A stretch of DNA of 64,000 nt, from positions 15,004,001 to 15,068,000 of the forward strand of contig NC_043009.1 in assembly GCF_006345805.1 (NCBI RefSeq). Reading direction: 5' to 3'. Numbering within the stretch: the first letter of the stretch is position 1; each line of letters begins with the position of its first letter. The notes under the pieces are model-generated. The model saw only the letters and a program-made list of their open reading frames with translations, was not told where the DNA came from and did not search any database. The DNA comes from Octopus sinensis (Eukaryota). Both the position numbers and the translations under genes were made by a program. Positions 1 to 64,000 of this stretch are shown one piece after another.

Positions 1-40
1 GCAAAATAATGTACCTACATTAATGTAGATTCGTTTCGAA

Positions 41-135
41 TTTTGGTATATGGCCAGCAATTTCGCAGAAGGGGTAAGCTGATTACATCGTCCCTGAAAG
101 GATGAAAGGAAAAGTCAATCCCAGCGGAATGGCAA
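41..135 (-). mobile_element. Degenerate fragment of tRNA-type SINE family B
   Basis: 'gattacatcg...ctgaaaggatgaaaggaaaagtcaatcccagcggaat' matches the better-preserved copy at 54601-54823. Confidence 0.7.
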
Positions 136-899
136 TCAACTACTTATGTCATCAAGATTTATATTCTATTTTAAAAATAAAACCGATTGCTAAGCTATAT
201 ATATTTCTTGGTGTTATTTATATATGGCTCTTCAACTTCAAAATGGATAAACAAAAAGTAACGTAAAGAATTCATAAATATTCTCCAACATTAAGCTTTT
301 ATTACGTAAAACTAATTCCACTTTATTATCTTGCCCACGGATTTAACTTTACACGATACCATTTGAAAAATATTTCCAATTTGTTTGAAGTAATTTTTCC
401 TGAAGTTTATGAGAATTACAATATATAATTATTCCAAATCTGCATATATTGTGATTTAATTTAACTGCATGCTATTAGAAAGATTCATATTGTTTTATAT
501 GTATGTTATACAAATGCATCAACTTAAAAGCACCAACGCAGTCGCACCTAATCTCATATATATATATACCTATATACTCACACCAAAACCCATCTACAGC
601 CACCAACCACCAGCCCCACATACACACACATATGTAACGTTATATTGCATTATATTATATTATATATGCAGGCAGACCAGATACAGAAAATGGATTTCAT
701 GCACTAGATACTTAATTCAAATCTACTACAATTGTTTCGACTCACTCTGCATATGTACCTCACAGGTCATTATGTATTTATCTTTTGGCATCTTATCACT
801 ATCTACATATGTCTGGATTTGTTGTTTTGATATCATGTATGCATGTTTTATCTTTTCTTACACACACACATTTATATACATATATATATACATATGATA

Positions 900-1333
900 A
901 TATAGGGTGAAATTAATTAATTTGGAATAATCATTAATTTCACCAAGTAATGGCTTACGCTCGCTCTGATATCATGAGTTGAGGTGATGTCTTCTAGTGC
1001 CTTCAAATTTAATACAAAATTATTAATGATTTAGATGCAATTATTTATAATTGTAGAGCCCTACGCTGAAGAGGAAAATAGTTGGGTAAGACTTAATTAT
1101 TTAATTTTTATGCTTTCCTATGGCTTAATTTCGAAACGTACGTCCGTAGGTGACTTAATGTAGAATGATTATCGTCATTTCTTTCTCATTTGCCTGCGTT
1201 GTTTGCCTTTTAAATGCTGTGGTTTTACTGGGATCTCCCTTTTAAATAGAAAGAATAGCCATAACTCTTTGACTGCTATTTCTAAATTCGGTGTGTGGTG
1301 AGGCAAATCGTTGCTAAACCCTTAATTACTTAG
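900..1333 (+). mobile_element. Penelope-like pseudo-LTR remnant carrying a hammerhead ribozyme
   Basis: Hammerhead at 1060-1150 followed by a T-rich tail that ends in a (TA)n tract; boundaries approximate. Confidence 0.55.
1060..1150 (+). ncRNA. Type I hammerhead ribozyme
   Basis: cctacg-CTGAAGA-(long imperfect stem II)-GAAAC-gtac-GTC-cgtagg: 6-bp stem I, intact core, palindromic stem III ACGTACGT. Confidence 0.8.
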
Positions 1334-1505
<172 letters not shown>

Positions 1506-1999
1506 TATGTTCTCTGTCGGTTTCATAGGAATAATAATTTTGGAGAGGGGTTCGTCTTCATCCAGTTTCTTGGGGGTAGTCTTAGAATGTAACAGAATTC
1601 TCATTGATATATCTTAAGACCTGTTCAGCGTTCGTTTCAAAGTTATACAATAAATTATTTTCGTATGAAAATTTGAATTATGCCTTCTGAATTTTCTTGG
1701 ACTTTCACCTTCTTCGTCGTGATATTCAGTCGTGAATTTTATAACATTTAGTTCATGATCCAAATAAATGTTGACTTTCTGTACTTTGTTACGTTGGTTA
1801 CGCATAGTAGCTTTTGCTAAATTCGTGACTTTCCATTTTTTTATAGCATAACCATGCTACAGAAGAACGTTTTGTATCTATATTGACTACATCTCGTTTC
1901 CTTTTAACTCCGCATGCGTACATTTAGCTGTTTTAAGTATTATGAATTATATAAGTCTCTGAGTGTGAGTGTTTCTGAGTTCCTTACGCCTATATCAAA

Positions 2000-2305
2000 C
2001 TATAGTAAAAACCATTTTACGCTGTTTTAATGAGTCCATATCTAATGAAGTAAGAATCCGTATGCTTGGTGATCCCCATGAAAATCCTGATATTCTCATT
2101 CGCTTTCGAGATAACAAACTTAAGCATGTTTCACAGACTCATCCCTCTTTTGATGCTCTCCAGTATTCTCTTATTCTGTGTAATGGACAAGATGGGTATC
2201 ATTTCGATATTCCGCGGAGTGAACCTGCAACAGGAGAGTCACTTAGAAACCAAAGGGTGTCGTCAAATGACTTTTAGTTTTACCAACTGATGTTAAGATC
2301 AGAAC
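2000..2305 (+). pseudogene. Helitron RepHel N-terminal fragment
   Basis: RCFNESISNEV...DILIRFRDNKLKHVSQTHPSFDALQYSLILCNGQDGYH resembles the Helitron motif RRFNAP..NEVA...RDI...YDALQYPLLF..GEDGYH; homologous to 18290-18490. Confidence 0.8.
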
Positions 2306-2853
2306 AATGAAATCAGTTACAAATATCAAATAAATTTTATTTTCATTTATATATTTCCTACGTTATCTGAAAAACCAGCTATAGTTATTTCACTTCTCTA
2401 CAACGACCAGGTTTCATTAGAAAATGAAAATAGTTACACACTTTCAATTTGAACCAAAATTACAAATTGTTGCATTACGAGAGTGATGATGTATGATTAG
2501 TGAAAGTAATGTTACTCCGAATTAGTCCCATCTATATTATAACAAAAAAAAGCTGCTTATTATCTATCTACCAAATAAATTATGTTTTTCACTCAACAAC
2601 TCATTTTTACAAGAAAAATAACCTCCGCAACTACGATGGGTCGCACAATTTTGAGGTTATATTCGGATAATATTTCGATTTGCTTCCAATGTTTCACCTT
2701 CGTCCGAGGTTTCAAGCATGCGTAGAATTCTAGTTAGACAATCATTTATGAAAATATACACATACATATTGTATTAAAATTAGCTGCAAGCCAAAAAATT
2801 GCATTAAAAGTCATCCACTTTTCTATATGTTATGAGGAAATACAGTCACACAC

Positions 2854-2904
<51 letters not shown>

Positions 2905-3840
2905 CGCACAAAACGATGTGTGTATATGTATTTATGGGCATAGGTAAAGAATACGTACTCCCGGTATTTAAGATTAGGGTTATGTCGAAAGGAGGTGGTG
3001 TGCGTATTGTCTACTTCTGCTATGTACGTGTGTTTGAAAGATAATGTGTGTGTATGCTTAAAAAAACTCATACAAAAAATGCATACATCACAACACACCC
3101 CTTCGCTCATTCACTCTCTCTTCTCTCTCTCTCTCTCTCTTTCTCTCTCACAGACACACGTCCATTTCATATACACGTACATCTTACACTTTCTACTTTC
3201 TTTTACTTTCTCCTATCACTCCAAAGCAAATGTCCCCTATTCACTTTATCCTCTCTTTCAATTTCTGCTCTCCTCTAAGCATACAGAAATTAAGACAATT
3301 TTACGGAAATTAACAAAAAATCTTATGATTCCATAAATGCTGACTTGACAACTCTGCTTCTTGAAACGAAGGAATGTCATAAAACAACTTCCTTTGACAC
3401 AGGTAAAGCTTCTGTTCGAATTATGTGAAATATTGGGATATTTTAGTTATTTGAAAGCTGGTAGGTAATGGGTGGGCAGGTGGAAAAGGGGGCATTGAGT
3501 GTTTCGTTAACAAAAATTAAAGAATAAAAATGTATATATATATATTTCCCAGATATTTAATCTCTGTATTTTTCTACGCAGATAACAAAACTTATTTTTC
3601 AATAATTAAAAACGAAGTTATAAATTGAGGAATTGCGTTGGGGATCGGTGGAGATTAATATATTGAATTCTTATTGACCCCCATTTTATGCAATGAAGCA
3701 ATACATAGTTTCTGATCCTTCTTAAGATCAGACATCACTTCCATGCAAATTGTACCCTTGCCCTTCACTATTAAACAAACAACATCATCCATTATTCCAT
3801 TAACTATATAACATCTATACCGATTCTGCCCATACGTATA

Positions 3841-3883
3841 TGTATGTGTCCATAGATGCACATACATATACGTATACATATAT

Positions 3884-3960
<77 letters not shown>
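3841..3960. repeat. (CA)n(TA)n microsatellite
   Basis: Directly visible. Confidence 0.95.
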
Positions 3961-4176
3961 GTTTGTTGAAATGGAAAGATGAATTATCTTGTTACGGATT
4001 ATTCAAAAATTTAACCGATACCTGGGTAGCAAAAATCACAGCAGAAAAAACATGGTTGGAGATATGACCATATGGTGTTGCAACCGTGCGTTGTCGCGGA
4101 TAATTGAAGTTTAATATAATTAGTGAATGGAAGAAATGGAGTTGAACGAAGATTGTACAGAATTCCTTTTATTACA

Positions 4177-4256
4177 TTCTACACATGTTTCAAAGGCCAC
4201 AATTTTCCAAATTCTGATTAAATAAGGATACCATATTGCAGCTTTATCTTCAGGAA
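4177..4256 (-). ncRNA. Type I hammerhead ribozyme (pLTR copy 1)
   Basis: Reverse complement of the 6284-6363 motif. Confidence 0.7.
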
Positions 4257-4882
4257 AAACCAGGAATTACGTTGTCAGAACAAAACAAAACAATGGCGCA
4301 GCAGAGCAATTCGAACGAGGACGCTCCTTAAGAGCCCATGGGTAAAATGTTTATCAATGTACGTTGAAATCGGGGGGTTGGTGGGGGCCGACAAAAAGGT
4401 CCGTTGGAATAAATCCAGGTCAGGCTGCGGTCAAATCTAGTAGGTGAGGAACTAATGAGAACAAGGGGTGTGGAGATGTTCTGTATGACCAAAGTTAATG
4501 TTCTGAATATTTTAAGAATTCAGGGTGTATTTTTTAGGTGCGAGACAATACCTACCTAAAAGCATGTGTGTGTATACTAGCCTATGTGTGCGCCGCCGTA
4601 TGTTGGCGAGGGACGCTAGATAATGAGCACTGCTGAAAAAAGCCTGTCAGGCGGCTGAAATAATTCTGTGTTCGTGTGTCCGTCTGTGGCCTGCTTGTCT
4701 AAAAATTATCCTTGTCAAAGAATCAGGGGGGTATATAATTCCAGCGCTTGCTTCTAAAAAACCGACCAATCGCCTAAGGGGAGTAATTTCCCCTTGCAAG
4801 AGTTATTCAGAGATTTTTTTAAAATTTTTTCAAAAATTATTTTCATTTTAATAGGGTATCAAGGTGTTAATTGTCTTAGGTA

Positions 4883-5800
4883 TCATTTATATGTAAGAAA
4901 TGTATGACGCCGCCAATGGGGACCTCGAAAAGCAGTCTGTAAAAGCCCGTTTACCAAACGGCCTCTGGCGAACAATATGTGGAAAAGCTCAGAGTTACAA
5001 AGATTACATATACTTCTGCCTCTATCAAACGGGAGGGCCACCGATAAAATCGACCATTCCAGCCTAAAAACTGAATTCGCGTTCTTCAAACGCCAGATAA
5101 GTTTGCTAAGTCCTGTAGCTTGGTATTTATCAACGTCGCGAAAAGTTGCGAAATGGTTCGATATTCTCAAGGCCAATTTTGACGCTGAGGCTCCGACATA
5201 CGAGTAGACATCCGAATCCGTGTAAACATTGCATTGGTAAATGGCATTTCTGATCTTGGAGTTACTAGACAAGAACCTTATTCTATTGGGATTTGCTTCT
5301 GATATTAATACTGCGTTCTTATTACTATAATGACTGTGAGAACTGCGGCCGCCTACTACATTATACTCCTCGTTATCAATACTAATTAACGGACTATCCC
5401 CTGTGTATTCCCTATCACTGAGAACGCTGTGGTTGCTAGTATCCGTGGACCTACTATTGTCGGAAACGTTGCCAAAGTTGCTATTAGGACTCTCTACATT
5501 AATGACCCGAACTGCGCTCACCTCCCTATTACCATTACTAACGTTATTATCATCACCATTTCTTCTATCGTTAATCCTATTATTTACTCCCTGGTTGGTA
5601 CGGAGATTACCAGTCACTGTACTGGCTCTTTTATCATTATTACTACTATTATTATTCCTACTGTGCGTTAAACTGGAATGAGACGGAGCTGCGCCTCCGG
5701 TCAATGGTGATAGGGTCTTAATAAGCAGCCTATTATTATGGGAGGCGATTATCTTGGAAAGGTTTTTTGTGTTGGATAAAGCTATCCTAACTTTATGTGA
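4883..5800 (-). CDS. Penelope-like C-terminal linker plus GIY-YIG endonuclease (5'-truncated ORF)
   Basis: Open frame SHKVRIALSNTKNLSKIIASHNNRLL (PLE post-RT motif) ... AIYQCNV..YSYVGAS..LALRISNH..F ... TGLSKLIWRLK ... CNLCNSE; extends upstream of the listed ORF 4883..5704. Confidence 0.85.
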   Translation of the reverse strand, partial: SHKVRIALSNTKNLSKIIASHNNRLLIKTLSPLTGGAAPSHSSLTHSRNNNSSNNDKRASTVTGNLRTNQGVNNRINDRRNGDDNNVSNGNREVSAVRVINVESPNSNFGNVSDNSRSTDTSNHSVLSDREYTGDSPLISIDNEEYNVVGGRSSHSHYSNKNAVLISEANPNRIRFLSSNSKIRNAIYQCNVYTDSDVYSYVGASASKLALRISNHFATFRDVDKYQATGLSKLIWRLKNANSVFRLEWSILSVALPFDRGRSICNLCNSELFHILFARGRLVNGLLQTAFRGPHWRRHTFLTYK

Positions 5801-6283
5801 GATTTCCCAGAAATTCCAAATATTACCCCACGGTTAACTCACATAAAGTTAGGATAGCTTTCTCCAACACAAAAAGCCTTTCCTAGATAATCGCCTCCCA
5901 TAATAATAGTGCTCATTATCTAGCGCCCCACGCCAACATACGGCGGCGCACACATAGGCTAGTATACACACACATGCTTTTTAGGTAGGTATTGTCTCGC
6001 ACCTAAAAAATACACCCTGAATTCTTAAAATATTCAGAACATTAACTTTGGTCATACAGAACATCTCCACACCCCTTGTTCTCATTAGTTCCTCACCTAC
6101 TAGATTTGACCGCGGCCTGACCTGGATTTATTCCAACGGACCTTTTTGTCGGCCCCCACCAACCCCCCGATTTCAACGTACATTGATAAACATTTTACCC
6201 ATGGGCTCTTAAGGAGCGTCCTCGTTCGAATTGCTCTGCTGCGCCCTTGTTTTGTTATGTTCTGACAACGTAATTCCTGGTTT

Positions 6284-6363
6284 TTCCTGAAGATAAAGCT
6301 GCAATATGGTATCCTTATTTAATCAGAATTTAGAAAATTGTGGCCTTTGAAACATGTGTAGAA
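6284..6363 (+). ncRNA. Type I hammerhead ribozyme (pLTR copy 2)
   Basis: ttc-CTGAAGA-taaagctgcaat...attgtggccttt-GAAAC-atgt-GTA-gaa; about 10-bp stem II, short stem I. Confidence 0.7.
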
Positions 6364-6429
6364 TGTAATAAAAGGAATTCTGTACAATCTTCGTTCAACT
6401 CCATTTCTTCCATTCACTAATTATATATA

Positions 6430-6491
<62 letters not shown>

Positions 6492-6901
6492 CTCTTACTC
6501 TCTCTTTTTACTCTTTTATTTGTTTCATTCATTTTACTGCGGCCATGCTGGAGCACCGCCTTTAGTCGAGCAAATCGACCCCGGGACTTATTCTTTGTAA
6601 GCCCAGTACTTATTCTATCGGTCTCTTATGCAGAACCGCTAAGTGACGGGGACGTAAACACACCAGCATCGGTTGTCAAGCAATGCTAGGGGGACAAACA
6701 CAGACACACAAACACACACATAGATATATACACATATACGACAGGCTTCTTTCAGTTTCCGTCTACCAAATCCACTCACAAGGCATTGGTCCGCCCGGGA
6801 CTATAGTAGAAGACACTTGCCCAAGATGCCACGCAGTGGGACTGAACCCGGAACCATGTGGTTTGTTAGCAAGCTACTTACCACACAACTACTCCTGCGC
6901 C
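6492..6901 (-). mobile_element. tRNA-type SINE family A, full length
   Basis: Minus strand begins GGCGCAGGAGTAG.TGTGTGGTAAG...GGTTCAGTCCC (A/B boxes), has a CTTGGGCAAGT core, internal TG/TA tract and GTAAAAGAG tail; further copies at 34317, 53285 and 59811. Confidence 0.9.
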
Positions 6902-6929
6902 GGCATATATATATATATATATATATTTA

Positions 6930-8080
6930 CAGGGTGCGGTGAATTAATTCTCGTAAAAAATTTCGCGAAAATGAAAGTAACACAGAAATTGCATAAAATG
7001 TCTTAAAATACTAAGCAGCAAAATTATTCAATAAAATCGGCTTTGGCTACAACCGTGGCCTGCAGATGTTTTCGGTATCTGCTGCACCTCATCTAGATGG
7101 TATCCTTGTTTTTATTTGGTGAATGCTGCCATATTCCTTGCCTTCAGTTCATGTTTGGCGTCAGAAAGAAGTCTTATTAGTCTCACGCTGAACTGCATCC
7201 CACTCGTAATGATTAAGTGGGGTGTATGCGGGGAGTTAGATGCTCAGATTTTAGGGATGATATGTTCGCAGCCATGACTGATTTCTTACGCCTGTGTGGC
7301 ATGGTGCGGAGTCCTGTTGCCAGATATAGTATCTTCCAGCAGCCACATTCTTGAACCACCACGGCCGCACTACATTTGATGTAGGCCTCCGTATTGAGTC
7401 TGAGGCTTTATGGGAAGATGAATGGATGCATAACGTCGCCATCACTATTGATCACGCGAAATACCATGATGTTGACTGAATGTTTGATTTTTTTCAACTC
7501 GGTAGATGATTTTGAGACACGTCAAGCCTACAGTTGTTCTATGTGTTCGCCATCTCATCCTGGCAGAAATATATTTCGTCTGAGAAAAGCCAGAGCTTCG
7601 TAGGGTGGTCTTCCTAATTGTCCTTGATGGCTTGGTATTAAAATAGGCCTTTCTCATTGGTGAATGCTTCCATAGTCCTCACCTTCAGTTTTCATGCACT
7701 ACCTGCCTCAAGGCTATGGAGCTCATTGATATGGAGGGATCGTTGTTAATCATGGCCTGGATCTCAACAGAAAATTCAGGAATTCTCGTCTCATCAGAAC
7801 GATGAAAGTGAGTTTTCCGAGCTAGCTTACTTTAATACTCACCATTACACTCTTCCAACTCTTTCCGAAACATCTACAATATCTTCAGATTGAACAAACA
7901 CTCTGAAATGTTTGTGTTAGAATTTGGACGCGAATGCCAGGCAGTACTTCATTTCGTTTCCAAATTGCTGGCAGATTGAATTGCATCATGGTGCTGTATT
8001 CTCAGAGACGGTGTCCAGCTTACCCTAGTATACTGTGTAGATGGCAAAAGCAAAAACAAACAATATGCAACCGCGAAATT
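6930..8080 (-). mobile_element. Degenerate Tc1/mariner-superfamily transposon, maT (DD37D)-like
   Basis: Minus-strand peptides LWLFSDEIYFCQ, YIWQQDSAPCHT and WDAVQRETNKT; TA-CAGGGTG terminus at 6928; the other end is lost in a microsatellite. Confidence 0.8.
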
Positions 8081-8082
8081 AA

Positions 8083-8125
<43 letters not shown>

Positions 8126-8149
8126 CGTGCGTGTATGTGTGTATGTATG

Positions 8150-8203
<54 letters not shown>

Positions 8204-8443
8204 ATATACATATACATACATACATACATACATACATTCACATATATATTCTTAAGTTTATATGTGTGTGTACACAAAATCTAATATTAAGTTACAAGTT
8301 ATAATTTAAAGGTATTTTGGCAAACATTCTTAAAGATAATCGCATTTCTGCCTTCTTACCAGACAAAGAGATTTATATTAGCCAGATTAGGAAAAAAAAA
8401 ATGAAAATATCAAACGAAATATTTAGGAACCAATATTTCTTAC

Positions 8444-8515
8444 TTATTTCCTAGGAAAACAGAAATGGAATGGTTCCCGGCTGTAACACTGGAAAATGGA
8501 AGTCAGCAGATGTTT
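8444..8515 (-). CDS. Candidate exon (stop-containing) of an unidentified minus-strand gene
   Basis: ttgtttag|KHLLTSIFQCYSREPFHFCFPRK*|gtaaga; phase 0 matches the upstream candidate exon. Confidence 0.3.
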   Translation of the reverse strand, partial: KHLLTSIFQCYSREPFHFCFPRK

Positions 8516-8704
8516 CTAAACAATAGATTTATGAAGTTTGCCAAATTCTTAGTAATAGCATGAACGTCATTTATTCGTACTTATTCAGATCCTCGATAGA
8601 TACACACATGTCTATGAAAAATACCAGACTTTGTTGCGCTCTTCATCAATGTACTCATGAATTATGTAGTGAATACAATTAATATTATATCAATTGCAGG
8701 TTAC

Positions 8705-8727
8705 TATACACACACACACACATATAT

Positions 8728-8764
<37 letters not shown>

Positions 8765-8765
8765 C

Positions 8766-8837
<72 letters not shown>

Positions 8838-8881
8838 TATATATATATGTTTAGAGAGAAAGAGAGAGATAGCTAGCTAGC

Positions 8882-8953
<72 letters not shown>

Positions 8954-8977
8954 AGAGATAGAGAGATAGAGAGAGAT
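8705..8977. repeat. Compound (CA)/(TA)/(GATA)/(GA) microsatellite
   Basis: Directly visible. Confidence 0.95.
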
Positions 8978-9479
8978 ATTATTTTAAGAAGAAAAGCAGT
9001 AAAGCAAAAAGCCAAGTAAAATATTTTCGATGAATATTGTTTGATTGAATGCAAAAAAATATGGAAACTTGAAATTTATTTAAGACGCTACTACAGAATA
9101 AATATTTACATTACCTTTATGTAAATGGCATTAATAAATAATGGCGAGTATTGTAGAGGTCTTTAACATTTTGTACAAATACATTCGAAAAAGTACGAAC
9201 TTTATATTCTATATTTTACTTGAAGTTTGAATACAATGTGCTAAGATATAAACAAAATGTCAGAAAAATATGACGGCTTTCTTGCTTTAGCACTTATGTA
9301 ATCTAACGTCAATTTGCATATGTTCGATAATATTGACTTCTTTCATACATCCAAGGCTTAATATTACAATTGCGATGTATTGAGACTATATAGATTCTGA
9401 TTTTATTATTATTAGAAAATTAGGGAATATAAATTGGCATCCGTTATATAAATAAATTAATCCTATAGCAAACACAAAC

Positions 9480-9569
9480 CAAATCTCTTAACACACAGCC
9501 GGGCCAATATTCAACTGGGGAGTTTCTTCTAATGCAGTTTGTTCCAATCCAAGATTTATTTGTGTATAC
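9480..9569 (-). CDS. Candidate exon of an unidentified minus-strand gene
   Basis: Strong acceptor ttttccttccatctgttcacag|, VYTNKSWIGTNCIRRNSPVEYWPGCVLRDL, donor |gtttgt (or read-through to a stop at 9444). Confidence 0.4.
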
Positions 9570-9691
9570 CTGTGAACAGATGGAAGGAAAATGAATTCAT
9601 AATGTGTTTGAAAGTTCTGAATAGCATGCCCTATAACTAAGGCTAAAATTTGATGTGATTAAAATATTAATATATACAAATTAAAAATTAC

Positions 9692-9756
9692 ACATTTTTT
9701 CATATCTGTTCCAGTTGGTATATCTTTTTTAAGATACACTGTAAGAGTCCGTCTTC
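9692..9756 (-). CDS. Candidate exon of an unidentified minus-strand gene
   Basis: tatttcattag|(x)RRTLTVYLKKDIPTGTDMKKC|gtaatt; phase 0 join to the exon starting at 9569. Confidence 0.35.
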
Positions 9757-10239
9757 CTAATGAAATACAGTATAAATTCGACCAAAAGTAAATTAGGAAC
9801 AAAATTGTTGCTGACTATAATGTGTCCTCATAGACATAAAAAAACTTACTTTCTTATATCATTTGCAAGTAAATCAGATAAAAAGACATTTGATTAAATG
9901 ATGTAAGGAATTTAGTTTCATCCCTCGAATTTCTGATCTGAAACTTCTCGAGGGCTTACTATATTTCATTAATATGGGATTGATAAAATATGGACTAATC
10001 TCTTGCTGATAGTTGCATCGACTGCCACACCTGACGTACACTACTTAGCGTCGAAATTAGTATCACTACAGGTAATGTGGAGAAAGATAAATCATTATTA
10101 TTATGACAAATATTGAGGAAGCAAAATATGGAAAATAATGCAAATATGATGGCAGAGTGCCAGGAAAATAACTGGATCAAGATTGGATTTATTGAATTCA
10201 GCGTGAATTGAATCGTTCAATAACTTTTATTCGTGATTT

Positions 10240-10850
10240 TGAAGTGGTCATATGTGAAGTGAGGTGTGTCGTGGGCATTTTGAGTTAGTTCCCGTCGAGT
10301 ACCTTGCATTTTATTACGTAGTATGACATACAGTATTACTATAATTTTGTTACTGCATACTAATTTAGTTACCAAGTATTTTATTTTGTGTATTGATGAC
10401 AATAAGTGTACGCAGGGATTAAAAATAATCCTTGAGATTCTTGCTAAATGTAGGCTGGTACTTTTCTGCAGGACGATAATGTGAGCTGTTTCATATCCAT
10501 TTCCTTTCAGTCATTTAGTTATCATTTTGGTTGTTGTGTCAAGTGCACCAACTAATATAGAAATAATTGTTTACTTGGCCTTCTAGTCTCCTCAGCTCTC
10601 TGGCTTGATACTGATATATCTTGAATTTTCCAATTTCTTTGATACCGCTTCTGCTATCATAGAGAATTGCAAAATCTATGATCTTACACTGATATATTTG
10701 TTTTCTATAATCATATCAGCTCTTCTTGCTTGAATGCTATAGTCAATTTTTATAGGGAAATCCCAAAAGATCTTCGAATTCTCATTTTCTATCACATACT
10801 CTGGATCGTGTTAATGTAATCTTTCGATTCTTTTCAAGCCAAACACTAAG
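10240..10850 (-). mobile_element. 3' end of an R4/Dong-type LINE (restriction-like endonuclease), degenerate
   Basis: Minus-strand VIENENSKIFWDFPIK..IQARRADMII ... ILVGAL; the 5' end abuts a trinucleotide/(TAA)n tract. Confidence 0.8.
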
Positions 10851-10851
10851 C

Positions 10852-11033
<182 letters not shown>

Positions 11034-11044
11034 TTTGCACAGAT

Positions 11045-11478
11045 TCTAACGCTGGGGATAGAGAGAATACCAAACGAGTTCCCTATAGATACTGTATTTA
11101 TTACAACGAGTGGCTTGTAAACGTATCTAACTCGCTTTCGCTCGTTAGATACGTTTACAAGCCACTCGTTGTAATAAATACGGTATCCATAGGGAATGGG
11201 TTTGGTATTTTATTTATTACACACGAATAAACGACCATATTTTATTAACCCAATAACTAAATTCTTCACGTTTAGTTGTAACTTATGAATGACAAAAGTA
11301 GTGCCGTCACCGTGACCTCGGGTCATCACCGTGAATTGACCAATCAGAAGCAGTGCTGTCACCGTGACCTCGGGTCATCACCATGGATTGACCAATAAGA
11401 AGCAGCGCTCGCAGTATCTGACATATGTTAGATACCAAAAATATCTCAAAGTGTTCTCACTCACATGTGTGTAATAAG
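11045..11478. mobile_element. Non-autonomous palindromic element with CCAAT-containing tandem sub-repeats (Crypton-like?)
   Basis: Hairpin 11066-11209 with loop tcgctttcgctc; two ~54-bp repeats containing gaccaat at 11297-11408; ttattacacac/gtgtgtaataa inverted pair. Confidence 0.5.
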
Positions 11479-11499
11479 CACTATTAGCCTTAAATTCTC

Positions 11500-13845
11500 T
11501 GTCTGTGTCTATGCAATAGTGTTTCTGTTGTCATAGCTTCCAGTGTATATAGGTCCCAATTCTATTCATGTCTGTGAATACGTTCTTTCTTACCCAGCAC
11601 TTGTGATTCAGAGATAATATGATTTATTGTTTCTTCTACATCACTACATATTCTGCAGTTACTTGTATTTTCTTTTAGTTATGTGTTTCTAGTGATTTCT
11701 AGTGGGAAGGCTTTCATCTGCAATTCAAAATCCTTCTGTCTCTGGTTTGAGTCCTGAGCTTCTCAACCATAATTGCGATTTTGCTTTACCTATTCCTTTT
11801 CAGTTTAGCTTAACCTAGTATTTGCCATCGAGGTGTTTTTCTTGCCATCGTTTGATCATGATCCATTGCTGTTCCAGTTTTAGTTTGGGTTTCAGTTGTT
11901 TTACAGCTTTTGTTGTTTCTTATTTTTCTTCATAGTTGTTAGGTTCTATTACTTCTTTTTTTGTATTTTTTAACCTCCTTCAAGCCTGAAAACAGCCGTT
12001 TTTTAGCTCATGGTTTGTGGCTATCTGTATCAGTTTTCCTTGCTTCAAAAGTAGGTATATTTGTAATCCTGTGGTGGTTATTTTATAGTCTTGTAGCTGT
12101 ATAAGGCCTCTACCGCCTACATAAGTAATTGTATGTCTGCATTCGTCTAATACTCTTATTTCATTTACTATATCTAGTGTAATGCTACTCTTAACTAGTT
12201 TTGGTCTTCTCAAGGGCATAATGCCAAGAGAAATATGCTCTTCTCAAGAGCATATTTCTAACAGAAATATCATGTTTATTTCTTTGGGGAATCCATGTAC
12301 TGTCTGCAGTAATGTTTCCAGTAGTGTATCATGTATAGCATAAGTCTTAGTTCATTCATATACGAGAGATTGTTGATTGTTTTGTCGTAACAGCTGTATC
12401 CACATCCAGTTCTAGTCGGGTAAATGTGTCAGTGCCAAGTAGAAGGGGTGTCGAGAAAACGTGTCTCCCGGGAATATTCCTCTCCCAATGAAGATGGCTT
12501 TGGCTTTAATAAGTCCCTCTTTTGTCTGGATCTTAAACAATCTTTGCCATTTATTCTTGGAATGATTCGTATATTTTATGACTCTTTTGCTACCTTATTC
12601 ATGCTACCATTTTTCTTGCTACCTTATTCATGCCTAGTGCTATAAAAAGTCTTTCGATAATCGATCCAAGCCATACTTGCACTTTTCTTTTTTCTTTGGC
12701 AGTCTTCAGTTATGACAATTTTTGATAAGTAGCTGATTTTTACATCCGTATGAGTCCTTGCAGCATCCTTTCTCCTCTTCTGGAAACACGCTGTAGTCTC
12801 CCAGATGTCTGCCCATTCTCTCTGATATTATCGCAGTAAAGCCTTTGTAAATTGTAGGGAGACAAGTTATCGATCTGTAGTTTTGTTGGTTTGCCGTTTC
12901 AGTAGACTTGGAAATTAGGGTAGATTTTCCTTCCCTGAGTCATTCAGACATTGCCTCGGAATCTTCCAGTACCTCATTAAATTTTTCAGCCAGCGTTTTA
13001 CGTATTTCTGTTAGATATTTTAACCACAAATTGGGCAACTTGTCGTTCCCGGGTGTCTTTCAATTGCTAAGGTTATCTCTTCTGTTGTTATAGGTATCCA
13101 GAGTTGTGTGTTTCTTATTTTGACAGATCATCTTTTCTAGGTTAGTTCTCTCGCCGTCCATATTTCTTTCTAAAATTCTTCCCCTCCTTTTCCTGTTGGT
13201 GCTGCATTGATCTCTATTTTATTTTTGCCAAGTCCTTGCTAGAATTTTAAGGGGTTGGAGGTGAACTGTTTGTTTTGCTCATAGAAACATTGGCGTTTCT
13301 CACACCGGCAGATTCCCTGTCTTTTGGTGAGAATATCTTGTTTTAGCTGTTGTGTAATTTTGTACTTCCGTAGTATTTTACTTCTCTTCTTGTTGCTTAG
13401 TAGTGTAGTTTGACTACTAGTTTCATTAAGGATTTGACATATCCTTTATATTATTTACTGTCTTTTACTGAATATCCACAGGTTTTCTTTGGGTGATGAT
13501 ACACTTGTTTGTATAGATTTGAGGAGTTATCTAGCTTCTTTTGTGGTCACAGAGGCTGCTGCATATATTATATCCTTTAACCTTGCCATATTGACATTTG
13601 TTTCCGTGACTATTAGTTCTGTGACGGCCAGGTTCATGTTATCTATTATGGATGTTGTCTTATTAATTTTTGAGAAGTACAATCGTTGGTCCACACTGAG
13701 ATCTGTGGATTTTAATTCTTTGATTATACTCATTTTTAGAGTATCATAATCATTAATTTCGCCTTCACTATTTGGAGATTTTAGATTTCTTCCGCATTCT
13801 TTCCTGTTTATATTCTGGTTTGCGATTTTCTGGTTCAACACATTG
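11500..13845 (-). mobile_element. Degenerate R4/Dong-type LINE (RT and zinc-finger region)
   Basis: Minus-strand NWKTPGNDKLPNLWLK, YRSITCLPTIYK, FPEEEKGCCKDSYGCKNQLLI, GGRGL and SGLKPETEG; many stops and frameshifts. Confidence 0.85.
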
Positions 13846-13849
13846 AAAC

Positions 13850-15142
13850 TGTAAACAAAAACCGGAACTGCTAAGGACTTTTACTCGGATTTTAAGACTG
13901 CGCGAACTCTCCTGTAACACCCCTTTCTGATCTCCTCTTTCATACCTGTATGCTGAATGCCAGAGCCCACATTTATTCCGAAGTTTTTGTATTTTTGTTC
14001 CTGCACGAGGACCTCATTTCAGTAGTGTTGGCAGTGTCGTAAAGGATTACGACACTGTCAACACTACTGAAATGAGGTCCTCAGTTTCCCTTTCTGGAAA
14101 GTGGCATACGAACATTTATCAAAACCAAATTCCGTCTCAATGACATCAGTGAATACTTTCACAGTACGTAGCAGTTCCACAAGCTCATTGTCGTCATCAC
14201 GATAGAATTTTAAGTCTCCTATAGAAAATAGATTACTTATATCCATACTCTGTTCAGTTTATATCCATTGGTATGGAATATAAGGGTAATGCAGAAAATT
14301 AAATCTGAAAGTGTAACACCTGGAAAATGCCGCAGCTGATATTAATATTTTTTGGGTGGTCAGTACTCCATTAGAGTGGTATAAAATATGGATTCGTATT
14401 CCACATTGATATGTTGTATTTCAGGAAGTTTGAAATGACAAGTGAAATTTTGAAGATATCCAGCGATTTCAAGATCCATAAATGCAGTATGCTGCTGAAG
14501 TCTTTTTTATAATCAATCCATGCAGAACTGAGATTTTTGCGTTTGTTATGACAGTTCTCAAGGATCGTGTGATTGATTAAGTGTTAGCTTTGCGTCCATA
14601 TGAGCCTCGTCGGCATCCTTTTTGTTCAGTGGGGAAAATATTGTTCTGTTTCATAGATTTGTATGCCTTCTCCAAGGGAATGGATGTTAAAATTTTATAC
14701 ATGGAAATTAGATATGTTATGGGCCCATAGTTTTGGAGAAATTTGGTTTCATTATTCTTCGGAGGAAGGTAAGTAATACCTCTTTGCGAACGAATGAGGT
14801 GTTTTCGTAGGATTTCTAATAATTTCATTGAATAAGTGGACTAACTTTTCATGTGCGCACGGGGGCGAAGTGAGCCAAAACTTTGGCACCCTATCATCAC
14901 TAGGTGATTTCAACTTATGGACCTTTGCGCATGTCATCCTTATCTCTGCTATTGTGATGTCTTACCTTGCTTGTTCTGGTAAGTTTTGGTAGTGTCCTTC
15001 TGTGCCTCTAACGCAGTTTGTATTTCCATTGTAAATATTTTCATCACTCCAGATATTTTTCCAGAGGTTTTCAACTTCTTCCATGGCTGTTATTTTCTTC
15101 CTCCTTATCTTTCTGTAGAATATTTTCGCATTGGATGTGAAC
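13850..15142 (-). mobile_element. Second degenerate R4/Dong-type LINE RT fragment
   Basis: KSPSDDRVPKFWL, NYGPITYLISMYKILT, FPTEQKGCRRGSYGRK and EFGFDKC; the 5' end abuts (TAA)n. Confidence 0.85.
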
Positions 15143-15155
15143 ATTATTATTATTA

Positions 15156-15221
<66 letters not shown>

Positions 15222-15250
15222 CATTATCATCATCATCATTAATATTATTA
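15143..15250. repeat. (ATT)n microsatellite
   Basis: Directly visible. Confidence 0.95.
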
Positions 15251-15271
15251 TTTCCTCATAATTAGCTCATA

Positions 15272-15402
15272 TTTCGCCGTGGTCGACTTTGCCTTTCGAA
15301 CTTTTGGGCTCGTTAAACTAAGTAGCAGTTGAAAATTGGGATCAATATAAAAGACTTCATCCCGCCAAATTGCTAACGATGTGCCAAAATTTGAACCAAT
15401 AA
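15272..15402 (+). mobile_element. SINE family B fragment
   Basis: cgccgtggtcgactttgcctttc...gtgccaaaatttgaaccaat. Confidence 0.7.
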
Positions 15403-15578
15403 TTATTTCTTGGTTCGTAAAAGAATTTCAGCATTTAGATATTTCGATTATATTTTGCTGCAAAGATGCAAGGTGAAGATAACTGTTACCATTTCAGCAA
15501 TATGCGACAAAGGGATGTTAATCTGTGCATAACACTACGATACGATATACTACCGGACATACAGGTATACACATACAC

Positions 15579-15644
<66 letters not shown>

Positions 15645-15647
<3 letters not shown>

Positions 15648-18600
15648 CAATATGTGTGTGTCTGTGTCATGGTCACGTCGTTAAACCTCGAGATCCAAAC
15701 GATTTTAATGAAATTTTCACCATTACATTGAAAGGTTACCAAGAATGGTTCAAAGCCTAAAACATTTTGAAAAACTTACATGAGTTTGGGAACAAATCGA
15801 TATAATCGATAAATTCGGCTCTTTTGCAAGAAGGCAAAAGTTGTACGCGGGAAGACATTTTATAGGGGTAACCGATTTTCTTCAAACTTTTTGCAAAACA
15901 TTTGTGATACTTCGAAGTTTTTGGAGACTTATTAAACTTTTTCAAAACGCAGTCGTCTTGCGCGAAAATTTCGAAAAGTAGTGAAAATCGATTTTCCTTA
16001 AAACTCGAAACTTGAACTCTTGATAAATACTCAACACTGCAACTGATTTTGTTCAAATTTGTTGCAAAACATTTGTCATTCTACGAAAATTATGCACAGT
16101 GGGTTAATTTTTTCTGACGGCAGGCATGTTGAACGATAATTGTGAAAGGCAATGAAAGAAATAGATCTTTTTGTTGAACTTGTAAATTAAACCTTTAATA
16201 ACTTTTATTCGCTGCAACCGATTTTTTTCAAACTTGGTAGGAACATTGCATGTGATCAGAGTATTCGTTTCAACTATTCTTTCTCAATATTGTTTGTGCT
16301 CACGTTTAATTCCAAACGCTCTAAATAAGTGGTTCAAACTGGCTTTTGGTCTACACTTTCTAGCGATTAGAGTAAGTTTTCACCAGATTCAGATGAAACA
16401 CTCCTAATTATTTCAATATTTTTACTGTTTTACTTTAAAATTCTGTTTTTACTGAGACGCATCATATTTTAAACAATCCATAACAAACTACACAGTGTGA
16501 AACATATTTAATAATGATATTTTAAAGACCGCTCACGACGTTTCTTCAACTTATTTAACTGGAAACAGTATTTTTTCACTGCAATTAAATCACATATGCG
16601 TTTTCCAGGGTTGAATCCAATTTGTATGCACTATCGATTTTTCGCACGCAAGTTGTGTTAGTAAAATCAATACCTATTAGTTCATGGATGCATACACACA
16701 ATACAAGTAAAAAGAAACGTGAAGCTCAGTTGCAGAAATAGCACCTTCTTGGCAAGCAATTGATATTGCATTCTACTTTGTTAATCGGCCTTTAACTTCT
16801 ACCAGTAAAATCTGACATAAGTTACAGTCTTACAACCCTACTTAAATAACCCAAACCTATACATCTAATCCTATTTTACCTTTCATTTCAGAATTTGTTA
16901 CCTAAATATTATTTGCAAAGTCACAATAAACTTTTTTGGCCTATAAGTAGTATTTCTAGACAAGCTTGCCACTCATTGCATATCCCTTTCCCATTTAACC
17001 TGCTTGGTAATTATTGTCGCACAATATACTTAAACAACCCAATATACTAAATACTGCATTAGCTATGTCTCAGTTCCCATGTAGTGCTGGAATGCATAAG
17101 GGGTAAACATCTATTTGCCAACATTGGCGTATAAGATTATTTTTTTACTTTTTCTTCGATTCAAAGATATCCAATAACCATGACTAGACGGTCTCTATCG
17201 TCAATCGGACGCAACACTGCGCGAATTTCGAAATTGAAAACAAGGCAAGTTAATGAAACGTCAGAAGAAATTAATGGTAGGTTAAGCCAAAATGCTTTGA
17301 GGAGAGCTATTGCAAGAACAATGGCTACCGATGAACAACGTTTGATACGTCAAAAAAAGAAATGCTGCTCGAGCGGCAGAGACTGACGGATAGTGTATAG
17401 TCCGATTTCTTTATTCGGATAGGGTATAGTCCGGCAGAAGAGAAATTATGCGCGACTGCTGCTGCTTGAGCAACAAAATATCATTAACAGAGTTTTTTGC
17501 GTCAAAGGACTGATGCTAGAACAGTAGAGAATGACGTACAACGTTAGAGACCGTCAGAAGAGAAATACCACAGCAACTGCTACTGCTGCTGCTGCTGCTG
17601 CTAGAGCTGCAGAAACCCCCAACTGATCTAGATAACCGGCTTGAGGGTAATGTAATTCGCAGAGCTGCTACTAGACAGGGTACTTCAAGTGTATGTTCTT
17701 TACGGTGGTCGTGGAAGGCGTTCAACTATGATCCAAAATGTAACTACGCTGTTCTACCTGACATACTAATTGGTAGTATGTCCATCATTTGGCAATATGC
17801 TCCGCCAAAAAGTGGCCAGGAGAAAGTCCTGGAATGTGTTGCTGTAATGGAAAGGTTAAACCTCCCATCCTGGAGGATCCATTTCAACTATTGAAGCGTT
17901 TATTAGGTTCATTATCAGATTGAAAACATTACCGCAACAACATCGAAAAGTACGATTGCGTGTTCCAATTGACATGTTTTGGGGCAAACGTTGCCAGTGA
18001 TGGTGCTTTTATTCTTATTTTTATAGTACAGGGACACGTTTACCACAAGACTGAACCACTCCAGTTTCCTGCCTCAATTTCTTCAACTTTACTTTATTGG
18101 TGACTATCACGAAGAAGCAGAAAAGTGAATCTCAATTTCATTCGGAACGAGAGAAGAGTTTACACTTCAGCTTCAGGATATGCTACACACGAAGAACAGC
18201 TACATCCAGAGCTTCAAACATGGATTAGAAGTATCGACCTCGCCAGAATTCAATGTCATTCTTAACACTGACTAATGGCCGAACAAAGAGTTTGCTGGGC
18301 GCTACAATATACCTTTCTGCAATGAGGTTGGCATTGTTCTTCATGGTGAACAACATAACAAATGAGATATTGTTCCTAAACTTCGTGATAACACTCTCCA
18401 AAGAATTTGTGAAACACACACATCATACGATGCTTTTCAGTATCCACTGCTCTTCGTGAATGGTGAGGATGGCTACCATTTCGGCATTCCGCAGGATAAT
18501 ACCAACAATCCGGATAAACAAACCACCAAATCTGTTTCTTTCATGGCCTTTTTCTTTTTATGATCCGCCCAACTCTTTCAACCACCTACATCATTCGCGT

Positions 18601-19960
18601 GACCTCTTCCACAAATTCGCAGTTGGCATGGCTGCGAAAATGGAGTCGGAAAGACTGTGCATCGTAAGGTTAAACCTGACACAACTTCATTTAGACAATT
18701 ACATTCATCTTAGAGACTCCATCAGCAATGGCGAACATCTCAGAAGCATGAAGCAATTGTGCATCTTACCTTCAACTTACACAGGAGGTCCCCGATACAT
18801 GCATGAACCAAAAAAAGGATGCGGTGATATTCGTGCGGCACTAGTGCAGACCAGATTTATTTATTACTTTTACATGCATCAGCGAAAATCTCAGAAGCAT
18901 GGGGCAATTGTGCATCTTACCTTAAACTTACACAGGAGGTCTCCGATACATGCATGAACCAATAAAAGATGCGGTGACATTCGTGCGGCACTAGTGCAGA
19001 CCAGATTTATTTATTACTTTTACATGCATCAGCGAAAATCTCAGAAGCATGGGGCAATTGTGCATCTTACCTTAAACTTACACAGGAGGTCTCCGATACA
19101 TGCATGAACCAATAAAAGATGCGGTGACATTCGTGCGGCACTAGTGCAGACCAGATTTATTTATTACTTTTACATGCAACCCAACGTGGAAGGAGATTAA
19201 GGATGAATTTTTTCCCGGCCAAAATGTCAAGGACAGGCATGACTTCATGGCCAGAGTTTTCTTACTTAAATTATTAAAACTTATGGAACTCCTTATAAAA
19301 AGGCAGGTATTTGGGTCAGTAAAATGTGACATGTTCGCAACTGACTGGGAGAGACGTGCGCGTCCAAATGCGTATATTTTAACTTGGCTATCAAAAAAAG
19401 GTAAATTTTTCTGATATAGACATGATTATCTCCGGCGAGCTTCCAAATACCTCAACTGACAAGGATTGATATGACAAAGTAAAGGCCCACATGGTGCATA
19501 GGCCTTGCGGACATTGCTTCAACCCAAACTCACCATGCCTGAAAGACAGTTTGTGCACTAAAATGGTTCCCCAACAGTTCCCTCTCGAAACGGAGACTGG
19601 AAACAATGGAGGCCCCACTGCAAAAGTTAGCCAGTACAAAATAGACACGAGATGGATAGATCCTTACTCTCTTCTACTAAAGAATTTCGACATCCATATC
19701 AACCTTACCGTTTGCAACTTTGTCAAATCTATCATGTACGCCCGTAAATACGTGAATAATGGTTCGAACGGTGCTATGTTTGGTATTCAAATCAACAACA
19801 ATTGAGATGAGGTAACTCAGTAACAAGCGGGTCGTTGTGTCAGTACAAACGAAATGTTTGGCGCACGCTCAGCTTCCCAATGCACCAAAGGTATCCTGCT
19901 ATTGAGCAGCTTGTGGTACATCTTGAAAAGGAACAAAGCGTGTAGTTCACTACTGCGACT
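15645..19960 (+). mobile_element. Degenerate Helitron: 5' non-coding region plus RepHel up to the Rep domain; helicase absent
   Basis: KKWPGESPGMCCCNGKV, PQFLQLYFIGD, YDAFQYPLLFVNGEDGYH, ILPSTYTGGPRYMHE, PDLFITFTCNP.WKEI, MVHRPCG..NPNSPC and MYARKYVNNG; the 5' boundary is uncertain. Confidence 0.9.
18731..19178 (+). repeat. Tandem triplication of a 150-bp unit inside the Helitron Rep
   Basis: ctagtgcagaccagatttatttattac recurs at 18841, 18991 and 19141. Confidence 0.95.
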
Positions 19961-20329
19961 GTTTGTGATTAATCTGTATATTTTGTATCTTTTCATTTGT
20001 GTTGCTCGCTTATGTTTCTGGCGTTTTCTAAATATTCTTGAGAACCTTCTTTTCTTAGTGGTAAGACCATAGGGGGTCGACTTCTAGCATATGGATGTCC
20101 ACTTAGTGGTCATCCCTCTTATACGTATGCAATAGATTTTTTTGAATCTTCAGATTTTTCTATATGCTAGACTATTGGTTTTATACTGACATTAATCAAA
20201 TTGATATTCAATTTTTCACCCTTATTTTAAATTCATATATATAAATATAAATTTATAAATAAGGATAATATCGATATTATCAAGTGGCCAGCATGGGAAA
20301 AATACCATACAAAGGTAATAATTTTTTAC

Positions 20330-20822
20330 AACTAAAAGTACAGGTGTCTGAGAGACATCACCATGCTTAAATATCAGTAAAATCCCTGACTCTAAAAACC
20401 ACGTTAAATGTTCTTATCGCACCATGAGATAAGACAGCGAGACAAAATAGACCAGCAAAAATATTACTGAATAATTCAAGATCCTGGATTTCTAGCTTTG
20501 CTTTAAATAAGCTTTGCCGTCATCAGTTGAATAAATCAAAAGTACATAAATGCAAAGATATATATGCAGAACAAACGTTATATTTACATATACGAACGTC
20601 CATACATACATATATATGCACGTATGTACAAGGCTAGTTTAAATTGCCCGCCAAAGCTAGAAATCCAGGATCTTGAATTATTCAGTAATATTTTTGCTGG
20701 TCTATTTTGTCTCTCTGTTTTATCTCATGGTGCGATATGAACATTTAACGTGGCTTTTAGAGTCAGGGATTTGACTGCTATTTTGGCATGTTGGTGTCTC
20801 TCAGACACCCTTATTTTTAGTT
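20330..20822. mobile_element. Penelope-like pLTR inverted pair
   Basis: Arms 20330-20500 and 20652-20822 are reverse complements; hammerhead on the minus strand; the right arm ends in (TA)n. Confidence 0.75.
20475..20531 (-). ncRNA. Type I hammerhead ribozyme
   Basis: ttcaa-CTGATGA-cggc...gcta-GAAA-tccagg-ATC-ttgaa. Confidence 0.7.
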
Positions 20823-20829
20823 ATATAAT

Positions 20830-20860
<31 letters not shown>

Positions 20861-21406
20861 GATAATTGTATGTAAATGTATGTAAATAATAACCAGATAA
20901 TAAGGCGCAGTATACGTATGCTCCAAAGTAAAGCGCTAGTCGTGTTTATAGGGTAATAGGAAATGAAATAAATGTGTATGTAACTGAAAATGGTGCTAAG
21001 GAATTCATTATCGTACCTCTGACTCTACTATAGGATATAGAGAACTCAGATGTGCCTAATTCGGCAATACATTATAACTAAAATGTAACTTCACATTTTG
21101 AGTGTAAGATAATTTTTTAAAGCAGTTCCATATATGAAAACATTACTGTTGAAAAAACAAAAACATTCGTGATAAATGAGGAGAGCCTTAAGTTCACTGA
21201 TGCTCAAAACGAATAGGTACACTCAGTAAGTAGTATAATTGGTCGACCGTTAGGTTCCAATTTCACAGCTGAGGCTGGAGCTAGGGATCTGTTTTAGGCT
21301 TCCGTGTTAGCAGGTATATATTAGAGGAAATGGACAACAAAATCCAAGGCAGGACGATTATCCCAAGTCGTTTATAATAATTTAATTACGGTAAGGTTAA
21401 TTTGAA

Positions 21407-21483
21407 ATATTGCAGCTGTTTCTGGGATATATCACGTGAAAGGCTACCATGTCCGTACACTTTGGTATTCCGTCATCAGAGAC
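21407..21483 (-). ncRNA. Decayed type I hammerhead (similar family to 41854)
   Basis: gtct-CTGATGA-cggaata...tatccca-GAAAC-agct-GCA; cleavage triplet and stem I 3' arm are mutated. Confidence 0.55.
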
Positions 21484-23083
21484 AAGGAGATTATGCATGA
21501 AAGTTCTAGAAATGGAACTTCTCAGAATTTAATGAATAAAATAGAAAAATAAAGGTAAAATGTAGATAGAAGTATACAGACAGTAGAACAAAGTTCCCTG
21601 CTCATCCATTGCCAGAGGGTATGGAGGTTGGACCGTACATCCGTGAAGATATATGTACATAGGTATAATCCCAGGTAACTTTAGACAGTATTTTTGCAGT
21701 ATTTTGAATGATGCATTCATGTTGAAGTGGTTAGCTAGTATGTAAATAGTTCGCATATGTATATGGAGTGAGAAAGACAGACATCAAGATGGACAGAAAT
21801 TGGTTGTGATTAAGTGGATATAAGAGGGAGAAGAAAGAGAAAAAAGAAGGAAAAAGAAAGAAAAGTCAGGGATGGGATCGAAGGAATGAGAGCGAAAGTG
21901 AAGCAAAATCAAAAATCAAAATAAATAATCTACAACATATTACATAATTTTTGAAAGGGCATAGGAAATCCACGTCCCTAGTCAACCACATACACCATCC
22001 GATAAATAAGAAAATACCATATAAGATATCCTTGGCCATAATAGATTGTGGTGTCCAATGCTAAGGCCAGCGCTTCATATGTAGACTCAGAATTTTCGAT
22101 CATTGATCAACTGTTCGTAGGTCAATAAAAGACCAATAAAAGTCAAATATTAGGTGTCTGTAACTAGATCGCTGTTAAGTACACATCATTTACATTCTCT
22201 TCGGCACTAGACAAATCTCAACGATATCGATATTGATAAAAAGATCAATCTGTGGGAGTCGATGAAGTCGATTTGTCTTCTCATATTTGAATAAATTTTG
22301 GGTGTGAAGAAACACAATTTGCTTCAGAAATCTTTAACATGACAGCGCTATCGAACGCACAACGCGTTCAAGAAAACCTCTATATGTTGAACTTTGCCAA
22401 ATGCGCCCAGAGAAACGAAAACTTTCTAGACGTAACCTATCATTGACGGCTTGTACATTCATGTCAAGTATTTTTTGTAATGTACAGGATGAATCCAAAA
22501 TCAGCGAATTCAGCAGTAAAGATAGTCTCGTAATCCCCTTCAAAAGAATAGGCAATCTTCTATCTTGTTTCTAATGAAATATATTTTGTGTTAGTCATTT
22601 ACTCATATTCCTAGTCTCCCTTCCTAACGATAGGCTGACGTTTAACTGAGAGATTCAGGACGAGCAGGAAAGACATTGGAGCAACACAGAGCAAGAGAGA
22701 ATAGAGGATATATAGGATGACATATTTTGTTATGAATTGGCTACTCTTTACTTTCTATATATATATTATGAACAGCTACTGTTAAGTAAAATTATCCCCA
22801 TTTCTTTGTCTGAGAATCATATATTGTTTGTTGAGCTAATATATAACAATGAAATGACGTAAGAATTAACATTAATTTCAGTTCAGAAAATTGAAGGATC
22901 ATACTTTTGATTGACAACACTCACTGATGTATGAAAGCTATTTCGAGTGTTGAAAAATACGATTGCATATATCTTTTACAAATAGGTTTTAGATAATTGC
23001 ACAACAGAAAAGTGTTCATCAATGATTTGGTTAAGTGACTATTATTTCTTTCAAATTGAAATTACGAGGGTTGGCTGGATATT

Positions 23084-24306
23084 TCATAGGGTGACTAAGG
23101 TTCACCCATGGAATGTGATCATATGCAGTTCATTTTAAACATATTCCACTTTGTGCTTCACACATTTCGATTGGTGTTGTAGTGCTTAGTTCCCATTGGT
23201 GAAGCGGCTTTCACACTTTTGCTAAAAGAAGTCACAAAAAGCAGGTGTGATGTCATCAACTCTGGGATACTGTTTCCAACCCAAGTGATTTTTCATGTGA
23301 AACATATCATGGTCAAATGGGGATAAATCAAGGGAATATGAGCCTGATTAACCAATTCAAAGCCACAGTAACTTACAGCAACCACTGAATCCAATGACTT
23401 GTGTAATGGAGCATTCTGCCGATGAAACACTAAATCCTTTCGTCCTGAAACCATTTCGTAACTATCCCAGCAAGTTGGCATAGTATCATCAATTGATGAG
23501 GATGGCATTTTATTGATAAATAGAATGTTATTGCATCCCCCAAAATTGCGGCCATCACCCTCCCGCGAGTTGAAACAACGTTGCCCTTGTTTTGATCAGG
23601 TGAATAGGGTTATTTCCATTGCATGGATTGCCTTTCTGTCTCTGGTTCAAACAGATGAACCCATCATTGTTCCTCGGTTTGGAAACAGTCAAGGAAACCG
23701 GATGGATCTGCTTTAAACAATGTGAGATCATTCTCGTGGTATGATCAGCTTGATGTACTTTTAATCAGGTGTCAGAAGACACGGAGATATGTTCATCATA
23801 CCAAGTTCATTGTGAAGAATATTCTCAACTTCCACACGGGATAAGCTAATAGCATAGGCTATTTAATTATAGTCAATCGCCTGTCACCCATTACCATGTG
23901 GTCAATATAATCAATGTTTTCCTCAGTGGTGGCAGTTACTGGACGCCCAGCTATTGGGTCATCTTCGAAGCATTTCGTTCCCCTCCTGAATTCAGCTGCC
24001 CAATGTTGCACTGTTGATGAAGCAAAAGCGTCATTCTTAATTTAGCAGCCATGACTCCATGAATATCCTGCGGGCCTAAAACCTTTTTCTGCAAGTACTA
24101 TTTAACATCACGATACCAAATGTTGTCCATTTTCAAGAGAATGCGCTATCAACTACATTTGAAGTCTTCTTTGAACTGTCAGATATCCGTTTATCTGCAA
24201 AGACACAACGCATTTATTAAGAGGATTTGAAATTAATGCACGAAACATTTCACAGATCCAGCGTTCCTCCTTCATAGTCAGCCGATGAGGTTTTCACCCG
24301 ATCCTT
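23084..24306 (-). mobile_element. Degenerate mariner transposon
   Basis: TA-CGAGGG terminus, ~1.2 kb length, decayed TIR at the other end; FHRQNAPLHKS (HDNAPxH-like) and a decayed YSPDLAPSDY region. Confidence 0.75.
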
Positions 24307-25375
24307 TTACTTTTTTACAATGAGATATTGTTTTTGAGACTGAAAATGATTGTGATCAAACATGAAGATGATGATGATGATATTGCTATTGTTGATAGCG
24401 ACAATATTGATGCGGGTGATGGCAACGATGATGAAAGCAACAACGATGATAAGGGTGATGAAACGCTGAAAAGAGAACATTTGACAAAATGACAAAATAG
24501 ATTCCTTCTTAAAGTAATTGAGTACTGTATTGATGTGTTAGGCATAAATAAATTGTGGGTCGTTTCATCCTAAAGGTACCGCTAATCAGCAGATCTTTTC
24601 ATGTTTATATCTAGTTATAATAACTACGTTACATGATACTTTGTATTTATATATATATATCACTGCGAAATATCTCAAGAATCCGGCAGGTCTTCTTCGA
24701 ATCAGTGTTGTTTTGATGGTTAGAAAGAAATATGCATTTCGTTTATAATACAGTGTTAAATAATATAAATGATATAGACTCTGAAACGTATTTTTGAATA
24801 TAAATGATAGACGGCAACCTCATTACACCAATGATAAATCTCTAATTCTTCCATAATTTGAAAGAAATAAGAGTGAATAGCAAAATTTCGAAAAGGATAA
24901 TAATGAAAACCGAAGGAATAATATAAATAACACATATTTCTGCTGCCTCAAACAGTTGAAAAATATGAAGCAATAGTTATGAAATATTTTCTCAGCATTT
25001 CCTATACACAATTTTGGAGAGAGTACTATTTATTGTATAAACCTATCCCTGCATTTATCTCCATTAAATACAATGGTGAACGCTGTTGAGAGGAATTATG
25101 GCAAACAATTCAATATTTGTCAGTATTTTGGCCAAAGTTTTCTGACGTGATTTCCCTGTTAATACATGAACATTTTTTTGCGTTACGTCTTGCGTTATAG
25201 CAGAAAATTTTGTTTTATAATCAGTACTCATAAAAACCTCAATATCTGTCTTCTCTATTTCCCTGTCTCTCTCTCTCTCTCTCTCTACATAAACACGCAT
25301 AAAGACAGACAGATACACACACATACACACACACATACACACCCACACAAAGACACACATACATATAAGAGTATA

Positions 25376-25419
<44 letters not shown>

Positions 25420-26298
25420 TACATTTGTGCGCGTGTATGTGTGTTTATGTGTGTCTGTGTCTCTACTTGTACGCATGTGTATGAACGCATAAACATGTTG
25501 AAATCTTTTCAATAAAACACTTTATGTTCATTCCATTATCTAACATTATTCTGTTAAATAGATTCGAAAATTATAGTTTTGTGTAAGCATTGCTTTTTAA
25601 CAGATTCTAGATTTCTATTTCTTTGTTATACTCTACTGATGAAATATGTAAATAGCTAGGTATCAGGAGATAAATACTGGATATTTTCTCTGTAAAATAA
25701 TGCGGCTGTCAAAACGTCATAATATCCAAGTTGTTAATGATGAAGGTAGCCGCTCCAGGTTTCAATTCAGAATATATTAATAAAGGCTTTGACAATTTGA
25801 TTATATCAAACATTATGCATACTTAGTGAATCATGAGGTGTTCGACATTAAGAAAAGCTAAAATGGAAGAACTAATCTTTACGGGAAGATTTCAGCAACT
25901 TCAATAAATTCGAAAACTTTAAACAGAGAAAATTTTTTTAAATGTCTTGTGACGGACACACATATTCGCTACTCGATTTTCAAGTAGGCATAAATATCTA
26001 TAAACAATAATATATTTCGCTTAATATCAAACGTCTTTACAAATATTTTCCCTAAAATTCTGAACACCGACAGTCGAATATTTGTAATACATTACGATAA
26101 ATTCAGATTTCACTTATAATTATTTTATATCACAATCAAATACAGTTGTTAGCAACCTCGATGGACGTCTGATGCGAACTTATGTGAAAATATGTTTAAA
26201 GATACATGATAATTACACCTGATTATTTTAAAGGAAGGCTAAGCAATTACCCTTTATTTATCTATTATTTGGAAATTCTTTAAATTTGTGCATTGTAT

Positions 26299-27495
26299 AA
26301 CCACTGTCACTGATTTCGAAAAACTGTCTGAAAGCAATAATAAATATCTGAACGAGATGTAAACTGTAACCGCTCGACAACGTAAAGTATACTAGCCACC
26401 TCTACCTGTCTGACTATTTATCCATCTATCTATATGCCTATCAGACCTACCTATATTTCTATCCATTCATCTCCATTGTCAAAACAACATACGCAATGTT
26501 CTCTTGTAAAGAAAGCCCTCCAAACACATGTTTTTTACATAAATAAACAAGCTGATTGTACATTGAAAGTGTGGGTGTTACTGTAGCTTTTAGCCTCAGG
26601 AGATCATCGTCTCCAGCTGGCTTTAGGCACACTTTCTGTGCACTTACGATATTTGCAAAGGGAGGTCATCCCCTCTCGTAAACCTAAGTGATACGCACGG
26701 ACCGCAATTTCGAGGTTTTTGCCTCTTGTCAACGTATGGTAATCACCGGTTTTCGATGATGAGAGACCTGTTTGCGAATATATATTTAATATTTTTCCCA
26801 GTAACCACTGTCACTGATTTCGAAAAAATGTCTGAAAGCAATAATAAATCTCTGAACGAGCTGTAAACAGTAACAGCTCGACAAACGTAAAGTATACTAA
26901 CCATCTCAATATGGCTAACCACTAAGGATGGGTGTTACTGTAGCTTGTAGCCCCAGGAGATCATCGTCTCCAGCTGGCTTTAGGCACACTTTCTGTGCGC
27001 TTATGATATTTGCAAAGGGAGGTCATCCCCTCTCGTAAACCTAAGTGATACGCACCGTTAGCAGGATGGGACAACGAAATATTGGTTTGTCTAGATTGAA
27101 GTTGACTTTAGCAACAATAACAATATGATGGTGTGAATAATTATGATGACGATGACAAGGATAAAGATCTGGTAGGAACATATGTCGGTGCTACTGGTAG
27201 ACATCATACACACACACACACACACATACACACACATTGTCCCATTCCGCTAACGCATCCTAATATTCTCTGAACGGTGCGTATCACTTAGGTTTACGAG
27301 AGGGGATGACCTCCCTTTGCAAATATCATAAGGGCACAGAAAGTGTGCCTAAAGCCAGCTGGAGACGATGATCTCCTGGGGCTAAAAGCTACAGTAACAT
27401 CCACTCTTAGTCGTTAGCCATATTGAGATGGCTAGTATACTTTACGTTGTCGAGCGGTTACTGTTTACATCTCTTTGAGAGATTTATTATTGCTT
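26299..27495. mobile_element. Rearranged cluster of a structured, RTE-tailed non-autonomous retroelement (two direct copies and one inverted copy)
   Basis: Blocks repeat at 26299-26400 and 26802-26905, and at 26571-26698 and 26930-27056; inverted at 27272-27495; RTE-like tail on the minus strand near 26735-26770. Confidence 0.6.
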
Positions 27496-27622
27496 ATTTT
27501 TATTTCATTCTATTTTAATTATTTAATTAAAATCATTCAAGTTGCAAATACTATACTAAAGTACATTTCATCAAAAAATTCTCTCCAAAATTGAATGTTT
27601 AAAAGAAAATAGGAAACCGTAC

Positions 27623-27644
27623 CTTTTCTTTTCGAAATATCACT
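27623..27644 (-). other. Candidate 22-nt microexon
   Basis: About 55-nt almost pure polypyrimidine tract + TAG | AGTGATATTTCGAAAAGAAAAG | GTACGG. Confidence 0.35.
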
Positions 27645-28189
27645 CTAAGAGGAGGAAAGAAACAAAAGGGGGAACGAAGGAAAAGGGAAGAGAGAAAGAA
27701 AGGTAAATGACTTTCAGTGAACACACTGCATCTGTCTCTTTCTTTCTTTCTGTTTTGAAGAAGTCACCATCCTTAAACTCATTCCAATATGATGATTAAT
27801 AATTAAATAAATGAATGGTGAATAGGAATGGGGATCGCCCTTTTCTCTAACGCACTCCCCCTAGCTGTCTGACTATTTATCTATCTATACATTGGCGTAT
27901 CAGACCTACCTATATTTCTATCTATTCCTCTCCATTGTCACTCAAAACAACATACGCAATGTTCTCTTGTAAACAAAGCCCTCCAAACACATGTTTTTTT
28001 ACATAAATAAACAAGCTGATGGTACATTGAAAAAACTTCTATTTGATGAGTTCGAGATACGAACGAAAGCGCTAAAAATAATGAAGAAATAAAAATATTG
28101 TTTTCAAAAATTCTGACGACTTTTTTCTTAATACTCAATTTCTGTACGTTACACCTAACACTCTATATATATACATACATACACACACT

Positions 28190-28260
<71 letters not shown>

Positions 28261-28670
28261 ATGGACACTCCAGTCGGTTTCGACTGATGAGAGTCCGACA
28301 GCCTATTCTTTCTTTGTCGGTCCTAATGCTTGTTTGATTCCCACCAATTATTTTCAAAGAGGCCCACAGATGCTGCAATTATAAGGATTACAGGTCAGTG
28401 CAGGTGTATATTTTCAGCTGCCTTTCTCCTTTCTCTTCCACCCAAATCCTGTTAATGCTGGTTGCAGCAAAGTTTCTGATAACATTTTGACACAACTATT
28501 TCCATTGTGTTCGCCCCAACGTTGTTCGCCCTATGGTGTTGTGAGCTATATTCACTGCTAAGAGGTTATTCACTTCAGCTCGTCCTTAAATCTGAGCCAT
28601 GGTCGACCGACATTCTTGCGCTTACTATCCAGCTGTCTGTACATGAGAACTTTGGGTATTCTTTCGTCAC
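28261..28670 (-). mobile_element. RTE-type LINE 3' end, degenerate
   Basis: Minus-strand GRPWLRFKD motif; tail ...gtcgaaaccgactggagtgtccat-(TA)n parallels the RTE tail at 54125-54165. Confidence 0.65.
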
Positions 28671-29692
28671 TCATTCTTGCAGTAAAAAATTACATAGGGT
28701 ATTATGATCAATTTATTTCTGTATTAAATCTGTTTTAGTAAAGTTTTGATTAATTTTCTTCGAGAAATTAACTAAGGCTGATCGTCATACAACTTGCTGA
28801 TACAGGGCGAGAAATCCCAATCTCAATAAACTTATTTTTAGAATATGACACTGATTGTATTTCTTCAAATCAAGACAAATTGTAATTAGTAAAATTTACT
28901 GAATATATTTAAAAACTACAAATGATGTGAAAAACATCATCCTGTTTAAAACTAATTAAAAATGAAATTGTTCAGTGTACAAATAATTAATTTAATGCAT
29001 TTTCCATAATTATCACAATGTTTCAGTGAAAAAGAAATATATAGATTTTTTCCTGATATATTACTAGATTTTACAGTCTAATGTTGTAACGAAAATAATT
29101 AAGTTTTACATTTTGCTTTATTGATCGCTAAGACGCATAAATATTCTTATAATTACTCACGTTCTAAATAATGAGTTTTAGAAAATTTCTGTTCTTGGGT
29201 GTAGTCATCAATAAAAATAAGATTTGTGCTATGTAGTAAAGGAATATTTATATTCCATAAGAATATTTTTATTATCTTATCATAGCGCTATCACCTTGAA
29301 TACAACTAGCGTCACTTTCTCGACCAAGATATATTTATAGCCAAATACCAATGTCATGTCCATATAAGAATAATTCCAGAATGAAAACAAGCAATTAATT
29401 ATAAAAGAAAATTATACTATCATATTCAATTTCATAAATTTGGTGAGAAAGATAGGTTTAAACAGTCTCGGTTAATTGACTAAATACACAATTAAATACA
29501 ATAGAAGTAAAATATTTCCATGGAAATGAAAATGTAAAGTTTGAGAAACCGGAGAGAAATAGGAGATCTGCCTAAGAGAATTCAATCACAGAAACTTCAA
29601 AAGGAAGATTTGTAATGTCAGCGTTCTAGAAAAAAACGGTCATAACTTGACATGTGAAAATCCTTTTCAAAGAGCATCGTTTTTCATCATTT

Positions 29693-30071
29693 ATATCAAA
29701 ACTTGTGAAGGATTAAGTACATGGATGAAAAAGAATATTTGGGTGTGTTAGCGGGATGGAACAATGAAATATTGGTTTAATTAGATTGAATGTGACTTTT
29801 GCAGCAATAACAATATGATGGTGTGAATAACTATGATGACGACGACAAAGATAAAGATCTGGTAAGAACATATGTTGGTGCGACTGGCACACATCACACG
29901 CACACACACACATTGTTGTTGTTGCTAAAATCAACTCCAATATTTCATTGTCCCATCCCGCTAATGCATCATAATATTCTTAGATTTTGTCTGCTTTCAT
30001 ATTTCGTTTTTATTTTTATATTATCAGATCCCTTGTTATCCATGTACTTTATCCTTCACAAGTTTTGATAT
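29693..30071. mobile_element. Fold-back / MITE-like element
   Basis: Nested inverted arms: atatcaaaacttgtgaaggat..gtacatggat / atccatgtac..atccttcacaagttttgatat and ttagcgggatggaacaatgaaatattgg / ccaatatttcattgtcccatcccgctaa. Confidence 0.7.
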
Positions 30072-30176
30072 TATAAGTTTTGATAGAATAGTTGAGATTC
30101 AGAAGATTTAGGTTGAAGCACCAACAATTAGTGCGGATTTATCCGTACAGTTTCAAATGAGGTGAATAAAATCAAA

Positions 30177-30515
30177 ATAAGCAACAGGATATCCAGAGGT
30201 GATGCAGTACGATCGTTTCAAGCGACTCCATTTAATTGAACAATGCAATCATTACATCAATTTAAATGTAGAGCTATCCTCAGCTGCATAAATAAATAAA
30301 TAAATGTAATTTATCTAATCAGTCGGACACATTTGTATACTTTTAGATAAATCATCTAAAAGAGTAAGAAGACAGACAAAGTCCATGATGTATTCACATC
30401 AGCTTAGAAGCTACTTCAGGAAAAAAAGCGTGTTAGAGATATATGATTTCATTGTTCAATTAAATGGAGTCGCTTGAAACGATTTTACGGCATCACCTAT
30501 GGATATCCTGTTGCT

Positions 30516-30518
<3 letters not shown>
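30177..30518. mobile_element. Penelope-like pLTR inverted pair
   Basis: Arms 30177-30252 and 30443-30518; the right arm ends in (TA)n; hammerhead on the minus strand. Confidence 0.75.
30202..30289 (-). ncRNA. Type I hammerhead ribozyme
   Basis: atgcag-CTGAGGA-tagctctacatttaaattga...tcaattaaatggagtcgctt-GAAAC-gatc-GTA-ctgcat; 6-bp stem I, palindromic stem III ACGATCGT. Confidence 0.85.
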
Positions 30519-30546
<28 letters not shown>

Positions 30547-30639
30547 CATTTCTAAATATCTCAGAGAGATTTATGCAGTAGTGGTACGATAAAGTAGTTC
30601 TATATTGTCAAATTAATGTAACAATCCCATGAAGGGAAT

Positions 30640-30765
30640 CATACTATTGCTATTTAGCCCTAAGAAGCAGCAGCGCTTCCTGCCGGCCTTGACTCATTTC
30701 CTGTGTCCTTATGTTTGCAATGGGGGGATAAGCACCACCACCCAGCTAAGCCTGCAGCCAGAGAT
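30640..30765. repeat. Diverged copy of the structured repeat family seen at 26.5-27.4 kb
   Basis: tactattgctatttagccc..gaagc/gcttc..ctgtgtccttatgtttgcaa resembles gttactgtagcttttagcc..ggaga/tctcc..ctgtgc.cttatgatatttgcaa. Confidence 0.55.
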
Positions 30766-30779
30766 TAGTTTCTGACTCA

Positions 30780-31012
30780 TATTGGTTTCAAACTTTGGCT
30801 TAAGGCCATCAGATTTGGAGAAGAGATAAAGTTGAATACATGAATTCCATGTTCAGCCGGTACATATCTCATTTTGTTACGTATTTTATAGACCCCGTAA
30901 AGTTGAAATGCAAAGTCGACCTCGGCAGAATTTCAACTCAGAAGGTAAAGACGAACGAAAGGCCGCTAACGATTTTGTCCGACGTGATAACGATTCTTCT
31001 TCCTCGCCGCCT
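30780..31012 (-). mobile_element. SINE family B
   Basis: gaccccgtaaagttgaaatgcaaagtcgacctcggcagaatttcaactcagaa...ctcgccgcc. Confidence 0.8.
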
Positions 31013-31539
31013 TCCCGTCTGTTTATATCCAGGAGATGAATAATTCATCTAAATGTGCAGGTTCGCTTTATTAGGTGTAAACCACATCTGTCCTAGAAAT
31101 AGGAAATAATATATGTTTTTCAACGCATGTTTATCCCCCAAGGAATATATAAGTTTCAGTTGTGCGGTGTGAAATAGAATGTCAGTAGTGTAATGGCGAC
31201 ATATCTACGTAGATGCACATAGTCAGCCAACGAAAAGTAAACAAGCAGGGTCATAAAAAATAATATCATTTTACTCTGCTAGTATTATGCTTGTGCCGAA
31301 TTTACATATCGCTTATATCGTGTTTACATTTATCTGTTACACATACATGATTAGCAAATATAAGCTACCAATTCTACACAAATATACACAAATATTGTAG
31401 AAGCAATATTCGCAATGTTTATGTACATACCTACACAGATAAAGCGACACACCTGCATTCAAAATATCTGGTAACATACAAAATATGTGAATATATATAC
31501 ACATACAACTATATAAGTACAGACATTTAACTATGTGCA

Positions 31540-31614
<75 letters not shown>

Positions 31615-34316
31615 GTGTACATATGTGAATGACAGATGTGTATTTACGTAGACACACACACTTACACCCAAGCTCTGTGACTGAAATAATTAAATGCAAC
31701 CGTTATCTTAGATGTTCAGTATAACATTATATTTTTAAATGTATAAATACCAAATTGAAGCTTATTTGTATGTTTAGGCAAAAACGTATCCCGGAATTTG
31801 TAAATTACTGAAGAGGATCTTTAGTCGTCTTAGAAACTTAGGTAAAAACTGTACAGTATCACAACACGCTTTAAAAATAGTAGAAGTACACCAACAGGGA
31901 AGCAGAATTTGTTATTGTAGAATAAGATACTTTGTACATTAAGTAAGAAGTTCAATCATATTACGTTTCACTTCACATTGTTCAGATCGATGAAAGAAAA
32001 TATGTAAGTGATCACCCGTCACTTTCATTTCCATCACCAACATTTTCTTTGAGGAGCAATTTGTTTACCATCAATGAGATGCACTTCCTGCTCGTTTTGC
32101 CCCTGTCAGATATATTTTCCAGTCTTATACTTATTCTGAAATTTTCTATTCAAATATTACTATATTCATTACATTAATATCTCTTGTGTAGATACTGTAT
32201 AAGTGTCCTCTAAAATCATCAGTTATATGTTCACATTATTACAAGTCATTCTATCATTGCACAGTATTTTCATACGGTTTTAATTCAAGATAAGTGTTAT
32301 AGCCAGGATACTATTATTGAAGAGGGAATATGTATCATCAATCAACACAGACTCTATAATTCTGGACCACTTCTAGCTTGTAATTCAGCAATATTATCCT
32401 TTTATAATTCCGTTACGTTGCAACAAATCAATCAAGTTAAACATGGATTTGCTTCGGGTTTTCAATAAATAGCAATATCAGTTATTACTAGATGATATCC
32501 ATGATATACTTACGTCTTTAGATTTTATCGTAACCTTTTCATTTCTTTTCAAATATCAAAATATCAAAGCATCTAATGTCATGTAACATATTTTGCCAAT
32601 TAATTTTACTTCCTTAATATATTTTACGATGACATTTGGTTCTTATAAACATATTTTTGGTAATATATATTCGCATTATTCAGTCTAATTGTGTATTCTC
32701 AGTTATTCCTGTTCATCTCTATATTTCTTTATTTAATACAATATACATCCTTAATCTCTTGATTTAATATAATTTCTAACCAATCTGCTTTAAACAAAAA
32801 TAAATCTGAAGAGAACGAAAAGAGGTATGAAGTTATATAATGCAACTTGAGACGGATGTTTTTCTTTCTTTATTGAATTGAAAGCAGATTTGAACGGCAA
32901 TGTTGGGAAATTTGTATTCCATTAACTATATTAATTTTTATATATTTTATTATATGCTCTATTCGCTGTTTAACATACGCACGAAGAAAAACGAAAATGT
33001 ACTCTCGATTCACAATCAAATCAATGTTGATATTCTGTTGCAGATGCAGAGATACAAGAACACAGACAGACATAATCAAATCTAATCATGTTTTGTTTGG
33101 AATACTAGCAAATATTTCTCAAAATATTATTGAAAATATTGATATGAACGTGATATATAAGAGAAAAAATGTGGAACATGCAATAAGATCTGCCTTTTTA
33201 TCAGAAAGAAACATATTTTAGCTGTTCGATAAATGTTTTATTTCACGTTATCTCTAAATGAATATATCTTTAACGAGGTTCCAGTTCTCATTTATTCTGT
33301 TAATGACTAACATGCACCTTAAAATGGTGCACACACGCCCACACAGGTACTCACACACACATACACACACATAAACACAATCACACACATACACACATAT
33401 GGTGGTTGTCTTCTCCTTCTGCAGAGTTTCACCACCCCCTGTACCATCATGGTATATGCAGTGGCTTTTAAAACCAGACAATGTTTTGAAAGAACACCCA
33501 TATAGATTACAAACCGATTTGGACCACCAAGAGCTGCAGTTAAGTTCTTATATTTGTGGATCTTAAATGTCAGCTGGCATGGTTGCATTCTTCTGATTTT
33601 ATGAAGATTTGTTTTTCTATATATGCTTGACGTCGCTCTGATCATATAATAGTTATTGATTTTTCTGAATATTACATTCGATTTCTAAATTAACCATACT
33701 TTCTAACACTCGGTCAAGGAATTTGAACTTCGCACATCCCCAACGTGCCCCAGATACACAATACCAATAACACACTCAATGTGGGACGTTTCACGGAACG
33801 CCTTCACATGCCAAAAGAGAAAAAACTCCTGCCTAACCGATCTTACTACGTAAATAGATGGTAGTCGGAAGATGGGGCATTTACTACTAGTCAGTTCTAG
33901 CGACACCGGTTCACGAATTGCTTTCAGGACAATGTTATGTATTGCAGGACTTATACTATTTAGAAAAAGCACACTAAAATCCGCCGCTTAATATCCCCCT
34001 GCAAGCAGCTCTCTGATTTGTTCTAGAGAATTTGTTGCAATTGGTTTCTACAGAGTCATATCCCAATGATGACCATGTTCGTTCCAAAAGACAAAAATCA
34101 TGTAAAAAAATCGCCGAAAACAATCGTAGTAAAACATAGGAATCCAAAATTTCAAGATTGCAGGTCCGGATTCAGTCTGGGACGTTTTTAATTAAATCAT
34201 GGAGTCAACCTGGAACCAGAATGCTATGATATATTGGTCTACGGCCTCTAAGAGTAAAAGATGAAAAAGTGGGACACACTGACACACCGAAATTCACATT
34301 TAATATATTATATATA

Positions 34317-34718
34317 GGCATAGAAGTGGCTGTGTGGTAAGTAGTTACCGACCACATGGTTCCGGGTTCAGACCCACTGCATGGCACCTTGGGCAAATGT
34401 CTTCTACTATAGCCTCGGGCCGATCAAAGCCTTGTGAGTGGATTTTGGTAGACAGAAACTGAAAGAAGCTCGTCGTATATATGTATATGTATTTGTGTGT
34501 GCATGTGTTTGTGTGTGTGTGTTTGTCCCCCCAACATCTCTTGACAACCGATGCTGGTGTGTTTACGTCCCCGTAACTTAGCGGTTCGGCAAAAGAGACT
34601 GATAGAACAAGTACTAAGCCTACGAAGAATAAATCCTGAGGTCGATTTGCTCGACTAAAAGTTGGTGATCCAGCATGGTCACAGTCAAATGATTGAAACA
34701 AGTAAAAGGGTGAAGAGT
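34317..34718 (+). mobile_element. SINE family A, full length
   Basis: Colinear with the reverse complement of 6492-6901. Confidence 0.9.
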
Positions 34719-34738
34719 ATATTATTATAGTATATCAA

Positions 34739-34930
34739 GGCGATAAGCTGACAGAATCGTTAGCACGGTGGGCGAAAGGCTTAGCAGTATTTCGTCCGCC
34801 GTTGGGTTTTGAATTCGTATTCCGCTGTGGTCGACTTTGCACTTCATCCTTACGGGGTCGATGAAATTAGTTCCGGTTACGTACTGGGGTCGATGTAATA
34901 GACTTAATCCTTTTCCTCAAAATTTGAGGT
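34739..34930 (+). mobile_element. SINE family B
   Basis: ggcgataagctgacagaatcgttagcac...gtcgactttgcacttcatccttacggggtcgat. Confidence 0.85.
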
Positions 34931-35064
34931 CTACTGAAAGGATCTATTAAAGTTGAAAAAATGTGACACTGACATTCTCATTTATTATATAAATGTTTCA
35001 TTTTGAGGAAACTATTTCAATTAAAGTGTATTTTATATGTATATGCGTCGTGAACAGATTTTAA

Positions 35065-35840
35065 TCTTCTCTCTTCGCTCCTTTGACCCACATGGGCTCA
35101 ACTCTCCTCTCTTCTTCCTCTAACCTTCTCCCCTCTCCTCTCTCCCTCTCAAACCTACTTCTTACCACCCACCTCTCGTGTCTTGCTCCGACTCCTGCTT
35201 CTTCTCTTCACTCCTACTTTCTTTTTCTCTTCTCTTCCTTCCTACCTACATGCACCCTTCCCCCTCTCCCCTCAGCATCACCCTTCACTTGTAAACCACC
35301 CTTAAATAATCCAACCCCACCTTCCCTATACATCCCAGCCAACCCCATCACTTACACCCACTACCATATACCCCACCTCTACCCCACCCTCAGCCTACCC
35401 ACATACTCCACCTCTACACCCTCCTGCAGCCTAACCCATACCCTACTTTGTTTCCCTACTCTCACCTCCCCTACCTCCCAACACTATCAAACCACACCAC
35501 ATCACACACCACTACTCTATATACTACCATACCACACAAAAGCACATCACATGACACCACCACGCGCACCTTCGTTTTGGAATCACTCTAGTTTATTATC
35601 TCCCCTTCTTCCCAGCTCTCCTGTGTGAACCATCTGTCTGGCATTCGCCATGATATATCACTAGCCACTACACATTTTTTTATTTTCTCTCCTTGGTTCT
35701 TTCTGTGTTCCTTTCTGTGGAAGAGCGTAGGCTCGAAACGTTAAAGACTTTTTCACTTCCCGAGCGTTAAACTAATACATCTGTTTTTTTACTATACCAC
35801 CTGTCTTCGTCTTTGTTTTTTTTTTGTGAATTATCCCCTT
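35065..35840 (+). mobile_element. Penelope-like 3' region: C-rich low-complexity tract plus pLTR with a hammerhead-like motif
   Basis: G-poor tract 35065-35630 followed by the motif at 35711 and a T-rich tail into a TA/TG microsatellite. Confidence 0.55.
35711..35746 (+). ncRNA. Variant minimal hammerhead
   Basis: cttt-CTGTGGA-a-gagc(gtag)gctc-GAAAC-GTT-aaag; A6 substituted, stem III reduced to the ACGT palindrome. Confidence 0.5.
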
Positions 35841-35922
35841 ATATGTGTGTGTGAGTGTATGTGTGTGTATAAAAATAAGACTTACTTGGAAATGGATGCG
35901 TAGCGCTCAATCAATTAATATA

Positions 35923-35958
<36 letters not shown>

Positions 35959-36199
35959 GTGTGTATATATATATGCATATATACACACGCATATATACCT
36001 AGATATGTATGTATATAGGTATGCATATATGGGCACAGGATGTCATAAAACGTAAACAACATGAAATAGGAAAATAACGTTGGATATGCAAAGAACGAGG
36101 GAAAGAAATGGATAACAAATCAAGTAAAATAAAAAAGCGACCCTTCATCAGTTGTCGGCTGTCCTTCTACTCCTTTGCCCGAAATAAGTTTTAATTATT

Positions 36200-39070
36200 T
36201 GGTGAGATTTTGAGTGTCCTTGAAAATATATGTCCTTCTAAATATCGTTAGAACTTTTGTGTACCTGATGAACTTTCAAAAAATGCTGTAAAAGCTGATT
36301 TCCTATTCCCCTGAGCCATTGGGAACATTTTGACAAAAATTTACTTTGAAATATGAGTATTCGTTTTTACTTTCTGGACAAATGATATGTGATAAACTTA
36401 TTGACGCCGGGTTGGAAAACGTAGCTGAAACTTTTCCAGAAATTCCAATACAACCAACCATTTTTTTCTCACACGGAATTTCTAAGATACAACCCACACC
36501 GCACACTGTTCATTCATCACACTAGGAACAATCATTTTGTTTTGTCGATCAATTTTTTTCGATGTTTATATTTGTGACAGTTTGAACAAACCAATTACGC
36601 AGGAACTAATGGCACAAATAAAAACGTTGTACTCAACACAAACATTATTCCTAAAATTCAACAATTTCATATAATTAATCCCCAAGTTGGCGCATATGAT
36701 TGTGGCCCTTTTGCCCTGGCGTATGCATTTGACCTGGTCATTAGAAACGCTCCAGAGAACTTTCTATTTGATCAGTCAAAAATGTGAGCACATTTAAAAT
36801 TTTGCTTCGAAAATAATAAATTTCTTCCTTTTCCGAAAATACAGGTTTTGCAAATGTCTACAAAAACTACAGAAGTCACTCACTTTCTATCACCCACCCA
36901 GAAATGGATTACCCCTGAGAAGACGACTAAAAATTATAACTTCTCACATGAATATTCAGAACAAATGTTTTCACCCAGTAGGTTCTGTGTTTTAAGTAAA
37001 TATTTCTAACAAAGCCCAAAAACTAGTCCGAAATCTAATGAGATGAAGACTCTTAAAACCCCTTGCCCGGGAAAAGCCATCACACCAGAGAATAAGTCGG
37101 TCACAAAATTTTTCTAAACTAAAACTTTCACCCGACGATGTCAGCTCAAGGGCTATTTCAGTTTGTCCTCCATCACAAGTTGAAGGAATATGTTTTCGAA
37201 AAAAATGGCTAATTAGGAGCTGAACATAAAAAATTACGATGTTCGATTCTGGCATAATTGGATTGAAAAGAATCCCAGATGGTATCCTGATAAAGTTCGT
37301 AATTGACGTTCACAAGCACTACTGGCATTTCTTGAATCTTGTCAGGCAGGCATTGGAGAAAGGCTTATGACAAATGGAAAGAAATCCTAGAATAAACTCC
37401 CAAATCAGCAACGTTACGCACTCCGACGTCTAGCTAATAACGATTGTAATGTTATTGAGGTGGCGGATAATGGAGGCGCTATCGTAATTATGGACAAAAG
37501 TAAGTATGTTTCGGCTTCTGCGGAAGTTTTAATTAGCAAAACTTCATATGAAGAATTACCTGTCGATGCAAAACGCAATTACAGAAAGGAATGTTACAAA
37601 ATAATTCTGGAAATGGAGGAAAAGCAATTTCATGAATAGGTACGAATCCAGTATTTTACGGTCAGAAAGAAGAACACCTGTATTTTATGGTCTCCGTAAA
37701 ATACACAATTTACAGCAAATATGAATGTTGTACGGCCAAAATTTCGGAATGTGTGGATGGCTTTCTACTCACCGTTGCAAAAAGATCAAGTTCCTATATT
37801 CAGGATACTTTTGATTTCGTGTCTATGATCGACAACTTTTTTAAAGCACCGAGGCCGTGTCGAGAACAGTTTTTTGGTAACCATGGATGTTTCTTCCTGA
37901 TATCACAATGCTGACTACGATGAAGGAGTAGAAGCATGCATGAGTGCATTCGAAAAGCGGTCAAACAAAGGTATTCCATCAAATTACTGGAAATAAACAA
38001 ATGCTTTTGTACATCCTTATGTCAAACGCAGTTACAGTGAATCACAATTAAAGGACATAGCAAATAAAATAGCTAAAATAAGCAAAGATAGTGAAACTTT
38101 CACGCATAATTTTAGCAAACACAATACAATAGAACACAGAATTCCTTCAGTGATTAATTGACACCTAAATCTCGCTGGCATTTCAATAAGTCTTGCATGA
38201 AAGTTACCAGCATGTGATGAAAAGATATCCACGTTTGAAACAGATATTACCTCAGCCGCCTACCGACAAAATGAGAGTATGAGAGAATTATCGACTTCTT
38301 TTTCTGACTCCAAGAAAACAAACATTGGAGTATCCTCATGAGAGGTAAGCCGTGTTAATTGTGCAACAACCTGAGTCAAGTGAATTCCATTAGGATTTAT
38401 ACACCATTTGGTGTACGCGGCAAAATGCACAAAACACAACTTAATTTATGCTGGTTGTACAACAGAATAATTAAACAAAAGGTTTTAAATGGGCACAGAT
38501 TCGACGTCAGGCACAATAACAGTAGTTCGAAAGAACTTGCAGAGCATTTCGTTTCAAACGGCTGCAATTTTGAAAAAGACTTGTAAATTCATATTCTCAG
38601 TAAATATTCTGAATCTGATTCACTTTTACTTTCAGAATGCATGAGTAGAAATATATTTGCCGGTTATTAACATCACGCCTTAGATGAATGAATAAAATGA
38701 CAGGAGAATATAATCAGATTTATGCAAAATTGTATAAATTGAATATTCTTCCTTTTCCTTTTCTTTCTTTCTTTACTCATTTTTTTCTGTCTTCTTATTT
38801 TGTCGTTTTCTCTCCGCCTGTTATAAAATTGAAACTTATAGACATAATGTCATTCCATCAACATGTGGACGCTGGTTGCTCTCGTTCATACTTTAGATTT
38901 GAATTTCTGTAATTTTGAATTTTTATCACTTCCTATTTTGAACTTGACGAAGACAGATTTACTGTTGAAATATCGTTCAACCAATAAAATATCTAATACA
39001 ATCGAATCGCACTCTTCATTTAGACAGTTTACCATTGTGAAGAATTACGTCAATCCTTTCAAAAATTTTA
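36200..39070 (+). mobile_element. Degenerate Penelope-like element (RT and GIY-YIG remnants, internal deletion)
   Basis: VIEVADNGGAIVIMDK, TPVFYGLRKIH, SSYIQDTFDF, FLVTMDVSS and LNGHRFDVR..ELAEHF; 3' hammerhead; the 5' boundary is uncertain. Confidence 0.8.
38938..38980 (+). ncRNA. Minimal type I hammerhead at the PLE 3' end
   Basis: ttgaac-TTGACGA-a-gacag(attta)ctgtt-GAAAT-ATC-gttcaa. Confidence 0.65.
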
Positions 39071-39086
39071 TTATTATTATTATTAT

Positions 39087-39560
39087 TAGAAATATTAAAA
39101 TTACTAAGTCTCTCTAAAGGACATTACGGCAGCGTTACTGGATATTAATAGTTATCGCCATACTAATATGGCAGTTTATTAGTATGGCGATAACTATTAA
39201 TATCCAGTAACGCTGCCGTAATTTCCTTTAGAGAGACTTAGTAATTTTAATATTTCTATATATTATGGATGTATTCCACTGTAACTAGGTAAATAAAATC
39301 TTGGAACAGACGGTCAGTAGCGACACCTGCGGGTCTGACTACGCTGCATTGATAAAGGGCAATAACCCTGAAACATGTCTGCAGATGTCTGACTAGAAAG
39401 GTGAAGCGACTGACCGCTCCTGTCCAAAGGTTGTAATGGACACAGGTTCGTGTGTCATATAGCTAGCTAGAGGCGATGGCCTCTTGGAGCTAATCAGTGA
39501 CAGCTTTAGTCTTATATTTATAGACTGCCATATTAGTATGGCGATAACTATTAATATCCA
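39087..39560 (+). mobile_element. Non-coding hammerhead-containing unit (retrozyme / solo pLTR-like) with terminal redundancy and a 5' inverted copy
   Basis: Near-perfect hairpin 39087-39258; 30-nt direct repeat at 39177 and 39531 (period 354); hammerhead at 39344. Confidence 0.7.
39344..39384 (+). ncRNA. Minimal type I hammerhead, U3-A8 core variant
   Basis: ctgca-TTGATAA-aggg(caataa)ccct-GAAAC-at-GTC-tgcag; all three stems perfect. Confidence 0.8.
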
Positions 39561-39816
39561 TTTTTACGTATAATTTTCTAATTTTCTCTCCCTAGTAGAT
39601 TTAATTGTAAATAATGCATAGTTCCTATATAATCCTGGAAATTCATTATTGAATTTATTCAGAATATACATTTTTACAATATCAGTAACCTGAGCAGCAG
39701 ATGTTGAGTGCTCGACAATCTAGATAGTTCATATAAATGATGGCTGGTAGGCCCGAGAGACTGGATCCCATGGATAGACCTGTTGTCTGTTTGTATATGT
39801 GGTCCTGGAAAGCGGA

Positions 39817-39851
39817 TATCTGAAGAAAGAATATTATTCCGTAATATCATA
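39817..39851 (+). ncRNA. Decayed minimal hammerhead
   Basis: tat-CTGAAGA-aagaat(att)attcc-GTAAT-ATC-ata; GAAA is mutated to GTAA. Confidence 0.4.
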
Positions 39852-39936
39852 GACTATGGATGACTAAATTACAACAGGTATATAGCCCATTGTCTATGTT
39901 ATAGTGCATTGTTGTACCTTTCAAAACATTTTATTC

Positions 39937-39970
<34 letters not shown>

Positions 39971-41160
39971 TGTATGTCTGTATGCATGTATGTATGTATT
40001 ACCTGCAGTGCATAATTTTAGCGGCTATAATATATTTACTTCCTTGTTTCTAAAACAATTCAGCTGTTATTCTTATCCTTATAAAAGTTAGGCTGCAAAA
40101 CAAAGCTCGATAATTGCTTCTGCAGAAGATGAATGAGGCTACAGCATTGATTATTGCCAATCTGATGTGAATGTTTTCCTTTGCATCTAGATGTATATGG
40201 TACGTTATATGTATGCGTTTGTTGGTATATGCGTCAGGTCAGTGCTGTTAAGTGAGCGTTCACGTATGTAATAAGTCTTCTACTGTAAAAAAAATATATA
40301 TGTGTAAACGAAACGACGGTGACTAGCATTTTAATCACATCCCCATACAATAGATATCAGAGACAGAGATGTTTTCTTGACAAAACTGCTAACTTACACT
40401 TTTATTTCGGCACTCGTCTGAATAGAAAAAATAATAGTTCTATCTTGACATCATGGCTTCGATATTTCTTCATTTCTTATTGCCGCTTTGAATATTTGTA
40501 GGTGTTCCAGATTTGTGTTTTAGCCTATAGGTTCTTTAGAAACTTTTGATAAGGCTGTAGATATGCAGAGTTGGTCATGAATTCAATCCCATATTCAATG
40601 AATAATTTCACCAAACAAAATTCTTTTCATTTATTAGATTTCATCCTCAAGCATAGGTTTATTTACAAGTTAAATGCATTATTTTACCACTTCAATCTTT
40701 TATCTCATTTGTTTTTTTTTATAACAGAAGTATCGTGCGGGATATCACATTGTGTTTTTCTCATTTTCGTAAAACTTTCGAGTAACATATCATCATTGTC
40801 CAATGTTTGTTTATCATTTTTTTTATATAAACGATATTCAACTTCATGATACACAATAACATATCTCAAACTTTTCAATAAAATGTTATGTCATGAATAT
40901 TAATAACTTAATATCATAAGAGGAAGGTACATTTGTGTCCATTTGATAAGGAAATAAAACGCGTTCTGTAACACAAATATGAGTTTACTTTATTCTACCT
41001 ACTACCATGTATTTCATTAACGTTATCTCTCATAATATTACAATGACACACACACACACACACACACACAACACAAGTATATATATATATATATAATATA
41101 TATATATATACAGGGTGAATACTTGATAAATGTAAGCACCTGTATAGGTGATAGGATATG

Positions 41161-41303
41161 TGTATCAAAAGAAAAACAGGATGCAGAGGATTTTGCGGTA
41201 CATATGTTTCGGGCTTTGATATAAGAATGATATAAGGATAAGTTGTTCAATAAAGCCCGAAACATATGTACCGCAAACTCCTTTGTGTCCTGTTTTTCTT
41301 TTG

Positions 41304-41308
<5 letters not shown>
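41161..41308. repeat. Inverted pair of hammerhead 3' halves (truncated pLTRs)
   Basis: 57-bp arms, each reading aaagccc-GAAAC-atat-GTA-ccgc outward; the right arm ends in (TA)n. Confidence 0.7.
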
Positions 41309-41389
<81 letters not shown>

Positions 41390-41519
41390 ATTGGTATCTA
41401 GAAAAAGCAAGTTGACAGGTAAGGCTATGTAAGTGCTACGGGAAGACCGTAGTTAGACTGTGTTTGATAATATTAAGAGCTAGGGGTCTAATATGGCTCT
41501 TGTGGGAGCATGTCTATGT

Positions 41520-41970
41520 TAAATAAAATGAGACAACAAAACCAAGGCTGTATGGAATTTATAGGACATTTATAAAGATAAAGGTAGTCTTACATTCAAA
41601 GCACATGGAATTAATGTTTCCACAGTATCCTTTTGTAATGACAAAATATGAACTCCAATCAGAATCTACATACTATGGACAAGAAGCATTTCAGTCCATT
41701 CTACACTGCACTTTCCTTGAATAATGGAACTGCAACTGTAATATCATACATTTATATATAATTTTATTACCTTTTATACTTCCTATATCCATTATTTTCC
41801 AAAATAACTTATATTGAACTCGACCACTTCCGTCCAGTTAACTCTCACATATCGTCTCTGATGAAGGGATATCCCTAATATGCCAGAAACAACTGTAAGA
41901 CTGCTTTTCTTTTTATAAATGACCTATACATTTCACACACCCTTGGATTTCTTGTCTCATTTCATTTAGC
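41520..41970 (+). mobile_element. Penelope-like pLTR with an inverted partial copy
   Basis: 41520-41593 is a diverged reverse complement of 41895-41967; hammerhead at 41854. Confidence 0.65.
41854..41901 (+). ncRNA. Type I hammerhead ribozyme
   Basis: gtct-CTGATGA-agggatatccctaatatgcca-GAAAC-aact-GTA-agac; stem II partly decayed. Confidence 0.65.
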
Positions 41971-42017
41971 ACACAGCCATGCGCGCGTGCGTACACACAC
42001 GCACGCACGCACACACT

Positions 42018-42104
<87 letters not shown>

Positions 42105-42254
42105 GCATTCATGTACAGGACAATTCTTTAATTTACTAGAAAGAATAACATTCCAGAAATAGAAAATATTTCTGAGGACATTATAGCATTCTAAAATCTC
42201 TATAGGACACACTCCAAACAAGTCACCGAGGTTAATAGAGTTACTATTAACTGT

Positions 42255-42655
42255 ATCATCCATACTGATAGACAGATAAATGCCAATAGACTTGATATTA
42301 TCAAATATCGTCGACGGAATGTCTGCTAAACAATAGATATGACAATACCAACTGATCGAAATATCTCAGTCAAAGAAATCGGATATACAAGAACCAAAAG
42401 ATAGATATCAGCAGACTGGAGAAACCATACACAGTTATTTTACCAGCAGTTGTAAAGAGCGCTAAATGAGGGTCTTTAAAATTCATTGATAAAATATCTT
42501 TAAAATCAAATACACCCGGTATCCAAGAGATTGCTCTAACATCAACAGCCCATCTATTGAGGAAACTTTTATCTTTATAATGCAGTTTGTAGCTTGAGGT
42601 CTCAGGTAGAGATCTGACTAGTAACTAAATCGCGCCGAAATCAAGCGAAAATATT
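42255..42655 (+). mobile_element. Old R4/Dong-type LINE 3' end
   Basis: TDRQINANRLDII, DMTIPTDRNISVKE and IQEIALTSTAHLLRKLL*, then (AAT)n. Confidence 0.75.
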
Positions 42656-42684
42656 AAAATAATAATAGTAATAATAATAATAAC

Positions 42685-42717
<33 letters not shown>

Positions 42718-42718
<1 letters not shown>

Positions 42719-43273
42719 TGCCCTGATGCAGTACCAGGCAGTGGCTCTCATGGCTTCTGATCTTAACTGATTGGAAGTGTTATCATGTACATTGTTTTGT
42801 CTTGGTATAAAAGATGGGCTACAGCAAATATTCTGCTCAATACCACAGATTTGCTTGTCAGTTGTTTGACCTTAACCAGTTGAGCATGTCCCTTAGTGGC
42901 TGACGATATGTGCATCTCTGATCACGAGCAGAAGTAGTGGGGGAGCATCATAGCCATGTGTTGAGAGGGATTCTTTGGGGTTTGAATAGTTCACCTCTGG
43001 AAACATGGGTGGTTCTTTCAACATCCTTAAACAACCCTTATTCAGGGACCGTTTGAGCGGGATGGGCTACTCAACCTGAAGAAAATTCTAACTGGGCCCC
43101 ACTTGCAAGGTCATGTGCTGTTTATCTTGATATAAGATCACCATGTCGCGCACATATGGTTGTGATGCATGTGCCTGGTGTACCTTTATCAGCCGGGTAG
43201 TCATGATGGGTATATTGGGCTTCGTATATTTTACCCCAGTGTCACTTTGATGGCATGAACTGCTCTCTCACTC

Positions 43274-43274
<1 letters not shown>
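42718..43274 (+). mobile_element. About 556-bp non-coding (AAT)n-tailed retroposon, copy 1
   Basis: Nearly identical to 44110-44664; flanked on both sides by (AAT)n. Confidence 0.85.
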
Positions 43275-43330
<56 letters not shown>

Positions 43331-43331
<1 letters not shown>

Positions 43332-43583
43332 TGGCAGAAATTCAAAAGATAGTGCTCATGGGAACTGCTCATATCCTACGCAAAATACTTTCTATGTAAT
43401 CTCAAGTTTTAAAACAAACATAATTTTCGGGGTTTTTTTAGACATTCACTAGTACAACACCAAAAAAATATATATGGCACACTAGGCATAACAACAACAT
43501 GGACTTCCAACCTGTTATCTCTTGAGGTCTCTGGGTGAGATTTGGAGCCAACTTGTACAAATATAAAGCAAAAGTCAAACATA
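43331..43583 (+). mobile_element. R4/Dong-type LINE extreme 3' end
   Basis: MAEIQKIVLMGTAHILRKILSM* plus 3' UTR, between (AAT)n tracts. Confidence 0.85.
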
Positions 43584-43663
<80 letters not shown>

Positions 43664-43665
<2 letters not shown>

Positions 43666-44031
43666 TAATTGATGTATCAATACCGGCAGATGACAACGTA
43701 TCTCTAAAAGAAATGGAGAAACTCTCAAAATACAAAGACCTGGAAATAGAGGTAACTAGAATGTGGAACCTGAAAACAGAAACAATTCCTATCATAGTAG
43801 GCGCATTAGGCATGATAAAAAAATATTCAGACAAATGCATAACAAAAACACCAGGACTTACAAACACATATAACATACAGAAAATTGCACTACTAGGCAC
43901 TACACACATCCTACGCAGAACACTTTCCATACAATAACCATCAGAGCATCACAACAAATCACCGCACATACCCAAGGCACACAGAGCTGCGCTCGGTAGT
44001 GAAGTGAAAACACGCTATAAAAATAAAACTA

Positions 44032-44035
<4 letters not shown>
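43664..44035 (+). mobile_element. R4/Dong-type LINE 3' end (REL endonuclease C-terminus, young)
   Basis: Uninterrupted LIDVSIPADDNVSLKEMEKLSKYKDLEIEVTRMW..TIPIIVGALG..IQKIALLGTTHILRRTL; between (AAT)n tracts. Confidence 0.9.
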
Positions 44036-44104
<69 letters not shown>

Positions 44105-44109
44105 TAATA

Positions 44110-44664
44110 ATGCCCTGATGCAGTACCAGGCAGTGGCTCTCATGGCTTCTGATCTTAACTGATTGGAAGTGTTATCATGTACATTGTTTTGTCTTGGTAT
44201 AAAAGATGGGCTACAGCAAATATTCTGCTCAATACCACAGATTTGCTTGTCAGTTGTTTGACCTTAACCAGTTGAGCATGTCCCTTAGTGGCTGACGATA
44301 TGTGCATCTCTGATCACGAGCAGAAGTAGTGGGGGAGCATCATAGCCATGTGTTGAGAGGGATTCTTTGGGGTTTGAATAGTTCACCTCTGGAAACATGG
44401 GTGGTTCTTTCAACATCCTTAAACAACCCTTATTCAGGACCGTTTGAGCGGGATGGGCTACTCAACCTGAAGAAAATTCTAACTGGGCCCCACCTGCAAG
44501 GTCATGTGCTGTTTATCTTGATATAAGATCACCATGTCGCGCACATATGGTTGCGATGCATGTGCCTGGTGTACCTTTATCAGACGGGTAGTCATGATGG
44601 GTATATTGGGCTTCGTATATTTTACCCCAGTGTCACTTTGATGGCATGAACTGCTCTCTCACTC
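44110..44664 (+). mobile_element. About 556-bp non-coding (AAT)n-tailed retroposon, copy 2
   Basis: Same start (atgccctgatgcag) and end (ctctctcactc) as copy 1. Confidence 0.85.
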
Positions 44665-44702
<38 letters not shown>

Positions 44703-44720
44703 TAATAACAATAATAATAA

Positions 44721-45188
44721 ATGACTCTGATGGATTCTGATCTTATCTGATTTGTCATCATGTACATTGATTTTTCTTGGTATAAAAGATAGTCTACAGC
44801 AAATATTCTGCTCATTACCACAGATTTGCTTGTCAGTAGCTTGACCTTAACCGGTTGATCATGAGCAGAAGTAGTGTTGAGGGGGATTCTTTGAGGTTTG
44901 AATAATGCACATCTGGAAACATGGGTGTTTCGTTCAACATCCTTAAACAACCCTTACTCAGGGACCTTTTGATCGGGATCGGCTACTCGACCAGAAGGAA
45001 ATTCTAACTCGGCCTCACCTGCAAGGTCATGTGCTGTTTATCTTGATATGAGATCACCATGTCGCATACATATTGTTGTGATACATGTGCCTAGTGTACC
45101 CTTATCAGACGGGTTGTCGTGATGGCTATACTGGGCTAGTATATTTTACCCCAGTGTCACTTTGATGGCATGCACTGCTCTCTCACTC
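44721..45188 (+). mobile_element. Non-coding (AAT)n-tailed retroposon, copy 3 (diverged, internal deletions)
   Basis: Colinear with copies 1 and 2 and has the same 3' end. Confidence 0.85.
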
Positions 45189-45236
45189 AACGACAACGAT
45201 GATGATGATGATGATAATAATAATAATAATAATAAC

Positions 45237-45307
<71 letters not shown>

Positions 45308-45334
45308 CAACAACAATAATAATAACAACAACCA

Positions 45335-46455
45335 CATACTCAGCAACAAAACAGGCTAGGGAAGATGTAAGTGGATTCTTAATACTGCAAACCAAAAAGT
45401 TAGATGTACTGGAAAGAAACAAAGAAAAAGCAAAACGTATGAAACCACTTACTAAAAATACTGCCATCGATATTCTCACAGATAAATTGTAAGTAAAACT
45501 TCTCAATGTCAAATATCAAAACAGATCTTATAATGCTGATGTTCATAAACATTTACCCATCAACGATTGGCCTCTAATGTCTCAAAATCAAAGGCAGAAT
45601 GGTTTGGCGCAGGATAAATGCCTACCTACAAAAAGCTATCAGGCCAAAACCCTAAACAGCGGCGGTAACCCAACATGTCGTTTATGTAAATAACAAGCAG
45701 AAGCCATTGATCATATTGCCTCTATGTTCAGCTTTCTTTCGCCCACAGTGTATTTCAACAGGCATGATAGAGCAGCACATTGTGTTCACTGTGTAATCTG
45801 CAAGGACCTGGCCTGCCACATAAAAAAAAAACAGCTGGCAACACAAACCAAATCTAGTGCTTGAAATGATCGCATCACACGCTTTTGGAACTTTACTGTT
45901 CAAACTGACAGAAAGATAGATACATGTAGGCCAGGCATTATACTGAAGGATTTCAGACAAATATCATGCCTCCATATCGATAAATGTGTCCCCATCCACA
46001 TCAATATATCTGTGAAGCCCTACCAAAAACTGAAGAAATATAAAGATCACGTAAGCGAAAATGGTGGAACTTGAAGTATAGAACAATATCTGTTGTCATA
46101 GGCGCCGTAGGGATGATAGAAAAAGGGACTGATTGTTTCCTGTCTCAGCTACCAAGAAATATAAAAATGGAAGAAATTTTCAGAAAATAGTCTTCATGAG
46201 AACTGCTCATGTTCTAAGAAGAATATTGCCTATATAATTTCAAAAACATGTCATTTTAAGATTACACTATCATCTCATCATGAAAATACTTTTAAAACAA
46301 ACTTGTAATTTTAGGGTTTTGACAAATTCTCTCTTGAACCGAAAATAGGGTACCTAGTCATAATACTGACTTGAAATTCTAACTTCTTGTCTCTTGAGGT
46401 CTCTGGACGAGACTGGGAGTCAACTTGTTCAAATACAAAGCAAAGGCCAAACATA
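45335..46455 (+). mobile_element. Degenerate R4/Dong-type LINE 3' third
   Basis: LPTKSYQA..NPTCRLC..EAIDHIAS zinc finger, LWNFTVQTDRKIDTCRP and QKIVFMRTAHVLRRIL; 3' UTR similar to 43400-43583. Confidence 0.85.
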
Positions 46456-46469
46456 TAATAATAATTGTA

Positions 46470-46705
46470 ATCGATGGCAGAGTATCTGACATGAGAGCGG
46501 GGCAGGCACAAAAAACTGCTGTATTAGGGACAGCTAAGATTTTGAGATCGGTGCATGGGTGTTGAGTGTCTTCCAAGATAATTTAACATCCAGGTACCAA
46601 AACTAATAATTTGCGGAAAGAGACCCTGTGAGACCTTTGACAACAGATTGCTGTCCACTTATACGGAATCAACCAGAGAAAGACCGAGATTTTTCAGAAG
46701 TAAAA
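46470..46705 (+). mobile_element. Short R4/Dong-type 3' end
   Basis: QAQKTAVLGTAKILRSV plus UTR. Confidence 0.65.
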
Positions 46706-48134
46706 TAATTAGAAGAACAAAAATGTATATAATTTATGTGCAAGGCCGACAAGTTTATGGAGACAGTGTAAGTCGATAGCATTGATATCAGTACTTCACT
46801 GGTATGCTATTTCATTGAGTCTTGAAGAATGAAAAAGTTAAGTTAAGAACGACCGTATTTAATCTTAAAAAAATAATTAACCGAAACAAATCCCTAATAT
46901 TTCCCAGGCTGCAATGATACTCAAACCCAACAGTCAAAGTTTTGCACAGAATTAGTCGCTTGTATAAAAACACACGGTGTATCATTGTTGCCAAATGAAA
47001 TGAAGCAAACTTCAGAACAAAGTCAGTCTCTACATCAACACCGAATATCAGTAATCCTTACGTACAGTATAACACAAAGCATGTAACAAGATTTTCACAT
47101 AAAAGAAAATAGACGAACCAGTACAGTAACGTCAAAACAAGAAACAAGCAATCAAACAAGAGATAAACCGGTGTAGTATATAAAAATAATTGTTTCCAGT
47201 TTGATGAAAGCGTTATTTTTATGTTCACATTTTATATAAGAGTGGCTGTTGTAGATTAATATGGTACGAAACAGACTTACAACAATTTAGCTGCATTCTC
47301 ACGTGCACAAATACACACATACCTTTGTGTGCGTTTTCAATAACACGTCTGTGTGTGTGTGCGAGGGTGTGTGTTAACATAATGGAACAGATACCTAACG
47401 ATTTACAGGAATTTTCAGACATGTTGTGAACAGCAACGATTACCGAATGCAAGTAACCTCTGCCAACAATTCTTTACAGTACATAAACGAATGAGCTCTT
47501 GTCAAGAAAAGTCATGCTCTCATTTCTATACCTTTCCTTTAACAGGCTCCTTCAAAGCAAAGGAAAACGTTTTGTCCGGGACCTCACTGATATGGTTCGA
47601 TACTAACTGCATGTAAACATTATCTATTATATGGACAAGACGCCAGAGTCCCGGCATTTTAGTTACTCATATATAATGTATAACCCTAACAGACCAACTT
47701 TCCAAACACTTATATACCTGGAGAGGTTCGCTCGCTCCAATATTTCCAGTATTATTGAAGATTTGATAAACAATTGTACCAGAAATATTTTAAATTTATA
47801 TACACTTCCTCTATAGATTTATATTTCAATCGTCTTGAAACTCCTAAGTATTTATACTGGAAATAACTTTAAGAAACATGATTCATTGGTTCGCCATTCT
47901 TCTCCTCTTAACCAAAACAACTACACATGAATAGCATTACATACTGTTAATGGTATTTTGAATGGTATATTGTAAATGTGCTTTTGAACGGTTAAAATAA
48001 CACATTCGCATAAAATGACTTTTCATATTGAAGACAGCCACACATCCATAGACATATACAATAAATTAAATAGATGAATGAGAAATGATATTCGTAGTGA
48101 TTAAGTCAATTATTTCTGTTTGTATGTATGCATG

Positions 48135-48185
<51 letters not shown>

Positions 48186-50412
48186 CTGAGTGTATGTGTG
48201 TGTTTGTGTGTGTGTTTGTGTGTGTGCGTGTAAACACATATATACATCCCCAAGATATGTATACGCACGAACATGCACATAAGGGTGTGTATGTATTTTA
48301 TGGGAAGTGATTCCTTCTAAGCTGAAACAGATAAATTTGACGGAATATATTATATAGTTCCTAAATATATACAGCTTTGTAATTTAGTAATCATTAGAAA
48401 AAACACAAGCGACGGCACACACACAGACACACACACACACGCACACAAACACAGATTAATTCCTTTATACATATACATACGCATGGCAAACACCATTGAA
48501 CCACATAAATCTTCAGTATAGAATATAGAGATTAGTAGCTTTAGTGGACATAATCAGCTGCAGACGGCATTGAAATTTTATATACTGTATATAGTTGTTA
48601 TTTATTAATATTTTTGCACTGAAAAGCTTTGAACTATCGAACAGAGTTCGATATTTATTGGTAAATTGTATACATTATTGTTTTTCCTTGATACTACATG
48701 CCCCTAATGTTGCCTTACTTTTGGTCTTCCTCGTTTATTTATCATTTACTTGTGTCTGTGTTCTGCATCTCAAAACATTTTTCTGTATCTATTAGTTTAT
48801 ACGTTAACCGACTTTTATAATTTTTACGTACCCCAAATTAAATCCCCTGTTTTCTGTTTGTCGTTTCCTCCAGTATTTTATTTCTATTTTTATGTATTTA
48901 TTGTTTTTTCTTTGTTATTTTCCTTTAATATATTATTGCAGATATTGTTCTATTTGTGAGCGTTTTATCCTTTCACTTTTTGTTTTACTTCGCTTTATAT
49001 TTCACAATGTATACCGCATTTTATTCATATTTCTCTGTTTTGCATTATTCTGAATAAAAATACACAGAATTCTAAAGAGTTCAATCAATTTATTACATAG
49101 GAAAATTGATCACTTTTAGATCCTCTGATTTCAGTTAGGCAGATATGGTAATCTTTTCTAGGAGATGAAAGAAAATTCTTCAAGTAATAATGAATTATTG
49201 GAGTATATTTGTTTTATTGGGGATAACTGATTTTGTTAGATTATTTTCATATAAACATAATGATTTCTTTCAGAAAATAGAAAATATAATATATCAGGGA
49301 TACGCTGTTTCACTTAAAGTGTTGCTATATTCACCAAATAATATATAATTTACATTCTTCGTGACTAAACTTCTCTTTCACATTCTTACTCGCATCAATA
49401 CCTTTTCATAACTCGGAGGCAGATGTTTAGTTGCACGATTGTAAAATAAATTTAAGTAGTATTTTTGTACTTAGAAGTACAAAAACGTTTCTAAATTATA
49501 TTCGCAACACATATGTACATTTTTCCACCTCGACAACTTAAGGAATCCTAGCAAAAATACCGTCTCCTGTTACTTCTAAAAGTAAAAAATAGGAAATAAT
49601 TCAACTTCCTTTCTTGAGGGTGTTTTCTGTTCTAAATATTTTGTAATTTTCATTTTATTTTTTAACCATATTTCACAGAAATGCCTCTTTTTACTTAATG
49701 ATATTTAAAATAATTCTCTATAATAAATTGGTTTCTGTGAGGGAGGTTAATTATCAGACGCATCAATTAGAACGGCTAGATGAAGGATAATTACTGTCAG
49801 AAACAATCGGATATTTCTTTTCTTCAGAAGCTATTAATTTGTTTCAATACTGAAAACAAATTTCCTTGGATCTTATTATTTATTTAATTAGTGTCTACAC
49901 TTAAATTATAAAGAAATTTAGATTTCCGATATTAAAAGGTTCAATAATGATTGTTGAATGCTTGTTATTTCGTAAGTCCTACTGCCTCAATACCTACAAG
50001 TATTATAAACAATAAATATACTATATTATAACCACTATAAACAGAGAACATCATGGAGTACATTGATATTATTCGTACCATTTCATAATTTTTCACTGAG
50101 AATTTAAAGAGAGTTGACTAAGTATTGCTTTAACATCTGCGGTCTGAGAACGAAGACACAATCCTTATTCATATTTTTGCTGAAGCATACTCGTTATGCA
50201 TGTTAAACGACCTTCATTTCCCCTTCTTTAGTGGTTTCGTGTAAGTAATATCATATCCACCCAGAGATGTTACTCGATTCTGGATGCACACTTTGTAGAT
50301 ATTTTTTCGGCACACCCTTTCGTCATTCTGATGGCGCAAATCCTTTCTAAAATATGATGTAAGGCAATATGAATATGAAGAAAATAATGTTGGAAGCTGC
50401 ACGACTACTTAC

Positions 50413-50606
50413 AGACCACTAATTAACATTCAGCGAGAGAAAGCCATGCATTTCTTTTCTGTGCCATTGAAATCCAACATTTTGCAGCACGGTCTCTGAA
50501 TGTCGGTATCACGTCCCTTAGATCTTTATTGTGAACTTTTAAACGTTCACGGACGCTTGTTCCACCACAAAGGTTCGCCACCATTGTACCAAAAGGTTTA
50601 AGATTC
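50413..50606 (-). other. Candidate exon with a small ORF
   Basis: cactttgcag| acceptor, |gtaagt donor, locally higher GC; 60 open codons including MVANLCGG...LAEC* (53 aa). Confidence 0.35.
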
Positions 50607-51027
50607 CTGCAAAGTGTGAATATAAAACTACAAACGTCAATGAATGAGTAATGTTGTTGTTGAGGTAGATTTAACTAGAATACAATATACTCATGGGTGA
50701 CCCTCTTTTCATTAAAGATTCCACAGCCTCGGTATAACATCTAGTACTAGCTGACTGAGTAATAGCGTTATTTATTCGAATTGCTATTTATTATGCATTA
50801 TTGCAGCACAGAAATTTGCCAATGCAGCACCACGTCTGCTGATAGACTTGCTATCTTCGTTCAGGAGTCTCAGTCGAATCATGTAAGCTGAAACCGAAGT
50901 AAACCGAGTGTACATCACGTCCCCTTGATAATTACGAGATGGATATAATTAGAAGTTAATTTTTAGGTGGTGTCTGGCGGGTGCTTTATGCATTCACAAA
51001 TATAGATAGTTCAAAGAAAAGACATAA

Positions 51028-52529
51028 TACTGGACAACAAATGTTTGCTAATGGGGTAAAAAGCATGTGTTTTAGAATAAATCGTGGGTGCTGATTCCGA
51101 ACCGCACTCAGAATTGTTCTAGCGCGTCAGGATTTTGAGTTATGCGCATGCGCAAGATTATAACTATAATTTCTCATCGGTATGTTTGCTAGGCTTATCT
51201 GGGTTTTTTTTTTCAAGTTAGAAAATAATGATTGTTTCTGTACTGATGCTAATGCACTCATGCAAAAACTAAGACAGCTGCATGTGACCTACGAATGGAG
51301 AATGTTTATAAACTCGAGATAGTGTAGCCTGAAAACTGTGTTGTTACATAATGGTAATGAAAAACCCTTCCGTTCCTGTGGCTCATGTTGTCGCTATGGA
51401 AGAAAATTATGAATCGATGGACATCATCCTGAAAGAAATTAATTTCTCAGTTCAGAAGTGAAATATTTGTAGTGATTTAAAGGTGACTTTTCCTCCTAGG
51501 ACTGCAGCTGGGATATACCAAATATATGCGCTTTTTGTGTGTTTAGAACAGCCGCGACGATAACAATCATTACACTGTAAAAACTGGCCTAAAAGACATG
51601 AGAGAATAGTTGGTACACACAATGTGCACCATATGTTACTGGTACACCCGCAATAAATCTTCCTTCCACCCTTTCACATCAAACTCGGCATTATGAAAAA
51701 GTTTGTAAAAGCAATGGCACACGATAGTTGTGATGTCCAGTACCAAAATGTAAAATTTGGTGCAGAAAAAAGTTAAGCAAAACAAATAACAAGCATTTTC
51801 ATTGGCTCCGAAATCAGAGAATTGATATCTGGTAGCAAATTCAGAGGTAAACTGAATCCAGTTGAGCTGACAGCTAGGGATTCATTCGTATTAGCTGTAC
51901 AGATCTTTCTTGGAAATCATAGAGCTGAAAAACTATGCTGATTTAATAAACAACATGCTGATGGCATATGGAAGAATGGGATGCCAAATGTTCATTAAAA
52001 TGCACTTCTTACATTCTCATCTCGATTCTTTCCTACGAATCTTGGTGCCGTTAGTGATGAACATGGTGAGAGATTCCACCAAGACAAATCTGAGATGGAA
52101 ACGAGGTATCAAGGCCGGTTCAATCTACGCATGATGGGTGACTATCGCTGGTTCCTACAACGGGAGAGCAGTACGAACGCATAAGCGCAAGAGCAAATGT
52201 CTCGAAATGTTTCAGAGCTGAGCATAACAAAAATAACGTATTCCCTTAACACAAATATACTATGTACCATTATATTATAATACTCTTTGCCTTGAACATA
52301 AATTTACTCTATACAGTACTAAAATACTATTATAATATTTATTTACCGTGGACTTAACTATTCCTGATTCTAATATAGTATTAATATATAATTATACGCA
52401 TAACTCAAACTCCTGATGTGCTATAGCAATTCTGAGTTCCGATTCGGAATCAGCGTACTCACTTTAGTTTAGTACAGCACCATTTGCCTGGGTAGCCGGC
52501 GATAACTCTTTTTTTTTTGTTGCCTAGTG
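51028..52529 (+). mobile_element. Chapaev3-type (CMC) DNA transposon, internally deleted and degenerate
   Basis: About 120-bp imperfect TIRs ending (C/T)AC...GTG, TAA duplicated on both sides; VLLHNGN, LPPFHIKLGIMKKFVKAM, KMHFLHSHLD and LGAVSDEHGERFHQD..METRYQG. Confidence 0.85.
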
Positions 52530-53284
52530 TAATTAAATTAAACAGAAAATCCACATAACCCACAAAATATAACTATTTTTCCAGTCATATGATACATGTA
52601 AATTGACGGTGCAAAAATGGGTTTAAACAAGCCTTTGAGTGATGATGTCACTCGATTTGCTAGAAATACTACTGAAACCATCCTCAAATCGCAACTTATA
52701 ATATTAAATAGCGAAATTATTATTTTTTATAATGATAGTGCAATTAATCTCAGTCAGGTGTAGCATGGGTTTAAACGACATATGCGTACTCATATTTAAG
52801 GTTTAACTTACCAAACGGTTTTCTGAAAAGATTATAATCGGAAATTCATATTTACATAGTGGAAGATATCTCTGTATAATTATTCAACTTTTCACAGATG
52901 TGTAGAGTGCTTTGTTTAGAATATATAGTGGTATGTGACATCGATGTGAAAAAATGCATATTAAGATAAAGCTACAATTATGCATGCAGATTATAACGTA
53001 GTCTTTACATGTGTTCGCTCTACAAAACAGCAATAAATGAGTAATTAAAGGTATATTATACTATAACATGTGACACAACAATACTATAGAACTATCACAG
53101 CATTTATATAGAACATAATTTATGACTTGATGAATGAACATTTTTCTTTAAATTGATTGCTGCTGCGGTGGGTACCGACGTAAGAGTTATTAGAATGTAA
53201 TAGAATTTATATAAATGTGGTAAATTTAATGTCATCACATACATTTCCAGAATTCTAATTAACACTTTGTCTAGGAAAATTGGA

Positions 53285-53432
53285 GGCGTAGGCATGGCTG
53301 TGTGGTAAGAAGCTTGCTTTCAAACTACACGGTTCAGTCCCACTAGGTGCCATATTGTGAAAATGTCTTCTACTACAGGCTCGAGCCTTGTGAGTGAATT
53401 TGGTAAAAGGAAAACGAAAGAAACCCGTCGTG

Positions 53433-53474
<42 letters not shown>

Positions 53475-53670
53475 CTTTGAACTTGTTTGTCGCCCCACTA
53501 TCGCTTGAAAACTGATGTCAGTGTGTTTATATCCCCGTGACTTAGCGTTTCAGAATAAGTGACCGATAGAATAAGTAATAGGCTTACAAAGAATAAGTTG
53601 CGAGCTCGATTTCTTCGACTAAAATCCCCTTAAAACATTGCTCCAGCATGGCTGCAGTCAAGTAAAAAGA
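53285..53670 (+). mobile_element. SINE family A
   Basis: ggcgtaggcatggctgtgtggtaag...ctccagcatggctgcagtcaagtaaaa. Confidence 0.9.
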
Positions 53671-53679
53671 CAGCTGATA

Positions 53680-54165
53680 TATTGAGTATTGAGGCGATGG
53701 TTACGTTGGACTGGAGACCTTATAAGAAAGAAGGATAGCAGGATCCCTTAGCAGATGCTATATGGAGTACATGTTAATGGCAAGAAACCCCGGCAGAAAC
53801 CAGGCCTACGATTTAAGGACTGAGTCAAGTCCTCATTAAAGGCCTTTGATATGCATGAGACTGACTGGGAGAGCAATGCTTGTTATCACCACTGATGGAG
53901 GAAGCGGGTCAAGAGGAGGGTCGACAACTTTGAGAGAGCACGTATTCTGCATGAAGAACTTAAGCGTGCTGCTCGAAATCGCTCTGTTTGTGTAGTGAAT
54001 GGGGAAAGCTTGGTTTGCAGTGTTTGCAGTCGTGTATGCTTGTCAAGAGCAGGGCTCATTAGCCACCAACGGAGCCATAAATGCAAAATATAAGTTACTA
54101 CTAGAGCGTACAATGTTCCTGAAGGTCAGCAATGGTCTTCTTCGATCACAAGTGGACGGCCATAT
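53680..54165 (+). mobile_element. RTE-type LINE 3' end with a C-terminal zinc finger
   Basis: LRWTG..RIP..MLYG..LRFKD..WE..WR..CSVCSRVCLSRAGLISHQRSH; short UTR followed by (GTAT)n. Confidence 0.85.
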
Positions 54166-54312
54166 ATGTACGTATGTGTGTATGTATGTATGTATGTATG
54201 TATGTATGTATGTATGTATGTATGTATGTATGTATGTATGTATAAATTAATATAAACAGCTAGGTGCAATGTAATATAAACAAAATAATTAATCGTCACT
54301 AAGTGTAACAAA

Positions 54313-55160
54313 AGGGTGTTAAAGCACCTACATAGCTATGAAATAACAGTTAAAATATTCTTAATGGTGCAAAAACAGCGATACATACACATGGACTGGG
54401 AAGTTAACCACCCGATGACCGTCAATTCCGTAGTTTTGCTTACTCCGTAGGCATCGTCAATGGTGACTGCTGAAACGGTCGATGATTTGGTTAATTTCGG
54501 CTGAAATTATATATATTTTTAACATAAATATTTATGTCTGAACTAACTACGTGCTAATGCGTATACTAAAAATTAAAATAAACAGCTAGCCACAATACAT
54601 ATTTCCTTACTACCCACAAGGGGCACAGAGAGGACAAGCAAGGACAGACAAACGGGTTAAATCGATTATATTGACCCCAGTGCGTAACTGGTACTTATTT
54701 AAATCAACCCCGAAAGGATGAAAGGCAAAGTCGACCTCGGCAGAATTTGAACTCAGAACGTAACGGCAGACGAAATACCGCTAAGCATTTCGCCCGGCGT
54801 ACTAACGTTTCTGCCAGGTCGCCACAGTACCATGAAGGAAAACATCAATCGTCGCTAAGTATAAGTAAGGCTGCAGAATCACCTACATTGCTAGAAATAG
54901 GAGTTATTATCATTTGGCTAAATGAGGCAAATTTTTATGTTAAATATATTTGTACTGGCAGACGAAATTAGCCGAGCCTTCGACCGTTTGAGTATTCACT
55001 ACTGACGGTTCCTACGGAATAGGTGAAACGAGACCTAGTCTGCTGATTCTGGAGACGTGCATTGGGTGGTCAACTTCCCTGTCAGTGTATATATATTGCA
55101 CTCTTCTAACTGTTTTAAGAGTTTCTTACCTCAAGTAATGTATGCGCTTTAGCACCCTTA
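54313..55160. mobile_element. Old MITE with long degenerate inverted arms, interrupted by a SINE
   Basis: aagggtgttaaagc/gctttagcaccctt, gggaagttaaccaccc/gggtggtcaacttccc, aaacggtcga/tcgaccgttt and ttaacataaa/tttatgttaa. Confidence 0.65.
54601..54823 (-). mobile_element. SINE family B, well preserved
   Basis: Minus strand GGCGACCTGGCAGAAACGTTAG...GAGTTCAAATTC (tRNA boxes), then the central domain GCCTTTCATCCTTTCGGGGTTGAT..AAGTACCAG. Confidence 0.9.
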
Positions 55161-55190
55161 GTCACATTTGATGGCAATTTAATTTTTCCC

Positions 55191-55241
55191 TACACACACA
55201 CACACACACATACAAACACACACACACGCAAACACACACAA

Positions 55242-55276
<35 letters not shown>

Positions 55277-55325
55277 CTGAGATATATAGGCAGACAGATA
55301 GACAGATAGACAGATGGATAGATAA

Positions 55326-55387
<62 letters not shown>

Positions 55388-55499
55388 GGAGGGATAGATG
55401 GATGAATAGATAGATAGGAAGAGAGAGAGAGATACATAGAAATACAGATAGATAGACAGATAGATAGGTAGATAGATAGATGGAGGGATAGAGGAATGA

Positions 55500-55543
<44 letters not shown>

Positions 55544-55633
55544 GTAGTTAGGTAGGTAGATAGATAAATAGATAGATATATATATAGATAGAAAGATGGA
55601 TGGATAGATAGATAGATAGATAGATGGATAGAC

Positions 55634-55727
<94 letters not shown>

Positions 55728-55750
55728 GGAGAGAAAGAGATAGATAGATA
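55191..55750. repeat. (CA)n plus long (GATA)n microsatellite
   Basis: Directly visible. Confidence 0.95.
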
Positions 55751-57314
55751 TTATATCCAAACAGCCAGCCATATAGTTATGAAATATGTTCATCTAGATG
55801 ATATTTAGATAGATAAAATATCCTTTTTTCTCTTACATTATTTTTTACCTAGCTCCTAATCATTATTTAAATTAACATATTTTCGTAATTGGAAACCATT
55901 TTAATGACATTTCTGTTTTATTCATTACGACTCCAGTATATTATGCTGACGCTTAAAGAAAGCACTATTGTCACACTGTTACAGCTATCTTGACATGTAA
56001 TAAAGTTACGTTGGTATGCTTTGCATCGCTTCTGCATAGTGACTCCTTTGTTCCCTTGAGCATGGTGGCCATCAGCTATTCTATGACAATAACATCAAGG
56101 GAGTAGATATATAATATTCCTGACATGATAGAAATTACTCATTGAAAACTGATGCGCCACAAATGGATATGCTGAATCAATAATAGCGCATAGCTTTTAT
56201 TGATACAGATCCAAACAAGGATATGGCCACTTGGAAAGGAAACAATATAAGAGCCTTAGATCTATGTGTCTTAATGAAAGTAAAATATCACTGTGAGGAA
56301 AATTAAACAATGCTGAGTTTACAGACTACTTTCATTTCTCAGATGAATACAATTCTTTTCATAACGAAACCCACTACTATAGATTTATACAATAGATACC
56401 AATGTTCCATGTGTTGTGTTTCACGAAAATATATCTGGCATTTTAACATCCCAAATAAAACAATATGCAATATTAATAAGTAGCGTGCACTGTATTGTAA
56501 CATTATGACGTGCTATGCGTGAAACAAAAGATAGTACGTAAAAAGTAATATTGAAAGCATGCCCAGATGAATTAGTCTATCACTTTCGACACACTCATCT
56601 CTAAATGTTATTTCAAATCCTTTCAAATTAATTCTTGAACTGGAAATTAAGAGTATATGCAAGGTTTATGACTTTTCAAGTGTGCACTGTACGTCAATGC
56701 AAAGTTTATGATAGTTACAGATTAAGTCCCAATCACTTCCTGATCTTATAAACAAATTGTAAATTGTGTACATATTTTGGTAGTAATTCTCCGCTTCTCA
56801 ATGTTATTAAGTATTTCTACAATACTGTACAAAGGCAATGTTATGCAAATTCTGGGCGAAGTTATGAAATACGAATGTGTGGAGTCATTTCACTGAGTAC
56901 AGAAAACTTCATTCAGAAGAAATAAAATCAAAATTCCAATTTGTACTTTTACATTGTGAACTGATTGCATTCCAGTCCCAGTATATTAGAACAATAGTAT
57001 TGCATTGTACAAACATTCATACACAACCACGCATTCACATACATCGCTATAAATATGTATTCTTGAGAATGTATTAATTATATATTAAAGCTACTAGTAT
57101 TTTCAACCGCTCGGTATTTCATGTTTAGTACACTGACATCTATAACTATATAAATAATTAAGAATTCTTGGCAGGTATCATATAAATATTAAATATAATA
57201 TTAAAATATTAATATTGTAATATTAATAGTTGATCTTGTATACGAGGAAAAGGACTAATTTCTCATGTATTAACGCATGTTTATGGATGTTGAAAAATCG
57301 ATCATCTGATATAT

Positions 57315-57403
57315 TGTTATTATTATCATCATCATCTTCATCATCATCATCATCATCATCACCCTCCTCCTCCTCATCATAATCATTGTTATTATTATTA
57401 TTA

Positions 57404-57470
<67 letters not shown>

Positions 57471-57485
57471 CATTATTATTATTAT
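57315..57485. repeat. (ATC)/(ATT)n microsatellite
   Basis: Directly visible. Confidence 0.95.
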
Positions 57486-57849
57486 ACGTTTGACTATTGT
57501 AACTCCTTTGTGGAAAATTCTTTTTGGTATAATACTCAATTAACCAATTTCAATATGAATAATTTGAATTAATTTAATTTAATTTCACCAAGTGAATCAA
57601 TTGGATATGGAAATATGGGAACGGCTGTAGGAAGAGGAATTGCATGTCACATGGATTTGAATATCTTGAAAAACCTGATGCCTATATGTCAATTTCTCCA
57701 CTTTCTTTTTATTATTCATAAATATTTTAAATACCCATATCGAACAAGGCAAGACTCACGTATTTAGTTTTTTAACTGAACACTGGTATAAACTGGAGAA
57801 CTAGAATGCAAACATCTCTTAAAGGATTATATCCACTTGGCATGATTAT

Positions 57850-57884
57850 ATAAACACATATGTATGTATACATATATATGTATA

Positions 57885-57934
<50 letters not shown>

Positions 57935-58026
57935 ATATATATATACATATATATGTATATTATATACATATACATATATGTGTATACATATATATGTATA
58001 TATATATATGTGTGTGTGTATTTATA

Positions 58027-58059
<33 letters not shown>

Positions 58060-58100
58060 GCATATATATGTATATATAGATATGCATATATGTATATATA
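57850..58100. repeat. Imperfect (TA)n microsatellite
   Basis: Directly visible. Confidence 0.95.
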
Positions 58101-58650
58101 TTCAGGAAACTTTGCTTATATGTTACACTAGCATCCACTTGAATAATAGGCTAATTGAATTTCCATGGAGATCTATAATGTGCTCCCCAAACGTGTTGAT
58201 AGAATTATATGATAAAATAAGATGGTTGCAAAAAGTGAGGGAAAGGTAGTAACAGAGAGAGGGTGGCTTATATTAGTGAAGGCAATGGGATATTAACGTT
58301 ACTACAGCTGTCGTATACACGCGACGTTGCATAAATACTTTCGTAAATACATAGATATAACACACACGCAAAAGCACACGCACACACAAACGGGGTGTGA
58401 GGAATATGTAAGTTTAAGGAGAGGGGAGGTAGGTGATTTTCTGCTGTCAATCGCAAAGAAGCACTCACACACAGATACCCCAACACACACACACAGACAT
58501 ACATCCATATATATACATACATACATGCATACATACATATGCCTAATATTCCCCATTTTAAACTCCTGATTACCTGCGTGTATGTTTGTAAATGTGTGTG
58601 CGTGTGTATATGTGTGCGTGTGTGAGTGCATGCGGGTAGGTGTGTGTGTG

Positions 58651-58718
<68 letters not shown>

Positions 58719-59311
58719 CGTCTTAGAACTCTCTGTCTCTAGTTTTGTAGGGCCTTCCCTGTTGCCGTCAGATATTGTGAGAATTTCAAATTACTTCAAA
58801 ATTTCCAAATTTGAAACATTGAAATAATTTTCCACGTTAAATCCGATTGTGTTATTTATTTGTTCCAGAAAAGTTGCAGAAAATTTTACTGAGATTTAAA
58901 TTGTAGTCAGTTTTATTTCATCAGCAAACAAGATTTGGAAGGTGGCATTTACTGCATGATATAAAATGAAAGCAAAATCATTAGGTTCAGGAATTTCTAT
59001 TAAACAAACGGAAGCAAAGCATTATGACGACCAAAGTTGTAAAATCTTCTGAAGTTTTGATCAAAAATGTTATGCGGAACCGTCAAACATACCAGTAAAT
59101 TATTTTAAAAGGCCCAAAAATCTTCAGCGCTGAAGTTTGACGAGAAATTGCGCAAATCTGTCCTGATTAAGAGGCCTATCTGTCGGGGAATACATACTCT
59201 GACAAGAAATAAATAAACATGTATATAAGACATCGTATTGTAAAAATTTATCGTCAACGACGGGCTATTTGGCTAGTATGTATAATATATATATATATAT
59301 ATTCTTATTTC

Positions 59312-59355
59312 GGCCAGAGTTCTTTCGTCACACTCCTGTGACCGCATCAGTGGTC
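59312..59355 (-). ncRNA. Near-canonical minimal hammerhead (A9 substituted)
   Basis: gacca-CTGATGC-g-gtcac(aggagt)gtgac-GAAAG-aa-CTC-tggcc; its 3' side runs into (TA)n. Confidence 0.55.
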
Positions 59356-59810
59356 CTTTGTTTTCTTCTTTCTTATTTGTGTCTCTCTTTACTAACCGTC
59401 AGCCATTTTGTATTTTTATTGTATTTCTTCATTTGCGCATGCTTATATCTCTATGTGCGTCTATGTTTATTTAGTGTGTGTGGGGGGGGGTGCCTCGAAT
59501 ATTTGTATCTTCTGTTTATATACATTCATGTAATTTTTTGTTGGTTCCATTGCGTGATGAGATTTTGTTTTACACATATATGTAATATGTATATATATCA
59601 TCGGCAGCATTTTGAGAGTAAGTCAAAAGCTGAAAGTTTCGTGTATTGGCACTTCTCAACCAAGAATGTGTCCACTGCCACTCTGTAACATCTGACGAAA
59701 TAACTTCTAACATACAAAATTTATAAAAATATATAATTTTTCAAAAATATATAACTTATAACTAGATCTCAAAAGTATAAAATGAATGATAACTATATAA
59801 TATAATAAAT

Positions 59811-59971
59811 GCGACTGGCTTCTTTCAGTTTCCCACTTCCAAATCCACTTACAATGCTATGGTCGGCCGGAGGCTATAGCAGGAGATACAAGCCCAGGGT
59901 TCCATGCAGTGGGACTGAACCAGGAACCATGTAGTGGGAAGCAATCTCCTACCACACAGCCACGTCTGGCG

Positions 59972-59973
<2 letters not shown>
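59811..59973 (-). mobile_element. SINE family A, 5' half
   Basis: Minus strand ggcgccagacgtggctgtgtggtag...ggttcagtcccactgc. Confidence 0.85.
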
Positions 59974-60046
<73 letters not shown>

Positions 60047-60071
60047 AGCAATGTACTTAATTCTAAAATCT

Positions 60072-60590
60072 CCATAAGAGATGCAAGTAGTAACTCTACT
60101 TCAACATGGCTGCTCCGTACGGAACAACGTTGCTATTCTTTTTTAACCCTAGAGGAACACCTTCTCCAGCTGGTTAACAAGACACCCTGTGTCCAATAGA
60201 TTGCTAGCAGGGGAGCGAATCCCTACCATCTATCGATTTGACAGGGCCAGTAGATCAATATGGTTTCAGATTATATGCCTTTCCTCAGTATTGGACACCT
60301 GCCTGCTACATATGGCAGTCGTTTGCCCTAACTAGAAATATAGAGAAAAATAAGCGCTGATCTTGCAACAAAGAAAGCAGCCAGTCCTAAAACGTCAATA
60401 AGGGACGCAAGTAATAACTATACTGATAAGTAGTGTTTGTTGCCCCATCAACGTGGCTGTTCCGTATGGAACGACGTTACTACTCTTATTTAACTCCAGG
60501 AGAGTGTGCGATATATTGCGACGTGTGTAGTGAATCCTTACCATCTAGCGAGTTGACAGCCTGGTTTCAAGGTATTTGCCCTTCCTCAGT
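60072..60590. repeat. Two diverged tandem copies of a repeat related to the 26.5-kb structured family
   Basis: ataagagatgcaagtagtaact / ataagggacgcaagtaataact, tggctg.tccgta.ggaac.acgtt.cta.tctt.tttaac and gaatcc.taccatcta recur about 320 bp apart. Confidence 0.6.
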
Positions 60591-63582
60591 TTGTGGGCAG
60601 AATCTTGAATGGAAAAAAATTCCCGATCAAAAATTGCTATGCACTTCTGGCATACATCATTCTCTCCGTACATACTACAGAACTTACTGCGGGTTTTCGC
60701 GGCTTTTCATTTTTCAAATAGGAAGGCATGATTTGTCAAAATCATTTTAAACGCACAAGCACTATCTGTCTCAACGCAAGTTTGCATCGAACTACGTTAG
60801 TATGTCAGCTATCTAATGAGTATGCATCTGCATAAGATAAAATGTGAACGCTGTGTTTGGCGAACCCAATATTCAAGAAAAATATTTCATTCTGAGATAA
60901 AAAAACGTTATTATATAATAATTTAATGCATGTATCTCATTATATATATATTCTGTGTTAAACATTTTTTCATATATTAGTCAATGGCGTCATATTTAAT
61001 TTTATACACAATCTTACATAACAACCCGATCATGCTAAATAGTTGTATGACAACCGTAATTATTCATAAAATAACTGAGCACACAATATGCCATAAATAT
61101 TAATTTACTTTAATACATATTTATTGATTGCTTGATTCTTTGTTATATATATATATATAACTTGAACACATGTTATGACATGATGAAAATATCCAAACCG
61201 AAATTTATTTAAATGTTCCAATGCATTTTCTTTATCTATTAAAATCATTTTGAAAAGTTCAATGATATATAATCGATAGACGTACATATTTCAGTGAGTA
61301 AATACTGTCTTTGTTTGTTGCTTTGCCGGGGTCTATTTTGCTTTTAATAATTTCTGTGTCCATGAAATATGCACTAGTTTGGTACCAGGTACCAGTAATC
61401 GACTATTTCCTTCTCTCCAAGTTCAGATCTTATAAATTCTAAAACATATTCAGAACACTTTTTCAGAAAAAAATCTCCGTTCAGTTGGAACAGCGAAGAC
61501 AAATTTATGTTGGGCAAAATGAGTGAGAACTATTAAGGTAATTCTGCCGCTTCAAATTATGAGAATTGCTTTTTCAAAAACTAATCATAAGCATAAAGTC
61601 AACATGATAAGAAATGCAGTAAAACATTTTAAATTGCTAAGGTAAATGAAAGCGGTTCATGGAAAAATGCCCTGTGATATGAAATGAACGAAACTCGACT
61701 AGGTCTATGATCTCAACGTAAAGTTGAGATCTATAGCTTCCTCGGGATCTGCTAGATTGGCTCTCTTTGTGATATATTTACATGCCATACAATTAGAGAA
61801 GAAATTATCCAACTATTTAATTACCAATTTTAATTACAATCGAGTTGCGTTTGAGGAAATATTTCTCACCTTGTACCTGTCACCTGAATCTTTCAAACTC
61901 CACATCAACAACCATAACTATGCCGAACAATTTTTACTCCCTAAGACGATGGAACAGTTCAAAATTATGATACAACCCTTGCAATGTAATGGCTTCAAAC
62001 AAGTACAGAAAAATTAACGAAAAATAAGAAATTACTCATTCTACTCCACTTACGCATTTTACCTCGCCCCCTATACATTGAGCGAGTTTATGATATTTTG
62101 TAACCTATCTAACAGACTTCCCCACATTTTCCATCTATCCAAATTTTATGAAACCGTGACAATAAGCCAGTCATTTCAATTTACTCCAAAACCTCATGAT
62201 TGCATAGCGAATGTCTTAGTCCGTTTATGATGCTTCAGATCTTAGGCACACATACAAATCGCAACACTCCATACAAAGACAAATTAGGATATGGTTTTTG
62301 TGGAAATCGAAATAGAGGGAGAAATATAGAGTATGTTTTATTGTTTAGTAGATTTAATTTGTGGGAGGAAAAAGACTTTTCGTGTTTGTGTTCGAGAATC
62401 CTAGCAGAGCTGTTGATTTGGAGAATATTACTATGTGACCACATGGGTGACCAAACAAAATAGTGCCGGATTACATCGGCGTTGCTGAAAATGTCCATAT
62501 GCTCAAAGGAATATTTTCTTAAAACCAACCATTTTACCTGTCTTCAATCTAGTGGCGAATTGGTGAAAGTGTCTACAAAAAGTGCATGTCCAAATTTGAA
62601 CTGGATCGGGATTGAGTAGCTGTACAGGAGGAAAGTAAGTCATCGAAATTAGAAATATTGAGCTTTCAAGGATAGGTGGGCTGAACCTGGTTGAATTATC
62701 TCTCATGAGATCTATCGCACCTGGGAAAAGCCATAGACAAGTTTTTCCTCTAAGTATCAAAATTAATTATTTCACAGTGAACATACCTGCATCGATATCA
62801 TCAGCTAAATATCATAGAGAAGTTTTATGAACATATTTACTTTGAACGGTTTGTCGATAATGACGCCATGCCATATATCAACGCCGAAGAGGCATACATT
62901 GGTCTTTGACACACAGCAGATACATGTGCATTTACGACAGTATCTTTATCATGGCAGAATGTGATAATCAAATGAAGAATCTTTAATTATATGCATAGAT
63001 TCTGCAGCAGTTGTTAATTATCACTGCAATTGCAAACGTAATCTTATATGATGTTATGTCTTAATAAAGGCACGTCAAATCAACCTTAGATAAAAGGTGT
63101 TAAATCTTAGATATTTATAGTGAGGATCAGATAAAACGTAGAGTTTAGATTGTAGGTGATCCCACATTCTGTTTTGATTCACAGTTATCCATATATCATG
63201 TTGTCAACAGAGTTAATCGCCTTTTGAATAGTATAATTTTTATTACATCAATTCCAATTAATCCCAAATGCTTTATCATTTATCACCAAACATATTTTTA
63301 AAAAGATTTCGCATGCGTTGATTATCAATGGGAAATAGTTGGCGAAAGTAATATGCAAAATGCAATATGCGCTCACTGATGAATTAATGCTCATTGACAT
63401 TTGGCACAAAATATGCAAATTAAATTCATACAAGCCATACATTAAGAACGATTCCAAATCGCCATTTCTTTATGGTAATTATGAGATGTAGTACGGTTAA
63501 TAAAATGATATAAGAGGTTGAAGATGATGAAGTGGATGCAGAGTATGGGGATTAGCATATGAGTAGAGGAGGCATTGGCAGG

Positions 63583-63641
63583 GATGATGACGATGACTAC
63601 CATCAGCCCGTTGATGATGACGACGACGACGATGCTGATGC

Positions 63642-63699
<58 letters not shown>

Positions 63700-63732
63700 C
63701 AGGAGGAGGAGGAGGAGGAGGAAATGGAGGAG
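63583..63732. repeat. (GAT)n(GAG)n microsatellite
   Basis: Directly visible. Confidence 0.95.
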
Positions 63733-64000
63733 TGTCTAACAAAACGGCAATACAGAAAGAAAGAAAGAAATGTTGCGAAATATGAATAATATAAACTAAA
63801 ATAATAGAAACAGAAATCATGTTTTCATAAAAAGGAGTTAAAAGTATAAATACAGAAATATAATTAGAAAGAATAAGCCAGAACTATTATAAATTCGAAA
63901 TACATTACGAAGGAAGAAGGAAAGAATAACGTTGAAACAGTGAGAGAGATGTAGAGATGAAAAATAAGAATAGCTCATTCAAGTGATTTAAAATATTGAC

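Follow-up and report, generated by a model that had tools for sequence, protein, structure and literature searches.

The 64,000-nt stretch of the Octopus sinensis genome analysed here (hereafter, the window) contains a non-coding unit of ~360 nt that is probably a non-LTR retrozyme, likely relying on the protein of a Neptune-type Penelope-like element (PLE) for its copying in trans, and whose family serves as a fixed target of an L1/Tx1-type LINE. Its copies are 5′-truncated partial tandems in TA-rich microsatellites, with two fixed ends (A and B) paired, one of each, head-to-head. The claims made at the level of DNA are firm; cleavage, circles, the driver, and any LINE use of the ribozyme are what we infer. 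The unit joins the known non-LTR retrozymes, with unusually clear PLE mechanics, and the targeting by a LINE is what sets the system apart. Animal retrozymes are assumed to move with PLE enzymes, and the full PLE signature on insertions in three families provides direct genomic support for PLE-driven retrozyme movement.

The anatomy of the window copy (Table 1) agrees in most points with the original prediction. The 30-mer is present exactly at 39177-39206 and 39531-39560, with a spacing of 354; the GTC is located at 39377-39379; and no ORF was found in the unit, the longest ATG-started frame within 39177-39560 being 21 aa. The inverted partial copy proposed on the 5′ side is also there, with arms of 82 nt (39087-39168 and 39177-39258) that are 99% complementary. 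This inverted arm extends further, to 39175, joining the unit's last 7 nt to its first 82; it crosses the unit-to-unit junction, and the template was therefore longer than one unit. Terminal redundancy is not a fixed property of the unit: the 30-nt repeat is neither an LTR nor a target duplication, and other copies stop before the end of one period or overshoot it by any length. With a right arm exceeding one period by 30 nt, the window copy represents the typical A+B type. The predicted "one perfect hammerhead" exists and is single in this copy, but its core, UUGAUAA, is non-canonical, with U3-A8 in place of C3-G8. Insertion just downstream of a PLE 3′ end was likewise correct as to position, since a degraded PLE ends right upstream, but not as to any relation between the two. 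A link to this old PLE was rejected, as the unit adjoins none (0/24) of the other copies of its 3′ end, which continue into an (ATT)n or (AAT)n tract, one having a diverged piece of the unit ~1.4 kb off. The hammerhead of the old PLE also differs from that of the unit. The degraded Penelope is a mere landing site.

Table 1. Features of the window copy and its surroundings (positions in the window)
Feature	Coordinates	Strand	Remark
Right arm: full 354-nt unit 39177-39530 and 30 nt of the next unit	39177-39560	+	ends at upstream terminus, site A, unit position ~27
Left inverted arm: unit's last 7 nt and positions 1-82	39087-39175	-	ends at downstream terminus, site B, unit position 83-87
Type I hammerhead	39344-39384	+	U3-A8 core 39349-39355; helix II 39356-39369; predicted cleavage after 39379
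Long predicted rod extending helix I, hammerhead at tip	39300-39427	+	z -5.2
Empty target site of L1/Tx1-type LINE and ORF1-only derivatives	39314-39327	+	sequence duplicated around insertions in other copies
60-nt "tail" separating terminus A from terminus B	39204-39263	+	
Small hairpin just before terminus A	39526-39543	+	compensatory changes in sister families (alignment read by eye)
(ATT)n tract at the old PLE's end, landing site	39068-39086	.	
Older degraded Penelope-like element with RT and GIY-YIG remnants	37394-39066	+	own hammerhead 38938-38980; neighbour, outside the unit

As the search for further copies in the 2.72-Gb genome showed, the unit is multi-copy: 2816 candidates were obtained, and the best 40, which were scored, include near-full matches 92-94% identical. 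Two exact 20-mers of the unit occur 458 and 664 times genome-wide (reversed controls, 0). The unit is thus a dispersed family with at least 664 exact motif matches, mostly in TA microsatellites. Its length is 354-366 nt, and each unit contains a type I hammerhead (U3-A8 variant). Tandem copies with at least two hammerheads exist as dimers up to ~2.7 units, the longest arrays of this family found. Two sister families were found in flanks, one of period 357 (1821 candidates) and one of period 352 (2046 candidates) with the canonical CUGAUGA core; these and further relatives are colinear with the window family and 46-60% identical, and both sister families have two fixed ends, with tails of ~45 nt. 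Across the clade the period is kept at 352-366 nt. Of 83 loci selected for their PLE proteins (269 kb), three contain a clade insertion, which together with the window suggests, by rough extrapolation, tens of thousands of clade copies. Three more insertions of the clade, from sister families, lie in the window (26318-27509, 30532-30777, and 60058-60593), the first being a tandem with an inverted arm, split by other sequence. Elsewhere, a two-armed sister-family copy with a clean 12-nt target duplication is located inside the same old PLE family as the window neighbour (L306:1080-1420).

The unit shares many features with animal non-LTR retrozymes, as far as the consulted parts of the descriptions go (Cervera and de la Pena 2020, PMC7229834; Li, Clavereau and Pollet 2026, preprint 10.64898/2026.07.22.740005). 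It is non-coding, of the mussel-like 350-390 nt size, with a type I hammerhead per unit and GC below 50%; a highly paired circle is predicted, tandem copies occur, duplications are long when visible, and PLEs co-occur. The mussel retrozymes form circles, and PLEs were proposed as their drivers (PMC7229834). In contrast to animal non-LTR retrozymes, the octopus unit is found mostly as dispersed partial tandems of fewer than three units, with a U3-A8 core. Neither the two fixed ends nor the inverted arms mapped in this analysis appear in the consulted portions of these descriptions (PMC7229834, 10.64898/2026.07.22.740005). Vertebrate (Xenopus) retrozymes were linked to pLTRs (10.64898/2026.07.22.740005), whereas the octopus unit is without similarity to any sampled pLTR.

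To locate the ends of the insertions, 178 loci, comprising top matches and coordinate-ordered pattern matches on the first two contigs, were mapped to a natural tandem copy, giving 147 blocks; after five were dropped (second members of local duplications, fragments), 142 insertions were left, two of them belonging to one composite. Head-to-head two-armed insertions number 77 and one-armed ones 65. The 3′ ends of copies fall at unit position ~27 (site A) or 83-87 (site B), 60 nt apart. In the two-armed group, 62 insertions are A+B, two B+B, and one A+A, and 12 have one end elsewhere; thus 62 of 65 classed cases follow the A+B rule (binomial p ~1e-15), as do 39/39 of those classed in the coordinate-ordered sets. 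One-armed insertions end at B (40), at A (18), or at other positions (7). In the two sister families, which are ~50% identical to the window family, the rule holds for 9/9 and 11/12 classed insertions (counted by eye). A TA run is present within 20 nt of an end in 102/142 insertions, and a candidate non-simple target duplication of 7-16 nt in 19/142.

The hallmarks of PLE-type insertion are present, namely the partial tandem, the inverted 5′ arm, the tail at one end, and the microsatellite bias, which form the PLE pattern in the sections consulted of PMC8557442. The likeness to Neptune-type PLEs (PMC8557442, PMC11167929, PMC4209133, each in the parts consulted) covers these features, with the inverted arm 5′-truncated, and extends to a hammerhead with palindromic helix III; unlike them, the octopus unit is without an ORF and has a tail of 60 nt vs 30-40. 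According to the consulted part of PMC11167929, two RT start sites delimit the PLE tail, cutting and extension take place on both strands, and the PLE protein is a predicted dimer. The one-end-only tail is near-strict in the octopus unit (62/65), while in this in vitro study the start site was equal on both strands. The simplest reading of the A+B ends is coupled priming at A and B. It is proposed that RNA longer than one unit (an uncut multimer or a religated circle) would be bound by a dimeric PLE protein, which would nick both target strands, with reverse transcription starting at site A on one and at B on the other. Short complementarity would then join both truncated cDNAs, giving the inverted arm, and a cDNA exceeding the full period would make a copy appear terminally redundant. 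Any mechanism put forward for PLE integration, still unsolved, must account for the 62/65 rule, which can be tested with a 360-nt template in the in vitro system already established. The two arms of one insertion differ by 3.4%, vs 6.3% to other copies (61 insertions), which is no proof of the same template, because subfamily membership can explain the closeness. Shared rare alleles, examined as a test of origin from the same RNA molecule, were found in 23/252 vs 8/159 in the control, which is not significant (p 0.18). Repeats within one arm, with 319 differences in 7882 sites, were uninformative on rolling circle.

The hammerhead of the window copy consists of helix I (CTGCA/TGCAG), the core TTGATAA, helix II (AGGG/CCCT), and a helix III of 2 bp with a palindromic loop. 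The Rfam scan of the window returned no hammerhead at E<=1, only microRNA-like matches on hairpins. The U3-A8 core variant was reported for Schistosoma Cercyon PLEs (PMC4209133, in the part consulted). In a set of 12 hammerheads chosen by hand, both partners vary in 16 of 18 pairs, the 3-8 pair included, and 87% of cells pair vs at most 46% in slid controls, a comparison that favours the drawn structure because it was drawn from the same 12 sequences. The predicted circular fold of the unit has z of -4.0 to -5.9, and good folds (z -3.4 to -5.6) were likewise obtained for the antisense strands. Self-cleavage and circles of the unit RNA are predicted. In the mapped DNA, 5′ ends are not piled up at the cleavage site (0/209 at unit positions 210-213). 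Cut linear monomers are thus not the visible template, and the DNA of the window unit's family is without a positive sign of cleavage. Since 136/200 arms read through the predicted cleavage site, the templates were uncut or rejoined, and the DNA fits a linear multimer as well as it fits a circular RNA joined at the GTC. No RNA run was listed as containing the unit in the search; contigs from four runs, three presumed to be RNA and the fourth of unclear kind, span both the unit and its junction with the next unit, strand, ends, and circles being invisible in contigs. In Xenopus, only 1/9 predicted retrozymes was cleaved in vitro, according to the part consulted of the preprint (10.64898/2026.07.22.740005).

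These data leave room for a second explanation, clearly less probable than the retrozyme but with a real share of the weight: the unit might be a short, non-autonomous, SINE-like PLE made from linear read-through transcripts, its tandems arising by template jumps and its hammerhead being structural or near-inactive, with no circular RNA. The spread of 5′ ends away from the cleavage site would be expected of it, as would the weak helix III and the lack of long arrays of the window family among the 40 scored of 2714 candidates, and hammerhead mutations left PLE insertion in vitro unimpaired (PMC11167929, in the part consulted). However, the catalytic core with the covarying 3-8 pair is kept across families ~50% identical, and so is the period. 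A sister-family array of 3.9 units (L329:1391-3013), 97-100% identical internally and 91-97% to other copies, also speaks against it; this array is compatible with copying around a single template, or with local duplication in the recent past. The same holds for one junction (L419:8990-9065, also in L422 and L423), where a LINE is followed by a sister-family hammerhead that ends at most 3 nt from the predicted cleavage site and is joined to a 5′-truncated ORF1 cassette. This single event may record cleavage in vivo.

The shared flanks of unit copies led to the second part of the finding, a fusion with a 445-aa CCHC ORF. This ORF1-only cassette (13715 candidates) had no Pfam match at E<0.1 and no homologue in the database, and in the Atlas it points, as a lead, to CCHC and ZCCHC3-like RNA-binding clusters. 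The 30 nearest loci (6 of them without an end-motif match) gave 30 matched 3′ ends, 27 of them distinct; 21 run into the retrozyme 33-38 nt before the core, five into a duplicated target and the next cassette, and one elsewhere. Upstream of some cassettes a full LINE was found (19176 candidates), with a CCHC ORF1 and an APE-RT-zf-RVT ORF2; it is presumably L1/Tx1-type, a label taken from the order of its domains. Among its 30 nearest 3′ ends, 26 lie at the retrozyme target, 20 in sister-family retrozymes 31-33 nt before the core and six in the target and a next element; the others are at the first base of a U2 gene (1), at a short target look-alike (1), or truncated (2). Taken together, LINE and cassette insertions are located 31-38 nt upstream of the hammerhead core with target duplications of 13-18 nt, singly or in head-to-tail arrays. 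Target specificity is defined by >20% of flanks lying in a single repeat, at a single position and with duplication, a share that the LINE exceeds with 26/30. Of 17 more distant LINE copies, four are in the subfamily 80-85% identical to the window family and 13 are away from these retrozymes, making the targeting a subfamily trait. An intact LINE (ORF1 493 aa, ORF2 1132 aa) was found in the 80-85% subfamily with a 17-nt duplication. In the window's own >90% subfamily, no RT-bearing LINE was present in 89 coordinate-ordered loci, ORF1-only cassettes alone being found (4/89), and the target site of the window copy is empty. Near-identical LINE copies with open frames suggest that the element is recent and assayable.

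Seven LINE bodies differ by 0.1%, their retrozyme flanks by 3.3%, and empty copies by 4.6%, which argues for independent insertions at one site. Each duplication has the sequence of its own host family. These data point to a LINE that inserts independently and site-specifically before the hammerhead in the retrozyme clade. It is improbable that LINE targeting is only apparent and that PLE machinery, together with recombination with empty units, amplified a single ancestral composite of LINE and retrozyme. Composites do spread as units: an odd junction at unit position 51 is common to four composite loci, one cassette is 5′-truncated straight into a TA tract, and some composites were copied whole, keeping their A/B ends and inverted arms. 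Nevertheless, the flanks are ~30 times more divergent than the LINE bodies, the duplications match their own hosts, and the LINE is also inserted with its own duplication at a look-alike site, as a full-length copy right where a U2 snRNA gene begins (L441:2456-2649 / L463), the first bases of which resemble the retrozyme target. This U2 copy has a piece of the retrozyme target at its 5′ end, which suggests transcription from an upstream retrozyme. In the proposed model of independent targeting, the LINE endonuclease would select the site ahead of the hammerhead, the retrozyme would serve as a multi-copy safe haven and probably also as an upstream transcript, and some LINE-retrozyme composites would then be copied whole by the PLE machinery. 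A broader scheme of three tiers of RNA parasites can be put forward tentatively, and we would sooner bet against it. In it, Neptune PLEs would drive a long-lived clade of circular hammerhead RNAs; the LINE would land before the ribozyme and use flanking hammerheads and transcription to free its RNA; ORF1-only cassettes would make coding composites riding the PLE machinery; and the strict A+B ends would be the trace of a dimeric PLE enzyme that primes each of two strands at a different site.

The octopus LINE resembles the target-specific members of the Tx1 clade (Tx1 in Tx1D, Tx1-Mar in Mariner-N4, Keno in U2, Kibi, Koshi; PMC4494074, PMC4640811, in the parts consulted) in its CCHC ORF1 and APE-RT-zinc-finger ORF2, a fixed site in a multi-copy repeat, target duplication, and tandem insertion at the regenerated site. 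Unlike in these elements, its target is a hammerhead retroelement itself probably dependent on another retrotransposon, and its ORF1-only derivatives are abundant; its U2 copy lies at the 5′ start, whereas Keno is inserted at nucleotide 38/39. Targets listed in the consulted parts of PMC4494074 and PMC4640811 are DNA transposons, U2, microsatellites, and unnamed satellites, and the last might include hammerhead repeats. A search of mainly open-access literature found no paper in which a LINE targets retrozymes and none describing retrozymes from this type of genome. A LINE that inserts at a fixed distance before a hammerhead adds a new target class for site-specific retrotransposons, with one parasite living on another. 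The ORF1-only cassettes also occur in head-to-tail arrays of 3-5 with a period of ~1.7 kb, many with open frames of ~440 aa (L406-L413), and a more distant LINE subfamily forms tandem pairs away from these retrozymes (L453, L455-L462).

If the unit were the ordinary pLTR of an unsampled autonomous PLE, its copies would be truncated 3′ ends of that element. We regard this as very improbable, although the PLE census covered 150 scored of 5029 GIY-YIG candidates. The unit is preceded by the same unit again, and after the tail comes the rest of the unit with no ORF. In tblastn, which covered 130 loci (48 loci fetched later entered the flank comparison only), PLE protein matches were found in six, all at least 430 nt from the unit, and in none (0/130) was the unit contiguous with an RT-GIY-YIG ORF; the ORF1 cassette was the only long flank shared among the 64 5′ flanks compared. 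The alternative of tandem solo pLTRs of an autonomous PLE, raised in the original prediction, thus found no support, and the question of linkage to an RT ORF is answered by the lack of any copy continuing into a Penelope ORF. The preferred reading of the same prediction, a retrozyme-like, non-autonomous unit that Penelope-like machinery copied off a tandem or circular template, withstands this test and the test of copy number, the unit being multi-copy.

None of 121 PLE-containing loci yielded an autonomous PLE whose pLTR is homologous to the unit, and the driver is therefore assumed. The genome contains two young PLE families with open RT-EN frames and TA ends, whose CxxxxCxxC linker we take to mark them as Neptune-type. 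This assignment is consistent with the consulted part of PMC8557442. One family has the UUGAUAA core and helix III as in the unit, with a tail of ~37 nt (60 nt in the unit); the tail of the other is roughly 60-70 nt (read by eye). Both, like several other families, have no pLTR sequence in common with the unit. That the LINE and not a PLE provides the reverse transcriptase moving the retrozyme is the least credible explanation, for although the LINE, young and abundant, occurs in physical linkage with the retrozyme family, the ends, TA targets, and inverted arms of the retrozyme match PLE insertions, and the LINE's own insertions differ, each having a single 3′ end, a fixed target, and a duplication of 13-18 nt.

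In the young Neptune-type families, an upstream ORF of 479 and 385 aa (L107:1174-4874 and L061:2350-6176, respectively) precedes the RT-EN ORF. In L107, it overlaps the RT-EN ORF in the -1 frame at a T TTT TTA-like run, presumably a frameshift-type motif, and the overlap is suggestive of ribosomal frameshifting. Elsewhere in the window, near-identical stretches at 4253 and 6287, on opposite strands and ~2 kb apart, flank a 316-aa frame (4883-5833) and are possibly the terminal inverted repeats of a DNA transposon.
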